From: Escherichia phage vB_EcoM_G50
DNA length: 64,000 nt
Strand: one strand, 5' to 3'
Sequence record: NC_054917.1
Below the pieces are notes generated by a model. The model worked only from the letters and a program-made list of their open reading frames with translations. It was not told the origin of the DNA and did no database searches. Positions within the stretch are counted from its first letter, which is position 1, and the number at the start of each line of letters is the position of its first letter. A program made the translations under genes and the position numbers. Positions 1-64,000 of the stretch are shown here, piece after piece.

Positions 1-2178
1 TTAGGCCGCAAGGGCCTTCATAGTTTTAGCGATTTGGGAAACTTCATCATCACTTAAAGAGTTGCGATAACCGATGAAGTCGGAAACAATACGGAATTTC
101 TTGGTAAACTCAGCAACCATTTTATCACTGTTTTTTGAAGCATTACGTGATAATTCATCAAAAAGATTAGTTACTGTCCAGATGTCATGACCGATGGTAT
201 CTTTTCCACCGTTGAAATATACACCCTGTAATGAACTAACCATATTAGCGAGTCGTGTATATTCTTCAGAAACTTCATCTACACTGAAGTACTTCATCAT
301 AAAATCTAGTTCAGGATACTTAATAATTTTATCAATATATCGTTTAGCTGAACTTGAATAACCTACATACTTATCATAATCTACATCATCAAAAGCATCT
401 ACATATAAATCACGCAGTGTTTCAAAAATACATTGGCATTGACCAAGTTCTTTTACCTTTTTCTGCAAAAGCGGACGAATAACATAAAATTCATTAATGC
501 CAATAAGATTCGCCATACGAGTCAAAATACTCGTAGATGGATGACAAAGCGATGTAGTACCATCCATAGAGAAAATATCAGAACGATGCATGTATGCTAC
601 ATAACCAGTAATTTCATCTGCTTCTGACGTAAGTGTAAACAATTCCTCTTTTTCCCAGCGACCATCTTTAATTTCAAACTTAAACGCAGTAGCAGCTTTA
701 GGACGAGGAGCTTTACTTTTAACTGTCTTCGGAATATAACTTTTAACTAAATCTTCAATTTCTGACAAATAATGAATGTTAACTTCATCACTTTCAAACA
801 TTGCCATAATATCAGGGAGTAAATCAATCTGCGATTCTACTTCCGGATTAATAAACAGAAGACGCTCATTGTGATGAATATTCAAAGTGTTATTAAATTC
901 ACTATCATCTAATGCACGTGCTAATCCACGGACAATATTAACACGATTTTTAATATTATCAATAACAATATTAATTTTTGTCGTATTAATACCAAACAGA
1001 CGATAACTTGATGCAACGGCTGAAGTTTCATGACTTTGCTTAATGCGTTTCAGTCGAGGGTCAAGATTTACTTCATACACAACTCCTGCATTGCATAACT
1101 TACTATCAGGTTCAAACATGCTTTGCATCTTCTTATATGACAGATTTTTAGTCGTAAATTTGACTGAATTACTAATCATATAATCTCGAGCAGAATATCC
1201 CATCTTCATCAATTCACGGTATGTATGACGAGGAGATGTAGATTCTTTAAATCGTTTTACATCTTCATTGAATGCCTTCTCACTGAGCTCTTTAACACGC
1301 TCAATAATATTTTTACGAGTACGATCATCTAGTGAAAGAGCCTCACGCGATGGAGCAATATCAAGTGAACCCATTGGAAACTTAATATAATTCACTTCAT
1401 TGCGGATGCTTAACCAGTTACGGTCTCTAATAACACCATCAATAGGATAAACAATACCGCCATAGATAGCATACAATCCACCACGATCTGGCCAGTATCT
1501 TTCTGGATTTACGCCGTAATAGTCATCAAAATCCGGAAAATAATCAATTTCACGGTCAAGACCATTAATGATAGCCAAATCTTTGAATGGTCGCATGATA
1601 TAAGAAACTTCATAAGCAAAGTTTCTAAAGTCTTTTTCTTCAACTGGAACTACGATTTCAATACCAGTTTTATCGTTTGGACCCATTTCTTTTACGAATG
1701 TAGGTTTAATCTGTGGACCGTCACCATCCATGTAAGCTACATAACCGCGAATTTCACCTTTATGGTACGAAGTAATACTGAACGTATCAGTATAACTAAA
1801 CGGAGATTTAGAACCTAAACCAAATCCACCAATGAAATCGTTAGATTCAGCCTTAGATGAACTAAAGTATGAATTATACAACCCAGGAGAATTATCATCA
1901 CCCTGAATATCAAAATCGCTCATACCCGGACCAAAGTCTCGACAAACAAATCGTGGGTCTAATCGTCCTGGAACTTGAATGATAAATTTTTCAGGATTTC
2001 CATTGAGAGCATGGGCATCAATCATGTTGGTAATCAATTCACGGACTACTGCACGAATCTTGTTTGTATACAAATCAGATGATAGAATTTTAAATACTTT
2101 AGGATTTGCTGCGATGCTAAATGCTTTTGATTTAGAACCATTACCAAGAATTGTTTCTTTTTCGGTGGTGATAATCAT
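1..2178 (-). CDS. rIIA: rIIA protein (GHKL-type ATPase-like), 725 aa
   Basis: Full-length ORF; length and sequence match T4 rIIA as recalled. Confidence 0.93.
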
Positions 2179-2188
2179 AATTTCCTCA

Positions 2189-2392
2189 TTAATTCATATT
2201 GCGTTTAATAACTTCAGCAACTTCTAGTAGTTCATCTTTAGTTGCGGTGTCGGATTGAATTTTATCTCTAATATCCTTAAAGCGGTTTTTAAACTCTTCG
2301 GCTTCTCCCATATCGAAAAAGCGTTGAATGATTCTATATTCTCGATGAACTGCTTTATCAAAAAGTTCTAAATTTACTCTATATGATTTCAT
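2189..2392 (-). CDS. small hypothetical protein at the rIIA.1 position
   Basis: 67-aa ORF directly upstream of rIIA, same strand. Confidence 0.55.
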
Positions 2393-2417
2393 TTCAATAT
2401 CCTCATTTGCCCAATTA

Positions 2418-2447
2418 ATTATACCACATCCTTGTGGTAAAGTAAAC
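2418..2447 (-). promoter_or_regulatory. T4-type early promoter (GTTTAC -35, TATAAT -10)
   Basis: Minus strand reads GTTTAC-TTTACCACAAGGATGTGG-TATAAT; -35 overlaps the gene 60 stop codon. Confidence 0.6.
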
Positions 2448-2979
2448 TATTGGCTCATCCATTCTTTACGAAGGTCAGCATTATCTCCCATGAGCATTTC
2501 AAAAAGCTCTTTCCAATTCTCAGGAAGTTTAACAACATCATATACTGGGTTTTGAATCATCTCACGATATTCAGATTTTTCCAAAGAGCCAAGTCCCTTA
2601 ATATAACGGATGCTATGTTTAGGTAGAGCATCTTTGGCACTCTCATATTCAGCGACTGTATAAAACCATTCTTGTTTTTTACCGACCTGAGCGATGATTA
2701 CAGGAGTTTTGACAAAGCGAATTCTTCCTTGTTCAAACAGTTCTGGCCAATTACTAAAAAATCCGAGCAGAGAAGGATAAATAGAACCTAATCCAATAAT
2801 CTCTTAATTATGAGGTATTTCTATGGATAGCCCGAAGGCTATCCATCGTGATCTGCGTCTGTCATAATAGCGACATTCGCATAGTTCATTGAAGAGGATT
2901 TAATAGAACGACGAACATTGTTCTGCAATTTATATTTTTTCATATCAACGCTAGAAGAATCAATTTTTACAAATTTCAT
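2447..2979 (-). CDS. 60: DNA topoisomerase II subunit gp60, translated across a 50-nt coding gap (ribosomal bypass)
   Basis: N-terminal 46 codons MKFVKIDSS...DADHDG end in GGA-TAG; translation resumes after landing GGA with LGSIYPSLLGFF...KEWMSQ; matches T4 gp60. Confidence 0.9.
2792..2841 (-). other. gene 60 translational bypass element: stop codon, UUCG hairpin and 50-nt gap ending in landing GGA
   Basis: Minus strand GGA UAG CCUUCGGGCUAUCCAUAGAAAUACCUCAUAAUUAAGAGAUUAUU GGA UUA; take-off GGA at 2842-2844, landing GGA at 2792-2794. Confidence 0.88.
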
Positions 2980-3778
2980 TATACACCTCATAGAACTTTT
3001 CATCAGGAATCCAACCGCGTTTAAATTCATTAAATGCTCGGCCGAATAATTTTGAATTCACAGTTATATTATTAACTGATTTCCATTTAGCAACTCCCGT
3101 TCGTTTATAATGATCGGGGTCATATTTCGTGACGTACCATTCATATAAATTTGGTATTAATTTTACAGCCTCTGGATTTGTCGCTGATTTATTATACCAT
3201 GGTTTCGCTTTTTCAAGTTCAGCTGCTTTTGCAGTAGCAGCAACAGTATTTCCAATACCAACTAATTTTTCAGCTTTAATGCGTGGATCATTAACATGAA
3301 GACGAAAAACTTCGCCCTTTTCATTTTTAAAGCATGTCATGCCTTTAATTCCAGGAAGCTTAACACCTTTATTAACACCGCACCATTCCTTTGGGTTAAA
3401 TGATCCTTTAATTAATAAGGCGCATTTACCCGATTTAATACTTCTCATTAAAACTTTATCTTTCATAAAGTTTTTTGACCATTCAGATACTGCTCTTTGA
3501 TGGTAAATTCTAGCAATTTCATATAATTTACTAGAACGTAAATATTTTTCAGTGTTTAACATTCTATTCATCGCATATGCCATTTCACGATTACGATGAA
3601 TTTTATATAGTAGAAAATGTGCTAAAAAGTGTTCACGAAAAGTCAGTTTCACCAAATTTTCTTTATCATCAGAACCTCCCATTGATCTTGGAAGGATATG
3701 ATGAATTTCACCCTTAAATTTAGAAACGCGGGTTTTACCCCGCACTATTAAGTCATTATAGATTTTTTCGTAATTCAC
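2960..3778 (-). mobile_element. mobA: HNH homing endonuclease (mobA-like) inserted between topoisomerase genes 39 and 60
   Basis: 272-aa ORF with HNH motif (EIHHILPRSMGG...NLV...REHFLAH); GTG start; overlaps end of gene 39 and start of gene 60. Confidence 0.8.
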
Positions 3779-5306
3779 CTACTGTTATCCATTTACCATT
3801 AATCTGTACTTCATCATTTTCATTTACGATAATTGTATCGCCATTTAGTTCGAAAGTAAACCACTCGCCATCTTCTTTTTCTTCAAACGCCTTTTCACCA
3901 AGAACTAATCCAGTGATTGCGCAAATGTCAAACAGTTCTTTGTTTTTAAGCATATCGGCATATGACATACCCCAACTGTTGAGAACTTTACCACGCAATG
4001 GATAACCACCATGAAGTTCTTTATCACGAACATCAATAAGATATCCGATAGCAGAATCACCCTCAGTCAAGAAAAGAGTAGTGTCAGCGTCTTTACCACA
4101 AAGATTCGCTTTAATATGTTTATGAACCTTAGCTTTAGAAGCCTTTTTAGCTGCTTTAGTTTCTGCTGCTTTTTCTGCCGCCAATTTACGAGCCAAGGCA
4201 GCTTCAATAATTGGCATCAGAATTGCTTCATTATTTAGAATAGCGCGTGAAATCTTTTTAGCATCAAGTTGAATATGACTACGGATTTCACCAAATGGAG
4301 AAGTCAAACGCTCTTTAGTTTGAGAATCAAATCGCATGTTTTTCATATCACGAACAAACATAACGATAGTCAAACATTCTTTAACGCGTGCTTTAGTTAC
4401 ATCAATTTTGAACTTGCGTTTGATTTGTGGAATAAGGTCTTCACAAATATCATCCATAACACAGTCAATGTGATGGCCACCATTCTTAGTATGAATGTTA
4501 TTGACGTATGTTAATTGACGAAAACCGTCGGGTGAACGACCAACCGCAATAGAACAATTTTCTTGTTCTTGAACGATAGCATGTTCATCATATTGGCGTG
4601 CATATTTCTTGAAATTACCCTGAACCTTTTTACCATTAAAGGTAAATTGAATATCAGGATAAACTACTGCAAGTGTCTGGAGACGATCTAGTGTAATGTC
4701 AAGATAAACCTGGGACAGCTCATTAGTTTCAAATGACATAAAATCAGGAATGAAAGTAACGCGAGTTCCTTTCCATTTTCCAGGAATATCTTCCCACGAT
4801 TTATTTTCCATGCCATTCGAGCAGCGAACTACAATATTATTTTGACCGTCGCCAGTTTCACCGACAAACATCACAGAAAAAATGTTAGTTAAACTAGAAC
4901 CAACACCGTTCATACCGCCAGTGACGCGTTCTTTATCATCACCGAAGTTACCACCTGCTTTTGGAATAGTCCATGCAGCAACAGGACCAGGAATTTCTTC
5001 ACCAGTAGGTGTTTTAACCATCGCTTGTGGAATACCGCGACCATTATCTTCAACTGTTACTTGATTGTTTTTAATAGTAACATTAATTTTATTCGCGAAT
5101 TTAAACTTAGTACGAATACCTTCATCTACTGAGTTATCGATAATTTCATCAATAAGCTTAACAAGACCAGGTACATACTGAACACTTTCCCATTTACCAA
5201 ACAGAAAGCGCTCATGCATTTCATTAGCAGAAGAGCCAATATACATGCCGCTACGCTTTTTGATATGTTCAATATCGCTCAGAATTTTAATTTCATTCTT
5301 AATCAT
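3756..5306 (-). CDS. 39: DNA topoisomerase II large subunit gp39 (GyrB-like ATPase)
   Basis: 516 codons from ATG at 5306 (track start 5309 is an upstream GTG); GHKL ATPase and toprim-like motifs; matches T4 gp39. Confidence 0.93.
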   Translation of the reverse strand: MIKNEIKILSDIEHIKKRSGMYIGSSANEMHERFLFGKWESVQYVPGLVKLIDEIIDNSVDEGIRTKFKFANKINVTIKNNQVTVEDNGRGIPQAMVKTPTGEEIPGPVAAWTIPKAGGNFGDDKERVTGGMNGVGSSLTNIFSVMFVGETGDGQNNIVVRCSNGMENKSWEDIPGKWKGTRVTFIPDFMSFETNELSQVYLDITLDRLQTLAVVYPDIQFTFNGKKVQGNFKKYARQYDEHAIVQEQENCSIAVGRSPDGFRQLTYVNNIHTKNGGHHIDCVMDDICEDLIPQIKRKFKIDVTKARVKECLTIVMFVRDMKNMRFDSQTKERLTSPFGEIRSHIQLDAKKISRAILNNEAILMPIIEAALARKLAAEKAAETKAAKKASKAKVHKHIKANLCGKDADTTLFLTEGDSAIGYLIDVRDKELHGGYPLRGKVLNSWGMSYADMLKNKELFDICAITGLVLGEKAFEEKEDGEWFTFELNGDTIIVNENDEVQINGKWITVGELRKNL

Positions 5307-5355
5307 CACTTATCCTCGTTTGGTTTCGGGAATATTATACTCCGGTAATCATAAA

Positions 5356-5375
5356 GCTAAAGGCCCGAAGGCCTT
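5356..5375 (-). terminator. C(UUCG)G hairpin directly after the 39.1 stop
   Basis: Plus aaggcccgaaggcctt; minus-strand RNA GGCC-UUCG-GGCC. Confidence 0.5.
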
Positions 5376-5645
5376 TTATTTAAAACGGATAGTCGAATCC
5401 TTGAAGAATAGACCAGAACATACTGTTCCTTCTACTTTCTGCCCGGTAGGTCCAATAGCACGAAATCCAGTATGCTGGAAATCATTTTCAGAGCAACCGA
5501 ACCAATTATATCCAGTGATTTCAATATTAGTAAAACCACTTGAAGACAAAACTTTGGTTGCATTATCAGCATCAGTACATCCTACTAAAGATACTGCTAA
5601 TACTAATGCCGCGATAGAACGATTAACATATTTCATAATTTTCAC
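5376..5645 (-). CDS. small lipoprotein (39.1 position)
   Basis: 89 aa; signal peptide with lipobox LVGC. Confidence 0.55.
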   Translation of the reverse strand: MKIMKYVNRSIAALVLAVSLVGCTDADNATKVLSSSGFTNIEITGYNWFGCSENDFQHTGFRAIGPTGQKVEGTVCSGLFFKDSTIRFK

Positions 5646-6013
5646 TTAAATTTAATGGCTTGAAGGAGACTAATAATTCTCAAGCGACTTCTTTCATCTT
5701 TAACTGTAAAAGAAAGAGGGTCACCAGATTTCATAGTGATAGTGCATTCAAAATCAAAATCTTCAGGAACTTCTTCGAAGAAGTCAAATTCTTCATCATA
5801 AATTAGAACATTACTCTGAAAACTGTGAAGAATTTTTCCATCATTTCCAGATGCTGTACTAATCATTGTAACATTATTACCTTTCATATCTTCAACGATA
5901 AATTCGCTTGTAGATATTACGGCATTAATAGAACCATTCCTATAAATAGAAGAAAGTAGATATTTCTTTTCTTCACCTTCGCGAACACGATATTTCTTAC
6001 CAATTTTAAACAT
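5642..6013 (-). CDS. hypothetical protein (39.2 position)
   Basis: 123-aa ORF, ATGA overlap with downstream gene. Confidence 0.5.
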   Translation of the reverse strand: MFKIGKKYRVREGEEKKYLLSSIYRNGSINAVISTSEFIVEDMKGNNVTMISTASGNDGKILHSFQSNVLIYDEEFDFFEEVPEDFDFECTITMKSGDPLSFTVKDERSRLRIISLLQAIKFK

Positions 6014-6015
6014 AA

Positions 6016-6192
6016 TTACCCTTTAAGTAAGTCGTAAAATCCACCATTCACATGCTTAGGAGCAGAAGGCCGACGAGTAGACAAACGATGACATTTAGGG
6101 CAAACATCATTTTCTCGTTCAGAAATCTTTTTAATTTTTTCATATTCATGCCCACAATCTTCGGATTGGCATTTATAATCATACATTGGCAT
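6016..6192 (-). CDS. FmdB-type zinc-ribbon small protein, 58 aa
   Basis: Hand-translated (below the track size cut-off): MPMYDYKCQSEDCGHEYEK...CPKCHRL; CxxC-x(16)-CxxC; stop 3 nt before next gene start. Confidence 0.55.
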   Translation of the reverse strand: MPMYDYKCQSEDCGHEYEKIKKISERENDVCPKCHRLSTRRPSAPKHVNGGFYDLLKG

Positions 6193-6194
6193 AA

Positions 6195-6620
6195 TTATTC
6201 CTTAAAGTGTGCTTTCAACATCTGATACAAGGACCATGCCTGTTCATTATTTTCAATAGTAACTTTCATGACAGGAAATTCTGTGAAATCTTCTATTTGT
6301 TCTTGCTCTTTCTCTTCCTGCTCTTGCTCTTCAGCTGCCTGATATGGATTTTCCACTTCATCAAAGAACTCGGCTTCGTTAGTAGAGAGCCAGATAAAGT
6401 TTTCGTCAAGGATATCACCGCCGGCACAACGTTTGAGTACACCTATGGATGTCATAATTTTAGTAGGACGCCCAAGATAATCAGCATCTAAAATTTTAAA
6501 AGGCTCCATACCTAAACGCCGCGCATAGATTCCGTTATCAGTATGGTCTTTAATAAAATTTTCTTGAGCTTGTTTATTTTTAAATTGATACCATTTATTA
6601 ACTTCAAATTTAATAGCCAT
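6195..6620 (-). CDS. goF: goF (comC-alpha)-like protein, 141 aa, acidic [10 protein letters not shown] stretch
   Basis: Position after 39.x genes and size agree with T4 goF as recalled. Confidence 0.5.
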
Positions 6621-6835
6621 TAATAAATTTCCTTCCAGTAAGTTGTGCCGTCTTCAGTAATTTCACGAAATACACCGTAAATTGGCTGTTTATCACCGAC
6701 TTTCTCATACACATAAACAGAAGTCAAGTGAGTAAACTTGCTAGTATGTTCCTTTTGAACTACTACCAAATTTGGATCAAATAATACATCTTCAAATTCA
6801 TCATTAGTGCAGTTCTGAACAATTTTACGTTTCAT
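6620..6835 (-). CDS. cef: cef-like small protein, 71 aa
   Basis: Position between goF and motB; size as recalled for T4 cef. Confidence 0.45.
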
Positions 6836-7007
6836 TACAATTTCCTCATTAATTAAACATTGGAGCGATGCGTTTCAGAAGAGTATCAGCACCTTTGGCG
6901 AATTTTCCATTTTATTCTCCAAGTTGTTTTCTGTATCAGTAGTTGATATTGATATAGTACCATAATCAACTACTGATGTATATAGTTTTATGAAAAAAAT
7001 TTAAACT

Positions 7008-7496
7008 TTATGCATAGAGAGCATTGCTATAGTGTTTAATCCAACTTTCAGGAATGACTTTGTATGTTCCTAAAAATACCACATTGTACAGCTTAACACC
7101 ATCTTCTACCCATTGATCGGTAATGTATCCACACATAGCACGAGTATAAACAACCCTTCCATCGTCTTTGATAAAGTTAAATTCACAAGGAGCAACGAAC
7201 TTGATAGCTTGACCGAGTTTCCACTTAAAGTCTACACCTACATGCGAAGTATCAATCGTTTCAATTCCTTTAGCGGGAACAGCTTTCAAAAACGCAGATT
7301 CAAGAAATTTCGCGCGAACATAACCAAACTGAGGTTTAGACTTTCCATCTTTAGGAATGATACGCACTTTTACTTCAGAATCTTCATCTTTAACGCCGTG
7401 TTTAAGCTGAATGCTTACAATTTCGACCAATTTTCCTGCTGCTTTAGAACGGGATTTATCAGACACACGAGCAATTTCACCAATATTAATAATCAT
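7008..7496 (-). CDS. motB: MotB-like protein, 162 aa
   Basis: Size and position match T4 motB; C-terminal domain shared with next ORF. Confidence 0.6.
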   Translation of the reverse strand: MIINIGEIARVSDKSRSKAAGKLVEIVSIQLKHGVKDEDSEVKVRIIPKDGKSKPQFGYVRAKFLESAFLKAVPAKGIETIDTSHVGVDFKWKLGQAIKFVAPCEFNFIKDDGRVVYTRAMCGYITDQWVEDGVKLYNVVFLGTYKVIPESWIKHYSNALYA

Positions 7497-7572
7497 AGTT
7501 ATCTCTCACTTGTTAAAAAGATTTTATACTCCACAGGACCATTATACTCTGGTCCCAAGAGTTTGTAAACTA

Positions 7573-8115
7573 TTAATTCAAAATAGCTACCACTGCACTA
7601 CGAGGTACTACGCTAAAATCACCCGCATGAACAACGTTCAGAAGTTCAACACCATCTTCAATCCATTGGTCTGTTACCCAACCACAGACCGAAATAAATG
7701 GGGTCTTAATAGCTACCGCATGAGTCAAAAGGTCAGTAGGATCAACTTCTTTGAAGAGGATAAGCTCTGCTTCAAAGACTATAGTTTTAATTACTTCATC
7801 ATTATCTAAACGGTGTACTCGAATCACGTAAGCTTTATTCTTATCATACCAGTTACTTTTTGAAAAACTTTTAACCACAAACTCGCCTTCACCAAAAGCA
7901 TTAGTCAATGCTTTATAACCCAAATTTAGTTCAGTAGTTTTAATTTCAGTTTCAACCAGTTTGTAGGTTTTGCCAATTTCGATGGTCCGAGCAGTCATAA
8001 ATGTTTCCTTAATTTCTAATGGTTTAACAAGAGTGCCGTACATGCTTGCTATATCCATATCAAACGGTTTAGCTACCGGATTTGGTATGTATTCAGGATT
8101 ATAATTAAATTTCAT
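7573..8115 (-). CDS. hypothetical protein with MotB-like C-terminal domain (motB.1 position)
   Basis: 180 aa; C-terminus VTDQWIEDGVELLNVV parallels motB ITDQWVEDGVKLYNVV. Confidence 0.5.
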   Translation of the reverse strand: MKFNYNPEYIPNPVAKPFDMDIASMYGTLVKPLEIKETFMTARTIEIGKTYKLVETEIKTTELNLGYKALTNAFGEGEFVVKSFSKSNWYDKNKAYVIRVHRLDNDEVIKTIVFEAELILFKEVDPTDLLTHAVAIKTPFISVCGWVTDQWIEDGVELLNVVHAGDFSVVPRSAVVAILN

Positions 8116-8117
8116 AA

Positions 8118-8660
8118 TTATCTCATTTCAATAAAATCTACGAGTTCAGCATGCGATTTGCGGAACATTACTTGGTGCCCACCAATGATAACTTCATCTT
8201 CAGGAACTTCGTATACAGCGAGATAAAATCCTTTAGAAGATAATTCTTCCCGCTCTTCTCGTGTGAACCATCTCATCATATCATATTCGCTAGCGAAAGC
8301 AAAATGATAAAGAGCTATAAACCATCCAGGAATATAATGATCTACGCCTACATATTCTTCTTTCTCAAAGTTAGTATTAATTGCTATATTAGCATTTTTA
8401 ACTAATAATTTGTCTTCGCGCGGAAGAGGAATTCTTTTGTTATCATTACTATGATGCATAAAATTAGGTCTGTCATAACCTACGTGTAATAACCACTCTT
8501 CGCTCCATGAATCTATTATACTCCTGTACGGCGTTATTTGAACACAAAGATTTCGACGTATTGTTATAGCATCTTCATTATTAAGAATACTAAACGATGA
8601 TTCAACACGATAAATTTTCATTTTATTATCCTCAGTAGCTATGGTGTTATAATACCACAA
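8118..8660 (-). CDS. hypothetical protein (motB.2 position)
   Basis: 180-aa ORF. Confidence 0.45.
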   Translation of the reverse strand: MWYYNTIATEDNKMKIYRVESSFSILNNEDAITIRRNLCVQITPYRSIIDSWSEEWLLHVGYDRPNFMHHSNDNKRIPLPREDKLLVKNANIAINTNFEKEEYVGVDHYIPGWFIALYHFAFASEYDMMRWFTREEREELSSKGFYLAVYEVPEDEVIIGGHQVMFRKSHAELVDFIEMR

Positions 8661-8678
8661 CTAACCGAGGAAGTAAAC
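8649..8678 (-). promoter_or_regulatory. T4-type early promoter
   Basis: Minus strand GTTTAC-18 nt-TATTAT upstream of motB.2. Confidence 0.5.
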
Positions 8679-8684
8679 AACTTT

Positions 8685-9368
8685 TTATCGTTTTGTTGGA
8701 AGAGATAGAGGATCGCATTCTTCCTCTGACGGAGCGTCTTCTAGACCCATAGCGTATCGCAAAGCATACTTCATCATCAGGATGTCTTTCGCACAGTCAT
8801 GAATAGAATCATGCGCAACGAATCCATCTAAAGTTCCCTTTGGAAGAGGACACGTGGTCATATCACGAACAAGCAGAAGTGCTTCAATTCTGGTACGAAT
8901 ATCACGCTGATTCCAAAATTTACAAGGTTCTAACTTAAATGTATCAAGCTCATTCTCGGAAACACCATTAAGACGTTGAATATCGCGAATGAGATCGACT
9001 AAAATTGGAAAATCAAACGACATTCCACGGCACCAACCTTGAGATTTCCAAGGATCGATATTATGTGCATTGATGTAATCATTAAATTTTGCAATACCGT
9101 CAATAGTGCTTACATCTTCATCTGATGGTGCAATATTTTTTCTAGCTTCAGGTGATTGATTTTTCCACCATTCGATAGTGCTTTTAGTAAAAAGACGATG
9201 TCCTTTTTGGCTTTTTAAATCAAATTTGATTTTAATGCCACGTGAAACTAATTCATCAAATGTTTCAACTACTTCTGGGTTAGGGTCAAAAGCAATTACA
9301 GCCAAATCAATAACAGCTGCTTTTTCACCGCTTCCCATTGTTTCAAAATCTATAATAAAATCAAACAT
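8685..9368 (-). CDS. dexA: exonuclease A (DEDD 3'-5' exonuclease)
   Basis: 227 aa, FDFETMG exonuclease motif; matches T4 DexA. Confidence 0.85.
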   Translation of the reverse strand: MFDFIIDFETMGSGEKAAVIDLAVIAFDPNPEVVETFDELVSRGIKIKFDLKSQKGHRLFTKSTIEWWKNQSPEARKNIAPSDEDVSTIDGIAKFNDYINAHNIDPWKSQGWCRGMSFDFPILVDLIRDIQRLNGVSENELDTFKLEPCKFWNQRDIRTRIEALLLVRDMTTCPLPKGTLDGFVAHDSIHDCAKDILMMKYALRYAMGLEDAPSEEECDPLSLPTKR

Positions 9369-9610
9369 TAAATTTTCCTCGCTAAATCACGAATTTGACC
9401 TACAGTATAGTCTTGAATATAAACTTTATTAATAGGCTCATCAATAAATTTTGCCATAGATTCAATATCTTTTTGCATCTCTTCAAGACTGTATATTATC
9501 TTTAAAGCTTTTTCGCGAATAGTAATATTTTCAGGACCCGAATTTTTCTCAATGACAGCTTTAACATTTGTCATAAGAGATTTAAACTGCTGCAAACTTA
9601 ATTCAATCAT
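9368..9610 (-). CDS. hypothetical protein (dexA.1 position)
   Basis: Start moved to internal ATG after the upstream stop; paralog of the next ORF. Confidence 0.45.
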   Translation of the reverse strand: MIELSLQQFKSLMTNVKAVIEKNSGPENITIREKALKIIYSLEEMQKDIESMAKFIDEPINKVYIQDYTVGQIRDLARKI

Positions 9611-9863
9611 TAATAACCGCCTTATAAAGATGGCTAATTTCACCTAAAATGTAATCACTGATTGTAACAGTTTTTACTTCACCACAAAAGAATTCTAACG
9701 CAATCAAATCTCGTTCAATTTCTTCCAATTGAAGCATTAACTTGCCTGATTCAGTTTTCACATTTTTGCGATTTTTGCTATAAGCTATTTCATAAATTTC
9801 GCTTACTTTATCTTGAAGAAGATAAAACTGATCTTTAGTTATTTCCACGAATAGCTTCCTCAA
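9603..9863 (-). CDS. hypothetical protein (dexA.2 position), paralog of dexA.1
   Basis: 86 aa; shares LEE..D..........DY..G.I..L with dexA.1. Confidence 0.45.
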   Translation of the reverse strand: MRKLFVEITKDQFYLLQDKVSEIYEIAYSKNRKNVKTESGKLMLQLEEIERDLIALEFFCGEVKTVTISDYILGEISHLYKAVIND

Positions 9864-9869
9864 ATTTAA

Positions 9870-11189
9870 TCATACATAAAATACATCATAACGACCACGG
9901 GTAACACCAACATAAAGAAGTTGTTGGGCCAATTCAGCATCTGCATAATGAATACAAGGCGTATAAATGAAAGCACGGTCTACAGACATACCCTGAGCTT
10001 TATGGAATGTTGATGCAGGAAGTGCTTTCACTTTACTAAACTGTGATTTAGCATCCCAAAAATCACTCCACGGAGCCTTTCCGCCTTTATTCCAATTTTT
10101 ATAAGTTTCTGCCGTTTTACCTAAAAACAGGTTAAACTTATATAGCTCTTCATCAGATGAAATTATTTTAATCTTTTCACGATAATATTCATCATCGCCG
10201 TAAGTTTCTACTGTTAAATCCCAATGACGAATTAAGTATTCTCCAGGAACACCACGGGCTTTAACAAACGTTGATGTATACTCTGCTTCTATAATACGAA
10301 CTAATTGTCCGTTATTAAAAATAATTTCTGACACAGGCTTTCCATCAATTTTATATGTTTTAATTAATGGTTCCTGCATTACAATAATTTCACCGACAAT
10401 AAAATCTTTATCAGTTTCAAAAATCTTTTTACGAATAATGCTATTTAACTTGTCAACAGATTTATTCGTAAATGCCATTACACGATTTTCAAACAAATCA
10501 TCTAGAGATTTGACGATTGAAAAATAATTTACCATAAAATCGCGTAAAGCGGTATCACCAGTAAATCCACGTACTCCATGCCCGTCAACAACTTTATCAT
10601 AAACCCACTTACCGTTACGAACGTCAGTAGCTACATCAATAATAGGAGCATTACTGCGTTTAACTTCAGTGAGTTCACACTGATAAAAATCTTTATGTGT
10701 AAAGAATGGACTGATATAAGCAGTATTTTCTCCTGGATCAACAGGTCTAATTTGCTTATTATCACCTATTCCAATTATAGTACACCAAGGTGGAATAGTT
10801 GAAAGCAAAATTTTGAAGAGCTTTCTATCATACATTGACACTTCGTCGCAGATTAATACCCTGCATTTAGCTAAATCTGGTACTTCCTTCTGTTCAAAAA
10901 GAACGTTTTCTTCATACGTAACTGGGTTAATTTTAAGAATACTATGAATAGTACTCGCTTCTTTCCCTGATAGTTTTGAAAGAATCTTTTTAGCTGCATG
11001 AGTAGGAGCTGCTAAAATAATACCAGTTTCACCCGTAGATATTAAAGCTTCAATGATGAATTTTGTAAGAGTAGTCTTACCAGTACCAGCAGGTCCATTA
11101 ATAGTTACATGATGTTTCTTTTCTTTAATAGCCCTCATAACGATGTTAAAGGCATTTTTCTGGCCTTCGGTCAAATCATCAAATGTCAT
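9870..11189 (-). CDS. dda: Dda SF1B DNA helicase
   Basis: 439 aa, Walker A GPAGTGKT; matches T4 Dda. Confidence 0.9.
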   Translation of the reverse strand: MTFDDLTEGQKNAFNIVMRAIKEKKHHVTINGPAGTGKTTLTKFIIEALISTGETGIILAAPTHAAKKILSKLSGKEASTIHSILKINPVTYEENVLFEQKEVPDLAKCRVLICDEVSMYDRKLFKILLSTIPPWCTIIGIGDNKQIRPVDPGENTAYISPFFTHKDFYQCELTEVKRSNAPIIDVATDVRNGKWVYDKVVDGHGVRGFTGDTALRDFMVNYFSIVKSLDDLFENRVMAFTNKSVDKLNSIIRKKIFETDKDFIVGEIIVMQEPLIKTYKIDGKPVSEIIFNNGQLVRIIEAEYTSTFVKARGVPGEYLIRHWDLTVETYGDDEYYREKIKIISSDEELYKFNLFLGKTAETYKNWNKGGKAPWSDFWDAKSQFSKVKALPASTFHKAQGMSVDRAFIYTPCIHYADAELAQQLLYVGVTRGRYDVFYV

Positions 11190-11497
11190 CGTAAATTCCC
11201 TGCAATTGGAATACTAACAATACGCCCAGTATCTAGAATTCGCTGATATAATCTTTGTGTGTCTACATCAGGCTTAACATGTTTAACTTCTATTTTATTA
11301 AACCAAAATTTACGTGGAGTCTCAACTAATCTTGGAATTCCCTTGCCTAAAGCTAGTTGATACTGCTCTTTGAGAGTAGTAAAAACTCTATCAGCAATCT
11401 CTCTTTCAAAAAACACAGCAGGACGATGTTCATCAAGTGGAACTGGCGCCGTAAATCCGTCTTTGTCTCGGTAAACTATCGCATATACATAAACCAT
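11186..11497 (-). CDS. hypothetical protein (dda.1 position)
   Basis: 103-aa ORF with ATGA overlap to dda. Confidence 0.5.
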   Translation of the reverse strand: MVYVYAIVYRDKDGFTAPVPLDEHRPAVFFEREIADRVFTTLKEQYQLALGKGIPRLVETPRKFWFNKIEVKHVKPDVDTQRLYQRILDTGRIVSIPIAGNLR

Positions 11498-11498
11498 A

Positions 11499-12245
11499 TT
11501 ATCCTCGGATAAGTTTAAAAATTGAACAATTTAGCGGGTATCCTCTTTTTAATTTGAGTTTATCAATAAATGATAAGTTTTGAAACCGCTCTACACCTTG
11601 AATAATTTTATCACACATATCATATTGCATTTCTGCTTCTGACAACTTTTTCACAATTTTCCAATCCGAGCCTTTAAGAAGAACGTTCAATTTAACAACT
11701 TCAGCGCCTTCTGCTATGCGAGAACCATCAATACGAGCTTTAAGCGCTATAATTCTTAGCTTAATGTCAGAGGTCTGTTTTGATTTAGAAAGCTGAGAAA
11801 TGTGTTCAATTCGGTTTTCACGTTTTTTCTGTATAGCTTTAATTTGATTATAAGTCTTTTTGATTTTAGCCCATTTCTTTTCATCTAAATTTAGTTTATG
11901 AACTTTTTTCGCAGATGAACGACCAATTCGCAAAGCAAATAAATCCCGTTTTTCAATTAACTCTTCTAAAGTATAATCAGAACGAAATGTATTATACTTT
12001 TTCTTTACTGCAATAACATTCCCTTTAATGTATCCAACGTTATTATCAAAACGTTCTAATGATAATTTCTCTCCTTCAATACGATTATCAAAAGGTTCTC
12101 CCGAGTAAGCACAAACTTTTTGATCTAAAATGTTCTTAATGTAATTGAAGTCTAAGTTAAAATCTTTAGAACGTCTTTTTGCAGATGCCTGAGTATGCTC
12201 TAAACGACGTTTAATTTTACGAATTTGATTATTAGACAGTTTCAT
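11499..12245 (-). CDS. srd: Srd-like protein (sigma-70 mimic), 248 aa
   Basis: Position between dda.1 and modA; size as recalled for T4 Srd. Confidence 0.5.
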   Translation of the reverse strand: MKLSNNQIRKIKRRLEHTQASAKRRSKDFNLDFNYIKNILDQKVCAYSGEPFDNRIEGEKLSLERFDNNVGYIKGNVIAVKKKYNTFRSDYTLEELIEKRDLFALRIGRSSAKKVHKLNLDEKKWAKIKKTYNQIKAIQKKRENRIEHISQLSKSKQTSDIKLRIIALKARIDGSRIAEGAEVVKLNVLLKGSDWKIVKKLSEAEMQYDMCDKIIQGVERFQNLSFIDKLKLKRGYPLNCSIFKLIRG

Positions 12246-12282
12246 ATTTTTCTCACATCTTACGGACGGTTGACTACTTATA

Positions 12283-12311
12283 CTATAACATTTTTACTTT
12301 AACTTGTAAAC
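12283..12311 (-). promoter_or_regulatory. T4-type early promoter upstream of srd
   Basis: Minus strand GTTTAC-17/18-TATAGT. Confidence 0.5.
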
Positions 12312-12368
12312 AACTTTATGTAAAAATGCTTTAAAACTTTCGTGGTATAATGAATCTAAGTCCTTCCA

Positions 12369-12971
12369 TTATAGATTAAATCCTTCAAAATCAAGAGTAT
12401 AGATAGTGTATGTTGAATACTTTTTGTACTCATATCTATCTGCAATTCTAAATACACTTCCAGCTGGTATCATTACTTCTTGTTCATCTGAAACTAATTC
12501 CATATTACGATAGCGATGACTATCCGGAAACTTAAAGTTTGGATTGTATTCTTTACACCGTAGAGCTTTTATAGCATACTCCTGGAAATTGAATACCATA
12601 GGAGCTTTGAATTCAAAAATAACTTGTGTGTTATACTCTAAACCAGAAGCAAAATGCAGAGCTATATTTTTATCATATGAAGCTGATACGACTTTATCAA
12701 ATGTAATAATATCAATTCCTTGATTTAATACTTGTTTAGTCTCAGCTGGAACACCTCTCCAAAGAGGTTTATCGTTTGGAACCAAACGAGATTTGATTAT
12801 TTCATTTAACCAAGTATGGTCATCTGGTTTGTTGGTAATACAATGAATTAAAAGTTCAATTTCAGATAAATTAAACCCTTCAGAAAGTAATTCTTCACGA
12901 ATAGAAGCACGCACCGATGCATCCATTGATTTTATTTTAAAATCTTTTAGTTGCATTATTGAGTATTTCAT
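12369..12971 (-). CDS. modA: ADP-ribosyltransferase ModA
   Basis: 200 aa; paralog of adjacent modB; matches T4 arrangement. Confidence 0.75.
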   Translation of the reverse strand: MKYSIMQLKDFKIKSMDASVRASIREELLSEGFNLSEIELLIHCITNKPDDHTWLNEIIKSRLVPNDKPLWRGVPAETKQVLNQGIDIITFDKVVSASYDKNIALHFASGLEYNTQVIFEFKAPMVFNFQEYAIKALRCKEYNPNFKFPDSHRYRNMELVSDEQEVMIPAGSVFRIADRYEYKKYSTYTIYTLDFEGFNL

Positions 12972-13591
12972 TCAACTACCTCAATATCATAAACTTTAAA
13001 TGTTCCAAATGAATCGTGTAATTTTTCTTTTGAAATAGAAGTTATTCTATACTTTCCAATTGGAATCATCCATTCTTGTTCATGTACAATCATCATTAAG
13101 TTATCAGTACGCTCTGAATCTAATCCATCAGTGTCTTCATACGTGTACTTAAACTCAGTATTAGGAGAAGAAAGTATAATATCGCTGATATGGTCAGAGT
13201 AATTAAAAGCTTTATCAGTTTTTAAGCGAAGTATTATTTTAGTAAAATATTCAGCATAAGAAAAAGAACATGCTGTGAGTAAACTAGTAGTAAATGAATC
13301 TACCCTGTTCGTTGAAAACACTTCTCCAACTTGTAAATCTTTAATAAGTTCTTCTGTTGATTTTGATATACCACGATATAACTGATAAGGCGATTTAGTT
13401 AAATGCTTTTTAATGATTTTATTCAACTGCTGATGAAGAGCTTCATTCTTTTTAGCTTCCATACATTGCCAAAGAACAGACTGCTCAAAGTCAGTAAATT
13501 TTTCACAGACCTTTTTATACATATCATATTGAAAATCAACGCTTTCAGCTTTTATAGATAACTGTTCAACATCTGCAAGATTAATAATCAT
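12968..13591 (-). CDS. modB: ADP-ribosyltransferase ModB
   Basis: 207 aa; ATGA overlap with modA. Confidence 0.75.
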   Translation of the reverse strand: MIINLADVEQLSIKAESVDFQYDMYKKVCEKFTDFEQSVLWQCMEAKKNEALHQQLNKIIKKHLTKSPYQLYRGISKSTEELIKDLQVGEVFSTNRVDSFTTSLLTACSFSYAEYFTKIILRLKTDKAFNYSDHISDIILSSPNTEFKYTYEDTDGLDSERTDNLMMIVHEQEWMIPIGKYRITSISKEKLHDSFGTFKVYDIEVVE

Positions 13592-13617
13592 GATAGCCTC
13601 CGTATACTTCAGAAGCT

Positions 13618-13647
13618 ATCATATCATCGTTAGAAAGAAAAGTAAAC
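13618..13647 (-). promoter_or_regulatory. T4-type early promoter upstream of modB
   Basis: Minus strand GTTTAC-18-TATGAT. Confidence 0.5.
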
Positions 13648-13658
13648 AACTTTTTGAA

Positions 13659-13841
13659 TTATTTTGCCCAGGGAGCCCAGGGCGGAGGGTCAAGATGGTA
13701 TGAAGCTAGTTCTTCTAGAAGAGCATCTGGGGCTTCAATTCCATAATTCTGTAATACTATACGGTACTCTTTCTTATAATCACTAGAATCATTCTGGATA
13801 TTCGTAGAATGATTATCTTCTAACATCTCAAATAAATCCAT
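13659..13841 (-). CDS. hypothetical small protein
   Basis: 60-aa ORF. Confidence 0.4.
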   Translation of the reverse strand: MDLFEMLEDNHSTNIQNDSSDYKKEYRIVLQNYGIEAPDALLEELASYHLDPPPWAPWAK

Positions 13842-13849
13842 ATTAATTC

Positions 13850-14320
13850 CTAGCGATAAAAACCAAACCGACGATTAGTTTCAATAATCTTTCTTTCTTC
13901 TTCGGACATTCTCCAGCGTAGTCCAACATCAAAATGAGCCCAGACCATCTTAACAAATGCATTTATATCTTTAATATCTTCAATAATGAATGTTTTACTT
14001 TTAGAAGGTTGACTAGCTAATTTAACTTTATCGTCTTCAAACAGGTCAAAAAGACCATATTCATGAGCTCTTTTATAGCCTTTAATAGTTAAAGCTTCAG
14101 AAGAAGAAAACGGTGAATCAGTATTCTGCAAAATATCTTCAGTATGCTTTATAATTAGAATAACATTTTCTGGATATTTTCTTTCTTTTATATCTTTAAT
14201 TAAAAAATCCGGATTTTCTGCTAAAGGAATAATTAATGAGCATTTTTTATCAAGTGTATTTACTGATTTACCTTCTTTAGACATAAATTCTATTGAATAT
14301 AGTTTTGCTACTTCAATCAT
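13850..14320 (-). CDS. hypothetical protein
   Basis: 156-aa ORF. Confidence 0.45.
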
Positions 14321-14477
14321 GTGATTTCCTTTTGCCTACTAATGGACCGTCAGGAATTTTGTTTTCCTGAATGTATTTCTCATTTTCTTCCATCATTTTA
14401 CTACCAATTTTAAGAAGCAAATCCATTGCTTCATTTGCTTTTGCTTTGGCCTCTTCTAACGTCATATCTTTGCTCAT
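14313..14477 (-). CDS. hypothetical small protein, 54 aa
   Basis: Hand-translated [21 protein letters not shown]...; overlaps start of downstream ORF. Confidence 0.4.
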
Positions 14478-14677
14478 GATTTATCACCGTAAATATCTCT
14501 CATTAATTTAAGAGCTGAGCGCTCTAATTTCTTTTCTTGCTCAGCTTTAATCATAGATTTCATCCATTCTTCCGATTCGTTCTGCATTTCTTTATTTGCC
14601 TGTTCACCCCAACCATCGTCAATATACATTGAGTTTGGTCTATTGAACCATTCAAGCATTTTCTTCAGAACTTTCAT
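14474..14677 (-). CDS. hypothetical small protein
   Basis: 67-aa ORF. Confidence 0.4.
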
Positions 14678-15149
14678 TTGTTTTACCTAAAACAATAGTA
14701 GGAGCATCGTCAAATTCATGAATTTTTAGCAATTTTGGATTTAAATTATTCCATAAAGAGGTAATAAAATATGATAGCGCACTTTCGTCCGTAATTATAA
14801 ATTTATTTCCCTTATCAATTTTCCAGTCATATATTGAATCATATGAATAGAAGGATAACGGTTTATTATTATAGTATGCTTCAGCAACATCAATATAGTT
14901 AGATTTAGTAAATGCTTGAATTGCCATAAATGGAGAATTTTGTACAGTTTCAATAATTCCGATCTTTTTAAGTTTTATTTCAACATCTTCTGGAACTGGC
15001 ATTGAAATAAAATCTTCTACTAGATACATGTCATTGTCATATCTTTTATCAATCATTACTGCTACTGTAATTGGAACATCCTTGACAAACGTCATACTAA
15101 TACTATTGATAGACATTTCAAACAAAATCGCTTCCATAATTTTCCTCAA
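14652..15149 (-). CDS. hypothetical protein
   Basis: 165-aa ORF. Confidence 0.45.
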
Positions 15150-15487
15150 TCACAAGATGTAGATGAACAACTAGAATCACAAGAACTTCCACATGAATCG
15201 CCCGTCCATACATGAACAGGAACATTTGTATCATATGAATCAGAACTAGACTGTGTTTTCTGTGCATTAGATGATGTAGTAGGTGTTGACCAGCGCCAAG
15301 GATTTTTATAATATTCTTGGGCTTCTTCATAAGTCATAGTAACTGCTTCTACTGTTCCATCTCCCATATAAACATACTCAACTACAGTTAAAGGAAGGTA
15401 GTCATTTGAAATAGGAACTACACCTTCTCCGGGAGTTGTAGAGAAAAAATCTGTAAAGAAACTTTTAAACCAATTAAAGATAAACAT
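15146..15487 (-). CDS. hypothetical protein with Cys/Ser-rich C-terminal tail
   Basis: 113 aa ending ...[17 protein letters not shown]. Confidence 0.45.
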
Positions 15488-15693
15488 TACAAAAAGCCTC
15501 TCTTGAATTCGACTTGCTTTTCGCCATAATCATATCGAATTTCTGCATTAAATTCGACAGAACCATCTGCGTACATCATAAATGAATGAACAACAACTTC
15601 TGTAGACCATGGTTGCAGTTCATATTTCTTCATTACATGCCGTGAAATGATAATATCTAAATCTTCATTTGGTTTAATCCAACGATTTAACAT
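15487..15693 (-). CDS. hypothetical small protein
   Basis: 68-aa ORF. Confidence 0.4.
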   Translation of the reverse strand: MLNRWIKPNEDLDIIISRHVMKKYELQPWSTEVVVHSFMMYADGSVEFNAEIRYDYGEKQVEFKRGFL

Positions 15694-15720
15694 AGTGCTC
15701 TCCTCTATAAGATAATTCTA

Positions 15721-15750
15721 TTATACCATACTCATTTTGGAAAGTAAACC
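15721..15750 (-). promoter_or_regulatory. T4-type early promoter
   Basis: Minus strand GTTTAC-18-TATAAT. Confidence 0.55.
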
Positions 15751-15760
15751 GTTTAAATGA

Positions 15761-15784
15761 AAAAAGGACTCCCGAAGGAGTCCT
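15761..15784 (-). terminator. rho-independent terminator after soc
   Basis: GGACUCC-UUCG-GGAGUCC hairpin followed by U6 on the minus-strand transcript. Confidence 0.65.
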
Positions 15785-15789
15785 TGAAT

Positions 15790-16035
15790 TTATTCACCAG
15801 TTACTTTCCACAAATCTTCATTTGCAGCAATCCATTCAGTACGTTGATTTTCTTCATATACTGTAGAATATGCTGCTTTTTCTGAAGGGAATGTCTGGTA
15901 ATGAGCGCCAGAAATTTTGTGAACGTCAGAATAAAGAGGGAAAGCTACAGAAATTTCCTTTCCTTCAATTTTCTTATTTCCATCTAATTTCTGCTCAAAT
16001 GTTTTAATATTAACATAACCGCGAGTACTAGCCAT
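15790..16035 (-). CDS. soc: small outer capsid protein Soc
   Basis: MASTRGYVNIKTFEQKLDG...; matches T4 Soc. Confidence 0.9.
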   Translation of the reverse strand: MASTRGYVNIKTFEQKLDGNKKIEGKEISVAFPLYSDVHKISGAHYQTFPSEKAAYSTVYEENQRTEWIAANEDLWKVTGE

Positions 16036-16065
16036 GTAATTCTCCTTTTATTTAAATTACATGAC

Positions 16066-16073
16066 TATTTATA
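16066..16073 (-). promoter_or_regulatory. T4 late promoter TATAAATA upstream of soc
   Basis: Exact TATAAATA on minus strand, followed by AAGGAG Shine-Dalgarno. Confidence 0.6.
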
Positions 16074-16117
16074 ATAAATTCTCACATCTTTTAAGTCATC
16101 GTTTAATAAACGAACTA

Positions 16118-16636
16118 TTAATAACCTCGATCTTGACGCGCGAAATTTTCAGCATTTTTCAGGTAATACAGTTTAAAGATTTCTTCAGCAGTAAGACCAA
16201 GACCTTGGAACATATTCAGAACGAAATGGAGAATATCAATCATTTCAAATTTAATTTCCAACTGGTCTTGCGGAGACAAATCAGTAATCAGAGTTTCACG
16301 ACGTTCACCATGCTGCGACTTCCAAGGTTTCCATACAGCAGATGCATCTTTTTCACCATTACTCATACCACCGAGAGAAGTCAGAAGTTCACGGAATTCA
16401 TCGTCAATATAATCTTTCTGATTACGCAACCAATCAACAACTTCACCGGCAGTAGCCAAGTCATCAGGATGACGATTATATTCAGGTTTATCTTTAGCTA
16501 AACGAATCTGCAGAGATTTCTGCATGTCAAGCATAACCTGCAGCGGGTCTTTTTCATCACCGAGAATATCCCAATATTCATTTTGAGCTTTATCAGCGCC
16601 TTCGATCAGTTGACTACATTCGTTGAAATGTGGCAT
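16118..16636 (-). CDS. 56: dCTP pyrophosphatase gp56
   Basis: 172-aa ORF matching T4 gp56 as recalled. Confidence 0.88.
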   Translation of the reverse strand: MPHFNECSQLIEGADKAQNEYWDILGDEKDPLQVMLDMQKSLQIRLAKDKPEYNRHPDDLATAGEVVDWLRNQKDYIDDEFRELLTSLGGMSNGEKDASAVWKPWKSQHGERRETLITDLSPQDQLEIKFEMIDILHFVLNMFQGLGLTAEEIFKLYYLKNAENFARQDRGY

Positions 16637-16637
16637 G

Positions 16638-17288
16638 TTATTTTTCCTTTCTTATGAAGTTTTCTATCATATGTCTATAGCAGATATTAGGATAACCTGC
16701 CTTGACAGCTATTTTATTAAATTTTGTGCGCTTAGGTCTATTATTATAAACCCATAATTCATAAAGCGCATCATAACTATTCCATATTTCTCCTCGCCTA
16801 GGATTTGGTAAACCATATCGAGGCGAATTTTTACCGCTAAATCTTCCTTTTCGGGCTTTACTCATATTAGCCTTGGCTTCATCGGATATAATTTTACCTT
16901 TATGAGCTAGACGCATTTTGGCTTTAGTTTCTTCTGGAGTCTTTTTACCTTTAATCCATGACGGCTTGCCATATCTAGGATTATTTTCACCCGAGAAAAG
17001 AACAGAGTTTTGGATTTTAAGGGTTTCTATTAATCTACTTGTTAATTTAACACCTTTATTATATCGCATTAAATTTACAGCATAATGCAATCCTCTCACA
17101 TCTGGATATATTTTAGTTAATAATCTATGAGCTATAAAATGCTCACGCGCAGTTAACTCAACAAGATTGTTTTTGCCATCTGCTCCTCCCATACATCTAG
17201 GAATTATATGATGGCGTTCTTTATATCCGCCAAGATGCCGGCATTTAGCTTTTGTAATTAAAGCCGAGTAAATTTTTTGGTAATTCAC
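16638..17288 (-). mobile_element. HNH homing endonuclease (Mob family), 216 aa
   Basis: HNH motif ERHHIIPRCMGG...NLV...REHFIAH; repeated G.N.PRYG motifs; GTG start; N-terminus paralogous to mobA-like ORF at 2960-3778. Confidence 0.8.
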
Positions 17289-17321
17289 ATATATCCTTTC
17301 AATTCATGGGTTAGTAGATTA

Positions 17322-17346
17322 ATTATACAATAAATATATAAAGCAA
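17322..17346 (-). promoter_or_regulatory. MotA-box middle promoter upstream of the HNH gene
   Basis: Minus strand TTGCTTTA then 11 nt then TATAAT. Confidence 0.45.
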
Positions 17347-17358
17347 TAAGGAGGACAT

Positions 17359-17559
17359 ATGGTACAAAAATTAATGGCACTTGTTAATGCCATAAAAGGT
17401 AATAAAAAACGTATAGCTTTTACTATTTCTGCTATGGTAGGAATTTTACTCTGGAACTTTATTCTATCACCTGTTGCAATTGCGCATGGTATTAATATTC
17501 CAGTAGTTACTCTTGATACATTTGTAGATTTAGCATTTGCTTTAGTTGGGTTGATTTAA
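17359..17559 (+). CDS. small membrane protein, 66 aa, two predicted TM helices
   Basis: Only plus-strand ORF with a strong SD (TAAGGAGG, 4 nt before ATG); hydrophobic segments; convergent with gene 61, stop codons overlap. Confidence 0.5.
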   Translation: MVQKLMALVNAIKGNKKRIAFTISAMVGILLWNFILSPVAIAHGINIPVVTLDTFVDLAFALVGLI

Positions 17560-18584
17560 ATCTTAGCATATTTAGATAGCCGCATTTTAGCCATCAACCC
17601 CTGGGCAATATTATTTTTCATATATTCCATAATTTGTTCAGGGGTTGCACCTTCCTTTCTAATCATATCATTGACATCTTTTGATTTCCAGGGAGATTTA
17701 TCCCAAAACATAACCCTTTCTCCTGCATCAACTAATTTAGTCATTCGCTTAATAGTGTCAGGATGACGAGGTTCATTATCTAAAACCCACACACGTCTAT
17801 CTTTAAATGGAACAACTTCTAGGTCTAATTGACCACCCGTAATAGCTATACCATTTTCAATAAAAAGTGAATCTATAGGTCCTTCTAGAACATATACATC
17901 ACCATCTTTAACTCGTTCTACTCCATAGATTTTTGTTGCCTCAGGATAAGCTTTGATGGTGATATATTTTTGGGGAGCATCTTTCTTTAATGCACGTCCT
18001 TGAAAAGACTCAGCTTTTCCATTAGCATTATAAATTGGAATAACAAGACGAGGCTCAGAAATTTCCTTTTTGTATGTTCCCGGTGCTATGCTATTAACTA
18101 ATTTAGGCCATTCGGTTGTAAACCAAAGATATTTCCATTTATCCTTTGGAATACAACGAGCTTTTACATATTTTATAATTGGATGGTCTTCCGCCAGTTT
18201 ATCTAATCTAACACATGACGGAAGAGATTTAATTATTTTCTTCTCAGGTTGCTTAGGAAGTTCTTTAGGTTTTTCTACTGGACGACTTTTACCTTTTTCT
18301 TTTCTTATTTCAAAGATATACTCACGATATAAATCGGGTTCAAACTCCTTTAAATATATTCCGATTGGTGCATGATAGTTACAGTTATAACAATGAATAT
18401 TTCCTTCATTATTATCACCATAATACCATCCACGAGCTTTATTCTGGTCGGTTTTTGAATCTCCACAAACAGGACATCTAAACCGCAATTTAAAAGTTGA
18501 ACTATTATTTACTTGTGTGAATTTAGGTAAATGAGCTAATGCACGATACGCAAACTCATTATCAATCCAAGGTATTGATGACAT
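17556..18584 (-). CDS. 61: DNA primase gp61
   Basis: 342 aa; zinc ribbon CPVCGD...CYNCNYH; matches T4 gp61. Confidence 0.9.
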   Translation of the reverse strand: MSSIPWIDNEFAYRALAHLPKFTQVNNSSTFKLRFRCPVCGDSKTDQNKARGWYYGDNNEGNIHCYNCNYHAPIGIYLKEFEPDLYREYIFEIRKEKGKSRPVEKPKELPKQPEKKIIKSLPSCVRLDKLAEDHPIIKYVKARCIPKDKWKYLWFTTEWPKLVNSIAPGTYKKEISEPRLVIPIYNANGKAESFQGRALKKDAPQKYITIKAYPEATKIYGVERVKDGDVYVLEGPIDSLFIENGIAITGGQLDLEVVPFKDRRVWVLDNEPRHPDTIKRMTKLVDAGERVMFWDKSPWKSKDVNDMIRKEGATPEQIMEYMKNNIAQGLMAKMRLSKYAKI

Positions 18585-18586
18585 TT

Positions 18587-18751
18587 TTACTCTTCTTTTT
18601 CTTTAGATTCCTCTTTTTTCTTTTTAGGAATCTGTTCAGGACCTTTATTTACTACAGCGCCTGATGTTGTTCCAGTAGAGATATTTTCAGGATTACCACC
18701 TGAATCTCCAGCGACCATATCTTCTTTGATAAATTCTTTATATGTTTTCAT
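18587..18751 (-). CDS. small protein with capsid-targeting-like N-terminus (61.1 position)
   Basis: Hand-translated 54 aa MKTYKEFIKEDMVAGDSGG...; SD AGAGG upstream. Confidence 0.45.
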   Translation of the reverse strand: MKTYKEFIKEDMVAGDSGGNPENISTGTTSGAVVNKGPEQIPKKKKEESKEKEE

Positions 18752-18752
18752 A

Positions 18753-19379
18753 TTAACCTCTATTCATAAAAGAATTAAAAATTTGGTCATCAATAGAAAC
18801 ATTTACTTTAGACTGTTTTTCGGATGGTAATTCATATCCACATATTACAATTTTGTGATCAATATCAAAATACACAGAAGCAATATGATTAATGCTGTTT
18901 TCAGTAAAGTCTAAATCAACATCAATATCTTTTTGACCAAAGCCCAAAGGATAAATAATGCGAGTAATTCGATTATCTTTAACAAAGATTCCACCGACAT
19001 ACTCTGTACTGCGTTTAAAGTCTACACGCCGACGAAATGAAAAATATTCAGGCTCTTTATGAGCTCGGCTCATAGGGCACAACGAATAACTAGAATAAGA
19101 GATGTCAAATCCTACGCCTTCAATATGAACTAAATTGTCATGATTAAACCAATTATAATCATATGCCAAGTCCATTAGATTGTCATATGTGAAAGGCACC
19201 GGATTAACATCATTGGTCACAAGCATATAATTAGCAACTGCTATAATTTCATTATTTTTAACGAATACAAACCGTGATTGGTGCGAATGGCCTGGACCTG
19301 CGTTTTCACGATTAATGATATAACACTGGGCACCTTTATATTTGTACGTGTCTTTACACTTGTGCATTTGATAAAGCAT
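18753..19379 (-). CDS. hypothetical protein (61.2 position)
   Basis: 208-aa ORF. Confidence 0.5.
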   Translation of the reverse strand: MLYQMHKCKDTYKYKGAQCYIINRENAGPGHSHQSRFVFVKNNEIIAVANYMLVTNDVNPVPFTYDNLMDLAYDYNWFNHDNLVHIEGVGFDISYSSYSLCPMSRAHKEPEYFSFRRRVDFKRSTEYVGGIFVKDNRITRIIYPLGFGQKDIDVDLDFTENSINHIASVYFDIDHKIVICGYELPSEKQSKVNVSIDDQIFNSFMNRG

Positions 19380-19672
19380 TATTCACCTACCACTTCAGCG
19401 ATGATATTTTTATTATTAAAGTTTTTATCGCAATACAGAACATAATTATACTGCATTACACCACCAGACTTAAGCTGTTTTTGCACTTCAGCTTTCATTT
19501 CAGGACGATCGCGCTCAACGATATTCATAATATCTGCTTCAATTTGGGTTTCAACTTCAGTCTGATCAGCAGTCATAGACCATTCGCACAAATCTTTATC
19601 ATAACCTGCCATAGCAGGCTGAGCAGCACAAGAAGCTAAAGCAAAAATTGTAGCAAAGATAAATTTTTTCAT
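19379..19672 (-). CDS. sp: Spackle periplasmic protein
   Basis: 97 aa with signal peptide; size and position match T4 sp. Confidence 0.75.
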   Translation of the reverse strand: MKKFIFATIFALASCAAQPAMAGYDKDLCEWSMTADQTEVETQIEADIMNIVERDRPEMKAEVQKQLKSGGVMQYNYVLYCDKNFNNKNIIAEVVGE

Positions 19673-19700
19673 GATAATCTCCTCAGTAGTTTATGTTTAT

Positions 19701-19730
19701 ATAGTATCTCAATTTCCAACAAAAGTAAAC
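19701..19730 (-). promoter_or_regulatory. T4-type early promoter
   Basis: Minus strand GTTTAC-18-TACTAT. Confidence 0.5.
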
Positions 19731-19732
19731 AG

Positions 19733-19990
19733 CTATTTTAAAACTTTTGCATAATCACATGTTACAAACTGTTTCTCTAGCTTGACGATTTTACGAAAGT
19801 ATCTTTTGCATTGGCGAATCTGCCGCTTCGTAGGGCGAACAGCAAACTTAATAAATTCCACTCGACCAAATGGAGGGCTTTCTTCTGCTGGAATATCTAA
19901 CACCAATTCCCACGTATCTGCAATAAGTGCTTTGAATTGCGTATTTTTCCTGACGTTATACGGAGTAGGTTTAAATAAAACAATATGCAT
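19733..19990 (-). CDS. basic small protein (61.4 position)
   Basis: ORF from internal ATG just after dmd stop; Lys/Arg-rich. Confidence 0.45.
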   Translation of the reverse strand: MHIVLFKPTPYNVRKNTQFKALIADTWELVLDIPAEESPPFGRVEFIKFAVRPTKRQIRQCKRYFRKIVKLEKQFVTCDYAKVLK

Positions 19991-19991
19991 A

Positions 19992-20174
19992 TTATCCTCG
20001 GCAATCCACTTCACATACTTTCTTGTCATCAACGAAAGCTTTAACTAATGCTTTATTAACTTCAGCATACTGAGTAGTAGCCCATTGAACGTCATCTTTC
20101 ATCATTGTGGTTTCTTTAGTAAACATGCTTTCATTCTTAAACCACCCCATAAAAACTACCTTTACCAATTCCAT
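19992..20174 (-). CDS. dmd: Dmd (antitoxin against host RnlA/LsoA), 60 aa
   Basis: 60-aa ORF immediately downstream of gene 41, as in T4. Confidence 0.7.
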   Translation of the reverse strand: MELVKVVFMGWFKNESMFTKETTMMKDDVQWATTQYAEVNKALVKAFVDDKKVCEVDCRG

Positions 20175-20203
20175 AACAATCTCCTCATTTAACCAACAAG
20201 ACT

Positions 20204-20233
20204 ACTATACCATAGTCTTGTCAGCTTGTAAAC
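20204..20233 (-). promoter_or_regulatory. early promoter with -10 inside a perfect 8-bp inverted repeat
   Basis: GTTTAC-18-TATAGT; CAAGACTA-8 nt-TAGTCTTG spans the -10. Confidence 0.5.
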
Positions 20234-21660
20234 TAAAATTTTAATTCATTTGCCAAAGCATCTAACTGAGCTCGAGCTGATTCGTTTCTTTGATAGCGAT
20301 TCTGTTCAGCCTGAATCTGTTGTGAACCTGCTACTTCACTCACTTCAGTTGGAGTAGAATCTTGTTCAATTTCTACCCATTTCTGATTTCCTTTTTGAAC
20401 ACCCATCAAAAACTTATTCCATTTATTCTTATCACCATATCGTGATTTGATTTGCTTAATGAGTTGTTGTTCAGCAGCTGCTAACTCCTCGGTTTCAATG
20501 ACCGCAAGCATAAAATCAGCTGTCGCTGGAAGACCAGCAGATTCTGCGATATCACTCATGTTAACATCGGAAGAGTCCCAAGCTTGTTTACCAACCTGTG
20601 CTGCAGTCCAAAGAACAGTTTCGGTTTCAACAGCCAGAGCACGCAATTCCTCTGCAATAGCTTTAACAGTTGTGTAACTATTTTCTGAATAAACTCTGAT
20701 GCGGCAAGATTTACAAATACCTAGATAGTCGACAATAATGATTGTTGGAACAAAATTCTTCTTGAGCTTCAATTCATTCAAGAGAGACCTGAATGTGTTA
20801 GCGTCTGCTCCACCAGTAGGATACTGTTTAACGATTAAACGACCAAGGGTAGATTTCTCACGCCATTTTTCCATTTTTCCTTTATATTCAGCGTAAGAAA
20901 TATGCCCATCATCAATGTCATCAAGAGAAACATCAAGCATGTTAGCGTCAATACGCTTAGCACAGACTTCTTCTGCCATTTCCATGGAAATGTAAAGAAC
21001 ATTATGTCCGAGCTGCAAATAATCTGCTGCCAATGAACACAATCCTAATGACTTACCAACGTTAACGCCAGCCATTAAAACGTTCAGTGTTCCAGTCTCA
21101 GCTCCGCCTTTAGTAATTTTGTTCAGAATTCTGAGTTTAAATGGAACCTTACGAGCTTTATTCATATAAGATAGCCAACGTGCTTCGTAGTCATCCATCC
21201 AATCATGACCAACGTAGCTATCAAATGAAATTGATAATGCTTGACGCATGATGTCAGGAATAGCACCTACATCTGGCATTTTCTTATTTCGTTTTTCCGG
21301 AGGAAGCTCAGCATTAGTTTGAATTTCGATTATTTTAGACGTAGCATTAAACATCGCCCTTTGCTGAACATATTTTTCTGTTTCTTTTACTAACCAGCTG
21401 TGGTCTTCCGGAGAATCAGCCAGTTTTGAAATAAGTGTTTTTACACCAGAATATTCTGTTTCAGTAAATGAACTATTTTCTAATGCAACATTTAACGCAT
21501 TAATAGATGGAACGCTATGATACTCATTGACATGAGATTTAATTAATTTGAATGTATTTTTAGCTGGACCACTTTCAAAATATTCTGAATCCATATATGG
21601 CCAAACTTTTGAAAAATAAGCTTGATCAAATATGAGATGAGAAAGAATAATTTCTACCAC
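20233..21660 (-). CDS. 41: replicative DNA helicase gp41 (DnaB-like)
   Basis: 475 aa, Walker A GVNVGKS; matches T4 gp41. Confidence 0.92.
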   Translation of the reverse strand: MVEIILSHLIFDQAYFSKVWPYMDSEYFESGPAKNTFKLIKSHVNEYHSVPSINALNVALENSSFTETEYSGVKTLISKLADSPEDHSWLVKETEKYVQQRAMFNATSKIIEIQTNAELPPEKRNKKMPDVGAIPDIMRQALSISFDSYVGHDWMDDYEARWLSYMNKARKVPFKLRILNKITKGGAETGTLNVLMAGVNVGKSLGLCSLAADYLQLGHNVLYISMEMAEEVCAKRIDANMLDVSLDDIDDGHISYAEYKGKMEKWREKSTLGRLIVKQYPTGGADANTFRSLLNELKLKKNFVPTIIIVDYLGICKSCRIRVYSENSYTTVKAIAEELRALAVETETVLWTAAQVGKQAWDSSDVNMSDIAESAGLPATADFMLAVIETEELAAAEQQLIKQIKSRYGDKNKWNKFLMGVQKGNQKWVEIEQDSTPTEVSEVAGSQQIQAEQNRYQRNESARAQLDALANELKF

Positions 21661-21669
21661 ACTTACTCC

Positions 21670-22014
21670 TTAAAAGAATTTAAATTTTTTCTTTGACCTT
21701 TTATTAAATGCATCTTGTAGTTGCATTGTAATACATTTTTCTACATGAGGAGCTAACTCAGCTTTTCTTTCTTGGTCAAGAACAGCAAAGTCCATTACAA
21801 CCTTTCCATCAACCCAATCTAATTTTGTCACATACACAATGTGTGTAGAACCATCTTCTAGTTTAATGACAATCTCCTGGATAACATTTTCCATGGCAGA
21901 TTTAATTATCTTAAGAGATTCATTAAAAAGACGTTCTTTTCTTTCTTCTTCCCCCTCCGAAGAGGGGGATTCGTCGATAATTTCTAGATCTAAGTCTAAA
22001 TCATCTTTATTCAT
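21670..22014 (-). CDS. 40: gp40-like head assembly protein
   Basis: Position between uvsX and 41; start taken as ATG just after uvsX stop. Confidence 0.5.
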   Translation of the reverse strand: MNKDDLDLDLEIIDESPSSEGEEERKERLFNESLKIIKSAMENVIQEIVIKLEDGSTHIVYVTKLDWVDGKVVMDFAVLDQERKAELAPHVEKCITMQLQDAFNKRSKKKFKFF

Positions 22015-23188
22015 TAAATTCTTCCATATCACTTAACTGCTCGAGGTCAGTTTCTAAATCAGCAGCTGATTTACTTTTACTTTCTGGAGATTTAAATTTT
22101 TCAACCTTTGAGTTAATCAATTCATCAACTTCAGCTTCAACAATTTCATTACTATCAATAGCACCTAACTGATAAGCACGTTTAATAGCATCTCGGAATG
22201 GTTGATGCTTAAATAAAGGACCCCAGAATGTAGTGCAGTTGGTATCTTTTGCACGCCAAGATTTTTCTTCGCGAATCATCTCGCCGGTTTCTTCGTCAAG
22301 AAATTCACGAGCATACCAGCCATTTTTAGGTTTTACCACGAATCCTAATTCTAGAGCCATATCTAACAATCCAGAATAAGGATCGATACCACCGTCAAAT
22401 TTAACATCAATAAAGAATTTACTTTTTTCTTTAACGGTACGAGATTTTTCTACATTTAGAACAAATTGATACCCCTGAAGATCAGAACCATCTTTAATCT
22501 GACGCTTACCGATAATGAATACAGTATCAGCCGAATACATTACGCCTGTACCACCTGTCATCACGGTTTTACTAAACATTTCAATTGTTTCAATTGTATG
22601 GTTAACCGCAACACATGGAATATTTTTAATGCTAAAGTAAGGAGTAACAATACGGAATAATGACTTCAGTGATTTAGCACGAGTCATATCTGCCACAGAT
22701 TTTTCATTCAAGGCATCTTCCGTTTCTTTCTTAGAAGCCATATTACCGATTGAGTCGATGAATACAATAACCTTTTCACCACGCTCAATAGCTTCAAGCT
22801 GGTTCACCATATCAATTTTCAGTTGTTCAACTGACTGAATCGGCGTATGAATTACTCGTTCCGGGTCAACTCCCATGGATCGCAAATAAGCTGGAGTAAT
22901 ACCAAATTCGCTATCATAGAATAGACAAACCGCGTCAGGATATTTGTTCAAATACGCCGCAACCATAGTCAAAGACATATTTGATTTAAAGTGTTTAGAA
23001 GGCCCTGCGAAAATAGTTAAACCAGACTGCATACCACCATCAATCGCACCAGAAATAGCAATATTAAGCATTGGAATTTTTGTACGAATTACATCCTTTT
23101 CATTAAAGAATTTAGATGTAGTCAGTTCAGCAGTCATTTTAGAAGTGGAAGCTTTAATCAAACGGGATTTTAAATCTGCAATAGACAT
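22007..23188 (-). CDS. uvsX: UvsX recombinase (RecA-like)
   Basis: 393 aa; C-terminal half identical to T4 UvsX as recalled, N-terminal half slightly diverged. Confidence 0.92.
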   Translation of the reverse strand: MSIADLKSRLIKASTSKMTAELTTSKFFNEKDVIRTKIPMLNIAISGAIDGGMQSGLTIFAGPSKHFKSNMSLTMVAAYLNKYPDAVCLFYDSEFGITPAYLRSMGVDPERVIHTPIQSVEQLKIDMVNQLEAIERGEKVIVFIDSIGNMASKKETEDALNEKSVADMTRAKSLKSLFRIVTPYFSIKNIPCVAVNHTIETIEMFSKTVMTGGTGVMYSADTVFIIGKRQIKDGSDLQGYQFVLNVEKSRTVKEKSKFFIDVKFDGGIDPYSGLLDMALELGFVVKPKNGWYAREFLDEETGEMIREEKSWRAKDTNCTTFWGPLFKHQPFRDAIKRAYQLGAIDSNEIVEAEVDELINSKVEKFKSPESKSKSAADLETDLEQLSDMEEFNE

Positions 23189-23265
23189 TCATTTTTTCCA
23201 TAGGCATCATTATATTTTCCTCACTGGTTAAAGATAGAGTAATTATAACACAATAAATTTAGGCA

Positions 23266-24114
23266 TTAATCAACTGCTATTGGATGAATAGCATTAAACT
23301 TATGAAATGCTTCTGATTTTTCTTTACGAGAAACACACATGCGAAGAACCTTTAATGGCTCGTCTTCTTCACCCAACGATTTTCGTTTTTCAATATTAGA
23401 AGTTTTCCAACGAGCTTGCTCTGGAAACTCTCTATTGATTTGCTCAAGCGCTCTATTATGTTTAGAATTACTACGAATTGAACTGCACCCGCCGGGAGCG
23501 TGTGATTTTCCAGATACAACTAGATATTTGAACAAGGCCAAATGCGGATAACCTTGATTAATTAAATTGAGAAATGCATACATATCTTCACATAAATCAA
23601 TTTTTCCATACCCAATTTGTTCTGTCGTAAGTTTTCCGAGGTCATACCATGTATTCGTGAATCCATATGAGTTTTCACGATAATTACCCCAAGATGAAGT
23701 AATTTTAAAAATTGGTAGACGAGCATGACCGTGATAATACCCGCAATCCATAGCATCCTCAACGTATTGAATTAATTCATAGAACTGTTCACGAGTTAAT
23801 TGATTAATTTTATCTACGCGCCGTTTATCGTCTCTCTTTCGTATTGAACTCATACGAATAGTAGTATCATCATCAATCATCCAGATTCGTTGACCTGCAT
23901 ACATATCAGTAATTGCTTTACGAGTACCGGCAATTCCATTAACATCATCAGGAATAGTTACAATTTTAGCTCTAGACCCATAAGCATCATAATAAGCTTT
24001 TTCTTCGTGTTCACGCACTACAATATGTGGTTCATAATCAGTCGGAAACATATCAAGGGCAGAAACTGCCCCTACGCGTTGATAGCTTGGAATTACGAAT
24101 TGAATCATTTCCAC
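23266..24114 (-). CDS. GT-A-fold glycosyltransferase, candidate DNA hmC-glucose modifying enzyme
   Basis: 282 aa with DXD-type motif (WMIDDDTT); sits between uvsX and gene 42, where T4 carries beta-gt. Confidence 0.55.
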   Translation of the reverse strand: MEMIQFVIPSYQRVGAVSALDMFPTDYEPHIVVREHEEKAYYDAYGSRAKIVTIPDDVNGIAGTRKAITDMYAGQRIWMIDDDTTIRMSSIRKRDDKRRVDKINQLTREQFYELIQYVEDAMDCGYYHGHARLPIFKITSSWGNYRENSYGFTNTWYDLGKLTTEQIGYGKIDLCEDMYAFLNLINQGYPHLALFKYLVVSGKSHAPGGCSSIRSNSKHNRALEQINREFPEQARWKTSNIEKRKSLGEEDEPLKVLRMCVSRKEKSEAFHKFNAIHPIAVD

Positions 24115-24845
24115 TCACCGTTATAATCTTTTTTCACAATATGAGTTTCGCCAGTATTCCACCAATGATCAACCAAGTAAAAATGACGAGAATATACATG
24201 AAGACTTCCAACATTCCATATAATAGAACCTGCTTTATACTGACGAGTTGAATCGCCTGCATTCAAATCAGATACTAATTTATCTAATACGTATTTTTGC
24301 CATGCATAATCATTACGGAATCCGAAGACCACGTCATTTGAGCGCATGCTTACTACTGCATTGACTTTCTTATCACGAATCAGGTACTGTACTGTATTCG
24401 TACACATGAAATCTGACATACCATCTTTATTGTAGTCAAATTGCATGGATGGACGAGTATAAATCATGATACCACGTCGAGAATCAGGATTTTGACCAAG
24501 TTCAGCTAAACACATATCATACTGAGCATAGTTATCTTCTGACCAGATAGCCCAACCATAATTCGAGTTAATTTCGCCTTTAGAAGATGCTACCTGCTGC
24601 CAAATCTTCGGTGTTTCACCTGGAATATCTTTAACGAACAAGCTCTTAGATTTATACCATTCAAGTTCACGCTGAATGTATTCATCATTAAGAGCGCCAA
24701 AAATAAACGGTTCATCTGCTACAAATGATGCGCCAATAATTTCAATAGTTTTAACGCCAGTTTTATCAACTACGAAATCTTTTTCCTTTAATGCAAGCCC
24801 CAAATGAAGACGGATTTCTTCAACTGTCATAAAGTCACTAATCAT
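24105..24845 (-). CDS. 42: dCMP hydroxymethylase gp42
   Basis: 246 aa, thymidylate-synthase-like fold; matches T4 gp42. Confidence 0.9.
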   Translation of the reverse strand: MISDFMTVEEIRLHLGLALKEKDFVVDKTGVKTIEIIGASFVADEPFIFGALNDEYIQRELEWYKSKSLFVKDIPGETPKIWQQVASSKGEINSNYGWAIWSEDNYAQYDMCLAELGQNPDSRRGIMIYTRPSMQFDYNKDGMSDFMCTNTVQYLIRDKKVNAVVSMRSNDVVFGFRNDYAWQKYVLDKLVSDLNAGDSTRQYKAGSIIWNVGSLHVYSRHFYLVDHWWNTGETHIVKKDYNGEWK

Positions 24846-24998
24846 TTAAACCTCAATTGATACATTCATATTTAATTTGTAACAGTAATAAACTCCAACC
24901 TAAAATAATAGTTGGAATCATAAGAGGAACCGTTACACTATAGTATATACTTATTATAACCATCAAGATTAAAAGCAACACTGCTATAATTTTGCTTT

Positions 24999-25250
24999 TC
25001 ATTCCTTCTCTCTGATGATAATTACCTGATTTGGCTGCGCAGACTTTTTAGTTTCACCTACAATTGACCAAATAAATGTAATAAACCAACCAATAATTGA
25101 CCAGTTAAACAGTAAAGATGTGAAAAAGATTCCTACTGTCGATTTTGACCCACGCATCAAGGCGATGAACCACGGAAGCATGTATATAATAATAGCCAAC
25201 ACGCCTGAAACTAAAACCATAAAAATTGAACCTGCTACTAAAGTTTCCAT
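24999..25250 (-). CDS. imm: Imm superinfection immunity membrane protein
   Basis: 83 aa, two hydrophobic segments; size and position match T4 imm. Confidence 0.7.
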   Translation of the reverse strand: METLVAGSIFMVLVSGVLAIIIYMLPWFIALMRGSKSTVGIFFTSLLFNWSIIGWFITFIWSIVGETKKSAQPNQVIIIREKE

Positions 25251-25257
25251 GTTTTCC

Positions 25258-25638
25258 TCACTTAGTCAAATTTTTTACGCATGAATTATAAGAATTTACT
25301 ACATACTCCATCGGAGCATTTTTACCGGTACGCCATTGGTAATTATTAGCCCAATTTGCCCAAAGTTCTGCACAGTAATTTTCAATTTTTTCTTCGCGTG
25401 TAATTACATCCGAATTACGATATGCTTGAGCAGATTCATCTGGACGAATAGCTTCGTCAAAATTCGCCTGCATTTGTTCTACTGTCTCTTTTGGAGCTTC
25501 TTTATAACACTTGACATTAGGATTATAAAACTTGCTTGAACAGTTTACAATTTTTCCTACATCAGACTGATTTACTACCGGTCCTTGAGCTACACAACCA
25601 GTAAGACCTAATGCAATAACCAAAATAGCGATTTTCAT
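25258..25638 (-). CDS. lipoprotein (imm.1 position)
   Basis: Start at ATG with GGAG SD; lipobox MKIAILVIALGLTGC. Confidence 0.5.
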   Translation of the reverse strand: MKIAILVIALGLTGCVAQGPVVNQSDVGKIVNCSSKFYNPNVKCYKEAPKETVEQMQANFDEAIRPDESAQAYRNSDVITREEKIENYCAELWANWANNYQWRTGKNAPMEYVVNSYNSCVKNLTK

Positions 25639-25672
25639 TTCATTCTCCAAATCTGTATTGGTTGATAGTTGT

Positions 25673-25702
25673 ATAGTACCACAGAGGAACAGTCTTGTAA
25701 AC
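25673..25702 (-). promoter_or_regulatory. T4-type early promoter (repeat copy A)
   Basis: GTTTAC-18-TACTAT; about 41 nt nearly identical to 50859-50899. Confidence 0.55.
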
Positions 25703-25784
25703 CGTTTTGTGAAAAATTTTTAATGAATTCAAAGGACCCAGAATCATCTATTTTTCCTAAGTATAGATTTATATTACTTGTATG

Positions 25785-25806
25785 AAAAAGGGACCCGGAG
25801 GTCCCT
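25785..25806 (-). terminator. rho-independent terminator after gene 43
   Basis: GGGACC-UCCG-GGUCCC hairpin plus U5. Confidence 0.6.
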
Positions 25807-25818
25807 AGATTTATTCTA

Positions 25819-28515
25819 TCAGCCAAACAGGAAGTCTAACGAAGCTTTTTCCTCATAGTCCATACCTGCCGATTCACACATACCCGCAAGCGGTTTAACA
25901 AACGATTTTTGGAACAAAGTTGAGTAGTCAATCCAAGACAGTACGTCAGAACGAATTTCTTTTGGAAGTTCTGTACCCGACGGCCAAGCAATGCATTTGT
26001 CACCAAATGGATTTCCTTCACGTAATGGAAGAACCATTACTTTATTTCCATCCAAAATTGGAGCTACACCTAAACCGCTAACAGCTCGACGATAAGTTAG
26101 CACACCACGAATATGGAACGGACATTTAAATCCTGGCCAACCTTTATCATCATATTTCGCTATATCGTTCGCAGTTTTTACTTCAGCAATAACTTTATAG
26201 TCAAGTTGACGATATTCTTTCTCGAAGTTCTTGTAATATTCTTGGACAGACTCTTCGCCTTCTTGAAGAATACGACGAATACTTTCTTCGAGAGCTTCTT
26301 GGACCGCTTTAGGCGTTGAACTCTGCTGAGTTTCCATACCCATGATTTTTAGATGCGGTTCAGCAAATCGCTTATCTTCCATATCATAAACGTTCAGAGC
26401 ATAACGCTTTTTCGCTTTCCAAAATCCACCAACGCCCTTTGAACCAAGCGGAGGACAAGAAATAGCTTCACGATCCATATGCATCAGATGCTCGCGGTTA
26501 TTCATATAATCACATAACTCACGATATGCAACATCAATCATAGGTTCCATCTTTTTCTTACCAAACTGATTCATGAATTCAACTAAATCATTTTGTTCTT
26601 TAAAGCGGTCAAGACCTACTTTTTCAATAACTTTATCTACACAGACATATACCGAATCAGTATCACCTGCTGCGATGAAATCTTCACCATCAGTTCCACA
26701 TACTTTATTCAGATATTCATTAATTTTACGAGCAATCCACTGAATACCAACTTGACCAAAAATTGTGATAGCAGTAGCATTTCGCAAATCATAATAGCGG
26801 AAATGAATGTTACCAAGAGCACCATAAAGACTGTTAATAAGAATTTTACGGTTCAGCTGATTTGTGTTAGCAAGTGTAGCTGCTTTTTCACATTCTTCGA
26901 TCAGACTATTAAGAACAGATTCGGTGTAATTTGATAGTTCATTTAAGAAATCATCACTGAACTTAACATATCGTTCAACTTCCGGTTTAGTTGAACAAGA
27001 CCCTGCGCCTTTCATAATAATCTTTTTAATAGCTTCGGCATTCATTTCTTCAGCGAACATTTTCTTTTTCCAATCTTTACGCTGGAAAAATACTTTAGCG
27101 ATTTCCTTTGGAATGATACCTTCTTGGTGCTTATCATACATCCATCCATTCGGAGAACAAGAATATTCATCACTTGGCTTAGGAGCTGTTCCTGCGATGT
27201 ATTCATGAATTGGATGAACTTTAAACTGCCCACGAATAGTCTCAGGACTAATGTTAACCTGACGAATAATGCTAGGATACAGAGACGTCAAGTCAAAACT
27301 CATAATGTATCGACGAGCAATCGGTTTAGGTTCAAACACAAATGCACCTGGAAAACTCTGTTTAACGTGCGAACCTTGTTGAGGAATAACCTTATGTTCA
27401 CCTTTCAGTGAGTTAAAAATAATAGCATCCCAAGTTTTAATAGGACTCATTACACCAGAAAAAGGCATTTTAGCGTAATAAGACATACTTAAAACTAGAT
27501 CGATAAACCCGCGAATTTTATCAATTGCTTGAACTGATTCTACGTCAATGATGTTATAACTAATGTATCGTTGATGATTAGTCTCACGAAGTTTATTAAT
27601 AGGACCATCGTACGGCAATTTACCTTTTTTGGTTTCGTGTTGAGCAACTGATTCCAAAGAGAACGATGGCAAATTAGTAAATGCGAATTTCTTGTACAAA
27701 TCTAAATAATCAAGAATAGATACGCCATCAATAGAATAAATTTCTTTGCTACCGTACATATTTTGAATTAGTTTAGATTTTACTCGACCGATTGGAGAGA
27801 AGCGTTTCATACTACGTTCACCGAGAACCATTTTAACGCGATTCATGATATACGGAACGTCAAATCCCTCAATATTCCAACCGGTAAAAATAGCAGGTCG
27901 TTTCTGTTCCCAGAGATTAATATATTCCATGAGCATATCACGCTCATTATCAAATGGCATATAAATTACTCGGTCAAGAATTTCTTGAGGAACTTCATCA
28001 CCACCTTCACAGTCAAGCTTAGCAGCTAACTTTGCATCCCATTTTGATACTGAACCGTACATTGAATTCAAAAGGTCGAAAACATAAAAACGATCGTCAA
28101 TTGAATCGTAATGAGTGATAGCATCAATTTCATATTCAGCTTTCATTGGGTCAGGAAATTTATCACCAGTAACCTCAATGTCACAGTTAGCTACACGAAC
28201 AAATTTTCGGTCATAAACAATTTCTGAACCGTATGTATCACTGATATAAGCGAGTTTAAAATCGTTCATACCGAGAGCTTCGAGACCGATGTCTTCCATT
28301 CGTTTCATCCAATCTCGAGCATCTTTCATTGATGGAAATTTTTGAGGAGCGCAGTTTTTACCATAGATGTCTTTGTACTTTGACTCTTCCTTACAATGCC
28401 TAAACATAGTTGGAAGATATTCTACTTCACGAGTACGTTCCTTTCCATTTTCATCAATATAACGTTCAACAATATTATTTCCGACTGTTTCAATAGAGAT
28501 ATAAAATTCTTTCAT
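25819..28515 (-). CDS. 43: DNA polymerase gp43 (family B)
   Basis: 898 aa with exonuclease and polymerase motifs; matches T4 gp43. Confidence 0.95.
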   Translation of the reverse strand: MKEFYISIETVGNNIVERYIDENGKERTREVEYLPTMFRHCKEESKYKDIYGKNCAPQKFPSMKDARDWMKRMEDIGLEALGMNDFKLAYISDTYGSEIVYDRKFVRVANCDIEVTGDKFPDPMKAEYEIDAITHYDSIDDRFYVFDLLNSMYGSVSKWDAKLAAKLDCEGGDEVPQEILDRVIYMPFDNERDMLMEYINLWEQKRPAIFTGWNIEGFDVPYIMNRVKMVLGERSMKRFSPIGRVKSKLIQNMYGSKEIYSIDGVSILDYLDLYKKFAFTNLPSFSLESVAQHETKKGKLPYDGPINKLRETNHQRYISYNIIDVESVQAIDKIRGFIDLVLSMSYYAKMPFSGVMSPIKTWDAIIFNSLKGEHKVIPQQGSHVKQSFPGAFVFEPKPIARRYIMSFDLTSLYPSIIRQVNISPETIRGQFKVHPIHEYIAGTAPKPSDEYSCSPNGWMYDKHQEGIIPKEIAKVFFQRKDWKKKMFAEEMNAEAIKKIIMKGAGSCSTKPEVERYVKFSDDFLNELSNYTESVLNSLIEECEKAATLANTNQLNRKILINSLYGALGNIHFRYYDLRNATAITIFGQVGIQWIARKINEYLNKVCGTDGEDFIAAGDTDSVYVCVDKVIEKVGLDRFKEQNDLVEFMNQFGKKKMEPMIDVAYRELCDYMNNREHLMHMDREAISCPPLGSKGVGGFWKAKKRYALNVYDMEDKRFAEPHLKIMGMETQQSSTPKAVQEALEESIRRILQEGEESVQEYYKNFEKEYRQLDYKVIAEVKTANDIAKYDDKGWPGFKCPFHIRGVLTYRRAVSGLGVAPILDGNKVMVLPLREGNPFGDKCIAWPSGTELPKEIRSDVLSWIDYSTLFQKSFVKPLAGMCESAGMDYEEKASLDFLFG

Positions 28516-28552
28516 AGATATTCCTTAGTTTATAGCCCGAGTTATTAGGCTC
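28516..28552 (-). promoter_or_regulatory. gene 43 translational operator hairpin
   Basis: Minus strand GAGCCUAAUAACUCGGGCUAUAAACUAAGGAAUAUCUAUG directly upstream of the 43 start codon, as in T4. Confidence 0.65.
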
Positions 28553-28574
28553 TTGATATATTATACTCCAAATA

Positions 28575-28590
28575 AGGGGCCGAAGCCCCT
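28575..28590 (-). terminator. C(UUCG)G hairpin
   Basis: AGGGGC-UUCG-GCCCCU on minus transcript, followed by UAUUUGG. Confidence 0.5.
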
Positions 28591-28595
28591 TTGCT

Positions 28596-28832
28596 TTAAA
28601 TTTCTATTGTACGACGCGATATAACGGACTTGCCATCTGTATTTGTGGTTTTGATAATCGCATGAAATGCGCGTTGGCGTGGGTAAACTAATCGTTGGAA
28701 TTCTTTTTGGAATTCTATTTGTTTATCTTCCGGGAGGTCAAAAACCAGTTGGGTAGAAGACAGACCATATGTTTGTTTTAGATTTTCGAATATTAGAAAA
28801 GCTTCGGTAAACTGAATCTCTGATTGTGTCAT
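28596..28832 (-). CDS. hypothetical small protein between regA and the gene 43 operator
   Basis: 78 codons from ATG (MTQSEIQFTEAFL...); ends just before the UUCG hairpin. Confidence 0.4.
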   Translation of the reverse strand: MTQSEIQFTEAFLIFENLKQTYGLSSTQLVFDLPEDKQIEFQKEFQRLVYPRQRAFHAIIKTTNTDGKSVISRRTIEI

Positions 28833-28842
28833 ATAATTTACC

Positions 28843-29211
28843 TTAATTACCAATCGTATATTTAGGAACGAGTTTCCATTCATGTTTTTGTTTAAAAGAA
28901 ATAACTCGGAAGTTATTAGTTAAATCTTTCATAAAAGTTCTTTGACCAGGAACGATTTCAATCAGTCCCCAATCTTCTAATAGCCATGCAATCGAATCAC
29001 GACGAACTTCATCTTCTTCTGTCATTTCAACTTGACGGCCATCCATACGAAGCATTTCTTTAAAATGAACGATATAGTATAGTCCTTTTTTCTGAAGAAT
29101 ATGACAGGACTGATACAGAACTTTATCTTTATTATTAGCAATTCCCATACGAGTCAAAGTTTCTTTTACTTTCAGAAAATCTTCAGGTTTTTTAAGAGTA
29201 ATTTCAATCAT
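28843..29211 (-). CDS. regA: translational repressor RegA
   Basis: 122 aa; matches T4 RegA. Confidence 0.85.
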   Translation of the reverse strand: MIEITLKKPEDFLKVKETLTRMGIANNKDKVLYQSCHILQKKGLYYIVHFKEMLRMDGRQVEMTEEDEVRRDSIAWLLEDWGLIEIVPGQRTFMKDLTNNFRVISFKQKHEWKLVPKYTIGN

Positions 29212-29212
29212 T

Positions 29213-29776
29213 TTACCATTCCAATGCTAGTTTTTTGAGTTGTTTCTGTTCTTTTACGTTCTTAGTCACTTCTTTCAAAAAATCATCCGTGACTAATCCT
29301 TTAAGTTCTTTTAATACTAAAGGTAGTTTTCCATTTTTAGTAAGAATTGATTTATAGTTAATTGCATCATTTGTATTAACTTGATACCGCTTAGCAAGTA
29401 ACTTAATAATCAATACTTCGGTGGAATCTTCAACCAGTTTTGCCCATTTACCATATCTTTTACCACGAGGAACTGCAGCCATTAGATAATTAAAATGAGC
29501 TTCATCACTTAAGCCTGATCCAATTAAATTCATAGCATATACAGCTGGCATGCACTCTGGAAATTGTGATAATGCATTTTCGACCATGAATTTTGAATAA
29601 TCTTTTTGAGCAATTGAGCATTTAGTTTTATTATTGATAGCTCCAATTATTTCAAAAAATTCATTTTCAGCTTTTTCTTTAAAAGAATCAGCAGCGGATT
29701 GGACAGCTGTCCAATCTTTTGAATACCAAGCAATTTGATGCTCGTTTAATTGAATATCATCTTCAAATAAGCTCAT
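29213..29776 (-). CDS. 62: clamp loader small subunit gp62
   Basis: 187 aa; position between regA and 44. Confidence 0.88.
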
Positions 29777-29777
29777 A

Positions 29778-30737
29778 TCACTTCCACTGCATTTCGCATG
29801 CTAATTGAATGAAAAGATAAGCTAAATGCAATTCAGTATTAGCTGCAATACCATGATACTGATTATTTTCGCCGACAATTTCGTACATACGAATAATACT
29901 TTGTGGAGTTACACGTGAATAGATTTCTTCGGCAAGTTTACCCACGAACCACGAATAATCGGCTGCATATTTTGGTGCTAAAGCTCTGAGTTGTTTAACA
30001 TCTTTATTTTTGAGAGACTCAAGAACATCATCAATAGCACCACGATCGTTAGTAACCAGTGATAAAATACCAGCATCCAAAACACCTTTAGATGAATAAC
30101 TATCGAGCTCGCCAATAGTTTTACGAAAATCAGGAAAATTCTTTTTAACCAAAGCTGCTACAACTTTCATATCAGCTATAGCAATTCCTTCATGCTTGCA
30201 GATTTCAGTCAATCGACGAATCATCTGCTTCATCATTTCAATTTTATCTTCATCAGTTGGTTGACCGAATGTAATAACTCGGCAGCGTGACTGAAGCGGT
30301 TTAATAATACCATCAATATTGTTAGCAGTAATAATAATACTACAGTTTGAACTATAAGCTTCCATAAAGGAACGAAGATGACGCTGAGACTCTGCTAACC
30401 CTGAGCGGTCAAATTCATCAATAACGATTACTTTTTGACGACCATCAAATGAAGCTGCACTAGCAAAATTAGTCAAAGGACCACGAACGAAATCAATTTT
30501 ACAGTCTGATCCATTCACAAACATCATATCAGCATTTACATCATGACACAATGCTTTTGCTACAGTTGTTTTACCTGTTCCTGGAGAAGGAGAATGAAGA
30601 ATAATATGTGGAATCTTACCTTTACTTGTAATAGATTTAAAGGTTTCTTTATCAAAGGCGGGAAGAATACATTCATCGATAGTAGATGGACGATATTTCT
30701 GTTCAAGAATGTGTTCTTTTTCATTTACGGTAATCAT
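29778..30737 (-). CDS. 44: clamp loader ATPase gp44
   Basis: AAA+ motifs GTGKTT and DEFD; start taken at MITVNEK (319 aa). Confidence 0.9.
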
Positions 30738-30770
30738 AATTTCCTCATTCAAGTTTTAGTGTAAATTATA

Positions 30771-30786
30771 AAGGGCCGAAGCCCTC
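30771..30786 (-). terminator. C(UUCG)G hairpin between genes 45 and 44
   Basis: AGGGC-UUCG-GCCCU. Confidence 0.45.
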
Positions 30787-30788
30787 TA

Positions 30789-31475
30789 TTAAAAATCATG
30801 GGTAGAATCAGCTTCAAGAGCTACTACATAATTCGCATGTTCACCTTCAAATTTAGCAGCGCCTTGTTTACCTTTTGCCCAAAGCAGAAGTTTATAATTT
30901 CCTGGTTGCATTTTCATATTTGCCATATTGATAATGAAATTAAATGTGTTTTCACCATCATAATCACCAAGAGTCAAAGAATATTTAACACGAGTCAAAG
31001 CAGAATCTTCTACTTTATTAAAACCGTTAATTACGATTTTACCTTCTTTTACTGTGATAGCAATTGTATCAATCTGCAGACCGCGAGATACACGCAACAG
31101 CTGTTGAAGGTCTTCAGCTTTAATTTCGGTAACAACAGATGCTACCGGGAATGGAATTGGTTTATTAGGAGCAACTACTGTACTCGGATCGGCTGCTGGC
31201 CAAAAAATTGTTGAACGGGCATCAGCAATTTTAATATTTCCATCTTCTGACTGGGAAATTTCTGCATCATCATTAACTAGAGACAGAATACCGAGAAAAC
31301 CGTTCAAATCGTAAATTGCTACATCAAAATCAATAGTGTCAGAAATATTTGCTTCCGCGTAAGTTGTACCATTAACTGCGCGAGTCATAATAAATTGACC
31401 GGATTTAAGCATAATACCTGAGTTAATAGTAGCGAAATTTTTAAGCAGAGCAGTAGTATCTTTAGACAGTTTCAT
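30789..31475 (-). CDS. 45: sliding clamp gp45
   Basis: 228 aa; matches T4 gp45. Confidence 0.9.
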   Translation of the reverse strand: MKLSKDTTALLKNFATINSGIMLKSGQFIMTRAVNGTTYAEANISDTIDFDVAIYDLNGFLGILSLVNDDAEISQSEDGNIKIADARSTIFWPAADPSTVVAPNKPIPFPVASVVTEIKAEDLQQLLRVSRGLQIDTIAITVKEGKIVINGFNKVEDSALTRVKYSLTLGDYDGENTFNFIINMANMKMQPGNYKLLLWAKGKQGAAKFEGEHANYVVALEADSTHDF

Positions 31476-31530
31476 GTAATTTCCTTCAATTCAAATGAGA
31501 TTTAATTTTATAACTAATTTAATAAAGCAA

Positions 31531-31920
31531 TTAACGATTAAAATCAGCCGCAATTGTTTCCGCAACAATTTGAGCAGCAACAATTAGACGTTCATCTGCA
31601 TTACCACAATAATCATCTTCAAGGCGTTCACCGCATGAAGTCATAATAAATTTAGCACCGGCGTTTAGGGATTCTGTAGTATGTTTGCGCATTAGTTCAA
31701 TCCATTTATTACTTACTTCACGATCGATAGCTTCATAATACGCATGACGAGCAGGTGCAGATTTAATTTTGTTCTGAATAACTTCCATTGCGTTATCAGA
31801 AAGAGACAAAACCCATGCGCGACGAATTTTATTTTGGTTTTGCGGATTTGAGTCAGAACGCACGTGTTTTGGCTGAATATCTTTTACGTCAACAGTATAA
31901 TTCACAGTAATTTTAGTCAT
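31531..31920 (-). CDS. rpbA: RNA polymerase binding protein RpbA
   Basis: 129 aa, position after gene 45. Confidence 0.75.
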
Positions 31921-31929
31921 AATACACCT

Positions 31930-32118
31930 TTAGTCATAATAATCAGTAACAGTCCAAGCTTCATTTCTATTGGACATTATTTTTGTATATTCTGATTTAA
32001 ATGCATTCCTAAGCATAAATTCAGTAACTATATGCTCTTCATTAGAAAAATTATTTCTCAGAATATATCGTTTTATTTCAGGAATAGTTAATAGATGCTG
32101 TCCAGTTGAATATTCCAT
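31930..32118 (-). CDS. hypothetical small protein
   Basis: 62-aa ORF. Confidence 0.4.
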   Translation of the reverse strand: MEYSTGQHLLTIPEIKRYILRNNFSNEEHIVTEFMLRNAFKSEYTKIMSNRNEAWTVTDYYD

Positions 32119-32173
32119 GTTTTTCCTCCATAGAGATTATACTCTAATAAATTAAAGCATAATCTCTTATAAA

Positions 32174-33856
32174 TTAAACCATTACAGTAAATCGACCAAC
32201 TTTCTTCATTTGAAGATGCTGACCGTATGCTTGCGGGTCATGGTCTCTATGTGAAATAACAAAAACGTTAGTATTTTTTAAACTATCTAAAATAGTTGAA
32301 ATAGCTTTTACACCTTCAACGTCGGTCGCTGAATCAAAAACTTCATCAAGAATTAGTGTGTTTATTTTAACACCTGAAACTTTTTCAGCAATATCACGCC
32401 AAGTAAATAAAAGAGCAATATCAATTCGCGCTTTTTCACCTTGACTGAATGAAGCATAACTAAAATCTTCACGACCACGGGATTTAATTGTCTCATTAAA
32501 TTCTTCATCTAATGTAAACACATAATCCGCTTCCATTATTTTAAGATAATGGTTAATCTGCTTATTAAATAATGGAATGTACTTTTTAATAATAGCACCT
32601 TTAATACCAGAATCTTTGAGCATATCAGTCAAAATTCCTCGGTGGTATTTTTCCATTACTAAATTAGTTTTTGTCTTAACAATTTTATCAAGTTCTTCTT
32701 GAAGCAGTGCTATTTCATCAGCATGGTCAATAAACTCAGAAGATGCTTTTTCTATAGCTGCTTTAACTTTTTTAGCTTTATCTACTGTCGTGATTAGAGA
32801 TTGCTTTTTATTGCGAATATCATTTGCCAACGACTGCTGGGTTTTAATATTATCTCGGTATTCATCAACAAGAACTTTTAAATTATCACGATGTGTTGAA
32901 AGCTGTTCAAACGAATGCGTGCATTCAGAAACTTTATCTTTAATTTTAGAAACAACTTTATCACCGGAACTTAATTGTGACAAGCAGGTTGGACATAATC
33001 CACCTTCGTGATACATATTAATGACTTTATTATACGAGTCAATTTTTGATTTAATTAAAACTGCTTCTTGACCGATTTTATTAAATGCATCAGTCGGGTC
33101 TTCATCTAAAACAATATTAACTAATCTTTCATTAGCTTCTTCTATTTCCGATTTTAGCGTTCTAGCTTCTTTTGCCAAATCATCATACATATTTTGAAGA
33201 CGAGTAAGGTTGTCACCCGTTAATTTTTTCTGGCGTTCAACGTTATCATTATATATTTTAATTTGTTGGATAATACTATCTTTTTTAACATCAAGCACTT
33301 GGTTTTGTGAATTTAATTCACGTATTAGTGCTTTATTAAGCTTATCCATTTCAGCTAATGTTCCTACCTCAAGCAGGTCTTCCACAAGCTTTCTTCGTGC
33401 AGGGGTCGACAAACCCATGAAAGGGGTATACCCTGCTGTACCAAGGACAACAATCTGCTTGAAACTGGCATATGACATTCCGATAAGCTGTTCAAATTCT
33501 GCTTGGAAATCTTTACTGCTGGCAGATTCATTAAGACGTGTACCGTTAACGGTGATTTCAAAAACGTTCGGTTTTTGTCCTCTTTTGATATAGTACTTTT
33601 TCTCATCATATTCCATCCACAGTTCAACTAAAAGTTCTTTCTTATTTGTGCTGTTTATTAATTGACCTTTCTTTACATCACGGAATGGCTTGCCAAAAAG
33701 CCCAAATGTGATGGCTTCTAACATAGTAGACTTACCACCGCCATTTCGTCCAGTAATAAGAGTTTTTTGAACCTTATCTAATTGAATGTCAATAGGATTT
33801 CCACCTACTGACATTATATTTTGATACCTAACTCGGTTTAGTTTAAAATTCTTCAC
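32174..33856 (-). CDS. 46: recombination nuclease subunit gp46 (Rad50/SbcC-like)
   Basis: 560 aa, Walker A GRNGGGKST, central coiled coil, C-terminal D-loop. Confidence 0.9.
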   Translation of the reverse strand: MKNFKLNRVRYQNIMSVGGNPIDIQLDKVQKTLITGRNGGGKSTMLEAITFGLFGKPFRDVKKGQLINSTNKKELLVELWMEYDEKKYYIKRGQKPNVFEITVNGTRLNESASSKDFQAEFEQLIGMSYASFKQIVVLGTAGYTPFMGLSTPARRKLVEDLLEVGTLAEMDKLNKALIRELNSQNQVLDVKKDSIIQQIKIYNDNVERQKKLTGDNLTRLQNMYDDLAKEARTLKSEIEEANERLVNIVLDEDPTDAFNKIGQEAVLIKSKIDSYNKVINMYHEGGLCPTCLSQLSSGDKVVSKIKDKVSECTHSFEQLSTHRDNLKVLVDEYRDNIKTQQSLANDIRNKKQSLITTVDKAKKVKAAIEKASSEFIDHADEIALLQEELDKIVKTKTNLVMEKYHRGILTDMLKDSGIKGAIIKKYIPLFNKQINHYLKIMEADYVFTLDEEFNETIKSRGREDFSYASFSQGEKARIDIALLFTWRDIAEKVSGVKINTLILDEVFDSATDVEGVKAISTILDSLKNTNVFVISHRDHDPQAYGQHLQMKKVGRFTVMV

Positions 33857-34116
33857 AAAAGATTCCTTTTAATGTATCTTTTAGACCATTCTATCATATC
33901 ATCATAATCTAAAAAGTATTCATCAAATTCAGCCATGCAAACAACACCTTGTGCTGTTTTTGATGTGATATAAATTATTCCAACATATCTAGAATCTTCT
34001 TCGGTATAATCAATGTTTGCTATGAATTCATCATTAATGTCAAATGTCGAAAACTTCACAGTATGCATCCTTAATACAAGATACAGCCATATCTTGTAAT
34101 GATTTAGGTGTGTCAT
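33853..34116 (-). CDS. hypothetical small protein
   Basis: 87-aa ORF, ATGA overlap with gene 46. Confidence 0.4.
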   Translation of the reverse strand: MTHLNHYKIWLYLVLRMHTVKFSTFDINDEFIANIDYTEEDSRYVGIIYITSKTAQGVVCMAEFDEYFLDYDDMIEWSKRYIKRNLL

Positions 34117-34303
34117 TATCTAAAATGTTGAAGTTAAAAGATACAGCCCAGTCAGTGCAGACTGTAACCTTTTTAATACAATTATCTTCAACCTCTAACG
34201 GTTCAAACCAATATTCAATAATTTCTTTATGCCCAATATTATCTTTTACTTCGCATTCAAAATGCTGACTCATCATAACATTTTTAAATTCATCAAAAGT
34301 CAT
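34040..34303 (-). CDS. hypothetical small protein
   Basis: 87-aa ORF. Confidence 0.4.
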   Translation of the reverse strand: MTFDEFKNVMMSQHFECEVKDNIGHKEIIEYWFEPLEVEDNCIKKVTVCTDWAVSFNFNILDNDTPKSLQDMAVSCIKDAYCEVFDI

Positions 34304-35319
34304 TGTGTTGCCTCTACATATAACTGATTTGCATATTGAATAAGTGCTTCACGGTCAGAATCAGTGATGTCTGGAATTGCATTAATGTATTCTTCCATCA
34401 ACGTCTGAAGAGATTGAACTTCAACTTCTTCACTTTCATCTGACTCGACAGAGTTATCAATTTTTGACACAACTCGTAATGAATGCACAACTTTTTCTAG
34501 TTCAGATTCGAACTTCGTTAGATTTTTGTCTACTTCAGTTACTATAACACGTACTGATAGATTTGTAAAATCTTTATAGTCAATTTTTCCTTTAAATGGA
34601 TAATGAATTCTACGATGCCAGGTAGTATTGTTTGGAATAAATTCCATTCGTTCTGTTTCTGTATCAAACATCCAGAACCCACGAGGGTCATTCTCGTCAC
34701 CTGCAGTTAGTGTCCATGGTGTCCCAATATATCTGACGTTAGCAGCCTCAGAAATAGTATGGAAGTGACCAGACCACACTTCTTTATAAGTCTTAAGGAA
34801 ATCAGGTTCAAGACCGTGAGATTTCATTCCTTTATAAAAATAAAATCCATTCAGTTCCCAGTGACCAACACAAAAAGAAGCAGATGAAGTTTTGATGTGT
34901 TCAAGAATTTCACCAGTATTTTCTTCGCACATCCAAGGAATCAAATCAATCAAACACCCGTCAAAATCTACCGTAGTAGGCTTATCATATACTTTAACAT
35001 TAGGATATTTAGCCAAAAGCTCAGTAGAGGCATTTGGAGTTAAAGTATTTTTAAAGTGCATATCATGGTTTCCTACAACAGTATGTAGGGTAATACCAGC
35101 ATCATCAAGCATTTGAACTATTTCACGAGCGAACTCCATAGTTTTATGCGTGATTGCTTTTCGCACATCAAAAATATCACCGTATTGAATCCATGTAGTA
35201 ATTCCATTTTTCTTAGAATATTCTATTGCTTGTTTAATTCCATCCAACTGAATAGATTGAACCCACTCATCATCAGCTTTAACGCCTAAATGCCAATCAC
35301 CTAAATTTAAAATTTTCAT
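34300..35319 (-). CDS. 47: recombination nuclease subunit gp47 (Mre11/SbcD-like)
   Basis: 339 aa, phosphoesterase motifs DWH, GNHD; matches T4 gp47. Confidence 0.9.
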   Translation of the reverse strand: MKILNLGDWHLGVKADDEWVQSIQLDGIKQAIEYSKKNGITTWIQYGDIFDVRKAITHKTMEFAREIVQMLDDAGITLHTVVGNHDMHFKNTLTPNASTELLAKYPNVKVYDKPTTVDFDGCLIDLIPWMCEENTGEILEHIKTSSASFCVGHWELNGFYFYKGMKSHGLEPDFLKTYKEVWSGHFHTISEAANVRYIGTPWTLTAGDENDPRGFWMFDTETERMEFIPNNTTWHRRIHYPFKGKIDYKDFTNLSVRVIVTEVDKNLTKFESELEKVVHSLRVVSKIDNSVESDESEEVEVQSLQTLMEEYINAIPDITDSDREALIQYANQLYVEATQ

Positions 35320-35480
35320 ATATCAAGAACCGTCATTGAAATGCAAAATAAAATTATTGAAATAAATCCATCTGGAGTGCTAAAGAACCCAATCCAACAT
35401 GCTCTAGTGAATAGATAAAATGCAAGAAAAAGTATCACATATCCAAGAAATATCATTATATCAAACTCCGTATAAAGCTA

Positions 35481-35496
35481 AAGGGCCGAAGCCCTT
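35481..35496 (-). terminator. C(UUCG)G hairpin after alpha-gt
   Basis: AGGGC-UUCG-GCCCU adjacent to stop codon. Confidence 0.5.
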
Positions 35497-36698
35497 TATT
35501 TTGTAATAATGTCAAACTGTTCTTTAAAGCAGAAGCTTGAATCTTGATGCTGATACAAAAATTCATATGCTTTTTCTCGCTCACGGTCATAAAGAGCTCG
35601 GTCAGATGACAGTTCTTTAATACGTTCAAATGTTGATTCCATATCATTTTCATCAAACCAAATGATACCGCTATCATGCGAGGTCAAAGGAGTATTATCA
35701 ACACGGAATTTTAAATTTTCGCCAGTAGATTTCCAAAATACCGGAATTGTTCCACATGCACCAAGCTCGAGATGAGTATATTCTAAAGAACGTTGTAGAT
35801 ATTTTTTATCCAACTTACTCAACTGATAACCAAATCCGGATTTACTCATACGTTCAAGCATTTCGCTATTTACATAACGGTCAAGAATTTGCGTTGGCAA
35901 ATTAGGAGCAATTTTAATTTGGTCTACTTGATGAAGACGATAATATTCATATGGAATTCCCTTTTCTTTAATAGGAATGAACGCTGGAGAACGTTCCAGA
36001 CCTTCCATAATAGTACTTAGTCCTGCAGGTTTAAGATGTTTTTCGTGAAAATCAAACATCTGATAAAAACCTTTCCATGTAGTCGTACGACCAATCCAAC
36101 GGTTGATATTCATGTTAATTTCAGAAACATCTTTCCAGTAGGTTGATCGAACCTTCGCAATATCCATCGGAGGTTGAAAGTTATATACTGTCGGTGCTTC
36201 TTCAATATCATCAAACAGAGAAACAGTTTCTGGATACCATTCTTTCATCAGAACTTTATTAAAATCACCATTATCAGAATGGCTAAAAATAACATCAGCT
36301 CGACGAACAGTTTCTTCTAATCCCAAATTTCGACGCAAAGAAAGAGAAGAATGGTCATGCTGATAAACTATAACACGAACCGAAGGTTTAATGTTATCAA
36401 TAATTTTTTTATAGTTATTAATAGTGTCTTCTTCAACTGAAGTAGCAGGAACTGAATTGATAATTAGAATATCACAATCATTTACCAGCTTAAGTGTTTT
36501 ATCGTATTCTTTTGCCAATAAAACCGGAATTGAAAATGATTTATAATCATGTGCACAGTTACGAGTAAATGATTTATCTTTAGCATAAACCAAAGTTACT
36601 TCATGACCATTTTTAATAAACCAATCACGTTGCTCAAGAGAAAATTTAGTTACACCGCAACCTTCAAGACCTCGAGCCATAAAAATACATACTTTCAT
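35496..36698 (-). CDS. a-gt: DNA alpha-glucosyltransferase
   Basis: 400 aa; matches T4 alpha-gt in size and position. Confidence 0.85.
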   Translation of the reverse strand: MKVCIFMARGLEGCGVTKFSLEQRDWFIKNGHEVTLVYAKDKSFTRNCAHDYKSFSIPVLLAKEYDKTLKLVNDCDILIINSVPATSVEEDTINNYKKIIDNIKPSVRVIVYQHDHSSLSLRRNLGLEETVRRADVIFSHSDNGDFNKVLMKEWYPETVSLFDDIEEAPTVYNFQPPMDIAKVRSTYWKDVSEINMNINRWIGRTTTWKGFYQMFDFHEKHLKPAGLSTIMEGLERSPAFIPIKEKGIPYEYYRLHQVDQIKIAPNLPTQILDRYVNSEMLERMSKSGFGYQLSKLDKKYLQRSLEYTHLELGACGTIPVFWKSTGENLKFRVDNTPLTSHDSGIIWFDENDMESTFERIKELSSDRALYDREREKAYEFLYQHQDSSFCFKEQFDIITK

Positions 36699-36748
36699 TT
36701 AATATCCTCTTTGTTTTGGTTTATTTTACTAAAAATTTATAAAGCAAT

Positions 36749-36770
36749 ATAGGAGCCGAAGCTCCTATCC
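36749..36770 (-). other. GGA-UAG stop fused to an 8-bp C(UUCG)G hairpin (gene-60-like take-off motif)
   Basis: Minus strand GGA UAG GAGC UUCG GCUCCUAU at the end of the 57-aa ORF. Confidence 0.5.
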
Positions 36771-36938
36771 ACATAATACGCCATACAGAGGCTCATTAGA
36801 ACTTTTAAATTTTATGCGCTTATATGTTATAGTTCCTTCTGCTTTAGCTTTATCATGAGACTCTTTAAAGCGTCTCATCATTTCCTCTTTAGAGGAACGA
36901 ATTTTATTATAATCTATTTCAGAAGTCTGGGTGTTCAT
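36765..36938 (-). CDS. hypothetical small protein, 57 aa
   Basis: Hand-translated MNTQTSEIDYNKIRSSKEEMMRRFKESHDKAKAEGTITYKRIKFKSSNEPLYGVLCG. Confidence 0.4.
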   Translation of the reverse strand: MNTQTSEIDYNKIRSSKEEMMRRFKESHDKAKAEGTITYKRIKFKSSNEPLYGVLCG

Positions 36939-36941
36939 CTT

Positions 36942-37148
36942 TCATAACTGCCACCATTTTTTGACTTGATAAGAATCAACCCACACTTTCATATTAGGGT
37001 CTGCTCTTACAATAGGAGGATTAACTTCTTTAATTGAACTATCATGGTATTCTTTTTCAGAAATTTTCACACAAAGATGACCATTCAAAGATTCAGTAAA
37101 TCCTGCATTAATTTTAAGACGCTTGAATTTTACGTGTGTAAGCATCAA
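36942..37148 (-). CDS. hypothetical small protein
   Basis: 68-aa ORF. Confidence 0.4.
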   Translation of the reverse strand: MMLTHVKFKRLKINAGFTESLNGHLCVKISEKEYHDSSIKEVNPPIVRADPNMKVWVDSYQVKKWWQL

Positions 37149-37431
37149 TCATATCCTCAATCTGCGATCTAGTAGTCTTCCAAAGAATACTAATGAGTTC
37201 ATCGTTATATGGCTGTTTTAGAATATCCCGACTTTTCTTGATAGCATATTCGTATTGAGCAAAATTATTGTTTTCAGCTGCAATCTGAGCGTGTTTATAA
37301 AGACGGTTCAGTTCGCGTTTATTTTTAGACAATAACTTATTTGCTTTTCTTTCTGCTTCAAGACGGTTCTTTTCTTCAATAGAAGAAATAAGCTTTTCCA
37401 CTTCATCATTAATTTCGGGTTTATCAGTCAT
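37114..37431 (-). CDS. hypothetical coiled-coil protein
   Basis: 105-aa ORF. Confidence 0.4.
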   Translation of the reverse strand: MTDKPEINDEVEKLISSIEEKNRLEAERKANKLLSKNKRELNRLYKHAQIAAENNNFAQYEYAIKKSRDILKQPYNDELISILWKTTRSQIEDMIDAYTRKIQAS

Positions 37432-37432
37432 A

Positions 37433-37651
37433 TTATTTCTCTAATATAAAATAAAAATCATCATCTGTTAAATGATACCGATAGTTTAATTCTACACCAT
37501 TAGATTTAAAAGCGGTATCATACGGATTTTCTGGATCAATATCAATGTCAAGAGCTAAAACTTCCCTGAGATACATTTTAAGTAAATAGGGAATAGCTTC
37601 AACTTCAGGTATTTCTTCCAAGAATCCGGAGAGGTTAATCGTTAGCCTCAT
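37433..37651 (-). CDS. hypothetical small protein
   Basis: 72-aa ORF. Confidence 0.4.
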
Positions 37652-38192
37652 ATAAAAAATCCAAACTAGGAGAATCGTCTACAACACTTTTCTTTTCAGC
37701 CCCCGGTGTTCTATAGGTTGATTCTTCGTAATGCGTCATTTTATCGTAGATGTCTTGAATAAAAGTTTCATCTACTAACGCAACCATATCGTCGTCACGA
37801 CTGTCATAGACATTGTGAACGAAGTAACTGTATTTCTTTGCAACTTCCTTACGTTCTTTTTTAATACGCTGGACGAATGCATTAAAACAAGCTTGAGTTA
37901 TATACGCATGTGGGTTTTTATATTTCGTTTCATCAAAATTATGAAGCCCCTTAATAGAAGCTTCTATACCATCTGCAATCATTTCTTGTTTCCAAGACTG
38001 GGTGTATCCTGAAAAGTTGAAACGTTTAGATAAGCCTTCTGCAATAAGCATAATGGCTAATCCAATAGTATCATTTTGACGAACTACTTTATTTGGGTCT
38101 TTATTATTTGCTAATTCTGTTTTCCAATCAATAATAGCTTGTAAAAGCTCTTTATTGTTTACGTAATTATATTTAGGCTTAGTTTCTGACAT
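37635..38192 (-). CDS. 55: late sigma factor gp55
   Basis: Start at [21 protein letters not shown] (185 aa); matches T4 gp55. Confidence 0.9.
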
Positions 38193-38270
38193 TTTCACCT
38201 CTTAGCTCAATTCATAGATCTATTATATCATAATATTTGAAGATCTATCTTAAAGCATAGAGGATATCAG

Positions 38271-38540
38271 TTATCTAAGTAAACAGTATGCTTGGAATAC
38301 TTTTTCCATCATCTTTTTAAATTCATGAATATCTATATAATGACTAGTTAAATCAGCATGATATAAAAAGTCTAAAAACTTTTCATGTGTACTAACATAT
38401 TCACTTTCATTTAATTCAGAAACATGACTTTCCCAATATCCAACACCAGTTTTATTTGGGAAAAATGAAATTTTCATGTATTGGTCAACATAGAAAATGC
38501 CATAATTTTCAATAGTAATAGAAATATTAATAAATTTCAT
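38271..38540 (-). CDS. hypothetical small protein
   Basis: 89-aa ORF. Confidence 0.4.
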   Translation of the reverse strand: MKFINISITIENYGIFYVDQYMKISFFPNKTGVGYWESHVSELNESEYVSTHEKFLDFLYHADLTSHYIDIHEFKKMMEKVFQAYCLLR

Positions 38541-38752
38541 ACATTCATCAACTTAGCCGCTTCAAGAGCTGCATCTAGTGAATCAAATTGGTCAACATAT
38601 TCAATCAATTCGCCATAATTGGCATATAACCACCATTGGCTAAATTCATACTCAAGGATGAATCCATTTCCTTCAATTTGAGTTAAACCATTGCCGTTTG
38701 TATTTACTTCATATCCGGCAAGACGCAAATCGTTAATAAGAGCTTCGTTCAT
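38537..38752 (-). CDS. hypothetical small protein
   Basis: 71-aa ORF, ATGA overlap. Confidence 0.4.
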   Translation of the reverse strand: MNEALINDLRLAGYEVNTNGNGLTQIEGNGFILEYEFSQWWLYANYGELIEYVDQFDSLDAALEAAKLMNV

Positions 38753-38754
38753 AA

Positions 38755-39081
38755 TTATACCTTAGTAATTTTCAGGTCTGCAAATTTTTTCTTGCGTTGA
38801 TTTTTCATGCGACGAATAGTTTTATCGGAAATTTCATGCTTTTGATAAGCTTTAGATTCTACACCAAAAGCTTTAACATCAAATTCTGACAAGATATATT
38901 GAACCAACAATTCACGGACAGTATTGCGTCCAATCTTCTGATCATTCTGTTTCATCGTCTGATGAAGCTCTTTTTCCCATTTATCCAAAATTTGAGGAGT
39001 TACAATATCGCCTTTTTCTAGCAAAGAAACTACTTTATCATATGCGTAAGAATTAATGACGTTTTTAATTTGAATAGTCAT
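38755..39081 (-). CDS. hypothetical protein
   Basis: 108-aa ORF. Confidence 0.4.
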   Translation of the reverse strand: MTIQIKNVINSYAYDKVVSLLEKGDIVTPQILDKWEKELHQTMKQNDQKIGRNTVRELLVQYILSEFDVKAFGVESKAYQKHEISDKTIRRMKNQRKKKFADLKITKV

Positions 39082-39119
39082 ACATTATCCTCAATTACGT
39101 TAAAATTTTATTATCCAAA

Positions 39120-39135
39120 AAGGGCCGAAGCCCTT
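39120..39135 (-). terminator. C(UUCG)G hairpin
   Basis: AGGGC-UUCG-GCCCU followed by U4. Confidence 0.5.
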
Positions 39136-39334
39136 AGCTAAACTGTTTGGCACCCTTCCAGCCTTCGTACATCATTGCGACTGATATTAATATTGCTCCT
39201 GCGCATTTTGAATATTTGTGATTCCAAAACCAGTTCAGAAAAACTTCGTCATCAATACCCTGGGCTATCATATTTTCAAAGAACTGGCGACGAGCTTCAG
39301 CAATTCGTTGCGATAATTTAGATTCAGGATTCAT
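39134..39334 (-). CDS. hypothetical small protein
   Basis: 66-aa ORF. Confidence 0.4.
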   Translation of the reverse strand: MNPESKLSQRIAEARRQFFENMIAQGIDDEVFLNWFWNHKYSKCAGAILISVAMMYEGWKGAKQFS

Positions 39335-39466
39335 TTAAATTTTCCAATTACCATTTTCATCAATAAATTTAATCCAGTCATTTACTGACCACTTGGTCGT
39401 ATCGCCTTTTGGAGCAACATTTAAAGTATATAATCCCTGTTTAAAAAGCATGCGTTTGATATTCAT
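39335..39466 (-). CDS. hypothetical small protein
   Basis: ORF from internal ATG after upstream stop. Confidence 0.35.
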   Translation of the reverse strand: MNIKRMLFKQGLYTLNVAPKGDTTKWSVNDWIKFIDENGNWKI

Positions 39467-39473
39467 ATTTTCC

Positions 39474-39767
39474 TCAGCTGTAACGATAGCACTCGTTTGA
39501 TTTACGCTTAGCAACTCGTTGAGAAGTATTGTAATCAAAATCATCGTCAATGTAAACTGATTTTTTCAACTTTCTTACTTCACCACGTAATTGACGATTT
39601 AACTCATCTTTAACTTCTGAATCAATGCCTTTCATTCTACGCCATTTATCTGAGCGAAAAATGTTTTCAACCATATCTTTATGACTTACACCATCAGGAG
39701 CTTTACGCTTTCCGAAATAGTCATAATCACGTACTTTTAAATCTTTACGACGATACGTTTTACCCAT
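39474..39767 (-). CDS. basic hypothetical protein
   Basis: Start at MGKTYRRKDL overlapping stop of upstream small ORF. Confidence 0.4.
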   Translation of the reverse strand: MGKTYRRKDLKVRDYDYFGKRKAPDGVSHKDMVENIFRSDKWRRMKGIDSEVKDELNRQLRGEVRKLKKSVYIDDDFDYNTSQRVAKRKSNECYRYS

Positions 39768-39936
39768 GGAGTTTAATTTCCTTAGCAACTGAACTAAATA
39801 CAGCACGATCGCAAATCATCTGTTTATTCCATTTAAGTACAGTATAATGAACATCTAGATCATCTACTGCTGTAACAATAACAATATGTCCGTTAACACG
39901 ATAATACTGATCCTTTTTAATCTCTTTATCAACCAT
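39760..39936 (-). CDS. hypothetical small protein, 58 aa
   Basis: Hand-translated MVDKEIKKDQYYRVNGHIVIV...; SD GAGGA. Confidence 0.4.
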   Translation of the reverse strand: MVDKEIKKDQYYRVNGHIVIVTAVDDLDVHYTVLKWNKQMICDRAVFSSVAKEIKLHG

Positions 39937-40077
39937 ATCAAATCCTCAAAGGTAATTCATATGTTAATAATACCACGGTTTGAACTTGTTGTAAACAACT
40001 TTGTGAAAATTATTTTAGGGAATGATAAGAAGGGAACGATAGCTTAGAATGGTAATATACAGAATGTAAGAAAGAAA

Positions 40078-40090
40078 GGCCCAGAGGGCC
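40078..40090 (-). terminator. short GC hairpin after nrdH
   Basis: GGCCC-AGA-GGGCC directly after stop codon. Confidence 0.4.
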
Positions 40091-40094
40091 CGTC

Positions 40095-40403
40095 TTAATC
40101 TTCTATGATATCTCTATCATATCCAAGTGAAATGAGAGTTTCTTTGAAGTGTTTAATGTTCTTTTGTCTAGAATCATTAATGAAAATGACTGGATAACGA
40201 ATGTTAAGAGATGTGAATCCAGCGCGTTTGGCAAGAGATACAATCAGTGGACGATCATACTCAATCTTACCATTATTTGTAAGAACTTTATAGAAAGTAA
40301 AAGGAGCATTGAGCTCCTTTAGAAGTTTTGTAACTGATTGACATCCAGGACAACGACCTACTTCATCTGGAATTCCATAGACTTCAATCTTATTTTGTTT
40401 CAC
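40095..40403 (-). CDS. nrdH: glutaredoxin-like NrdH
   Basis: 102 aa with CPGC redox motif, upstream of nrdG/nrdD. Confidence 0.7.
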   Translation of the reverse strand: MKQNKIEVYGIPDEVGRCPGCQSVTKLLKELNAPFTFYKVLTNNGKIEYDRPLIVSLAKRAGFTSLNIRYPVIFINDSRQKNIKHFKETLISLGYDRDIIED

Positions 40404-40405
40404 AA

Positions 40406-40642
40406 CTATTCCTTACTAAGAGCAGCATTCAGCTTGTTAGTAATTTTATCCAGACGCTCATTGAACTCACTAGAAGATAAGCCCTTTTCTGGAGAAATTA
40501 AACTAATCACGAAAAATACAACAATAAAAGGAATAAGGAAAATAGCTCCAACTGCCATAAACAGAAAGAATGTTACAGTTGTAAGAAAATCAGCTAAACC
40601 TTTACGAAATTTATACATATTTACCCTTAATTGATTAACCAA
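40406..40642 (-). CDS. small membrane protein
   Basis: 78 aa with one long hydrophobic segment. Confidence 0.45.
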   Translation of the reverse strand: MVNQLRVNMYKFRKGLADFLTTVTFFLFMAVGAIFLIPFIVVFFVISLISPEKGLSSSEFNERLDKITNKLNAALSKE

Positions 40643-40732
40643 GCATTGATAAGCACTAAACTATACTGCGAATAAAATTCTGGACCAAAATGAAAAATCA
40701 TATCATTTATAGTATCCATAATATAATTCAAT

Positions 40733-41203
40733 TTAATCATGTTTCCACACCCCATCGGTATTTGACCAAAGTCGCTGATTATCTGATCCTCGCCACAGCT
40801 TTTTGGTCGGAAGATTTTTCTCATACTTCCCATCAATAATAACATCAACATATTTAAGCATTTCTAGTTGTTTAATATCTTCAAATTTATATCCTGTCCA
40901 CAACCAAATGCTTTTATTGGGATAAAGATTTTTTACTGTTTGAACAATGCAATGAACAACATCTCGGTTATCAGGATAGAGAGGGTCTCCTCCAGTTATA
41001 GTTAATCCTTCTATATAATCATTATTCAAACATTCAATTAATTGTTCTAGTGTTTCACCAGTGAATGGAACGCCATTTCTAGCGTTCCATGTTGATTTAT
41101 TATAACACCCTTCACATTTATGCAAACAACCTGTAACGAAAAGAACGACCCTGCATCCAGGGCCATTCACAAAATCGCAAGGATAAAATCTATCATAATT
41201 CAT
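40733..41203 (-). CDS. nrdG: anaerobic ribonucleotide reductase activase NrdG (radical SAM)
   Basis: 156 aa with CxxxCxxC (CLHKCEGC); ATGA overlap with nrdD. Confidence 0.9.
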   Translation of the reverse strand: MNYDRFYPCDFVNGPGCRVVLFVTGCLHKCEGCYNKSTWNARNGVPFTGETLEQLIECLNNDYIEGLTITGGDPLYPDNRDVVHCIVQTVKNLYPNKSIWLWTGYKFEDIKQLEMLKYVDVIIDGKYEKNLPTKKLWRGSDNQRLWSNTDGVWKHD

Positions 41204-43017
41204 TGGTGTTTAACCCTATGCATGATTTCTTTATTTTTGCCGAGATTAAATCCACGTTCGTTCGGATTTCCCAAATAACCACAAGTTCTTCTTATTGTGT
41301 TCATCTTTTTAGGATCAGTTTCTCCACAAATAGAACAAACAAACCCGTTTTCAGTAGGAGTCATTTCATGGGTACTTCCACACGTAAAACATTTATCTAC
41401 TGGCATGTTAACACCAAAATAATCTAAATGTTGTGCAGCATAATCCCATACAGCCTCAAGACCTTTTAGGTTATTTTTCATATCAGGAAGTTCAACATAA
41501 GAAATGTGACCGCCTGTCGCAATGAAATGATATGGGGCTTCGCGAGAAATCTTTTCAAACGGAGTAATATTTTCTTCTACTGAAACGTGGAAACTGTTAG
41601 TGTACCAGCCTTTATCAGTAACATCCTTTACACTTCCATATTTCTCAGTATCAAGTTTACAGAAGCGATAACAAAGGTTTTCAGCAGGTGTAGAATACAA
41701 GCTAAAAGCAAAACCAGTTCTTTCAGTCCACTGCTTAAGACGAGCATTCATTTTAGTTAAAATTTCCTGTCCAATATCACGACCGACAAGAATATTCAAT
41801 TCGTGAATACCAATATATCCTAAGGACACTGAACTTCTACCGTTTTTAAATAACTCAATTATATCATCATCGGGTTTAAGACGAACCCCGAATGCACCTT
41901 CTTGGTAAAGAATAGGAGCAACAGTAGCTTTAACTCCTTTTAATGAACTAATTCTACACATCAATGCTTCAAAACACAAATCCATTCGTTCATTGAACAA
42001 TTCGGCAAATTTCTGTTCATTGAACTGTGTTCCAATATAAGAATCTAATGCAATACGAGGAAGATTCAGTGTTACAACGCCAAGATTATTACGTCCATCA
42101 AGAATTTCATTACCAGTCGAATCTTTCCATACGCTCAAGAAACTACGACAACCCATTGGAGAAACAGGAATAGATGAACCTGTGATAGCTTTATTATTCT
42201 TAGCTGAAATAATATCAGGATACATTCTTTTACTTGCACACTCTAGAGCAAGCTGCTTAATATCATAGTTCGGATCGTCTTTATAAAGATTGACACCCTC
42301 TTCAACGAACATAACAAGCTTAGGAAAAATAGGAGTTATCCCATCACGACCAAGGCCTTTAATACGATTTTTCAGAATTGCTTTCTGAATCATTCGTTCA
42401 GTCCAGTCAGTTCCCGTGCCAAATGTAATTGTTACAAAAGGCGTTTGTCCGTTTGAACTAAAGAGAGTATTTACTTCATATTCATAAGCTTGGAATGCAT
42501 CGTATACGTCTTTTTCTGTTTTAGATTGGGCATAATTCAATGCATCTGCGATTTGCCATTTTTCCGCGTCCTCAATATGTTTTGCATAGGTGCGTTTAAC
42601 ATAAGGAGAAAGTACTTTATCTACATTCGCAAAAGTTGTTCCGCCATATTGATGAGAAGCAACCTGCGCAGTAATTTGTGCCATAATTGCAGTAGCAACG
42701 CCAATTGATTTAGGAGTTTCAATCTGTGCATTACCGAGCTTAAATCCGTTCTCAAGCATTCCTTTTAAATCTACTAAACAACAATTAGTAAATGGAAGAG
42801 CAGGGGAATAATCAATATCGTGGAAATGGATAATTCCGCTTTCATGCGCTTTCATAATAAAAGACGGGACCATATTTTTGGCAATGTGTTTAGACACAAT
42901 ACCAGCCATAAGGTCCCGTTGAGTTGGAAAAACACGAGAATCTTTATTAGCATTCTCGTTCAAAAGGTCTTTATTAGTTTTATGAATTAATCCTTCAATT
43001 TCTTTTTCAATTGTCAT
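41200..43017 (-). CDS. nrdD: anaerobic ribonucleotide reductase NrdD, uninterrupted
   Basis: 605-aa continuous ORF with C-terminal zinc-ribbon and glycyl-radical region; no intron. Confidence 0.92.
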   Translation of the reverse strand: MTIEKEIEGLIHKTNKDLLNENANKDSRVFPTQRDLMAGIVSKHIAKNMVPSFIMKAHESGIIHFHDIDYSPALPFTNCCLVDLKGMLENGFKLGNAQIETPKSIGVATAIMAQITAQVASHQYGGTTFANVDKVLSPYVKRTYAKHIEDAEKWQIADALNYAQSKTEKDVYDAFQAYEYEVNTLFSSNGQTPFVTITFGTGTDWTERMIQKAILKNRIKGLGRDGITPIFPKLVMFVEEGVNLYKDDPNYDIKQLALECASKRMYPDIISAKNNKAITGSSIPVSPMGCRSFLSVWKDSTGNEILDGRNNLGVVTLNLPRIALDSYIGTQFNEQKFAELFNERMDLCFEALMCRISSLKGVKATVAPILYQEGAFGVRLKPDDDIIELFKNGRSSVSLGYIGIHELNILVGRDIGQEILTKMNARLKQWTERTGFAFSLYSTPAENLCYRFCKLDTEKYGSVKDVTDKGWYTNSFHVSVEENITPFEKISREAPYHFIATGGHISYVELPDMKNNLKGLEAVWDYAAQHLDYFGVNMPVDKCFTCGSTHEMTPTENGFVCSICGETDPKKMNTIRRTCGYLGNPNERGFNLGKNKEIMHRVKHQ

Positions 43018-43487
43018 TTTAAACTCTTTCTAAGCTGCTTCTTAAATGAAGCTATTAATTGTGTTTTAGTGTCAGATTCATTATATTCAAATCCTCTTTG
43101 AAGCATCTCAGCCATCATTTCCTCTTTTCCTAAACGAGAAAATTCCTTTGATTTATCTCCAACGAAGTTAGGGTGAATATTATTTTGGGTGTAATCGGAT
43201 TTTAAATAAGTAAGTAAATTTTCTAACCATTCAAGATAATCAACGCCTTGTCCCTTTAAGCCGGAACGATTAAATTTGTGCTTCATTTGACCTTCCGCTG
43301 CATTGCAGAGATTACAGAGCAATCCACGTACCTTTCCTGCTTTTGGTCCATTTAATTCATGATCATGGTCAAGGTGATTAGCTTGAACATCATGATTTAG
43401 TTCTCGTTGGCAAATTAAGCATTTACCGTTTTGTGCATTATAAAATTTCTGTTTTTCTTCTTTATATAATTTGCCAGTCAATAACAT
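43014..43487 (-). CDS. 49: endonuclease VII (Holliday junction resolvase) gp49
   Basis: 157 aa; matches T4 EndoVII. Confidence 0.9.
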   Translation of the reverse strand: MLLTGKLYKEEKQKFYNAQNGKCLICQRELNHDVQANHLDHDHELNGPKAGKVRGLLCNLCNAAEGQMKHKFNRSGLKGQGVDYLEWLENLLTYLKSDYTQNNIHPNFVGDKSKEFSRLGKEEMMAEMLQRGFEYNESDTKTQLIASFKKQLRKSLK

Positions 43488-43529
43488 AATAAAACCCTTA
43501 CCTTAAATAGATAAGGGTATTTATTATTT

Positions 43530-43706
43530 TCAAGTATTGTAAAACATTCGATGCAATCGCTTATATTGTCGAATCATCTTTTTAGTAGGACGAGAATAAG
43601 TTCCTATACAAGTGGTCATATTAGGGTCAGTAGGACTTCCTTTAATAAAAAGTTTCCAAACCTTACCACCATTTAACTTTTCAGTATAAATTAATTCGGT
43701 TTTCAT
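43530..43706 (-). CDS. hypothetical small protein, 58 aa
   Basis: Hand-translated MKTELIYTEKLNGGKVWKLF... Confidence 0.4.
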   Translation of the reverse strand: MKTELIYTEKLNGGKVWKLFIKGSPTDPNMTTCIGTYSRPTKKMIRQYKRLHRMFYNT

Positions 43707-44170
43707 TAAAACGCTCGGTCAGAAAAAGAAATTTGAGTTTCAAGCCATTCAATATATTCTGCCGCGGCTTGCATTAAATTTCCTTCGTAATCATCAATAT
43801 CTTTTTTCAACGCCGATTTAGATAATGCATATGAAATGCGTTCACCCTGAAATCCAGCTTTAGGTTTATGAATAACTTGATCAATTCGTTCTACGACTTC
43901 TTCAATTTCGCCATTTTCTGCGGATTCAGTATTCCACAAGCACCAATATGTAATTGGCTTATCATAGATGTTAATAATCTTTCCATCAGAAAGTTCAATT
44001 TCAATAATTCCAGTATCAGGTTCTATATCATCTTCGCATTCTTTTGCAAGTTCACGAACTTTAAAGACAGTACCTGCACTAAGTTCCGGCCAGTAATTAC
44101 ACAGCCCTTTATCAGCACGATTAATTCTAAACCACTTATCTACTGCAATCATACCCCATCTCCATATCAA
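43706..44170 (-). CDS. hypothetical protein
   Basis: 154-aa ORF. Confidence 0.45.
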   Translation of the reverse strand: MIWRWGMIAVDKWFRINRADKGLCNYWPELSAGTVFKVRELAKECEDDIEPDTGIIEIELSDGKIINIYDKPITYWCLWNTESAENGEIEEVVERIDQVIHKPKAGFQGERISYALSKSALKKDIDDYEGNLMQAAAEYIEWLETQISFSDRAF

Positions 44171-44275
44171 TTAAGTCATTTATCGTCGGTTCATTATATA
44201 CTGTTTCTTCATCAGTGTAAACCGGTTCTTCCGGCTCTGGCTCTACTGTTTCCCATCTAGCCGCCCACCAAGGTT

Positions 44276-44596
44276 TTATAGCGTAATCCATTCTCGTACT
44301 GTCTGAGTTACTACACGTTCACGGGGCTCGACTAGTTCAACAGTCGGAACTGCATAATACCAGTCAGAATGGTAAGAACCTGAGCGAGATTCATTTACAG
44401 ACACATGAACGTTATGTTTTGGACTAAAATAAACACACTGACGATATTGGCATTTACCATCTTGCACCCAGTCTTCTATTTCGATAGGTTTAAGATAATC
44501 CGAAAAATCGAAATCATAATTTTCTGAAAATGCATCATGGTCTTCGATGATTTCGCTCAGAACTGCATCAACATCTAATTTATTTTCAATATTCAT
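44276..44596 (-). CDS. hypothetical protein
   Basis: 106-aa ORF. Confidence 0.4.
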   Translation of the reverse strand: MNIENKLDVDAVLSEIIEDHDAFSENYDFDFSDYLKPIEIEDWVQDGKCQYRQCVYFSPKHNVHVSVNESRSGSYHSDWYYAVPTVELVEPRERVVTQTVREWITL

Positions 44597-44606
44597 TTTT
44601 CACCAA

Positions 44607-44816
44607 TTAATTTCGCAATTTATTAAGTTCTTCATAATCAATCCAGGATTCTAGTCCTGATGGCAAATCAGATTCAATTTCCCAAAGAAGCTCTTCAATT
44701 TTCTGAAGACGATCTAATTCTTCGGCTGGAATAGTAACCATTGACGGAGTTCTTGATACACTAATATCGTAAATCATATTTACCCCAGTTTGACCATGCA
44801 ATCGCCATATTTCCAT
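44607..44816 (-). CDS. hypothetical small protein
   Basis: 69-aa ORF. Confidence 0.4.
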   Translation of the reverse strand: MEIWRLHGQTGVNMIYDISVSRTPSMVTIPAEELDRLQKIEELLWEIESDLPSGLESWIDYEELNKLRN

Positions 44817-44995
44817 TTAGAAATAGACTTTTCACCGTTAGAATAATAAACTTCGAGTTTAGCACGATTATTTTTAATTTGAATAACCTTTGCTGTCATC
44901 AAAGTTCCATACCCGTAATAAACTGCAACCTCATCACCTACATATACCGCGCTTCCGCGGTAGTCATGGATATAATCAGTTCCTTCGAGCATCAT
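44780..44995 (-). CDS. hypothetical small protein
   Basis: 71-aa ORF. Confidence 0.4.
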   Translation of the reverse strand: MMLEGTDYIHDYRGSAVYVGDEVAVYYGYGTLMTAKVIQIKNNRAKLEVYYSNGEKSISKWKYGDCMVKLG

Positions 44996-45255
44996 TTAAA
45001 GTATTCCCGCAATTGGTCAAATCCACCAATATGACTTCCATCAGGAGCAAATACTTGTGGCATTGTCAAACCAATTTGAGTATCACGACCTAGTTTCGTC
45101 AGAAGCTCAGCGATTTTCTCATCATCAAAAACACCTTTTTCCGGCATAATGTTGATAAATTCAAATGGCTGTTTCTTCACAGTCAAGAGACGTTTTGCAT
45201 TATCGCAATACACACATTTATGGATGTTGCTATCATAACCATATACTTTAAACAT
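44992..45255 (-). CDS. nrdC: thioredoxin/glutaredoxin NrdC
   Basis: 87 aa with CVYC active site; matches T4 thioredoxin. Confidence 0.85.
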   Translation of the reverse strand: MFKVYGYDSNIHKCVYCDNAKRLLTVKKQPFEFINIMPEKGVFDDEKIAELLTKLGRDTQIGLTMPQVFAPDGSHIGGFDQLREYFK

Positions 45256-45256
45256 A

Positions 45257-45499
45257 TTATTCCTTAATTCCTAGTACTTGTTTAAAAGTCTCGTCGTAAT
45301 CAAGACTTTGACCTGTTTGTTCTTTATGTTTGTATATAATATCACTTACTTCTGATAGCATATTTTTATATGAACGAGTTAAAGCAGATTTAAGCACGCT
45401 ATATCTATCAGGAAATTTACCATGTTCATTATAATACGCTATTGCTAATTCACGGACTGCCTTTTCAGCAGTCTCCATATATTCTTTACGCTTTGTCAT
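45257..45499 (-). CDS. hypothetical small protein
   Basis: Start at internal ATG after upstream stop. Confidence 0.4.
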
Positions 45500-45500
45500 T

Positions 45501-45890
45501 TTAATCCAAAATATTATTAGGCATTGGTTGAACACTCGCAAGTTCTTTAAAGAACTCAGTAGAGTCAGGTAATTTAACCATTTCCGGAGCATGCTTACTA
45601 AATTTATGTTTGCAATGACGGCATTTATATTCAAGTTCCGGTTTACGCCAGTTAATCAATTGAACTTGTTCAGTACCGCATTCAGGACAATTAGGAACGT
45701 TTTTAGAAGCCCTTTCGCGACGTTCAACCATAACCATAATAGCATCCCAGGCTGGAGGTTTAAAATCTAAATCATCACAACCATGAATCTTTCCGCGCAT
45801 TTCCAGATCGTCTTCTTCACCAGCCATAATAATTTTAATTAGACTGGAATTACTTGAAGCTGCAATATCTTCTAATAGACGCTTTTTCAT
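45501..45890 (-). CDS. zinc-ribbon protein
   Basis: 129 aa with CPECG...CRHCKH. Confidence 0.45.
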
Positions 45891-46816
45891 TTCAATACCT
45901 CAATAGCATTACGTAAACCATTTGCTTTTGCATTAAGAGCTTTTAACAATTTAGTGTGTTCGGCAATCTGAGCTTCAACTTCAACTAGTCGAGATTTGAG
46001 GTATTCACGTTCTTCGCTCAAGTTATCAATCTTTTCTACTTTAGGCTCTTTTACAACTGTCTTATATGTATTAGGGTTCTTCAGTTTAATTAAAATGCGT
46101 GAACTGTATAACATTGAACCATTATCTTCGGTTTCGTCATACATTTCTACTACGTCCATGATTTTTAACATCATGCGGAGTTTATAAGATAACGAACGAA
46201 TAGTTTTGTTGTGCTTATTAATTTCTCTAGAGTTCATGGTGCCGAGATTACGTGAGTAATAATAAGGAACCTGGATATTAATTAATACTGATGAACCACC
46301 TGGCTTGTGTGTTACTTCATCAGCAATAACCCAATCCTTAACATGAACTGTATTTGTACGGTCATCGCCCGCGGTAAATAGTTTGCGAGCATGCTTAAAA
46401 AGCATATTCACTTGGTCATTGAATTGACAAGCAAATTTATCAGCAAATTTAGTTTCAGGAATGGTAGATAACCAATCAGCCAAATGGGTCTTTTTAACAT
46501 CGTTAACAATAGTAAATTCAACCAAATCAGTTATAGATGTCTCAGATTTAATAAAGCTCGGCTTCATAAAGTTTTTAATGTTATCGCGAGCTACAGTAGA
46601 AGATAACATACGAGAACGTTTAAACCATTGAAGCAAATTGCCCAACGAATGAGAATAAGCGTTTTGAGTATCTTTACAGATATGATTTTCCTGGCCAACA
46701 TATTGAAGGAAATCACGAAGAATATTATTGATTACTGCTCTGTGTCCGATCTGATAATTACGGTGTTTAGTAATAAGACTGTCAAAATAATCAATATAAT
46801 GTTTACGAGTTTTCAT
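45887..46816 (-). CDS. paralog family member 1 with C-terminal coiled coil
   Basis: 309 aa; conserved mid-region and C-terminal heptad tail shared with the next three ORFs. Confidence 0.5.
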   Translation of the reverse strand: MKTRKHYIDYFDSLITKHRNYQIGHRAVINNILRDFLQYVGQENHICKDTQNAYSHSLGNLLQWFKRSRMLSSTVARDNIKNFMKPSFIKSETSITDLVEFTIVNDVKKTHLADWLSTIPETKFADKFACQFNDQVNMLFKHARKLFTAGDDRTNTVHVKDWVIADEVTHKPGGSSVLINIQVPYYYSRNLGTMNSREINKHNKTIRSLSYKLRMMLKIMDVVEMYDETEDNGSMLYSSRILIKLKNPNTYKTVVKEPKVEKIDNLSEEREYLKSRLVEVEAQIAEHTKLLKALNAKANGLRNAIEVLK

Positions 46817-46868
46817 GTTCTTCTCACTTGGTTAATGATTTATACTCCGAGCCATCCTTGGCTTTAAA

Positions 46869-47870
46869 TTACTTAATTAACTGTAAAGCTTGTTCCAAAC
46901 GATCAAGGCGATTAACAGATTCTTCCCAAATCCTTTTAGCCTTCTCATATTCTTTCTGCGCTTTATTAGAAATTTCTAGAACTTCTTTATAAGCTTTTTC
47001 TAGTGCAATAACTTCTGGACGAATTTCTATCGGTTCAGGCGAATCGTCAAGACATTCCATTAGTTCTTCAAGGGTAGTTTCTTCTTTAGGAGTATTCACA
47101 ATTTCATCACATTTTTGTTGGTAAATTTCTTTATCAGTCGGTGAGTACGTACGTTTCACTTCACGAAGGCTAATTATAATTTTATATCCTTCCCAACCAC
47201 ACATATTTTTGAAAGGATATGTATGAATACTTTTTACAGTTTCCATACAGCCCAAAACCGCCTCTAATTGATAAGTTATAGTGCTAGCAATTGAGAAAAA
47301 TTTATTAATATTCTTTTGGTTAGCGTTTGGTGTAAAAAATCCATAATTCACAAAAATAGCTACTTTATTTTCATCAAGCTCATATTCTTTTACGATAATC
47401 ATATCAGAAGCCAAAGGATGAATTTGACGATAATCGCCATAACATAATTTAGAAGCTGATTTTAGAATTTGTCCTTTGAAAAGTCTGAAATTACTAATCC
47501 AACGACGAGTAAAAATATTCTCAGGATCTTCTTTATTATTAAGATGATAAGAATTAACATCACCGAACCAATTATATCCTACTACATCTTTAGTTCGTTT
47601 AATTTCTTTCCCAAATTTACTAAGAATATCTCTGTTGACTAAGTATGAAAGAAGACGAGACCCTTTAAAGGTTTTCTTAATGTCATCTTTATCTGTACGA
47701 CTAGAAATTTCACGAACTTCATGAATAAATTTGCCGGAAGAAACAATACTTGCATCAGTATTATTGAGCCATTGATTGATAATAGAAATCACACTATTCT
47801 GACTAGACATAGGTTTAACTTTATCATCAATAACGCTGTTGAACGATTTAATATATTCGTTGCGAGTCAT
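46869..47870 (-). CDS. paralog family member 2 with C-terminal coiled coil
   Basis: Start at MTRNEY with GAGGAG SD; family tail ...LEQALQLIK. Confidence 0.5.
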   Translation of the reverse strand: MTRNEYIKSFNSVIDDKVKPMSSQNSVISIINQWLNNTDASIVSSGKFIHEVREISSRTDKDDIKKTFKGSRLLSYLVNRDILSKFGKEIKRTKDVVGYNWFGDVNSYHLNNKEDPENIFTRRWISNFRLFKGQILKSASKLCYGDYRQIHPLASDMIIVKEYELDENKVAIFVNYGFFTPNANQKNINKFFSIASTITYQLEAVLGCMETVKSIHTYPFKNMCGWEGYKIIISLREVKRTYSPTDKEIYQQKCDEIVNTPKEETTLEELMECLDDSPEPIEIRPEVIALEKAYKEVLEISNKAQKEYEKAKRIWEESVNRLDRLEQALQLIK

Positions 47871-47898
47871 ATTAATCTCCTCAGTAGAAAGTAAGAAC

Positions 47899-47928
47899 AT
47901 TATACCACATCCTTGTGGCGAAGTAAAC
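47899..47928 (-). promoter_or_regulatory. T4-type early promoter
   Basis: GTTTAC-TTCGCCACAAGGATGTGG-TATAAT; -10-proximal sequence shared with 2418-2447. Confidence 0.55.
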
Positions 47929-48947
47929 TAGTTTAGTGCATTTAGTGCGTTGTTCAATTTAGAACGTTGCTTCGTGAGATTTTTTACTTTTTCTTGAGCT
48001 TTTTCTAGCATCTTTTCAGCTTCTAACACTTCATTAGTTGCTTTAACGAGTTCATCATCTACTGCCTTGATAGACTTTTCAATCGCATCCGCGTGCCATT
48101 TTTCAACAGGTTTAAGACTCGGATTTTCAACAGGAAGAAAATTCACTTTATTGAATTTCCATGCATCATTATTACCTGAACTATACATCCAAAATTTAGG
48201 ATCGTTTGATGAGTAATTAGATAAATTTAAGTTATCTTGCACTTCCTGCTTTTTCTCTTGCGGGACTTCATCTTTTCTCAAAAATTCATATTTAAATGAA
48301 ACGATCATATCAAGTTCATATGATGTTGTATCTAACTTAAATCGTTCAAAACGAGGTAAAATCTTAGATTGAACAGCAGCAACAACATCCATATACTTAA
48401 ATGCTTCTGTCAACTGCGATTTAAGGCATTCGCAAATTGAAAGAGAATTTTTTGTATTAGGTTTAAAGCTAATTCGTGCAGTTCTATTATTTTCTTTTAA
48501 TGGTCTTACTTCCATCTGAAGAGTATAACCATCAAATTTCAGGTTCTTTAAGTTAATATCAGAACCTTTTAATCGACTCGCAGTTGATAAAATTTGCTTT
48601 AATTGTCTACGGAATAGAGCAATAAATCTCCATTCAATACGATAATGATTTGGATTGAAAAATCCAGATGATAAATCGACCTTACTTTGACCAACGCCTT
48701 GAACAAATAGAGGATTTTTATAATCAATAGTTTTACAGAAATCGGTGAGCTGCTCACGAGCAGTCATTTGTGTAATATACCCCGCTTTACTAAAATGACG
48801 TAACCATTCACTGCTATTCATATATTTAAAGTGAATATCACGATTAACTTTATCAGGGTCTAAATTATTTTGGCACAAAAATGTCATAACATCACGAGTA
48901 TAGCTGGCATTACGAATCATATCTTCAATTTGAGAACGAGTTTTCAT
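47928..48947 (-). CDS. paralog family member 3 with C-terminal coiled coil
   Basis: 339-aa ORF. Confidence 0.5.
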   Translation of the reverse strand: MKTRSQIEDMIRNASYTRDVMTFLCQNNLDPDKVNRDIHFKYMNSSEWLRHFSKAGYITQMTAREQLTDFCKTIDYKNPLFVQGVGQSKVDLSSGFFNPNHYRIEWRFIALFRRQLKQILSTASRLKGSDINLKNLKFDGYTLQMEVRPLKENNRTARISFKPNTKNSLSICECLKSQLTEAFKYMDVVAAVQSKILPRFERFKLDTTSYELDMIVSFKYEFLRKDEVPQEKKQEVQDNLNLSNYSSNDPKFWMYSSGNNDAWKFNKVNFLPVENPSLKPVEKWHADAIEKSIKAVDDELVKATNEVLEAEKMLEKAQEKVKNLTKQRSKLNNALNALN

Positions 48948-48955
48948 GGTGTTCC

Positions 48956-49858
48956 TTAAGATTTAAGTAAATCAACAATTTTAATTAACTTTTCACGCTC
49001 AGATTTAGCTTTACTACTCAATCCAGATAGTCTAAAAATTTCATCATCATATTGTTGAATAGAAATATTCAGCTCTTCAATCTGTTTATTAAAATAATCA
49101 ATTTGTTCAGAATGTTTTTCGTTACTACGAACTGGTACAGGTTTTGTAGGCAATTTAGTTGAACTGGATTCATCCGGGCGATAAATTAAAATACAACTTG
49201 AACCAATAGGGCATTTTGCACCAGATGAATATTCTAATGTTCCAGCTTCTTTTAAAACTTCAAAAGCTAAACAGAGATGATGCCCCATATTAACATAATC
49301 TGTAGAGTGAGCTCTGATGTAATAATCATCGCCGCGAATACTAAATTTAAAGCATTTAAGGTCTTCTGTATTATTGGTCTTAAAAATCATTTGTTTATCT
49401 AGACCTTTAGCTAATCGAGCGCCTAATGCTAATAATCGTCGTTGATTTTCCCACAAATCCGCAATCATTTGATCGAATGATAATTTTGGCATTAGTCGAC
49501 CATAAAGGTCATATCCTTTATTATAATTACGAAGGATTTCACTCGCATTAATACGAGACAACGCTCCAATTTTATTAAGGGCTTTCATGATGCGATTAGA
49601 TAAACCCATTCCAGACCCGTTTGTTCGTTGTAAATGTTTATCTAATCCAAACCCAATATCAACTTTAAATTTATCTAAAATTTCAGCATGAACATCTCTG
49701 TCAATAACATTCAAATCCAAAGTTGGGTTAAATCTATGAAAAAATTTATCTGGCTCTCCACGACGAAGTACAGTCCATTCATTCAATTTTTTATTAACTA
49801 AAGATTTAATTACTGCATTGACATTATTAATTACTACTGACATATTTTCCTCACTCAA
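48956..49858 (-). CDS. paralog family member 4 with C-terminal coiled coil
   Basis: 300-aa ORF. Confidence 0.5.
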   Translation of the reverse strand: MSEENMSVVINNVNAVIKSLVNKKLNEWTVLRRGEPDKFFHRFNPTLDLNVIDRDVHAEILDKFKVDIGFGLDKHLQRTNGSGMGLSNRIMKALNKIGALSRINASEILRNYNKGYDLYGRLMPKLSFDQMIADLWENQRRLLALGARLAKGLDKQMIFKTNNTEDLKCFKFSIRGDDYYIRAHSTDYVNMGHHLCLAFEVLKEAGTLEYSSGAKCPIGSSCILIYRPDESSSTKLPTKPVPVRSNEKHSEQIDYFNKQIEELNISIQQYDDEIFRLSGLSSKAKSEREKLIKIVDLLKS

Positions 49859-50258
49859 TTTTCAATTTTACTAATACGCAGAATATGATGGAAAAGACTA
49901 TATAAGCACCACACACAGATTGAACTAATACCATTCCAAAGAACCAAACAATATTATCAAACAGTGTCTGTTTTACGTCGAAAGGACGTAAACTTACAGT
50001 AATATTATCACCTTTTTCTATTGAAGAATACATCTCTGGGGAAATATATTCACTAAATCTATAACCGTCTTTGAGTTCATATACAGCAATAAACGATAAA
50101 CTAGACCCCTTTCCTTGAGTTCCTGTAAGGGTATTAACTACAGTAACATCATAATCTTTATAGTGCATATAATCATTAATTGCGTAATAACCATATGCAA
50201 CTACTACACATAAACAACATATCAATAAATTCAATCTTTTAATTATCAACTGTTTCAT
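49851..50258 (-). CDS. membrane protein, N- and C-terminal TM segments
   Basis: 135-aa ORF. Confidence 0.45.
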   Translation of the reverse strand: MKQLIIKRLNLLICCLCVVVAYGYYAINDYMHYKDYDVTVVNTLTGTQGKGSSLSFIAVYELKDGYRFSEYISPEMYSSIEKGDNITVSLRPFDVKQTLFDNIVWFFGMVLVQSVCGAYIVFSIIFCVLVKLKIE

Positions 50259-50313
50259 AATAATCTCAATTAAAAGGGCTTAGAACCATTATACCATCCT
50301 TGGTATAAAGCGG

Positions 50314-50841
50314 TTATGCGAGTACCGTCTTTAACCGTTCTTCAAACTTCCGAAGAGTATTTTGGCGTTCAGCTCTTTGCTTTTTGTAAGTTTCAATACG
50401 CTCTGAAATGAGAGTGTATCGTTCATTTACTGATTCTTTCATAAAATCAGGAATTTCACGAGAAGCTTTAATCTCGTCAAATTTATCAATAACAGCTTGC
50501 TCTTCAGCAATTAAGTTATCATACATCAAAATATCTTTCTTGATGAACTCAATATCTTCTTGAGTTACACGAGATAATTTAGATGCTTTATCCTTTTTGT
50601 ACTGTTCGTTAGTATCACGAGACCAGTGTAATGTACGATTTTTATTCGTATTTTTGTAAATTTCTACAATACCAATCTCATCGATAATAACGATCCAATT
50701 CCAACGAGATTTGTAAATTTGTCCTCCATCAACCGTGATTTCACCTCCAATTGAGATGTCATTAAAGAACTTGCTTTGAGCTTCAGATTTAAATTTACCA
50801 TCATTGTAGTTTACCAAGTTGAAAATATCTTTAGCATTCAT
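50314..50841 (-). CDS. hypothetical coiled-coil protein
   Basis: Start at MNAKDIF with GGAGGAA SD; upstream part of track ORF is promoter read-through. Confidence 0.45.
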   Translation of the reverse strand: MNAKDIFNLVNYNDGKFKSEAQSKFFNDISIGGEITVDGGQIYKSRWNWIVIIDEIGIVEIYKNTNKNRTLHWSRDTNEQYKKDKASKLSRVTQEDIEFIKKDILMYDNLIAEEQAVIDKFDEIKASREIPDFMKESVNERYTLISERIETYKKQRAERQNTLRKFEERLKTVLA

Positions 50842-50869
50842 TTTCTGTTCCTCCGTAGTTGATAGTTGT

Positions 50870-50899
50870 ATAGTACCACAGAGGAACGGTCTTGTAAAC
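50870..50899 (-). promoter_or_regulatory. T4-type early promoter (repeat copy B)
   Basis: GTTTAC-18-TACTAT. Confidence 0.55.
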
Positions 50900-50901
50900 A
50901 A

Positions 50902-51216
50902 CTAAAAGAAACTTCTTTCACAATTTTTTCCACTGAACCACGCGCTCACTGCTTTCTTAGTCTCAGGAGCAGTGTTATCCATAAACCATTCAAAGGCAGC
51001 CTTTTTATGATTCTGGAGGGCTTCTCGGGCTTTAATCTGCTCACGGTCTATTAACACTAACATATGAGCCTTTCTTGTCACCATGGGCTTCTTATGATTT
51101 TTTGAATACTCCCAGTCATTTGTCCATCGCATTGTCGTTGCGAATTGAAATACAGCTTCTTTAATTTTAGTTTCGTAAATTTCACGAGCCTTTGAGTATA
51201 ACATCATTACCTCCAT
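50902..51216 (-). CDS. hypothetical protein
   Basis: 104-aa ORF. Confidence 0.4.
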   Translation of the reverse strand: MEVMMLYSKAREIYETKIKEAVFQFATTMRWTNDWEYSKNHKKPMVTRKAHMLVLIDREQIKAREALQNHKKAAFEWFMDNTAPETKKAVSAWFSGKNCERSFF

Positions 51217-51305
51217 TTACCAGTTTAATTCTAGTCATCTTTTTGATGGCAGTCCATATAATCTATTTCTGAACTGCCTTTTTATCTTAGAAGTCCTCTT
51301 ATGAA

Positions 51306-52274
51306 TTATTTCAGAAGAGTAACCTCAGCAATTTCTTCCCAACCGTTTTTGTCTGTCATAATAAAGTCAGCAAGATAAAGAGCAGTACGCAGTGAAACAT
51401 TACGTAAACGATTAACATTGACTTTCATCCATGATAATGCTTTATAAGTTTCTTCATCAGAAAGACCGCGCTTTTGCATCATGTCAGTTGAAAGAATAAC
51501 ATCTTCAACCCTGACCATAATTTCTTCATTAGTGTGAACACCCAAATCCAAATAAACTGAGCGGGACACTAATGCTTGTAAATGTGGAGCAAGTTTAGTA
51601 CCACGGTCTAATTCGCGGTCAATGTCAACGTTTGTGATAAAAACAATCGTTCCTTTAAATTCAAACTCACGCTCAATGCCTTTTTCTTCTAAGTAAGAAG
51701 ATGCGGTGCTCCAGCAGACTTTACGGGTCTCTCCAGTGTCCAGAGCAGCTTTCAGAAGATTAAGAATGTCCATATCAGAGAAAACATCCACATCATCAAT
51801 CAAAAGGACAGAATTCTCTTCACGATTATTCCAAAGCTGCTCATAAAGACCAATACCAGAGATTTTACCATTAATGCTTTTATATTCAATGTATCCAATA
51901 TCATTTGCTTTATTTAAAGCTTTATCTAAAGAATACGTTTTACCAATACCTGCTGCTCCCGAGATAATTAATGAACGAATGTTTCCGTTAATAATACCAT
52001 TCGTCATCATTCCCATAACATTAAATCTTTTATTAATGCGGGTTTTCATATCTTCATACGATTCTTTAACTTCTTCAACTTTTACACCATCATATGAAAT
52101 GTCTGATTTGTAAACCCAAACACCGCGACGTTTACCGTCAATTTCAACAAAAACTTTACCATCTCCTTGTGCATCTACCGGAGCATTATCTGGGAACCAT
52201 TCGCCTAAGAGCTCAAAAGTTCCAGAAATTTCTTTACCGAAGTAGATACCCTTATTGATAGTTACAGTTTTCAT
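51306..52274 (-). CDS. P-loop ATPase (AAA-like)
   Basis: 322 aa; Walker A GAAGIGKT, Walker B VLLIDDVD. Confidence 0.6.
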   Translation of the reverse strand: MKTVTINKGIYFGKEISGTFELLGEWFPDNAPVDAQGDGKVFVEIDGKRRGVWVYKSDISYDGVKVEEVKESYEDMKTRINKRFNVMGMMTNGIINGNIRSLIISGAAGIGKTYSLDKALNKANDIGYIEYKSINGKISGIGLYEQLWNNREENSVLLIDDVDVFSDMDILNLLKAALDTGETRKVCWSTASSYLEEKGIEREFEFKGTIVFITNVDIDRELDRGTKLAPHLQALVSRSVYLDLGVHTNEEIMVRVEDVILSTDMMQKRGLSDEETYKALSWMKVNVNRLRNVSLRTALYLADFIMTDKNGWEEIAEVTLLK

Positions 52275-52331
52275 TTTATTCTCCTTTGATTTGATAGGAC
52301 TACTATAACATAGTCCTATCAGTTTGTATAC

Positions 52332-52532
52332 TTATTTTGACATTTCTTCGATGTCACGACGATACCCGTCACGAACTTCACGAAGAGCTTCAAGGCCACA
52401 CATAGGCTCGATACCTGTAATGTGAACTTGATTAATCTGATACTCTACATCTTCTAACTGAGCGAAAACATAACGACGTTCAGCTGCACAACCAGATTTA
52501 GCTTTACCGAAACGTTTATTCAAAGTAGTCAT
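52332..52532 (-). CDS. hypothetical small protein
   Basis: 66-aa ORF. Confidence 0.4.
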   Translation of the reverse strand: MTTLNKRFGKAKSGCAAERRYVFAQLEDVEYQINQVHITGIEPMCGLEALREVRDGYRRDIEEMSK

Positions 52533-52570
52533 TTTGTATCTCCAATTTACTCATTTGTTTTGATAAATCT

Positions 52571-52600
52571 ATAGTATCAACAACTACAGACCATGTAAAC
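52571..52600 (-). promoter_or_regulatory. T4-type early promoter
   Basis: GTTTAC-18-TACTAT. Confidence 0.5.
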
Positions 52601-52630
52601 CGTTTTATGAAAAATTTTTGAAATAAAAAA

Positions 52631-52648
52631 GGGAGCCCGAAGGCTCCC
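52631..52648 (-). terminator. rho-independent terminator after the nucleotidyltransferase gene
   Basis: GGGAGCC-UUCG-GGCUCCC hairpin then U6AUUU. Confidence 0.65.
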
Positions 52649-52650
52649 TA

Positions 52651-53664
52651 TCATTTATAATAACTTCGGTGGTTTTCAAGATAGACCTTCTCAAGGAAGT
52701 CATCCCAGAAACTCATGTCTACTGTTTTAGGCATACCGTTCTTAGAAGCTTCAGTAGATGCTGCTTCTACTTGATCGACCACATCTTCCAAAAACTCTTG
52801 AACTGTTTTAAATGGATGTTTACCCAACTTCACGTCGAGAATAAATGGAGCATCTTGAAGTGGATAGACTAAGTCACCAGTTTTGTAAATTTCCAATAGT
52901 TGGAGTCCACCACGACAAGCATGACTCAAAGCTTTCCAGTCAATACCTTCATTGGCTTCAGCCTTACGAGCACGTTCACCGTATTCAGCATCTAATTTGT
53001 TCAGTGACTGCTTAAGCTCAATAAGAGAAAGCGTTGTCTGATATTTACGACCCAACACTGTGTAAAACGTCTGTGGGCCTGTTTTCTCATGATTATGGAA
53101 CACCCATTCACAGAATTCGTTTTCTGGAAGACGATGCTTAATATCTTCAACTTTAGTACGACGCTGCTTAATGGAACCGTCTTCTTGGTAATCAACCCAT
53201 TGCTCAGGGATTTGATTAACTACTTTCAATACATCGCGTAATGCAGCCAAACGAGAACCCTTGACACCGTATTTAGAAGCTTGCTTGCGGACATATCCTA
53301 AATAGGATTTCATGTTAGTCGTATAAAAACGAGAACGGTTGTCTTGAATAAACTTCCACACATCAGGCAAATCAGATTTAACCACTAGTTCAGGTGGAGT
53401 ATGAAGCATATCCAATGCTACAGTTTCACCATCTGCTGCTAATTTAAAGAAATATTTAAGACTGTATAGTTCATGGTCAATATCATCTTTAGTGTTTTTA
53501 GATGATGTATTGTTAGTGTTTTTACTCATGTGCTCTTTGACATTTCCGATAAGAATATCGCGAGCAGGAGGAACAAAGATTTCTTTAAAATCTACATCAG
53601 ATTCTGGGGTAGAAGTTCCATAAAGATGACTACCAAAATAGCTTTTCATTACTGTTTTCATCAT
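52651..53664 (-). CDS. Pol-beta-superfamily nucleotidyltransferase-fold protein, 337 aa
   Basis: N-terminal GS-x(10)-DVD motif (YFGSHLYGTSTPESDVDF) and downstream VALDML; large C-terminal helical region. Confidence 0.55.
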   Translation of the reverse strand: MMKTVMKSYFGSHLYGTSTPESDVDFKEIFVPPARDILIGNVKEHMSKNTNNTSSKNTKDDIDHELYSLKYFFKLAADGETVALDMLHTPPELVVKSDLPDVWKFIQDNRSRFYTTNMKSYLGYVRKQASKYGVKGSRLAALRDVLKVVNQIPEQWVDYQEDGSIKQRRTKVEDIKHRLPENEFCEWVFHNHEKTGPQTFYTVLGRKYQTTLSLIELKQSLNKLDAEYGERARKAEANEGIDWKALSHACRGGLQLLEIYKTGDLVYPLQDAPFILDVKLGKHPFKTVQEFLEDVVDQVEAASTEASKNGMPKTVDMSFWDDFLEKVYLENHRSYYK

Positions 53665-54122
53665 TCAGCCTTATATTCAATAACAGGACATACTTTAGCT
53701 TTACGAGCTTTTAAAAATTCGACGATAATCGATTTCTTGGGTTGAATAGGAGGTAAACCTTTATACGCTCTATCAATATTTTCTACGTGTAAAGCATAAT
53801 CCTTTTTCCATTTATAATCTTTATATTTTTCACGCAAATGTGCAGGAATAACAAATGAACCGATAATAAGTAAAACAACCAAAAGTGCAAGTATAAATGC
53901 TGATGGAATAAGAGTCCATAAACTACCAAAAATAAGCCATTTCTGCATGATTTCTGCGCAGATAATAGTTAGACCTGCGAGTATAGTACATCCGAAAAAA
54001 GAAACGAAAAATGTAGGAATAACAATAGACCAAAAATACGCGCACAGTGTCTTAGGTCGTTGCCATTCATCGTTAAACAATTTGAATAATTTATAGTGCC
54101 AAGAGTTTTCATTAATAATCAT
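53661..54122 (-). CDS. membrane protein (2-3 TM helices) translationally coupled to the nucleotidyltransferase
   Basis: 153 aa; ATGA overlap with downstream gene. Confidence 0.5.
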   Translation of the reverse strand: MIINENSWHYKLFKLFNDEWQRPKTLCAYFWSIVIPTFFVSFFGCTILAGLTIICAEIMQKWLIFGSLWTLIPSAFILALLVVLLIIGSFVIPAHLREKYKDYKWKKDYALHVENIDRAYKGLPPIQPKKSIIVEFLKARKAKVCPVIEYKAE

Positions 54123-54124
54123 AA

Positions 54125-54646
54125 TTATCCTTTCATTGAAGGTGTAACAGTTGTTAAATACTTAATCATAGCTTCAGCTTCTGATTTTGATAATGAAATT
54201 TCTCCATTGTTTTGACGAATAGAAATAAAATCCGGATGACGGTCACCACCAGCTTTTAAAACACACATATAAGTATCAACTTCATCTTCAATATTTGAAA
54301 TGATTGAAGCAGTTCCACATGAATGCGGTTTTTGATAAATCAATACAGCTTTTCTTCCACCGTTTGACTGTTCATAAACTTTTAACACATCAAACAAATC
54401 ACTTCTTTTATCAATAGCTAAAATGTTGTTTTCATCTTCAATGTTAAATCCTTCGGATACTTCATAAAGTGTCACCCATAAATCACCTATATCGATAGTA
54501 GCATTTTCCTTTCCATGACTTTCAAGAGCATGACAAATTTTCTTGATTTCGTCATAACTCATTTTAATAATATCATCTCCTTGACTAAGGAAGATGTCAT
54601 TTTTAAATTCAACACGAATTAAACCACTTTCACTTGAAATAAACAT
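54125..54646 (-). CDS. hypothetical protein, paralog of next ORF
   Basis: 173 aa; shares GFNIE and C-terminal motif with 54653-55186. Confidence 0.45.
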   Translation of the reverse strand: MFISSESGLIRVEFKNDIFLSQGDDIIKMSYDEIKKICHALESHGKENATIDIGDLWVTLYEVSEGFNIEDENNILAIDKRSDLFDVLKVYEQSNGGRKAVLIYQKPHSCGTASIISNIEDEVDTYMCVLKAGGDRHPDFISIRQNNGEISLSKSEAEAMIKYLTTVTPSMKG

Positions 54647-54652
54647 ATTTCC

Positions 54653-55186
54653 TCACTTTGAAATCATAGTTGGAATAACAGAATCAAGATAAGTCTTTAG
54701 TGCAATAGCTTCGTCTTTGGTAAATGTGACAATATGTGCTCGAAAATCGTCAATTTGACGAATAGTTAAGACGTCTCCATCTTCATAGCATTTTGAAACA
54801 TTTAAAATAGTTTCATCATTATGATTACAGGAGTTAGTAATAATAGCATTGCAATTTTTAAGCCATTTTAAACTATGTTTTCTTTCATTAGAATAATAAA
54901 AATATTTAATCTTAGTTATAAAATTATCCCAATTGTTAATTGATAAGCATATTGACTCGCTTTCAATATTAAATCCTGGGCATAAAGAATAGAAATGAAT
55001 TTTATGCTCATCATTAATGCTTACAATTTTATCAGTATAAGGTTTTTCAATTTGGGTTAAATGAATAATTTCGCTAGGCGTAAAATATAGCATATCGTCT
55101 TCTTGCGTCAAACGATACATATTATTTACTTTTTCTATAGCCAATTCACCAAAAAGTGAACTAACTTCTAATACTAATCGTTTCAT
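54653..55186 (-). CDS. hypothetical protein, paralog of previous ORF
   Basis: Start at MKRLVLEV after upstream stop. Confidence 0.45.
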   Translation of the reverse strand: MKRLVLEVSSLFGELAIEKVNNMYRLTQEDDMLYFTPSEIIHLTQIEKPYTDKIVSINDEHKIHFYSLCPGFNIESESICLSINNWDNFITKIKYFYYSNERKHSLKWLKNCNAIITNSCNHNDETILNVSKCYEDGDVLTIRQIDDFRAHIVTFTKDEAIALKTYLDSVIPTMISK

Positions 55187-55187
55187 A

Positions 55188-55466
55188 TTAATCCTTTTTA
55201 TTGGCACGAATTTGTTCTAAAATTTTAGAATATTCCTTTGTATCAGATTTACGTACAATTGATACACTATAAGGCATACTATCGGTGTCTTTTATAAAGC
55301 GTTCCAAATGACACTCTAACAAAATTTCTGGATTATAAATCGTGTACATCAAATTACCTGTTGCTCCACGATATTGGCAGATTTCTACTGATTGAACACC
55401 ATTCCATAATTTTGTTAAAACTAAATCACCTACTTCTAATTTAGGAAAGCCCATGTTATTCACCAA
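55188..55466 (-). CDS. hypothetical small protein
   Basis: 92-aa ORF. Confidence 0.4.
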   Translation of the reverse strand: MVNNMGFPKLEVGDLVLTKLWNGVQSVEICQYRGATGNLMYTIYNPEILLECHLERFIKDTDSMPYSVSIVRKSDTKEYSKILEQIRANKKD

Positions 55467-55641
55467 TTAAAGTTTCAATATAAGAATCAAGATTTACTTT
55501 AGCTTCTTCCATAAGAGTTTTGTATTTAATCTTGTTAGCATGTCCGGAGAAAGCTGATTCATCAATAATTGTTGATGTATGAACAGCTTTACTATACGTC
55601 TCAATTAATTCTCTTAATTTAAAAGCCTGCTCACTTGTCAT
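55456..55641 (-). CDS. hypothetical small protein
   Basis: 61-aa ORF. Confidence 0.4.
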   Translation of the reverse strand: MTSEQAFKLRELIETYSKAVHTSTIIDESAFSGHANKIKYKTLMEEAKVNLDSYIETLIGE

Positions 55642-55772
55642 TACATACTCCTTTGAATAATATCAATAATGTTGTTCACCAGATTATAAGTAAACATTGG
55701 GTAATTATATTGAATCATCACATACACAACAAACAAAACTTTCATTCTCTTCTCCTTGGCAGTTGACAAGAT

Positions 55773-55802
55773 TACTATACCATAACCTTGTCAACTTGTA
55801 AA
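55773..55802 (-). promoter_or_regulatory. early promoter with -10 inside a perfect 9-bp inverted repeat
   Basis: GTTTAC-18-TATAGT; GTTGACAAG-16 nt-CTTGTCAAC. Confidence 0.5.
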
Positions 55803-55968
55803 CCATTAAATGGCGTTTTCAATAAAATTCTGAAGCTTTGTGTGAGCATCAACCATGATTTTCATTTCTTCTTTTGCGAAAGCTGTACCTCTTTCCCGAG
55901 CAGAATACTCATAGTCAGAAACTGCATTAGCATATTCTTCAATTAGCTTCATTAAAAACATCTGCTTT

Positions 55969-56163
55969 TCAGTTTTCATTATTCCACCTAATCATTTCAA
56001 GATATTGAACTAACTTAGCTTTAGATTTATCCAAATCTCTTTTAGCTGCTTCTATACCGTCGTATGAATATCCTTCACAATGCTCAACTGCTAATTGATA
56101 TGAATCTATTTCAATATCACGTGCTAATTTAATGATTTTTTCAAACTGTTCGCGTGTTAGCAT
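55969..56163 (-). CDS. hypothetical small protein
   Basis: 64-aa ORF. Confidence 0.4.
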   Translation of the reverse strand: MLTREQFEKIIKLARDIEIDSYQLAVEHCEGYSYDGIEAAKRDLDKSKAKLVQYLEMIRWNNEN

Positions 56164-56165
56164 AC

Positions 56166-56405
56166 TTAAACTCTCGTATTATGATCGATAATTTCATCAA
56201 GAAACATATCTAACGCTTCTAAAGCATTATCCACTTTAGTTTCAAAGTCTTTAATGCCTTTATTCGAAATACCCGATGAATACCAAGCAAAGTTAATGCG
56301 CTCCTCGTCTGCTTTACGAATTAAAGCTACCAATTCCTTAATTTTATCAGCTTGTTCGATACTAATCATTATTCCACCACATATGAAAGAGAGAATATAG
56401 CACAC
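56166..56405 (-). CDS. hypothetical small protein
   Basis: 79-aa ORF. Confidence 0.4.
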
Positions 56406-56557
56406 GCCATGTGAGTTGCAGCTTCATCACACATATTATAACGTTTCTTAAGAAATTCTACAAGTTCTTCACTAGTAACTTCATCCATGTCGACGAAAAA
56501 ATCACCATTAATGATGACGTAGATATTTCCTTCTTGATTGAGTGCTTCAATTTTCAT
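56369..56557 (-). CDS. hypothetical small protein
   Basis: Start at MKIEAL with AAAGAGGAG SD. Confidence 0.4.
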
Positions 56558-56585
56558 GATGTTCTCCTCTTTATCCGATAGTTGT

Positions 56586-56615
56586 ATAGTACCACAGCTC
56601 AAACGGAAAGTAAAC
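56586..56615 (-). promoter_or_regulatory. T4-type early promoter (repeat copy C)
   Basis: GTTTAC-18-TACTAT with shared leader ACAACUAUC. Confidence 0.55.
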
Positions 56616-56630
56616 CGGTAAAATGAAAAA

Positions 56631-56648
56631 AGTCTCCCGAAGGAGACT
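56631..56648 (-). terminator. rho-independent terminator
   Basis: GUCUCC-UUCG-GGAGAC hairpin then U6. Confidence 0.65.
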
Positions 56649-56652
56649 AATG

Positions 56653-57039
56653 TTATTCGAGGGAAAGAAGATATTTACTCTGGTAAAACATTCCAGTAAT
56701 ATCATCTATCGTGCTTTGAATGGCTGGAGGCATTTCTTTATAAATGCTGTTAGATTGGTCTAGTATGCGATCAATCATTTTAATTGTGTCGGTAGGAAGT
56801 TTACTAGCATCTGGAATTGAAGGTGTGTATTTTCTACCAGAATACCCCAAATATTGCTCACCAAATTTATCAATCAAATCTGGCAACTCGGAGAAAATAA
56901 AATCGTATGCTTTGTGTCTAGCATAACTTTTAGTTTCAAAATGTGCAGAATGAAAATAAGCTTGTGCAGCCATTAATAAACCTAAGTATTCATCTGCCTT
57001 TGAAGGTTTTCCACTTTGTGAAAAGTCGCTGAATTTCAT
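56653..57039 (-). CDS. hypothetical protein (rI.-1 position)
   Basis: 128-aa ORF, ATGA overlap with rI. Confidence 0.5.
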
Positions 57040-57329
57040 TCAGTCTCCAATTTAATGTTCATAATTCTAGCGTATGATTGTGCCATCTCCGCGCCTCGTT
57101 CTATACATTCAAAATCAGAAGAGCACGGGTCATTTTTATAGGTCGTTCTCATAAAACTATAGAATTGTTCAGACGATTCTACGCTTTTATTTTCAAAAAG
57201 CATATAAACGTGCCTAATACCAGATTCCATAAATTTATCAAAATGAGGATCGACATTCGCTTCAATCGATGGAGATAAAACAAATGACAATCCTAGCATG
57301 GCAAAAAGTGCCGTTGCTTTTAAGGCCAT
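57036..57329 (-). CDS. rI: lysis inhibition regulator RI
   Basis: 97 aa with N-terminal signal/anchor; matches T4 RI. Confidence 0.8.
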   Translation of the reverse strand: MALKATALFAMLGLSFVLSPSIEANVDPHFDKFMESGIRHVYMLFENKSVESSEQFYSFMRTTYKNDPCSSDFECIERGAEMAQSYARIMNIKLETE

Positions 57330-57341
57330 AAAGGCCTCCTA

Positions 57342-57554
57342 TCATTTTTGTCCTGTATTTACTTTATGCCGATGCACGGCCTTAACTTTATCAAGGTATT
57401 TTTCAAAATTTCGCAATCTAGTATAGTCTGCCGGAGATTGGTTGAGTGATACTTCTCGACGCAAAGCTGAAATGATATTTCCAACTTCCCTACGAATTTC
57501 ATCTAATTGAAGAACAGTAAGATTGCGAAGTTGCTTTTCAGTTAATTGTAGCAT
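57342..57554 (-). CDS. hypothetical small protein (rI.1 position)
   Basis: 70-aa ORF. Confidence 0.45.
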
Positions 57555-57596
57555 ATATACCCCTTTAGTTAGATAAACCTATTTATAACTTTTGCA

Positions 57597-58178
57597 CTAA
57601 CCGAGCTTTTTGGTTAATTCATTCCAATGTTTTCTACACAAAGAAACATAAATTTCATCACCAATACAGATTTGATTACCTTCTTTAACTGGTGTTCCAT
57701 CTTCCATTAATCGAGCTGTCATAATCGCTTTTTTACCGCAATGACAAACTGCTTTTAGTTCAATAAGTTTATCTGCAATCGCTAAAAGTTCTTTAGAACC
57801 TTCAAACAATTTTCCAGCGAAATCAGTCCTTAATCCATAAGCCATAACAGGAACATTATATGTATCAACAATTCGGCTCAATTGATGCACTTGTTCAGTT
57901 TTTAAAAACTGAGCTTCATCTACAAATACGCAATGAATATCTTTTTGTGCTTCAGCCCATTTATAGAACTCAAAAATATCCATATCATCCGTAATAATAT
58001 TCGCTTCCTGCTTAATTCCAATGCGAGAAACGACTTCACAGACAGAATCACGAGTATCAATAGCAGGCTTAAGAACTAATACACCCATTCCGCGTTCTTT
58101 ATAATTATGCGCAGCAGTCAAAAGAGAAGCAGATTTTCCAGCATTCATTGCTGCATAAGTAAAAATTAAACTCGCCAT
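57597..58178 (-). CDS. tk: thymidine kinase
   Basis: 193 aa, P-loop GKS and C-terminal zinc-binding CHCG motif; matches T4 Tk. Confidence 0.9.
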   Translation of the reverse strand: MASLIFTYAAMNAGKSASLLTAAHNYKERGMGVLVLKPAIDTRDSVCEVVSRIGIKQEANIITDDMDIFEFYKWAEAQKDIHCVFVDEAQFLKTEQVHQLSRIVDTYNVPVMAYGLRTDFAGKLFEGSKELLAIADKLIELKAVCHCGKKAIMTARLMEDGTPVKEGNQICIGDEIYVSLCRKHWNELTKKLG

Positions 58179-58187
58179 ATCACCTTC

Positions 58188-58394
58188 TTAAAGCGTATTC
58201 ACATAAGCTATTAATTCGTTTTCTTTCTTATCAAACCGGTCAGCAAATTCTTCCTGTTGTTCGGGAGATAGCGGGCCGTATTCATCATAAAAGGTGTTTG
58301 CTTCTATATGCTCATCTAGAAGTTCATGGATAAGCTCAAATAATTTATCTTTTTGTTCTTTACTCAGACTCATAGCCATGTAACCTTTAAGCAA
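58188..58394 (-). CDS. hypothetical small protein
   Basis: 68-aa ORF. Confidence 0.4.
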   Translation of the reverse strand: MLKGYMAMSLSKEQKDKLFELIHELLDEHIEANTFYDEYGPLSPEQQEEFADRFDKKENELIAYVNTL

Positions 58395-58582
58395 TATTCT
58401 TCTACATGTTGTTTACGACCTTTCCTATCAATAAAGGTATATTCAACGAATGTTCCAATATAGTCTTTATCTACATCATGAGGACTATTAATTGGGCATT
58501 TAGTACGGCAAATGCGTTCCCATTGACGAATAATTTCTGCTTTGTTTTTAGGATCAAACGGATGCGGGTAATGTACTTTCAT
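58370..58582 (-). CDS. hypothetical small protein
   Basis: 70-aa ORF. Confidence 0.4.
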   Translation of the reverse strand: MKVHYPHPFDPKNKAEIIRQWERICRTKCPINSPHDVDKDYIGTFVEYTFIDRKGRKQHVEEYCLKVTWL

Positions 58583-59033
58583 AATCCACCACTATTAAAT
58601 CAATATCAGGAGTAAACATGTCGATTAATTTAGAAACCTTATCCCAATCACCGCCAGCAATACCACAACCTATTCGTGGAATGTAAATTACTGGTTTAAA
58701 CAAAAGGGTCTCTGCCTGTAGATTTAATTCTATCATGCAGTTTACTAAAGCACCATAATCAAGATTAGGACCCGGTTCGTATTGCGTATACAGGTTATAG
58801 CATATACCAAATCCCGTAGGACTATGTTTAAAAACAATAGACATATCGCCTAATTTATCACGAGAACCGTACTCGGTAGTGGTTTTATCTATTTCTAAAA
58901 TTTTGGGATAGGCCCTCGCTAATTGACCCGCTACACCTGAACTCATAGTATGAAAGCAGTTGCACCCGTGCGCAATAATATTGCCTTGAAGAAATAGGGC
59001 GACAATATCGCCCTTGATATATTTTACAATCAT
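58554..59033 (-). CDS. TARG1/DarG-type macrodomain protein (putative ADP-ribose hydrolase)
   Basis: 159 aa; KGDIVALF...IIAHGCNC...SSGVAGQLA and PRIGCGIAGGDWDKV parallel the TARG1 motifs GDLFAC...LAHCIS...MGAGIA and PRIGCGLDRLQWENV. Confidence 0.6.
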   Translation of the reverse strand: MIVKYIKGDIVALFLQGNIIAHGCNCFHTMSSGVAGQLARAYPKILEIDKTTTEYGSRDKLGDMSIVFKHSPTGFGICYNLYTQYEPGPNLDYGALVNCMIELNLQAETLLFKPVIYIPRIGCGIAGGDWDKVSKLIDMFTPDIDLIVVDYESTLPASV

Positions 59034-59371
59034 CTAGTACTCAATCCTCGATTATAAGAATCTACCAAACGGTCAACCATTGAATGACAAGCGGCTTTAT
59101 CTTTCTCCTCCGCAACTGAACATTCTAAGGTATTCCACTTTTTAGCATATCGTTTTAATAAAGTATCATTTTTGTATCTGCTTGATTTATCTCTTTCTCC
59201 GTCTTTATATGCATATATTAATTTCTGCGCAAATTCAGCTTGGCATGCTTTATTTTTCCCGCAATAATCCGCGGCAGTACGGTTTACATACTCTCTAATT
59301 TCAGTATATGATGTATTTGCTAACGCAGAAAATGAAATTAATCCTATACATAAAACCAAAATTTTAGTCAT
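59030..59371 (-). CDS. secreted protein with signal peptide and four Cys
   Basis: 113 aa; MTKILVLCIGLISFSALA signal. Confidence 0.45.
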   Translation of the reverse strand: MTKILVLCIGLISFSALANTSYTEIREYVNRTAADYCGKNKACQAEFAQKLIYAYKDGERDKSSRYKNDTLLKRYAKKWNTLECSVAEEKDKAACHSMVDRLVDSYNRGLSTR

Positions 59372-59909
59372 TTACTATTTCCAAAAGTTTATTATTTTTA
59401 AGGTAGTTAGCCTTTTCTAGGACTTCAGAAGCATATTTAGAACCTGCTTTAACATTCCATCCCGAATTATAAGAGGATATTGCCTTTCTTATATCACCCT
59501 TATGTATATTTAACCAATAAGAAAGTTCAATGTACGCCCAGGAAGCTGAATTGGACCGTTTATTCAACATTCTTTTTATTTCGGCATCGGTCATATTATA
59601 ACCAAGTTCCTTAATTCTTGCTCGCATAGTCGGCAAATAATTTTGGAACATTCCGTAGGCATGATGCTTTGGTTTAGATTTTAAATTAACTCCGGCAGAG
59701 CTTTCTTGCCATAAAATAGCAGCCATTATATGACCCAATCCGCTCTTGTGGATATTTTTGTGTGTTTTATATTTTCCATCCTTAGAAAATTGTTCCCCGA
59801 ATTGATACGCGTAACGCATGTTATCGAGTTGGACATTACTGAAAGTATGCTCGGAGCTATGTGCCATCATTGAAATTGCCAATAGACCAGCGAGTAGTGC
59901 TTTTCTCAT
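59364..59909 (-). CDS. secreted lytic transglycosylase (SLT domain)
   Basis: 181 aa; signal peptide; ES (ILWQESS), GMFQ and YNSG motifs. Confidence 0.6.
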   Translation of the reverse strand: MRKALLAGLLAISMMAHSSEHTFSNVQLDNMRYAYQFGEQFSKDGKYKTHKNIHKSGLGHIMAAILWQESSAGVNLKSKPKHHAYGMFQNYLPTMRARIKELGYNMTDAEIKRMLNKRSNSASWAYIELSYWLNIHKGDIRKAISSYNSGWNVKAGSKYASEVLEKANYLKNNKLLEIVND

Positions 59910-59916
59910 GCTTACC

Positions 59917-60378
59917 TCATTGAGTTTTAATTACTGCTTTAGAAGCCTTTCCTGGTAAACGACGACTGTTGATAATTGCCATCCTACATTGAAGCGACGG
60001 GTCTTTGAACTTCGCATTAGGTTTACAAACTGTAAATCCAAGCCAAAGATTTCCATCTGTGATTTCTAAACGTCCAGGGCGATATTCAACCCCATCAATA
60101 AAATCCTCGTCAATGTCAGGACGCGGAGGCATACTCAGGAATTCATTAACTTCTAAAACATGGTCTTTTATTTTGTGGAATAATTCAAAAACATATGTCT
60201 CATCAATCTCCCGTTGAATTGCACGATCAAGAAGATGCTGAGAATATTTTAGATGAAACGATGAGACCCCTGCTGCTTTTGATGCCTCACGAATCTCATT
60301 GTTAATTTGACGAAACTCCGACTCAAAGTGACGACGGAGCTTATTTCGACGGATAAAAACTTCTGTGTTGATAGTCAT
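59917..60378 (-). CDS. regB: endoribonuclease RegB
   Basis: 153 aa; matches T4 RegB. Confidence 0.85.
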   Translation of the reverse strand: MTINTEVFIRRNKLRRHFESEFRQINNEIREASKAAGVSSFHLKYSQHLLDRAIQREIDETYVFELFHKIKDHVLEVNEFLSMPPRPDIDEDFIDGVEYRPGRLEITDGNLWLGFTVCKPNAKFKDPSLQCRMAIINSRRLPGKASKAVIKTQ

Positions 60379-60405
60379 GTTATTCTCCTCTTAACTGATA
60401 GAAAA

Positions 60406-60435
60406 ATTATACCACAGTCAAGAGGAAAAGTAAAC
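60406..60435 (-). promoter_or_regulatory. early promoter upstream of regB with -10 inside a 9/10 inverted repeat
   Basis: GTTTAC-18-TATAAT; CTCTTGACTG...CAGTTAAGAG. Confidence 0.55.
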
Positions 60436-60437
60436 AG

Positions 60438-60716
60438 TTATTCTTTAAATCTAATCAATTTATTCATAGACTTTGAAACTTCTGCACGAACCTCATGTAG
60501 GTTTTTGAGTTGCTCAAGACGCTGCTCATAGTAAGCAATTTCATCTTCTTCGAGACAGTCCTGTGAATCTTCTTTAAGATAGCGTGCATAATCCTGGAAA
60601 GCGTTACGGACTACTTCCTGGAAGTCATCAAGACTTTGAATTTTCTTAGGAGCAACAGATACACGACGAGGGGCAGTATAATACTCATAACCAAACCCTG
60701 CGCTTAATTGAGCCAT
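60438..60716 (-). CDS. hypothetical protein (vs.3 position)
   Basis: Start at internal ATG overlapping upstream stop. Confidence 0.4.
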
Positions 60717-60982
60717 TAATATTTTTCCTCTGGTTGGAACACAGCACGACAAGCCCACATACTGGCTTCTTTGAGTTTCGTTTTAGCAATAGTTAACTGA
60801 TCGAGGCTTTCAGCATAATTCTTCGCGAATTCACAGTCTTCACAATTATCTAGTGCTTCCCAAAATTCATCGTATAAAGCATCAAAGATAAGTCCTAAAC
60901 GAACTTCAGCATCTTTAATAGCATTCACTTTACCGATTTTCTCTTCAGTATGTGGCTTATAACCCTTAATATCTTCAATCAT
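60716..60982 (-). CDS. small acidic helical protein (vs.4 position; possible Acb2-like nucleotide sponge)
   Basis: 88-aa ORF, fourth gene downstream of regB; functional label from position only. Confidence 0.35.
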
Positions 60983-61196
60983 ATTTTACTTCCTCACCAG
61001 TACCTAAATCATATTCAACTAAACGAATAGGCTCATGAATTCCATATCCCTGAACAGAAATTTCTGTCGTAGGATAAATTCCATCAATATCACCCATATT
61101 CCATGCTTCATTAAATTGCTGTTCGCCTGAATTACTAAACCACTCGGCGAAAGCATTTAGCACATCTTTAGAACCTTCAATAATTATCTTTGCCAT
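60975..61196 (-). CDS. hypothetical small protein
   Basis: 73-aa ORF. Confidence 0.4.
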   Translation of the reverse strand: MAKIIIEGSKDVLNAFAEWFSNSGEQQFNEAWNMGDIDGIYPTTEISVQGYGIHEPIRLVEYDLGTGEEVKYD

Positions 61197-61558
61197 TACA
61201 GACTCTCGGTAAAGGTACGAGCGATAACGTCGCGCTGCTGTTCCGGAGTCAGAGAGTTAAAGCGAACTGCATAACCGGATACACGGATGGTCAGCTGCGG
61301 ATATTTTTCCGGATGCTTAACTGCATCTTCCAGAGTTTCACGACGCAGAACGTTAACGTTCAGGTGTTGACCACCTTCAATTTTAACTGTAGGCTGTTGC
61401 TCAATTTCAATTTCACGGGCATGCAAACCGTAGAAAATTTCTGGGTCTACAAAAGAGTCCTCTTTAAAGGTTTTAGAAACAATAATTCGTGCTTGAATAC
61501 CATCTTCAAAATAAATAGTACCTTTGTGTGTGCCTTCAAGAATTTGATATGCTTTCAT
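61196..61558 (-). CDS. autonomous glycyl-radical cofactor (GrcA/YfiD-like)
   Basis: 120 aa; C-terminal about 60 aa ([59 protein letters not shown]) identical to E. coli GrcA as recalled; GC-rich host-like codons in that half. Confidence 0.8.
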
Positions 61559-61565
61559 ATAAACC

Positions 61566-61892
61566 TCAATTAGAAAATAAATTTATCCAAGATTGTTCTT
61601 TAATTAAAAATGGCTCAGAATCATATGCCATTAAACTCTGTGTGATTAGTCCTTTAAAAGGCCCATCAATAAATTCCATAGTAAAATATGGAATTTTATT
61701 CATTAGCCGTGCATTAGGAGCCGTGCACAAAACTCTGCATCCTTTGAATACGCCTTTTTGTAATTTGTATTGCTTAGGATAAAATTCGCTCAAAATGTTA
61801 TTTTTTGCTAAAATTTCAAAATGATTCACCAATTTATTTTTAATAGTTTTTGGCGAAAAATAGAGATATTCGAAAAGCTGAGTGTCTGTCAT
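61566..61892 (-). CDS. hypothetical protein
   Basis: ORF from ATG overlapping upstream stop (ATGA). Confidence 0.4.
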
Positions 61893-62431
61893 CATTGCAT
61901 TCCGATTACGAAAAACTGTGGACGAGTAATACCACCAATGCAACATTTAATATTACAGCAGCAGTGTACAGTGTCAATATGGACACTATAAATCTTATCC
62001 ATATCAGGAGATTTGACAGGCTCATCAATTATATATAAAATTCGCGAAAGCTTTAAACCTCTGAACTTGCTTCCTTTATTACCGATAAAACTGCGCACAG
62101 AATCAGTAAATAAACGAAAACGTATATCATCATTAGAATAACGCGAAAATTCCTTTTTAATGTTATTTGCAGAAATTTTAGCGTAAGCTGAAGTATTAGA
62201 AAGAACAATAACTGTTCCGCCATCATACAACCAATTAGCAGCAAAGTTAGTCACAGCAATTGATTTACCGGATTGACGTCCACCGTCTAGTCGAAGTGTG
62301 CAATACTGTTTAAGTAATTCTTCAAATGGCGGGATATATTCGTTTTTACAAATTTCTTCTACTCTAGCATCAGAATGGTGTGTAAAAGCATTCATCAGGG
62401 ATAGATAAGGACCAGTTAAAAATGTTCTCAT
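61892..62431 (-). CDS. small P-loop NTPase
   Basis: 179 aa; Walker A GGRQSGKS, Walker B ILYIIDE; C-terminal Cys cluster. Confidence 0.5.
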   Translation of the reverse strand: MRTFLTGPYLSLMNAFTHHSDARVEEICKNEYIPPFEELLKQYCTLRLDGGRQSGKSIAVTNFAANWLYDGGTVIVLSNTSAYAKISANNIKKEFSRYSNDDIRFRLFTDSVRSFIGNKGSKFRGLKLSRILYIIDEPVKSPDMDKIYSVHIDTVHCCCNIKCCIGGITRPQFFVIGMQ

Positions 62432-62571
62432 TTCTTCTCTCTAAATTTGGGCCATTCCGTGGCGCATGAATTGTCCATTTCTGTATTTACCCATTACCGC
62501 ACTTGGGCTCGACCTTATTACAGGTTGGCGGGAATCCCTCACAGAATCATGAGGTCCAGGTTGTTCCCATA

Positions 62572-63045
62572 TTATTTGAACGATTTAACGTACTGAATAG
62601 AACCTTTACTATTCACGAAAGCGATTTTACCATTTTTATTATACATGGTAGCAGTACGCTGATAGCCATAAGTTTGCTTACCAGATTGATAACCAACTAA
62701 TGCAAAATTATCTTCACCCATTTTATTCTGTTTAGCGCGAATGCGTTCATGACCATGTGCCATAAGAACCTTAGCATCACCAGTTGCAATGGATCGACGA
62801 GTTTTTTCATCTTCAACTGTATTAACAAAGTCGTCAAATGAATCAAATTTAGCATGAGATTTATTATACAGTTTTCCATCTACTGCATAATTATATCCCT
62901 GTACATCCATCTCAACTTCTGTACCATCATCCAATACAGCAGTGATTTTCTGTCCTTTTTTAAATTTCAAAAGATCAGTAAAAGATTCAGCAATAATTTG
63001 AGAATTAATAGCTGCTTCAGTAATAAATTCTTGATATGTTTTCAT
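62572..63045 (-). CDS. internal head protein with capsid targeting sequence
   Basis: 157 aa starting MKTYQEFITE (CTS consensus). Confidence 0.65.
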   Translation of the reverse strand: MKTYQEFITEAAINSQIIAESFTDLLKFKKGQKITAVLDDGTEVEMDVQGYNYAVDGKLYNKSHAKFDSFDDFVNTVEDEKTRRSIATGDAKVLMAHGHERIRAKQNKMGEDNFALVGYQSGKQTYGYQRTATMYNKNGKIAFVNSKGSIQYVKSFK

Positions 63046-63061
63046 GTGTATCCTTTAATTT

Positions 63062-63379
63062 TTATTCTTTAGGGAAGTTTTTAGAATATGCATCATAAAG
63101 CTTATTTCCAATACGGCGGAAAACTCTAGCCGCAAAACGATTTTCTGGGTTTTTAATCATGATTTGCATCATATAAGTACCCGCGTCAGAAAGAGCTTCT
63201 TCATAGTACCCGTTAATTTCTTTAAGAGTCCTACGTTTACCACCAGGACCATCAACAGTGATTTTCCATTTACCTGTAGAAGTGCGACTTGGCGGCTCAA
63301 CTTGTTCAATCCAGATATAACCGCCTTCTACACGTTGTCCTTGGGCAGATTCTGCAATAAATTCTTTAAACGTTTTCAT
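63062..63379 (-). CDS. internal head protein with capsid targeting sequence
   Basis: 105 aa starting MKTFKEFIAE. Confidence 0.65.
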   Translation of the reverse strand: MKTFKEFIAESAQGQRVEGGYIWIEQVEPPSRTSTGKWKITVDGPGGKRRTLKEINGYYEEALSDAGTYMMQIMIKNPENRFAARVFRRIGNKLYDAYSKNFPKE

Positions 63380-63416
63380 ATGGTTCCTTTAAATATTTTA
63401 ATTAGTAACTATGAAT

Positions 63417-63446
63417 ATACTATCACAGTTCTAGGAGAAAGTAAAC
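63417..63446 (-). promoter_or_regulatory. T4-type early promoter upstream of internal protein genes
   Basis: GTTTAC-18-TAGTAT. Confidence 0.55.
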
Positions 63447-63450
63447 AACT

Positions 63451-63996
<546 letters not shown>

Positions 63997-64000
63997 TCAT

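Follow-up and report, generated by a model that had tools for sequence, protein, structure and literature searches.

The vs.8 locus

The window (the whole 64-kb stretch of DNA analyzed here, from Escherichia phage vB_EcoM_G50) contains the gene block vs.6 (GrcA), vs.7, vs.8 in the order also found in T2 and T4. The features from vs.7 to the lysozyme gene are the following.

61566 to 61895, minus strand: vs.7 homologue, 109 aa, at the T2/T4 vs.7 position (phrog_2049, E = 3.6e-54)
61892 to 62431, minus strand: vs.8, 179 aa, a stand-alone RecA-like P-loop ATPase by similarity to T4 Vs.8 and phrog_1488
62432 to 62571, minus strand: noncoding vs.8 leader ("spacer"), 140 bp, homologous to T4 vs.8 codons 1 to 40 plus 26 nt
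62572 to 63045, minus strand: internal virion protein gene of the T2 ipIV type, 157 aa (PF24183, E = 5.7e-96; phrog_3155)
63062 to 63379, minus strand: second small gene with an internal-protein-like N terminus (MKTFKEFIAES), 105 aa (phrog_3966, E = 2.4e-33)
63451 to 63945, minus strand: gene e (lysozyme), from its ORF translation and the T2/T4 e position

By nucleotide comparison, the vs.8 locus was 100% identical to that of phage REP4 and 97.3% identical to that of T2, and we assign the window to a T2-type Tequatrovirus. Gene order was the same as in T2 and, except for denV, ipII, and ipIII, the same as in T4. The vs.7 ATG overlaps the vs.8 stop codon (ATGATGA). The ipIV-type protein begins with MKTYQEFITEA, and its T2 counterpart is annotated as ipIV. 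ARAGORN found no tRNA or tmRNA genes in 61000 to 64000.

The initial annotation had expected denV in this interval and reported that it was missing. Searching with T4 DenV (tblastn) agreed with this, the best match having an E value of 1.5 across all 64 kb of the window. T2 is also without denV, and its absence is normal for T2-type phages. The accompanying proposal that a P-loop gene stands in place of denV was mistaken, since T4 carries both, in the order vs.7, vs.8, denV. For T2-type phages, the absence of the one and the presence of the other are both routine.

The 179-aa ORF itself, with Walker A GGRQSGKS and Walker B ILYIIDE, was confirmed at 61892 to 62431 on the minus strand. It was 98% identical to residues 41 to 219 of T4 Vs.8, its residues 3 to 179 matched positions 2 to 177 of the 177-position phrog_1488 profile (E = 5.4e-79), and both Walker A (DGGRQSGK) and Walker B (ILYIIDEP) were invariant across homologues (alignment A2). 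Judged by these similarities, the ORF is the ordinary T4 gene vs.8, a known hypothetical gene. The predicted model is a single RecA-like ATPase domain with a fold resembling the RNA-binding RecA1 domain of DEAD-box helicases. A C-terminal Cys cluster had been pointed out; the run HCCCNIKCC is indeed present but is not conserved outside Tequatrovirus, and it lies within the sole segment of the model with pLDDT of <50. Vs.8 was found in Straboviridae only.

The 140-bp spacer

The spacer is more GC rich than its surroundings, as had been noted (47.1% G+C versus 34.5% for the window), and only 0.37% of all 140-nt segments reach such a G+C content. Contrary to the initial annotation, it is not free of ORFs: a 33-aa GTG ORF (62441 to 62542, minus strand) lies wholly within the gap, and plus-strand TTG ORFs of 49 and 65 aa start inside it and exit at its high-coordinate end. 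None of the three is credible. The stem-loops to which attention had been drawn, CCTCA..TGAGG (62537 to 62554) and GGGAATCCC (62530 to 62538), are present, but the fold energy of the spacer is at chance level (minimum free energy z-scores of +0.59 and −0.46 for the minus and plus strands, respectively), and structure prediction on the single sequence was uninformative. The signal in the spacer is comparative, not energetic. No promoter-like site was found on either strand of 62432 to 62571, and the spacer has no intrinsic terminator, the one hairpin at its upstream end (H0) being followed by GAUUCCC and no U-run.

Base for base, the spacer aligns with T4 vs.8 codons 1 to 40 plus the 26 nt that reach the denV stop codon. 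Phage records matching it numbered 1,030, and it is >95% identical in hundreds of T-even genomes, T4 among them. A recombination scar or a displaced host or phage remnant had been offered as an explanation. Neither a scar nor a host remnant fits a sequence that is conserved through T-even genomes and has no credible bacterial match: BLAST against 5,426 E. coli genomes returned nothing, so the spacer is not host derived, and neither spacer nor core (described below) had a credible match in 185,579 bacterial and archaeal genomes. The possibility that it is ordinary conserved T4 intergenic sequence was correct as to conservation in T4, but there the stretch is annotated as coding, and it is far from ordinary.

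A conserved RNA fold upstream of vs.8

A structured RNA, the remaining option named in the initial annotation, is backed by covariation, extreme conservation, and strand asymmetry. The elements are listed in transcript order.

62537 to 62554, minus strand: hairpin H0 (CCUCAU-GAUUCU-GUGAGG), with compensatory variants among leaders
62482 to 62536, minus strand: core RNA motif (model R1), 55 nt, the sole R1 match in the window with filters off (70.9 bits, E = 1e-18)
62526 to 62529, minus strand: 5′ strand of helix P1 (GCCA), pairing with 62489 to 62491 and 62493
62512 to 62525, minus strand: P2 hairpin ACCU-GUAAUA-AGGU, 99.6% of cells paired
62494 to 62511, minus strand: J, a near-invariant 18-nt strand, CGAGCCCAAGUGCGGUAA (alignment A1)
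62489 to 62493, minus strand: 3′ strand of P1 (U-G-GGU) with a bulged G at 62492; this bulge model pairs in every sequence class
62465 to 62483, minus strand: hairpin H3 (CAGAA-AUGGACAA-UUCAUG), GGA in the loop, weakly supported
62449 to 62465, minus strand: conserved GGA block GCGCCACGGAAUGGCCC, possible hairpin GCCA-CGGAA-UGGC with GGA in the loop
62441 to 62443, minus strand: in-frame TAG closing the T4-type N-terminal extension, where T4 has TAT and a 9-bp duplication, CTTATAGAG

The core thus consists of P1, with its bulged G, closing hairpin P2, together with J. P1 takes the pair types AU/UA/UG/CG/GC, CG/UA/GC/AU, and CG/GC, and when it is drawn without the bulged G, pairing fails in five sequence classes. 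The closing pair of P2 is A-U in 56 sequences and G-C in 3, and its loop is G-U-A-N-N-A family-wide, loop positions 4 and 5 varying freely. A hairpin internal to J (CG.GC/GUGCG) was rejected, as its position 2 varies among G, U, A, and C while the proposed partner stays C. H0 is retained as CCUUAU..AUAAGG in L072, CCUCGC..GUGAGG in L030, and CCUCA..UGAGG in L008.

In alignment A1 (ungapped MAFFT, 53 distinct sequences), 85.5% of cells were paired, with a covariation of 0.356 compared to 0.099 ± 0.014 in shuffles (0 of 500 reached the observed value) and ≤0.073 in slid controls; the control that this tool runs with related sequences does not yield a probability. R1 had 93 matches, 59 of them distinct, with 93.6% paired and strong covariation, 0.404 versus 0.098 in shuffles. 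The patterns used to collect sequences left the P1 columns free and fixed the letters of P2 and J; that P2 and J hardly vary is therefore partly built into the set, a constraint that sequences reached by BLAST or via the protein relax only modestly. The core was also present upstream of vs.8 in five more phages that were located via the protein rather than the RNA, and its 31-nt centre was identical between genera with Vs.8 proteins that are 37% identical. Because 21 G.U cells would be A.C on the opposite strand, the folded strand is the transcript strand. Rfam 15 gave no relevant match at E values up to 10 in 62300 to 62700, and nothing for the versions of phages Murica and PsgM04F, with GOLLD, ROOL, and known ribozymes included in the search. 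Resemblances to twister, RNase P J11/12, and the 16S 530 loop, as well as to 5S rRNA, tracrRNA, and the 23S 1095 loop, were short and backed by no model. The single bacterial match, a Mucilaginibacter metagenome-assembled genome with the same sequence as L061 and L070, scored 20 bits, was without P1, and had an A.C in P2; we treated it as chance.

Between core and start codon, the pattern GYGCCANGGAAYGGCC was found in 44 of 49 distinct vs.8 upstream regions, always 31 to 43 nt before the ATG, and the GGA block holds this spacing even where the core is ~500 nt off with an internal-protein gene inserted between. The leader consensus bound by CsrA has GGA in two hairpin loops, 10 to 60 nt from each other, one of them near the Shine-Dalgarno sequence. 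The GGA triplets at 62474 to 62476 and 62456 to 62458 are invariant in T4-like leaders and lie in plausible loops, of hairpins without covariation support. For the GCCA/UGGC hairpin, no covariation was available, and U-to-C changes give an uncompensated A.C. Possible equivalents of H3 in other genera (ACAUA..UAUGU versus ACAUU..AAUGU; ACAUUGGAU..AUCCAUGU) were identified by eye. A long-range helix between GGGAUUCC and GGAAUGGCCC was discarded, its 5′ side varying uncompensated and its 3′ side being invariant. RNAalifold on whole-leader MAFFT alignments recovered only P2 and the GCCA/UGGC hairpin and mispaired the rest.

The 40-codon extension of T4 Vs.8

T4 is the best-annotated phage. Its annotation (NC_000866, ORF 64.0) gives Vs.8 as 219 aa, at the same locus and in the same DNA as the spacer and ORF of the window. 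Coding by this stretch, whether of the first 40 residues of Vs.8 or of a distinct 33-aa microprotein (62441 to 62542), would agree with that annotation, with the GTG frame open in the window (the very stretch that T4 counts as coding), and with the 4 of 43 distinct T4-like leaders in which the vs.8 frame is open through the core. We nevertheless regard it as highly improbable. In 39 of the 43, the T4-type frame meets an in-frame stop after the core and before the vs.8 ATG. The annotated T4 start codon, in the 3′ arm of H0, is GUG in the window, AUA in L072, and CUG in L008, and H0 stays paired through these changes. Leaders of other genera differ by 1-nt indels here, and non-T4 phages have stop codons in or adjoining the motif; PsgM04F has TAA immediately before it in the T4 frame. 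Nucleotide identity is also far above expectation from the neighboring protein, which is 37% identical. All homologues begin at the internal Met, the phrog_1488 profile spans 177 aa, and the original T4 entry, X04567, already gives an alternative 1-179 start. On this comparison, the 219-aa Vs.8 is an annotation artifact that goes back to a 9-bp duplication specific to T4 and to a TAG-to-TAT change. Stops or frameshifts close the extension in the window, as in the 39 leaders, and the conserved feature is the RNA fold rather than the peptide. An upstream ORF starting from AUGGAC was also dismissed; its frame shifts in L016 and L028, it meets an immediate stop in L020, and the AUG is missing in L008 and L010.

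Occurrence of the core outside the vs.8 leader

Beyond T4-like phages, the core was found in Vequintavirus, in PsgM04F-like phages, and in contigs of 38 to 75 kb, all without a vs.8 homologue. In these unrelated phages it is located within tRNA arrays or close to them and in every case shares the strand of the tRNA genes; in PsgM04F-like phages it forms part of a larger conserved RNA (>400 nt) encoded within the array. It also occurs upstream of internal-protein genes and, in the sole case of L034, between an ORF and a hairpin that resembles a terminator. PKO111, PS49, and L045 carry duplicate copies. The proteins flanking the Murica copy belong to phrog_3330 and phrog_5676, families without known function. 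Since the core also occurs without vs.8, it appears to be a self-contained, portable RNA module. Minus-strand transcription of the leader, and any processing of it, are presumed from gene and tRNA orientation.

Such contexts (tRNA arrays and a 3′ untranslated region) suit a stand-alone small RNA at least as well as a cis-acting element. The core could then act in trans, as a host-factor decoy or sponge or as an anti-defense RNA, merely parked upstream of vs.8 in T4-like phages and freed from long transcripts as the stable T4 RNAs rnaC and rnaD are from the tRNA cluster. Copies in tRNA arrays without a downstream ORF, the L034 copy, and tandem or duplicated copies all speak for this, and conservation of the 18-nt unpaired strand in phages that infect Escherichia, Klebsiella, Salmonella, and Pseudomonas hints at a partner that these hosts share. 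An independent gene would not, however, be expected to keep the core-to-ATG distance of 92 to 102 nt seen in most T4-like leaders; the window shows no promoter or terminator belonging to the element, and R1 has no match in the tRNA, rnaC, and rnaD region of T4. We consider a trans-acting RNA rather unlikely.

A fixed place upstream of vs.8 in at least 10 genera, with conserved spacing, would be expected of a cis regulator specific to this gene, whether a riboswitch-like sensor or an operator bound by Vs.8 in autoregulation, as would conserved unpaired nucleotides next to covarying helices. The likeness of Vs.8 to an RNA-binding RecA1 domain adds to this, and T2 has lost both gene and core, with two 2-bp deletions in vs.8 and a G-to-U change breaking P2. 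T2 is a single case, however; the core is present in phages without a vs.8 homologue, while Vs.8 is confined to Straboviridae; an internal-protein gene can intervene between core and vs.8; and no alternative pairing able to act as an expression platform was found in the leader. We consider a gene-specific regulator unlikely.

Spread among unrelated phage families could also reflect horizontal transfer rather than RNA function, the core being a DNA-level element, either a recombination hotspot or a mobile regulatory cassette of the PeSL (promoter-early stem-loop) type that mediates shuffling at the edge of the hyperplastic e/IP/denV region. T4/window homology stops almost exactly where the leader begins, only bases from its upstream end, at the point where the preceding gene has its stop codon; the cargo ahead varies by phage (denV, ipII, ipIV, and others); the PKO111 copies flank an internal-protein gene; a 40-nt core is common to unrelated families; and PeSLs have been described at such sites (PMC4122927). 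The PeSL definition, however, demands an early promoter, and the spacer contains nothing promoter-like. The compensatory substitutions in P1, with their G.U asymmetry, indicate selection on a single-stranded fold and not on duplex identity. Recombination substrates need identity, yet the flanks of the core are wholly different between families. We judge a purely DNA-level explanation quite unlikely, although DNA-level and RNA-level roles could coexist.

Proposed role of the leader

On balance, the 140-bp gap is the noncoding 5′ leader of vs.8 and contains a conserved folded RNA, of which the core is most likely a portable RNA-level recognition or processing module. It would be a specific recognition site on the polycistronic early transcript, and its candidate partners are a nuclease, some other protein, or a catalytic fold of the RNA itself. 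Such a site would flag the start of the vs.8-to-vs gene block for processing, stabilization, or control. Translation of vs.8 may be tuned by the separate GGA block, which adjoins the ribosome-binding site. A self-cleaving ribozyme would be compatible with the context, namely intercistronic sites, tRNA arrays, small size, and conserved unpaired nucleotides; known classes are unmatched.

A further reading, which we put forward as speculative and improbable, is that the core represents a new class of small functional RNA of virulent Gammaproteobacteria phages. It could be a processing module, self-cleaving or nuclease recruiting, through which polycistronic and tRNA-array transcripts are cut at defined points. 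Alternatively, it could be a decoy for a host tRNA-targeting defense nuclease; the invariant CUGUAA of the core is identical to letters 1 to 6 of the 7-nt anticodon loop of E. coli tRNA-Tyr, and CUGUAAA versions match all seven. T4-like phages would then have recruited this RNA to head the vs.8-to-vs operon, perhaps in concert with the RecA-like ATPase Vs.8.

What has been read as protein since X04567 appears instead to be a structured RNA, more strongly constrained than the surrounding genes. Unrelated phage families share this RNA and have it among their tRNA genes. Should the fold be functional, the Vs.8 gene model would need correction in T4 and in any genome that copies the long start. 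The element also offers a first handle on the uncharacterized vs.8-vs block, and model R1 together with alignment A4 defines a testable RNA family with a possible role in transcript processing, expression control, or host-phage conflict around tRNAs.

Comparison with known systems

Lambda-type nut sites carry a boxB hairpin, GCCCU-GAAAA-AGGGC. P2 (ACCU-GUAAUA-AGGU) is similarly a short stem with a G-N-R..A loop and variable extruded positions, which is a resemblance only, and the leader shares with nut a location in an early polycistronic transcript. In contrast to nut, the T4-like leader is without boxA (CGCUCUUA); nut sites are without a J-like strand, whereas the conserved information of the core is mostly in its 18-nt J. 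These phages are not known to have an N-like protein. With riboswitch-type leaders, the element shares an aptamer-like core, covarying helices, and, in T4-like phages only, a fixed place upstream of one gene family; it differs in having no terminator or alternative pairing and in occurring without a downstream ORF in tRNA arrays.

In PeSL cassettes, a stem-loop directly precedes an early promoter of the sigma-70 type, which in T4-type phages reads TTTACW-N17-TAYWAT (PMC4122927). Like the PeSLs of T4-type phages (PMC2839356, PMC4122927), the spacer is short, conserved, and noncoding, carries a stem-loop, and borders a hyperplastic region, here the variable denV/IP/e block, and the element is present in several copies and in front of different genes. 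Unlike them, it has the stem-loop H0 but no early-promoter consensus, it contains a high-information unpaired strand and covarying helices, and its core is also found outside T4-type phages, in tRNA arrays. A candidate early promoter (GTTTACA-N17) in leaders of other genera was rejected, as its −10 element is poor and T2-type leaders lack it.

Large RNAs of phage tRNA regions include GOLLD and ROOL. HDV-like "theta" ribozymes adjoin phage tRNAs (PMC12286853), and a published catalogue gives 10,006 candidates, 8,495 of them unnamed and from IMG/VR (PMC10690425). The element differs from GOLLD, ROOL, and known ribozymes in that no Rfam model matches any version of it and from T4 rnaC and rnaD in that these have no R1 match; in T4-like phages, moreover, the core sits outside the tRNA cluster altogether. 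What it shares with rnaC and rnaD, GOLLD, ROOL, and the theta ribozymes is that all are structured RNAs found among phage tRNA genes and on the same strand.

Gene order, vs.8, and the absence of denV

All genes of the locus lie on the minus strand, and T2 has the same order:

61196-61558, minus: vs.6, GrcA-like
61566-61895, minus: vs.7
61892-62431, minus: P-loop ORF (vs.8)
62432-62571: 140-bp gap (spacer) between the P-loop ORF and the ipIV-type gene
62572-63045, minus: internal-protein gene, ipIV type (PF24183, phrog_3155)
63062-63379, minus: second small gene, N terminus internal-protein-like
63451-63945, minus: lysozyme gene e

Positions 61560 to 62600 match Escherichia phage REP4 at 100% identity and several independent T2 records at 97.3%. 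The T4 order, by contrast, is vs.7, vs.8, denV, ipII, ipIII, e. The P-loop ORF and the Walker motifs in it were found where the initial annotation had placed them, as was the 140-bp gap; the gap is GC rich, as also reported there (47.1% G+C versus 34.5% for the window; only 0.37% of 140-nt windows are equally GC rich). The vs.6 product is a GrcA/YfiD-like glycyl-radical cofactor and is called GrcA in the T4 annotation; at ~50% GC locally, vs.6 is a second compositional outlier near the spacer. The vs.8 stop overlaps the vs.7 start as ATGATGA (61889-61896), which suggests translational coupling of the two genes. A mechanical ORF list gives vs.7 as 126 aa, via an upstream ATG within vs.8.

The absence of denV also held, as a search of the 64 kb with T4 DenV gave a best E value of 1.5. 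The P-loop gene was said to lie there instead of denV, but this substitution is ruled out, because the ORF is 98% identical to residues 41 to 219 of T4 Vs.8 and, in T4, vs.8 and denV are neighbors. Among phages, denV varies as an accessory gene. T2 is classically more UV sensitive than T4 owing to its lack of v (denV) function. That denV is missing and that the P-loop gene is vs.8 are both known or routine. Vs.8 falls in phrog_1488 (no assigned function; profile length, 177 residues) and is present in 1008 phage records, with all matches listed and all summary organism names being T4-like (Straboviridae). The 18 aligned homologues all begin M[RKN](T)FLT and share invariant DGGRQSGK, ILYIIDEP, and two arginines; the Cys run is not common to them.

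The T4 annotation reads the vs.8 leader as protein

Over its full 140 bp the spacer can be aligned base for base with T4, so it is conserved T4 sequence. The T4 annotation, however, treats most of it as coding rather than intergenic: it covers codons 1 to 40 of a 219-aa Vs.8, preceded by 26 nt that extend to the stop codon of denV. The window preserves the frame of this extension, with GTG replacing the T4 ATG and TAG in place of TAT at 62441-62443, and is without one copy of T4's 9-bp direct repeat. In T4 (L002:4290-4330, aligned to window 62432-62450), the 9-bp tandem duplication CTTATAGAG and the TAG-to-TAT change lie just upstream of the vs.8 ribosome binding site and fuse the leader to the vs.8 frame, yielding the annotated 219-aa protein. 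An in-frame stop separates the extension region from the vs.8 ATG in 39 of 43 distinct T4-like leaders, and the supposed T4 start codon has become AUA (L072) or CUG (L008) in relatives, changes that preserve hairpin pairing. The original T4 entry, X04567, already gave alternative starts, 1-179 among them. The long vs.8 ORF is thus an accident specific to T4. The gap had been described as free of ORFs of any length; it contains a GTG ORF of 33 aa on the minus strand, and on the plus strand TTG ORFs start there. It is nonetheless very unlikely to be coding.

The spacer is a constrained, folded RNA element

The spacer is a non-coding, strand-specific RNA element, folded and under strong constraint, heading the vs.8-to-vs block. 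It contains a 55-nt core, whose covariance model (R1) matches the window exactly once (62482-62536, minus; 70.9 bits). A stem, P1 (3 to 5 pairs with a bulged G), encloses a hairpin, P2 (ACCU-GUAAUA-AGGU; loop, G-U-A-N-N-A), which is followed 3′ by J, an 18-nt near-invariant strand (CGAGCCnnnGnGCGGUAA). The stem-loop potential noted initially is real in that local hairpins are present; they are not thermodynamically unusual (z = +0.59 and -0.46). Support for the fold comes from covariation in two core alignments.

Covariation in alignments of the core
A1 (53 distinct sequences, gapless over 55 nt): 85.5% of cells paired; covariation, 0.356; shuffles, 0.099 ± 0.014 (0/500 reach it); slid controls, ≤0.073
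A4 (93 model matches, 59 distinct): 93.6% of cells paired; covariation, 0.404; shuffles, 0.098; slid controls, ≤0.081

In A1, the three core P1 pairs occur as AU/UA/UG/CG/GC, CG/UA/GC/AU, and CG/GC, with 1 or 2 unpaired cells each, and the P2 closing pair switches from A-U to G-C. The P1 covariation was not built in, because the collecting search patterns left those columns free; the invariance of P2 and J was partly built in by these patterns, and cores reached via Vs.8 protein have loop variants GUGAAA and GCAACA and 1-nt deletions in J. Since 21 G.U cells would be A.C on the opposite strand, the transcript strand is the folded strand. Hairpin H0 (62537-62554), 5′ of the core, has compensatory variants. 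On the 3′ side is the conserved GGA block, GYGCCANGGAAYGGCC; of 49 distinct upstream regions, 44 have it at 31 to 43 nt from the ATG of vs.8.

The core occurs in many phages and is probably portable

The spacer was matched in 1030 phage records. Unexpectedly, a ~40-nt core is 92 to 95% identical in phages unrelated to T4, and a 31-nt center is identical across T4-like genera whose Vs.8 proteins are only ~37% identical. Sites outside T4-like phages include the following:

Vequintavirus Murica: in a 345-nt gap that precedes an array of seven tRNAs
Pseudomonas phage PsgM04F and Shigella phage SF1-1: flanked by a tRNA gene on each side
Phage contigs of 38 to 75 kb
L004:1670-2170 (minus), L032, L035, L036, L039, L046, L048, L050, L062, L066, L084, and L087: large RNA containing the core, inside tRNA arrays

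Wherever such phages have both, motif and tRNAs share a strand. In PsgM04F- and SF1-1-like phages and related 44- to 70-kb contigs, the core sits centrally in a conserved RNA of >400 nt, between long covarying hairpins (CACAACAGGUAAGAGCAUUG, 60 to 100 variable nt, CAGUGCUCUUAUCGUUGUG) that show compensatory changes; in L036 the variable insert holds a T-arm-like GCGGTTCGATTCCGCCG. This structure, which matches no Rfam family, may represent a large RNA, so far undescribed, that belongs to phage tRNA arrays. In siphovirus-sized genomes of ~44 kb (L031:1490-1700, EcoPhCCP1; also L049, L052, L059, L077, and L079), the core follows the endolysin gene with no tRNA nearby, and a near-consensus promoter (TTGACA-N17-GATACT) lies 3′ of it, with a strong terminator ~70 nt further on. 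In a GC-richer 158-kb phage contig (L034:6840-7010, minus), the core directly follows a 166-aa ORF and precedes AAAAGCCCGUUUUCGGGCUUUUGUUUU, by eye an intrinsic-terminator-like hairpin that the terminator scan did not call.

In most T4-like leaders the core lies 92 to 102 nt before the vs.8 start. Five phages chosen via Vs.8 protein (Karamvirus, Mosugukvirus, Roskildevirus, an Enterobacter phage, and a Klebsiella phage) also have it upstream of vs.8, Karamvirus with two tandem copies. Tandem copies also occur in Aeromonas phage PS49 and in L045. Two-copy loci are as follows:

L029:1555-1609 and 2077-2131
L089:965-1019 and 1079-1131
L045:5089-5141 and 5200-5254

Some genomes of the Klebsiella type have an internal-protein gene that separates the core from the GGA block, which still adjoins vs.8; core and block are thus separable. 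PKO111 has one full core before its internal-protein gene and another before vs.8; the latter, the sole sequence with unpaired P1, looks chimeric, with a T2-type 5′ half and a Gelderlandvirus-type 3′ half. T2 (L001:2820-3520, LC348380, against window 61880-62580) has two separate 2-bp deletions in vs.8, which is thus a pseudogene, given as a 110-aa fragment in the annotation, and a G-to-U mismatch breaks its P2 helix; all T2 records give the same 4-nt shorter match. T2 is a single natural case of decay in both vs.8 and core.

Origin and novelty of the element

Among the origins first suggested, structured RNA stands and a host-DNA remnant does not: the spacer has no match in E. coli, and the exact 19-mer has none in 185,579 bacterial and archaeal genomes. 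A degenerate pattern gave one match there, in a Mucilaginibacter MAG (L094:424-455; 32-nt ACCUGUACCAAGGCCCGGCGCAAGCGCGGUAA; 20 bits), lacking P1 and having A.C in P2. The same 32 nt occur in two large metagenome contigs (L061 and L070); chance best explains the match.

No tRNA was detected in the spacer, and R1 has no match in T4 rnaC or rnaD, which rejects kinship to either. With no promoter or intrinsic terminator found within it, the spacer is not a PeSL by the definition in PMC4122927. The window, Murica, and PsgM04F versions match no Rfam family, and none of the papers searched names "vs.8" together with "bacteriophage T4". We class the element with conserved structured phage RNAs; it is undescribed as far as Rfam and the papers searched show. 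PMC10690425 is one source of large-scale candidate lists.

Possible roles and resemblance to known systems

The portability of the core, which is found in a 3′ UTR and ahead of internal-protein genes as well as in tRNA arrays, leads us to infer a recognition module that is complete in itself, not a sensor tied to vs.8. Vs.8 itself is an attractive binding partner, given co-location, a DEAD-like fold, and the decay of both parts in T2, but it cannot be the general one, since phages without vs.8 also have the core. Most likely, the core acts in cis at the RNA level on the long early transcript; it would serve processing, stabilization, or control where the vs.8-to-vs block begins. A DNA-level role in recombination may coexist with this RNA role.

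The GGA block would be a translation-proximal operator of vs.8. Two invariant GGA triplets (62456-62458 and 62474-62476, minus) fall in loops of plausible small hairpins, spaced by 15 to 20 nt and close to the vs.8 ribosome binding site on its 5′ side; no covariation supporting these two hairpins was found. Two GGA loops near a ribosome binding site are typical of CsrA/RsmA binding sites, which the vs.8 leader may resemble. Nearly as compatible as action of the core in cis is a trans-acting small RNA or decoy; the L034 layout of ORF, core, and terminator-like hairpin resembles that of a 3′-UTR-derived small RNA.
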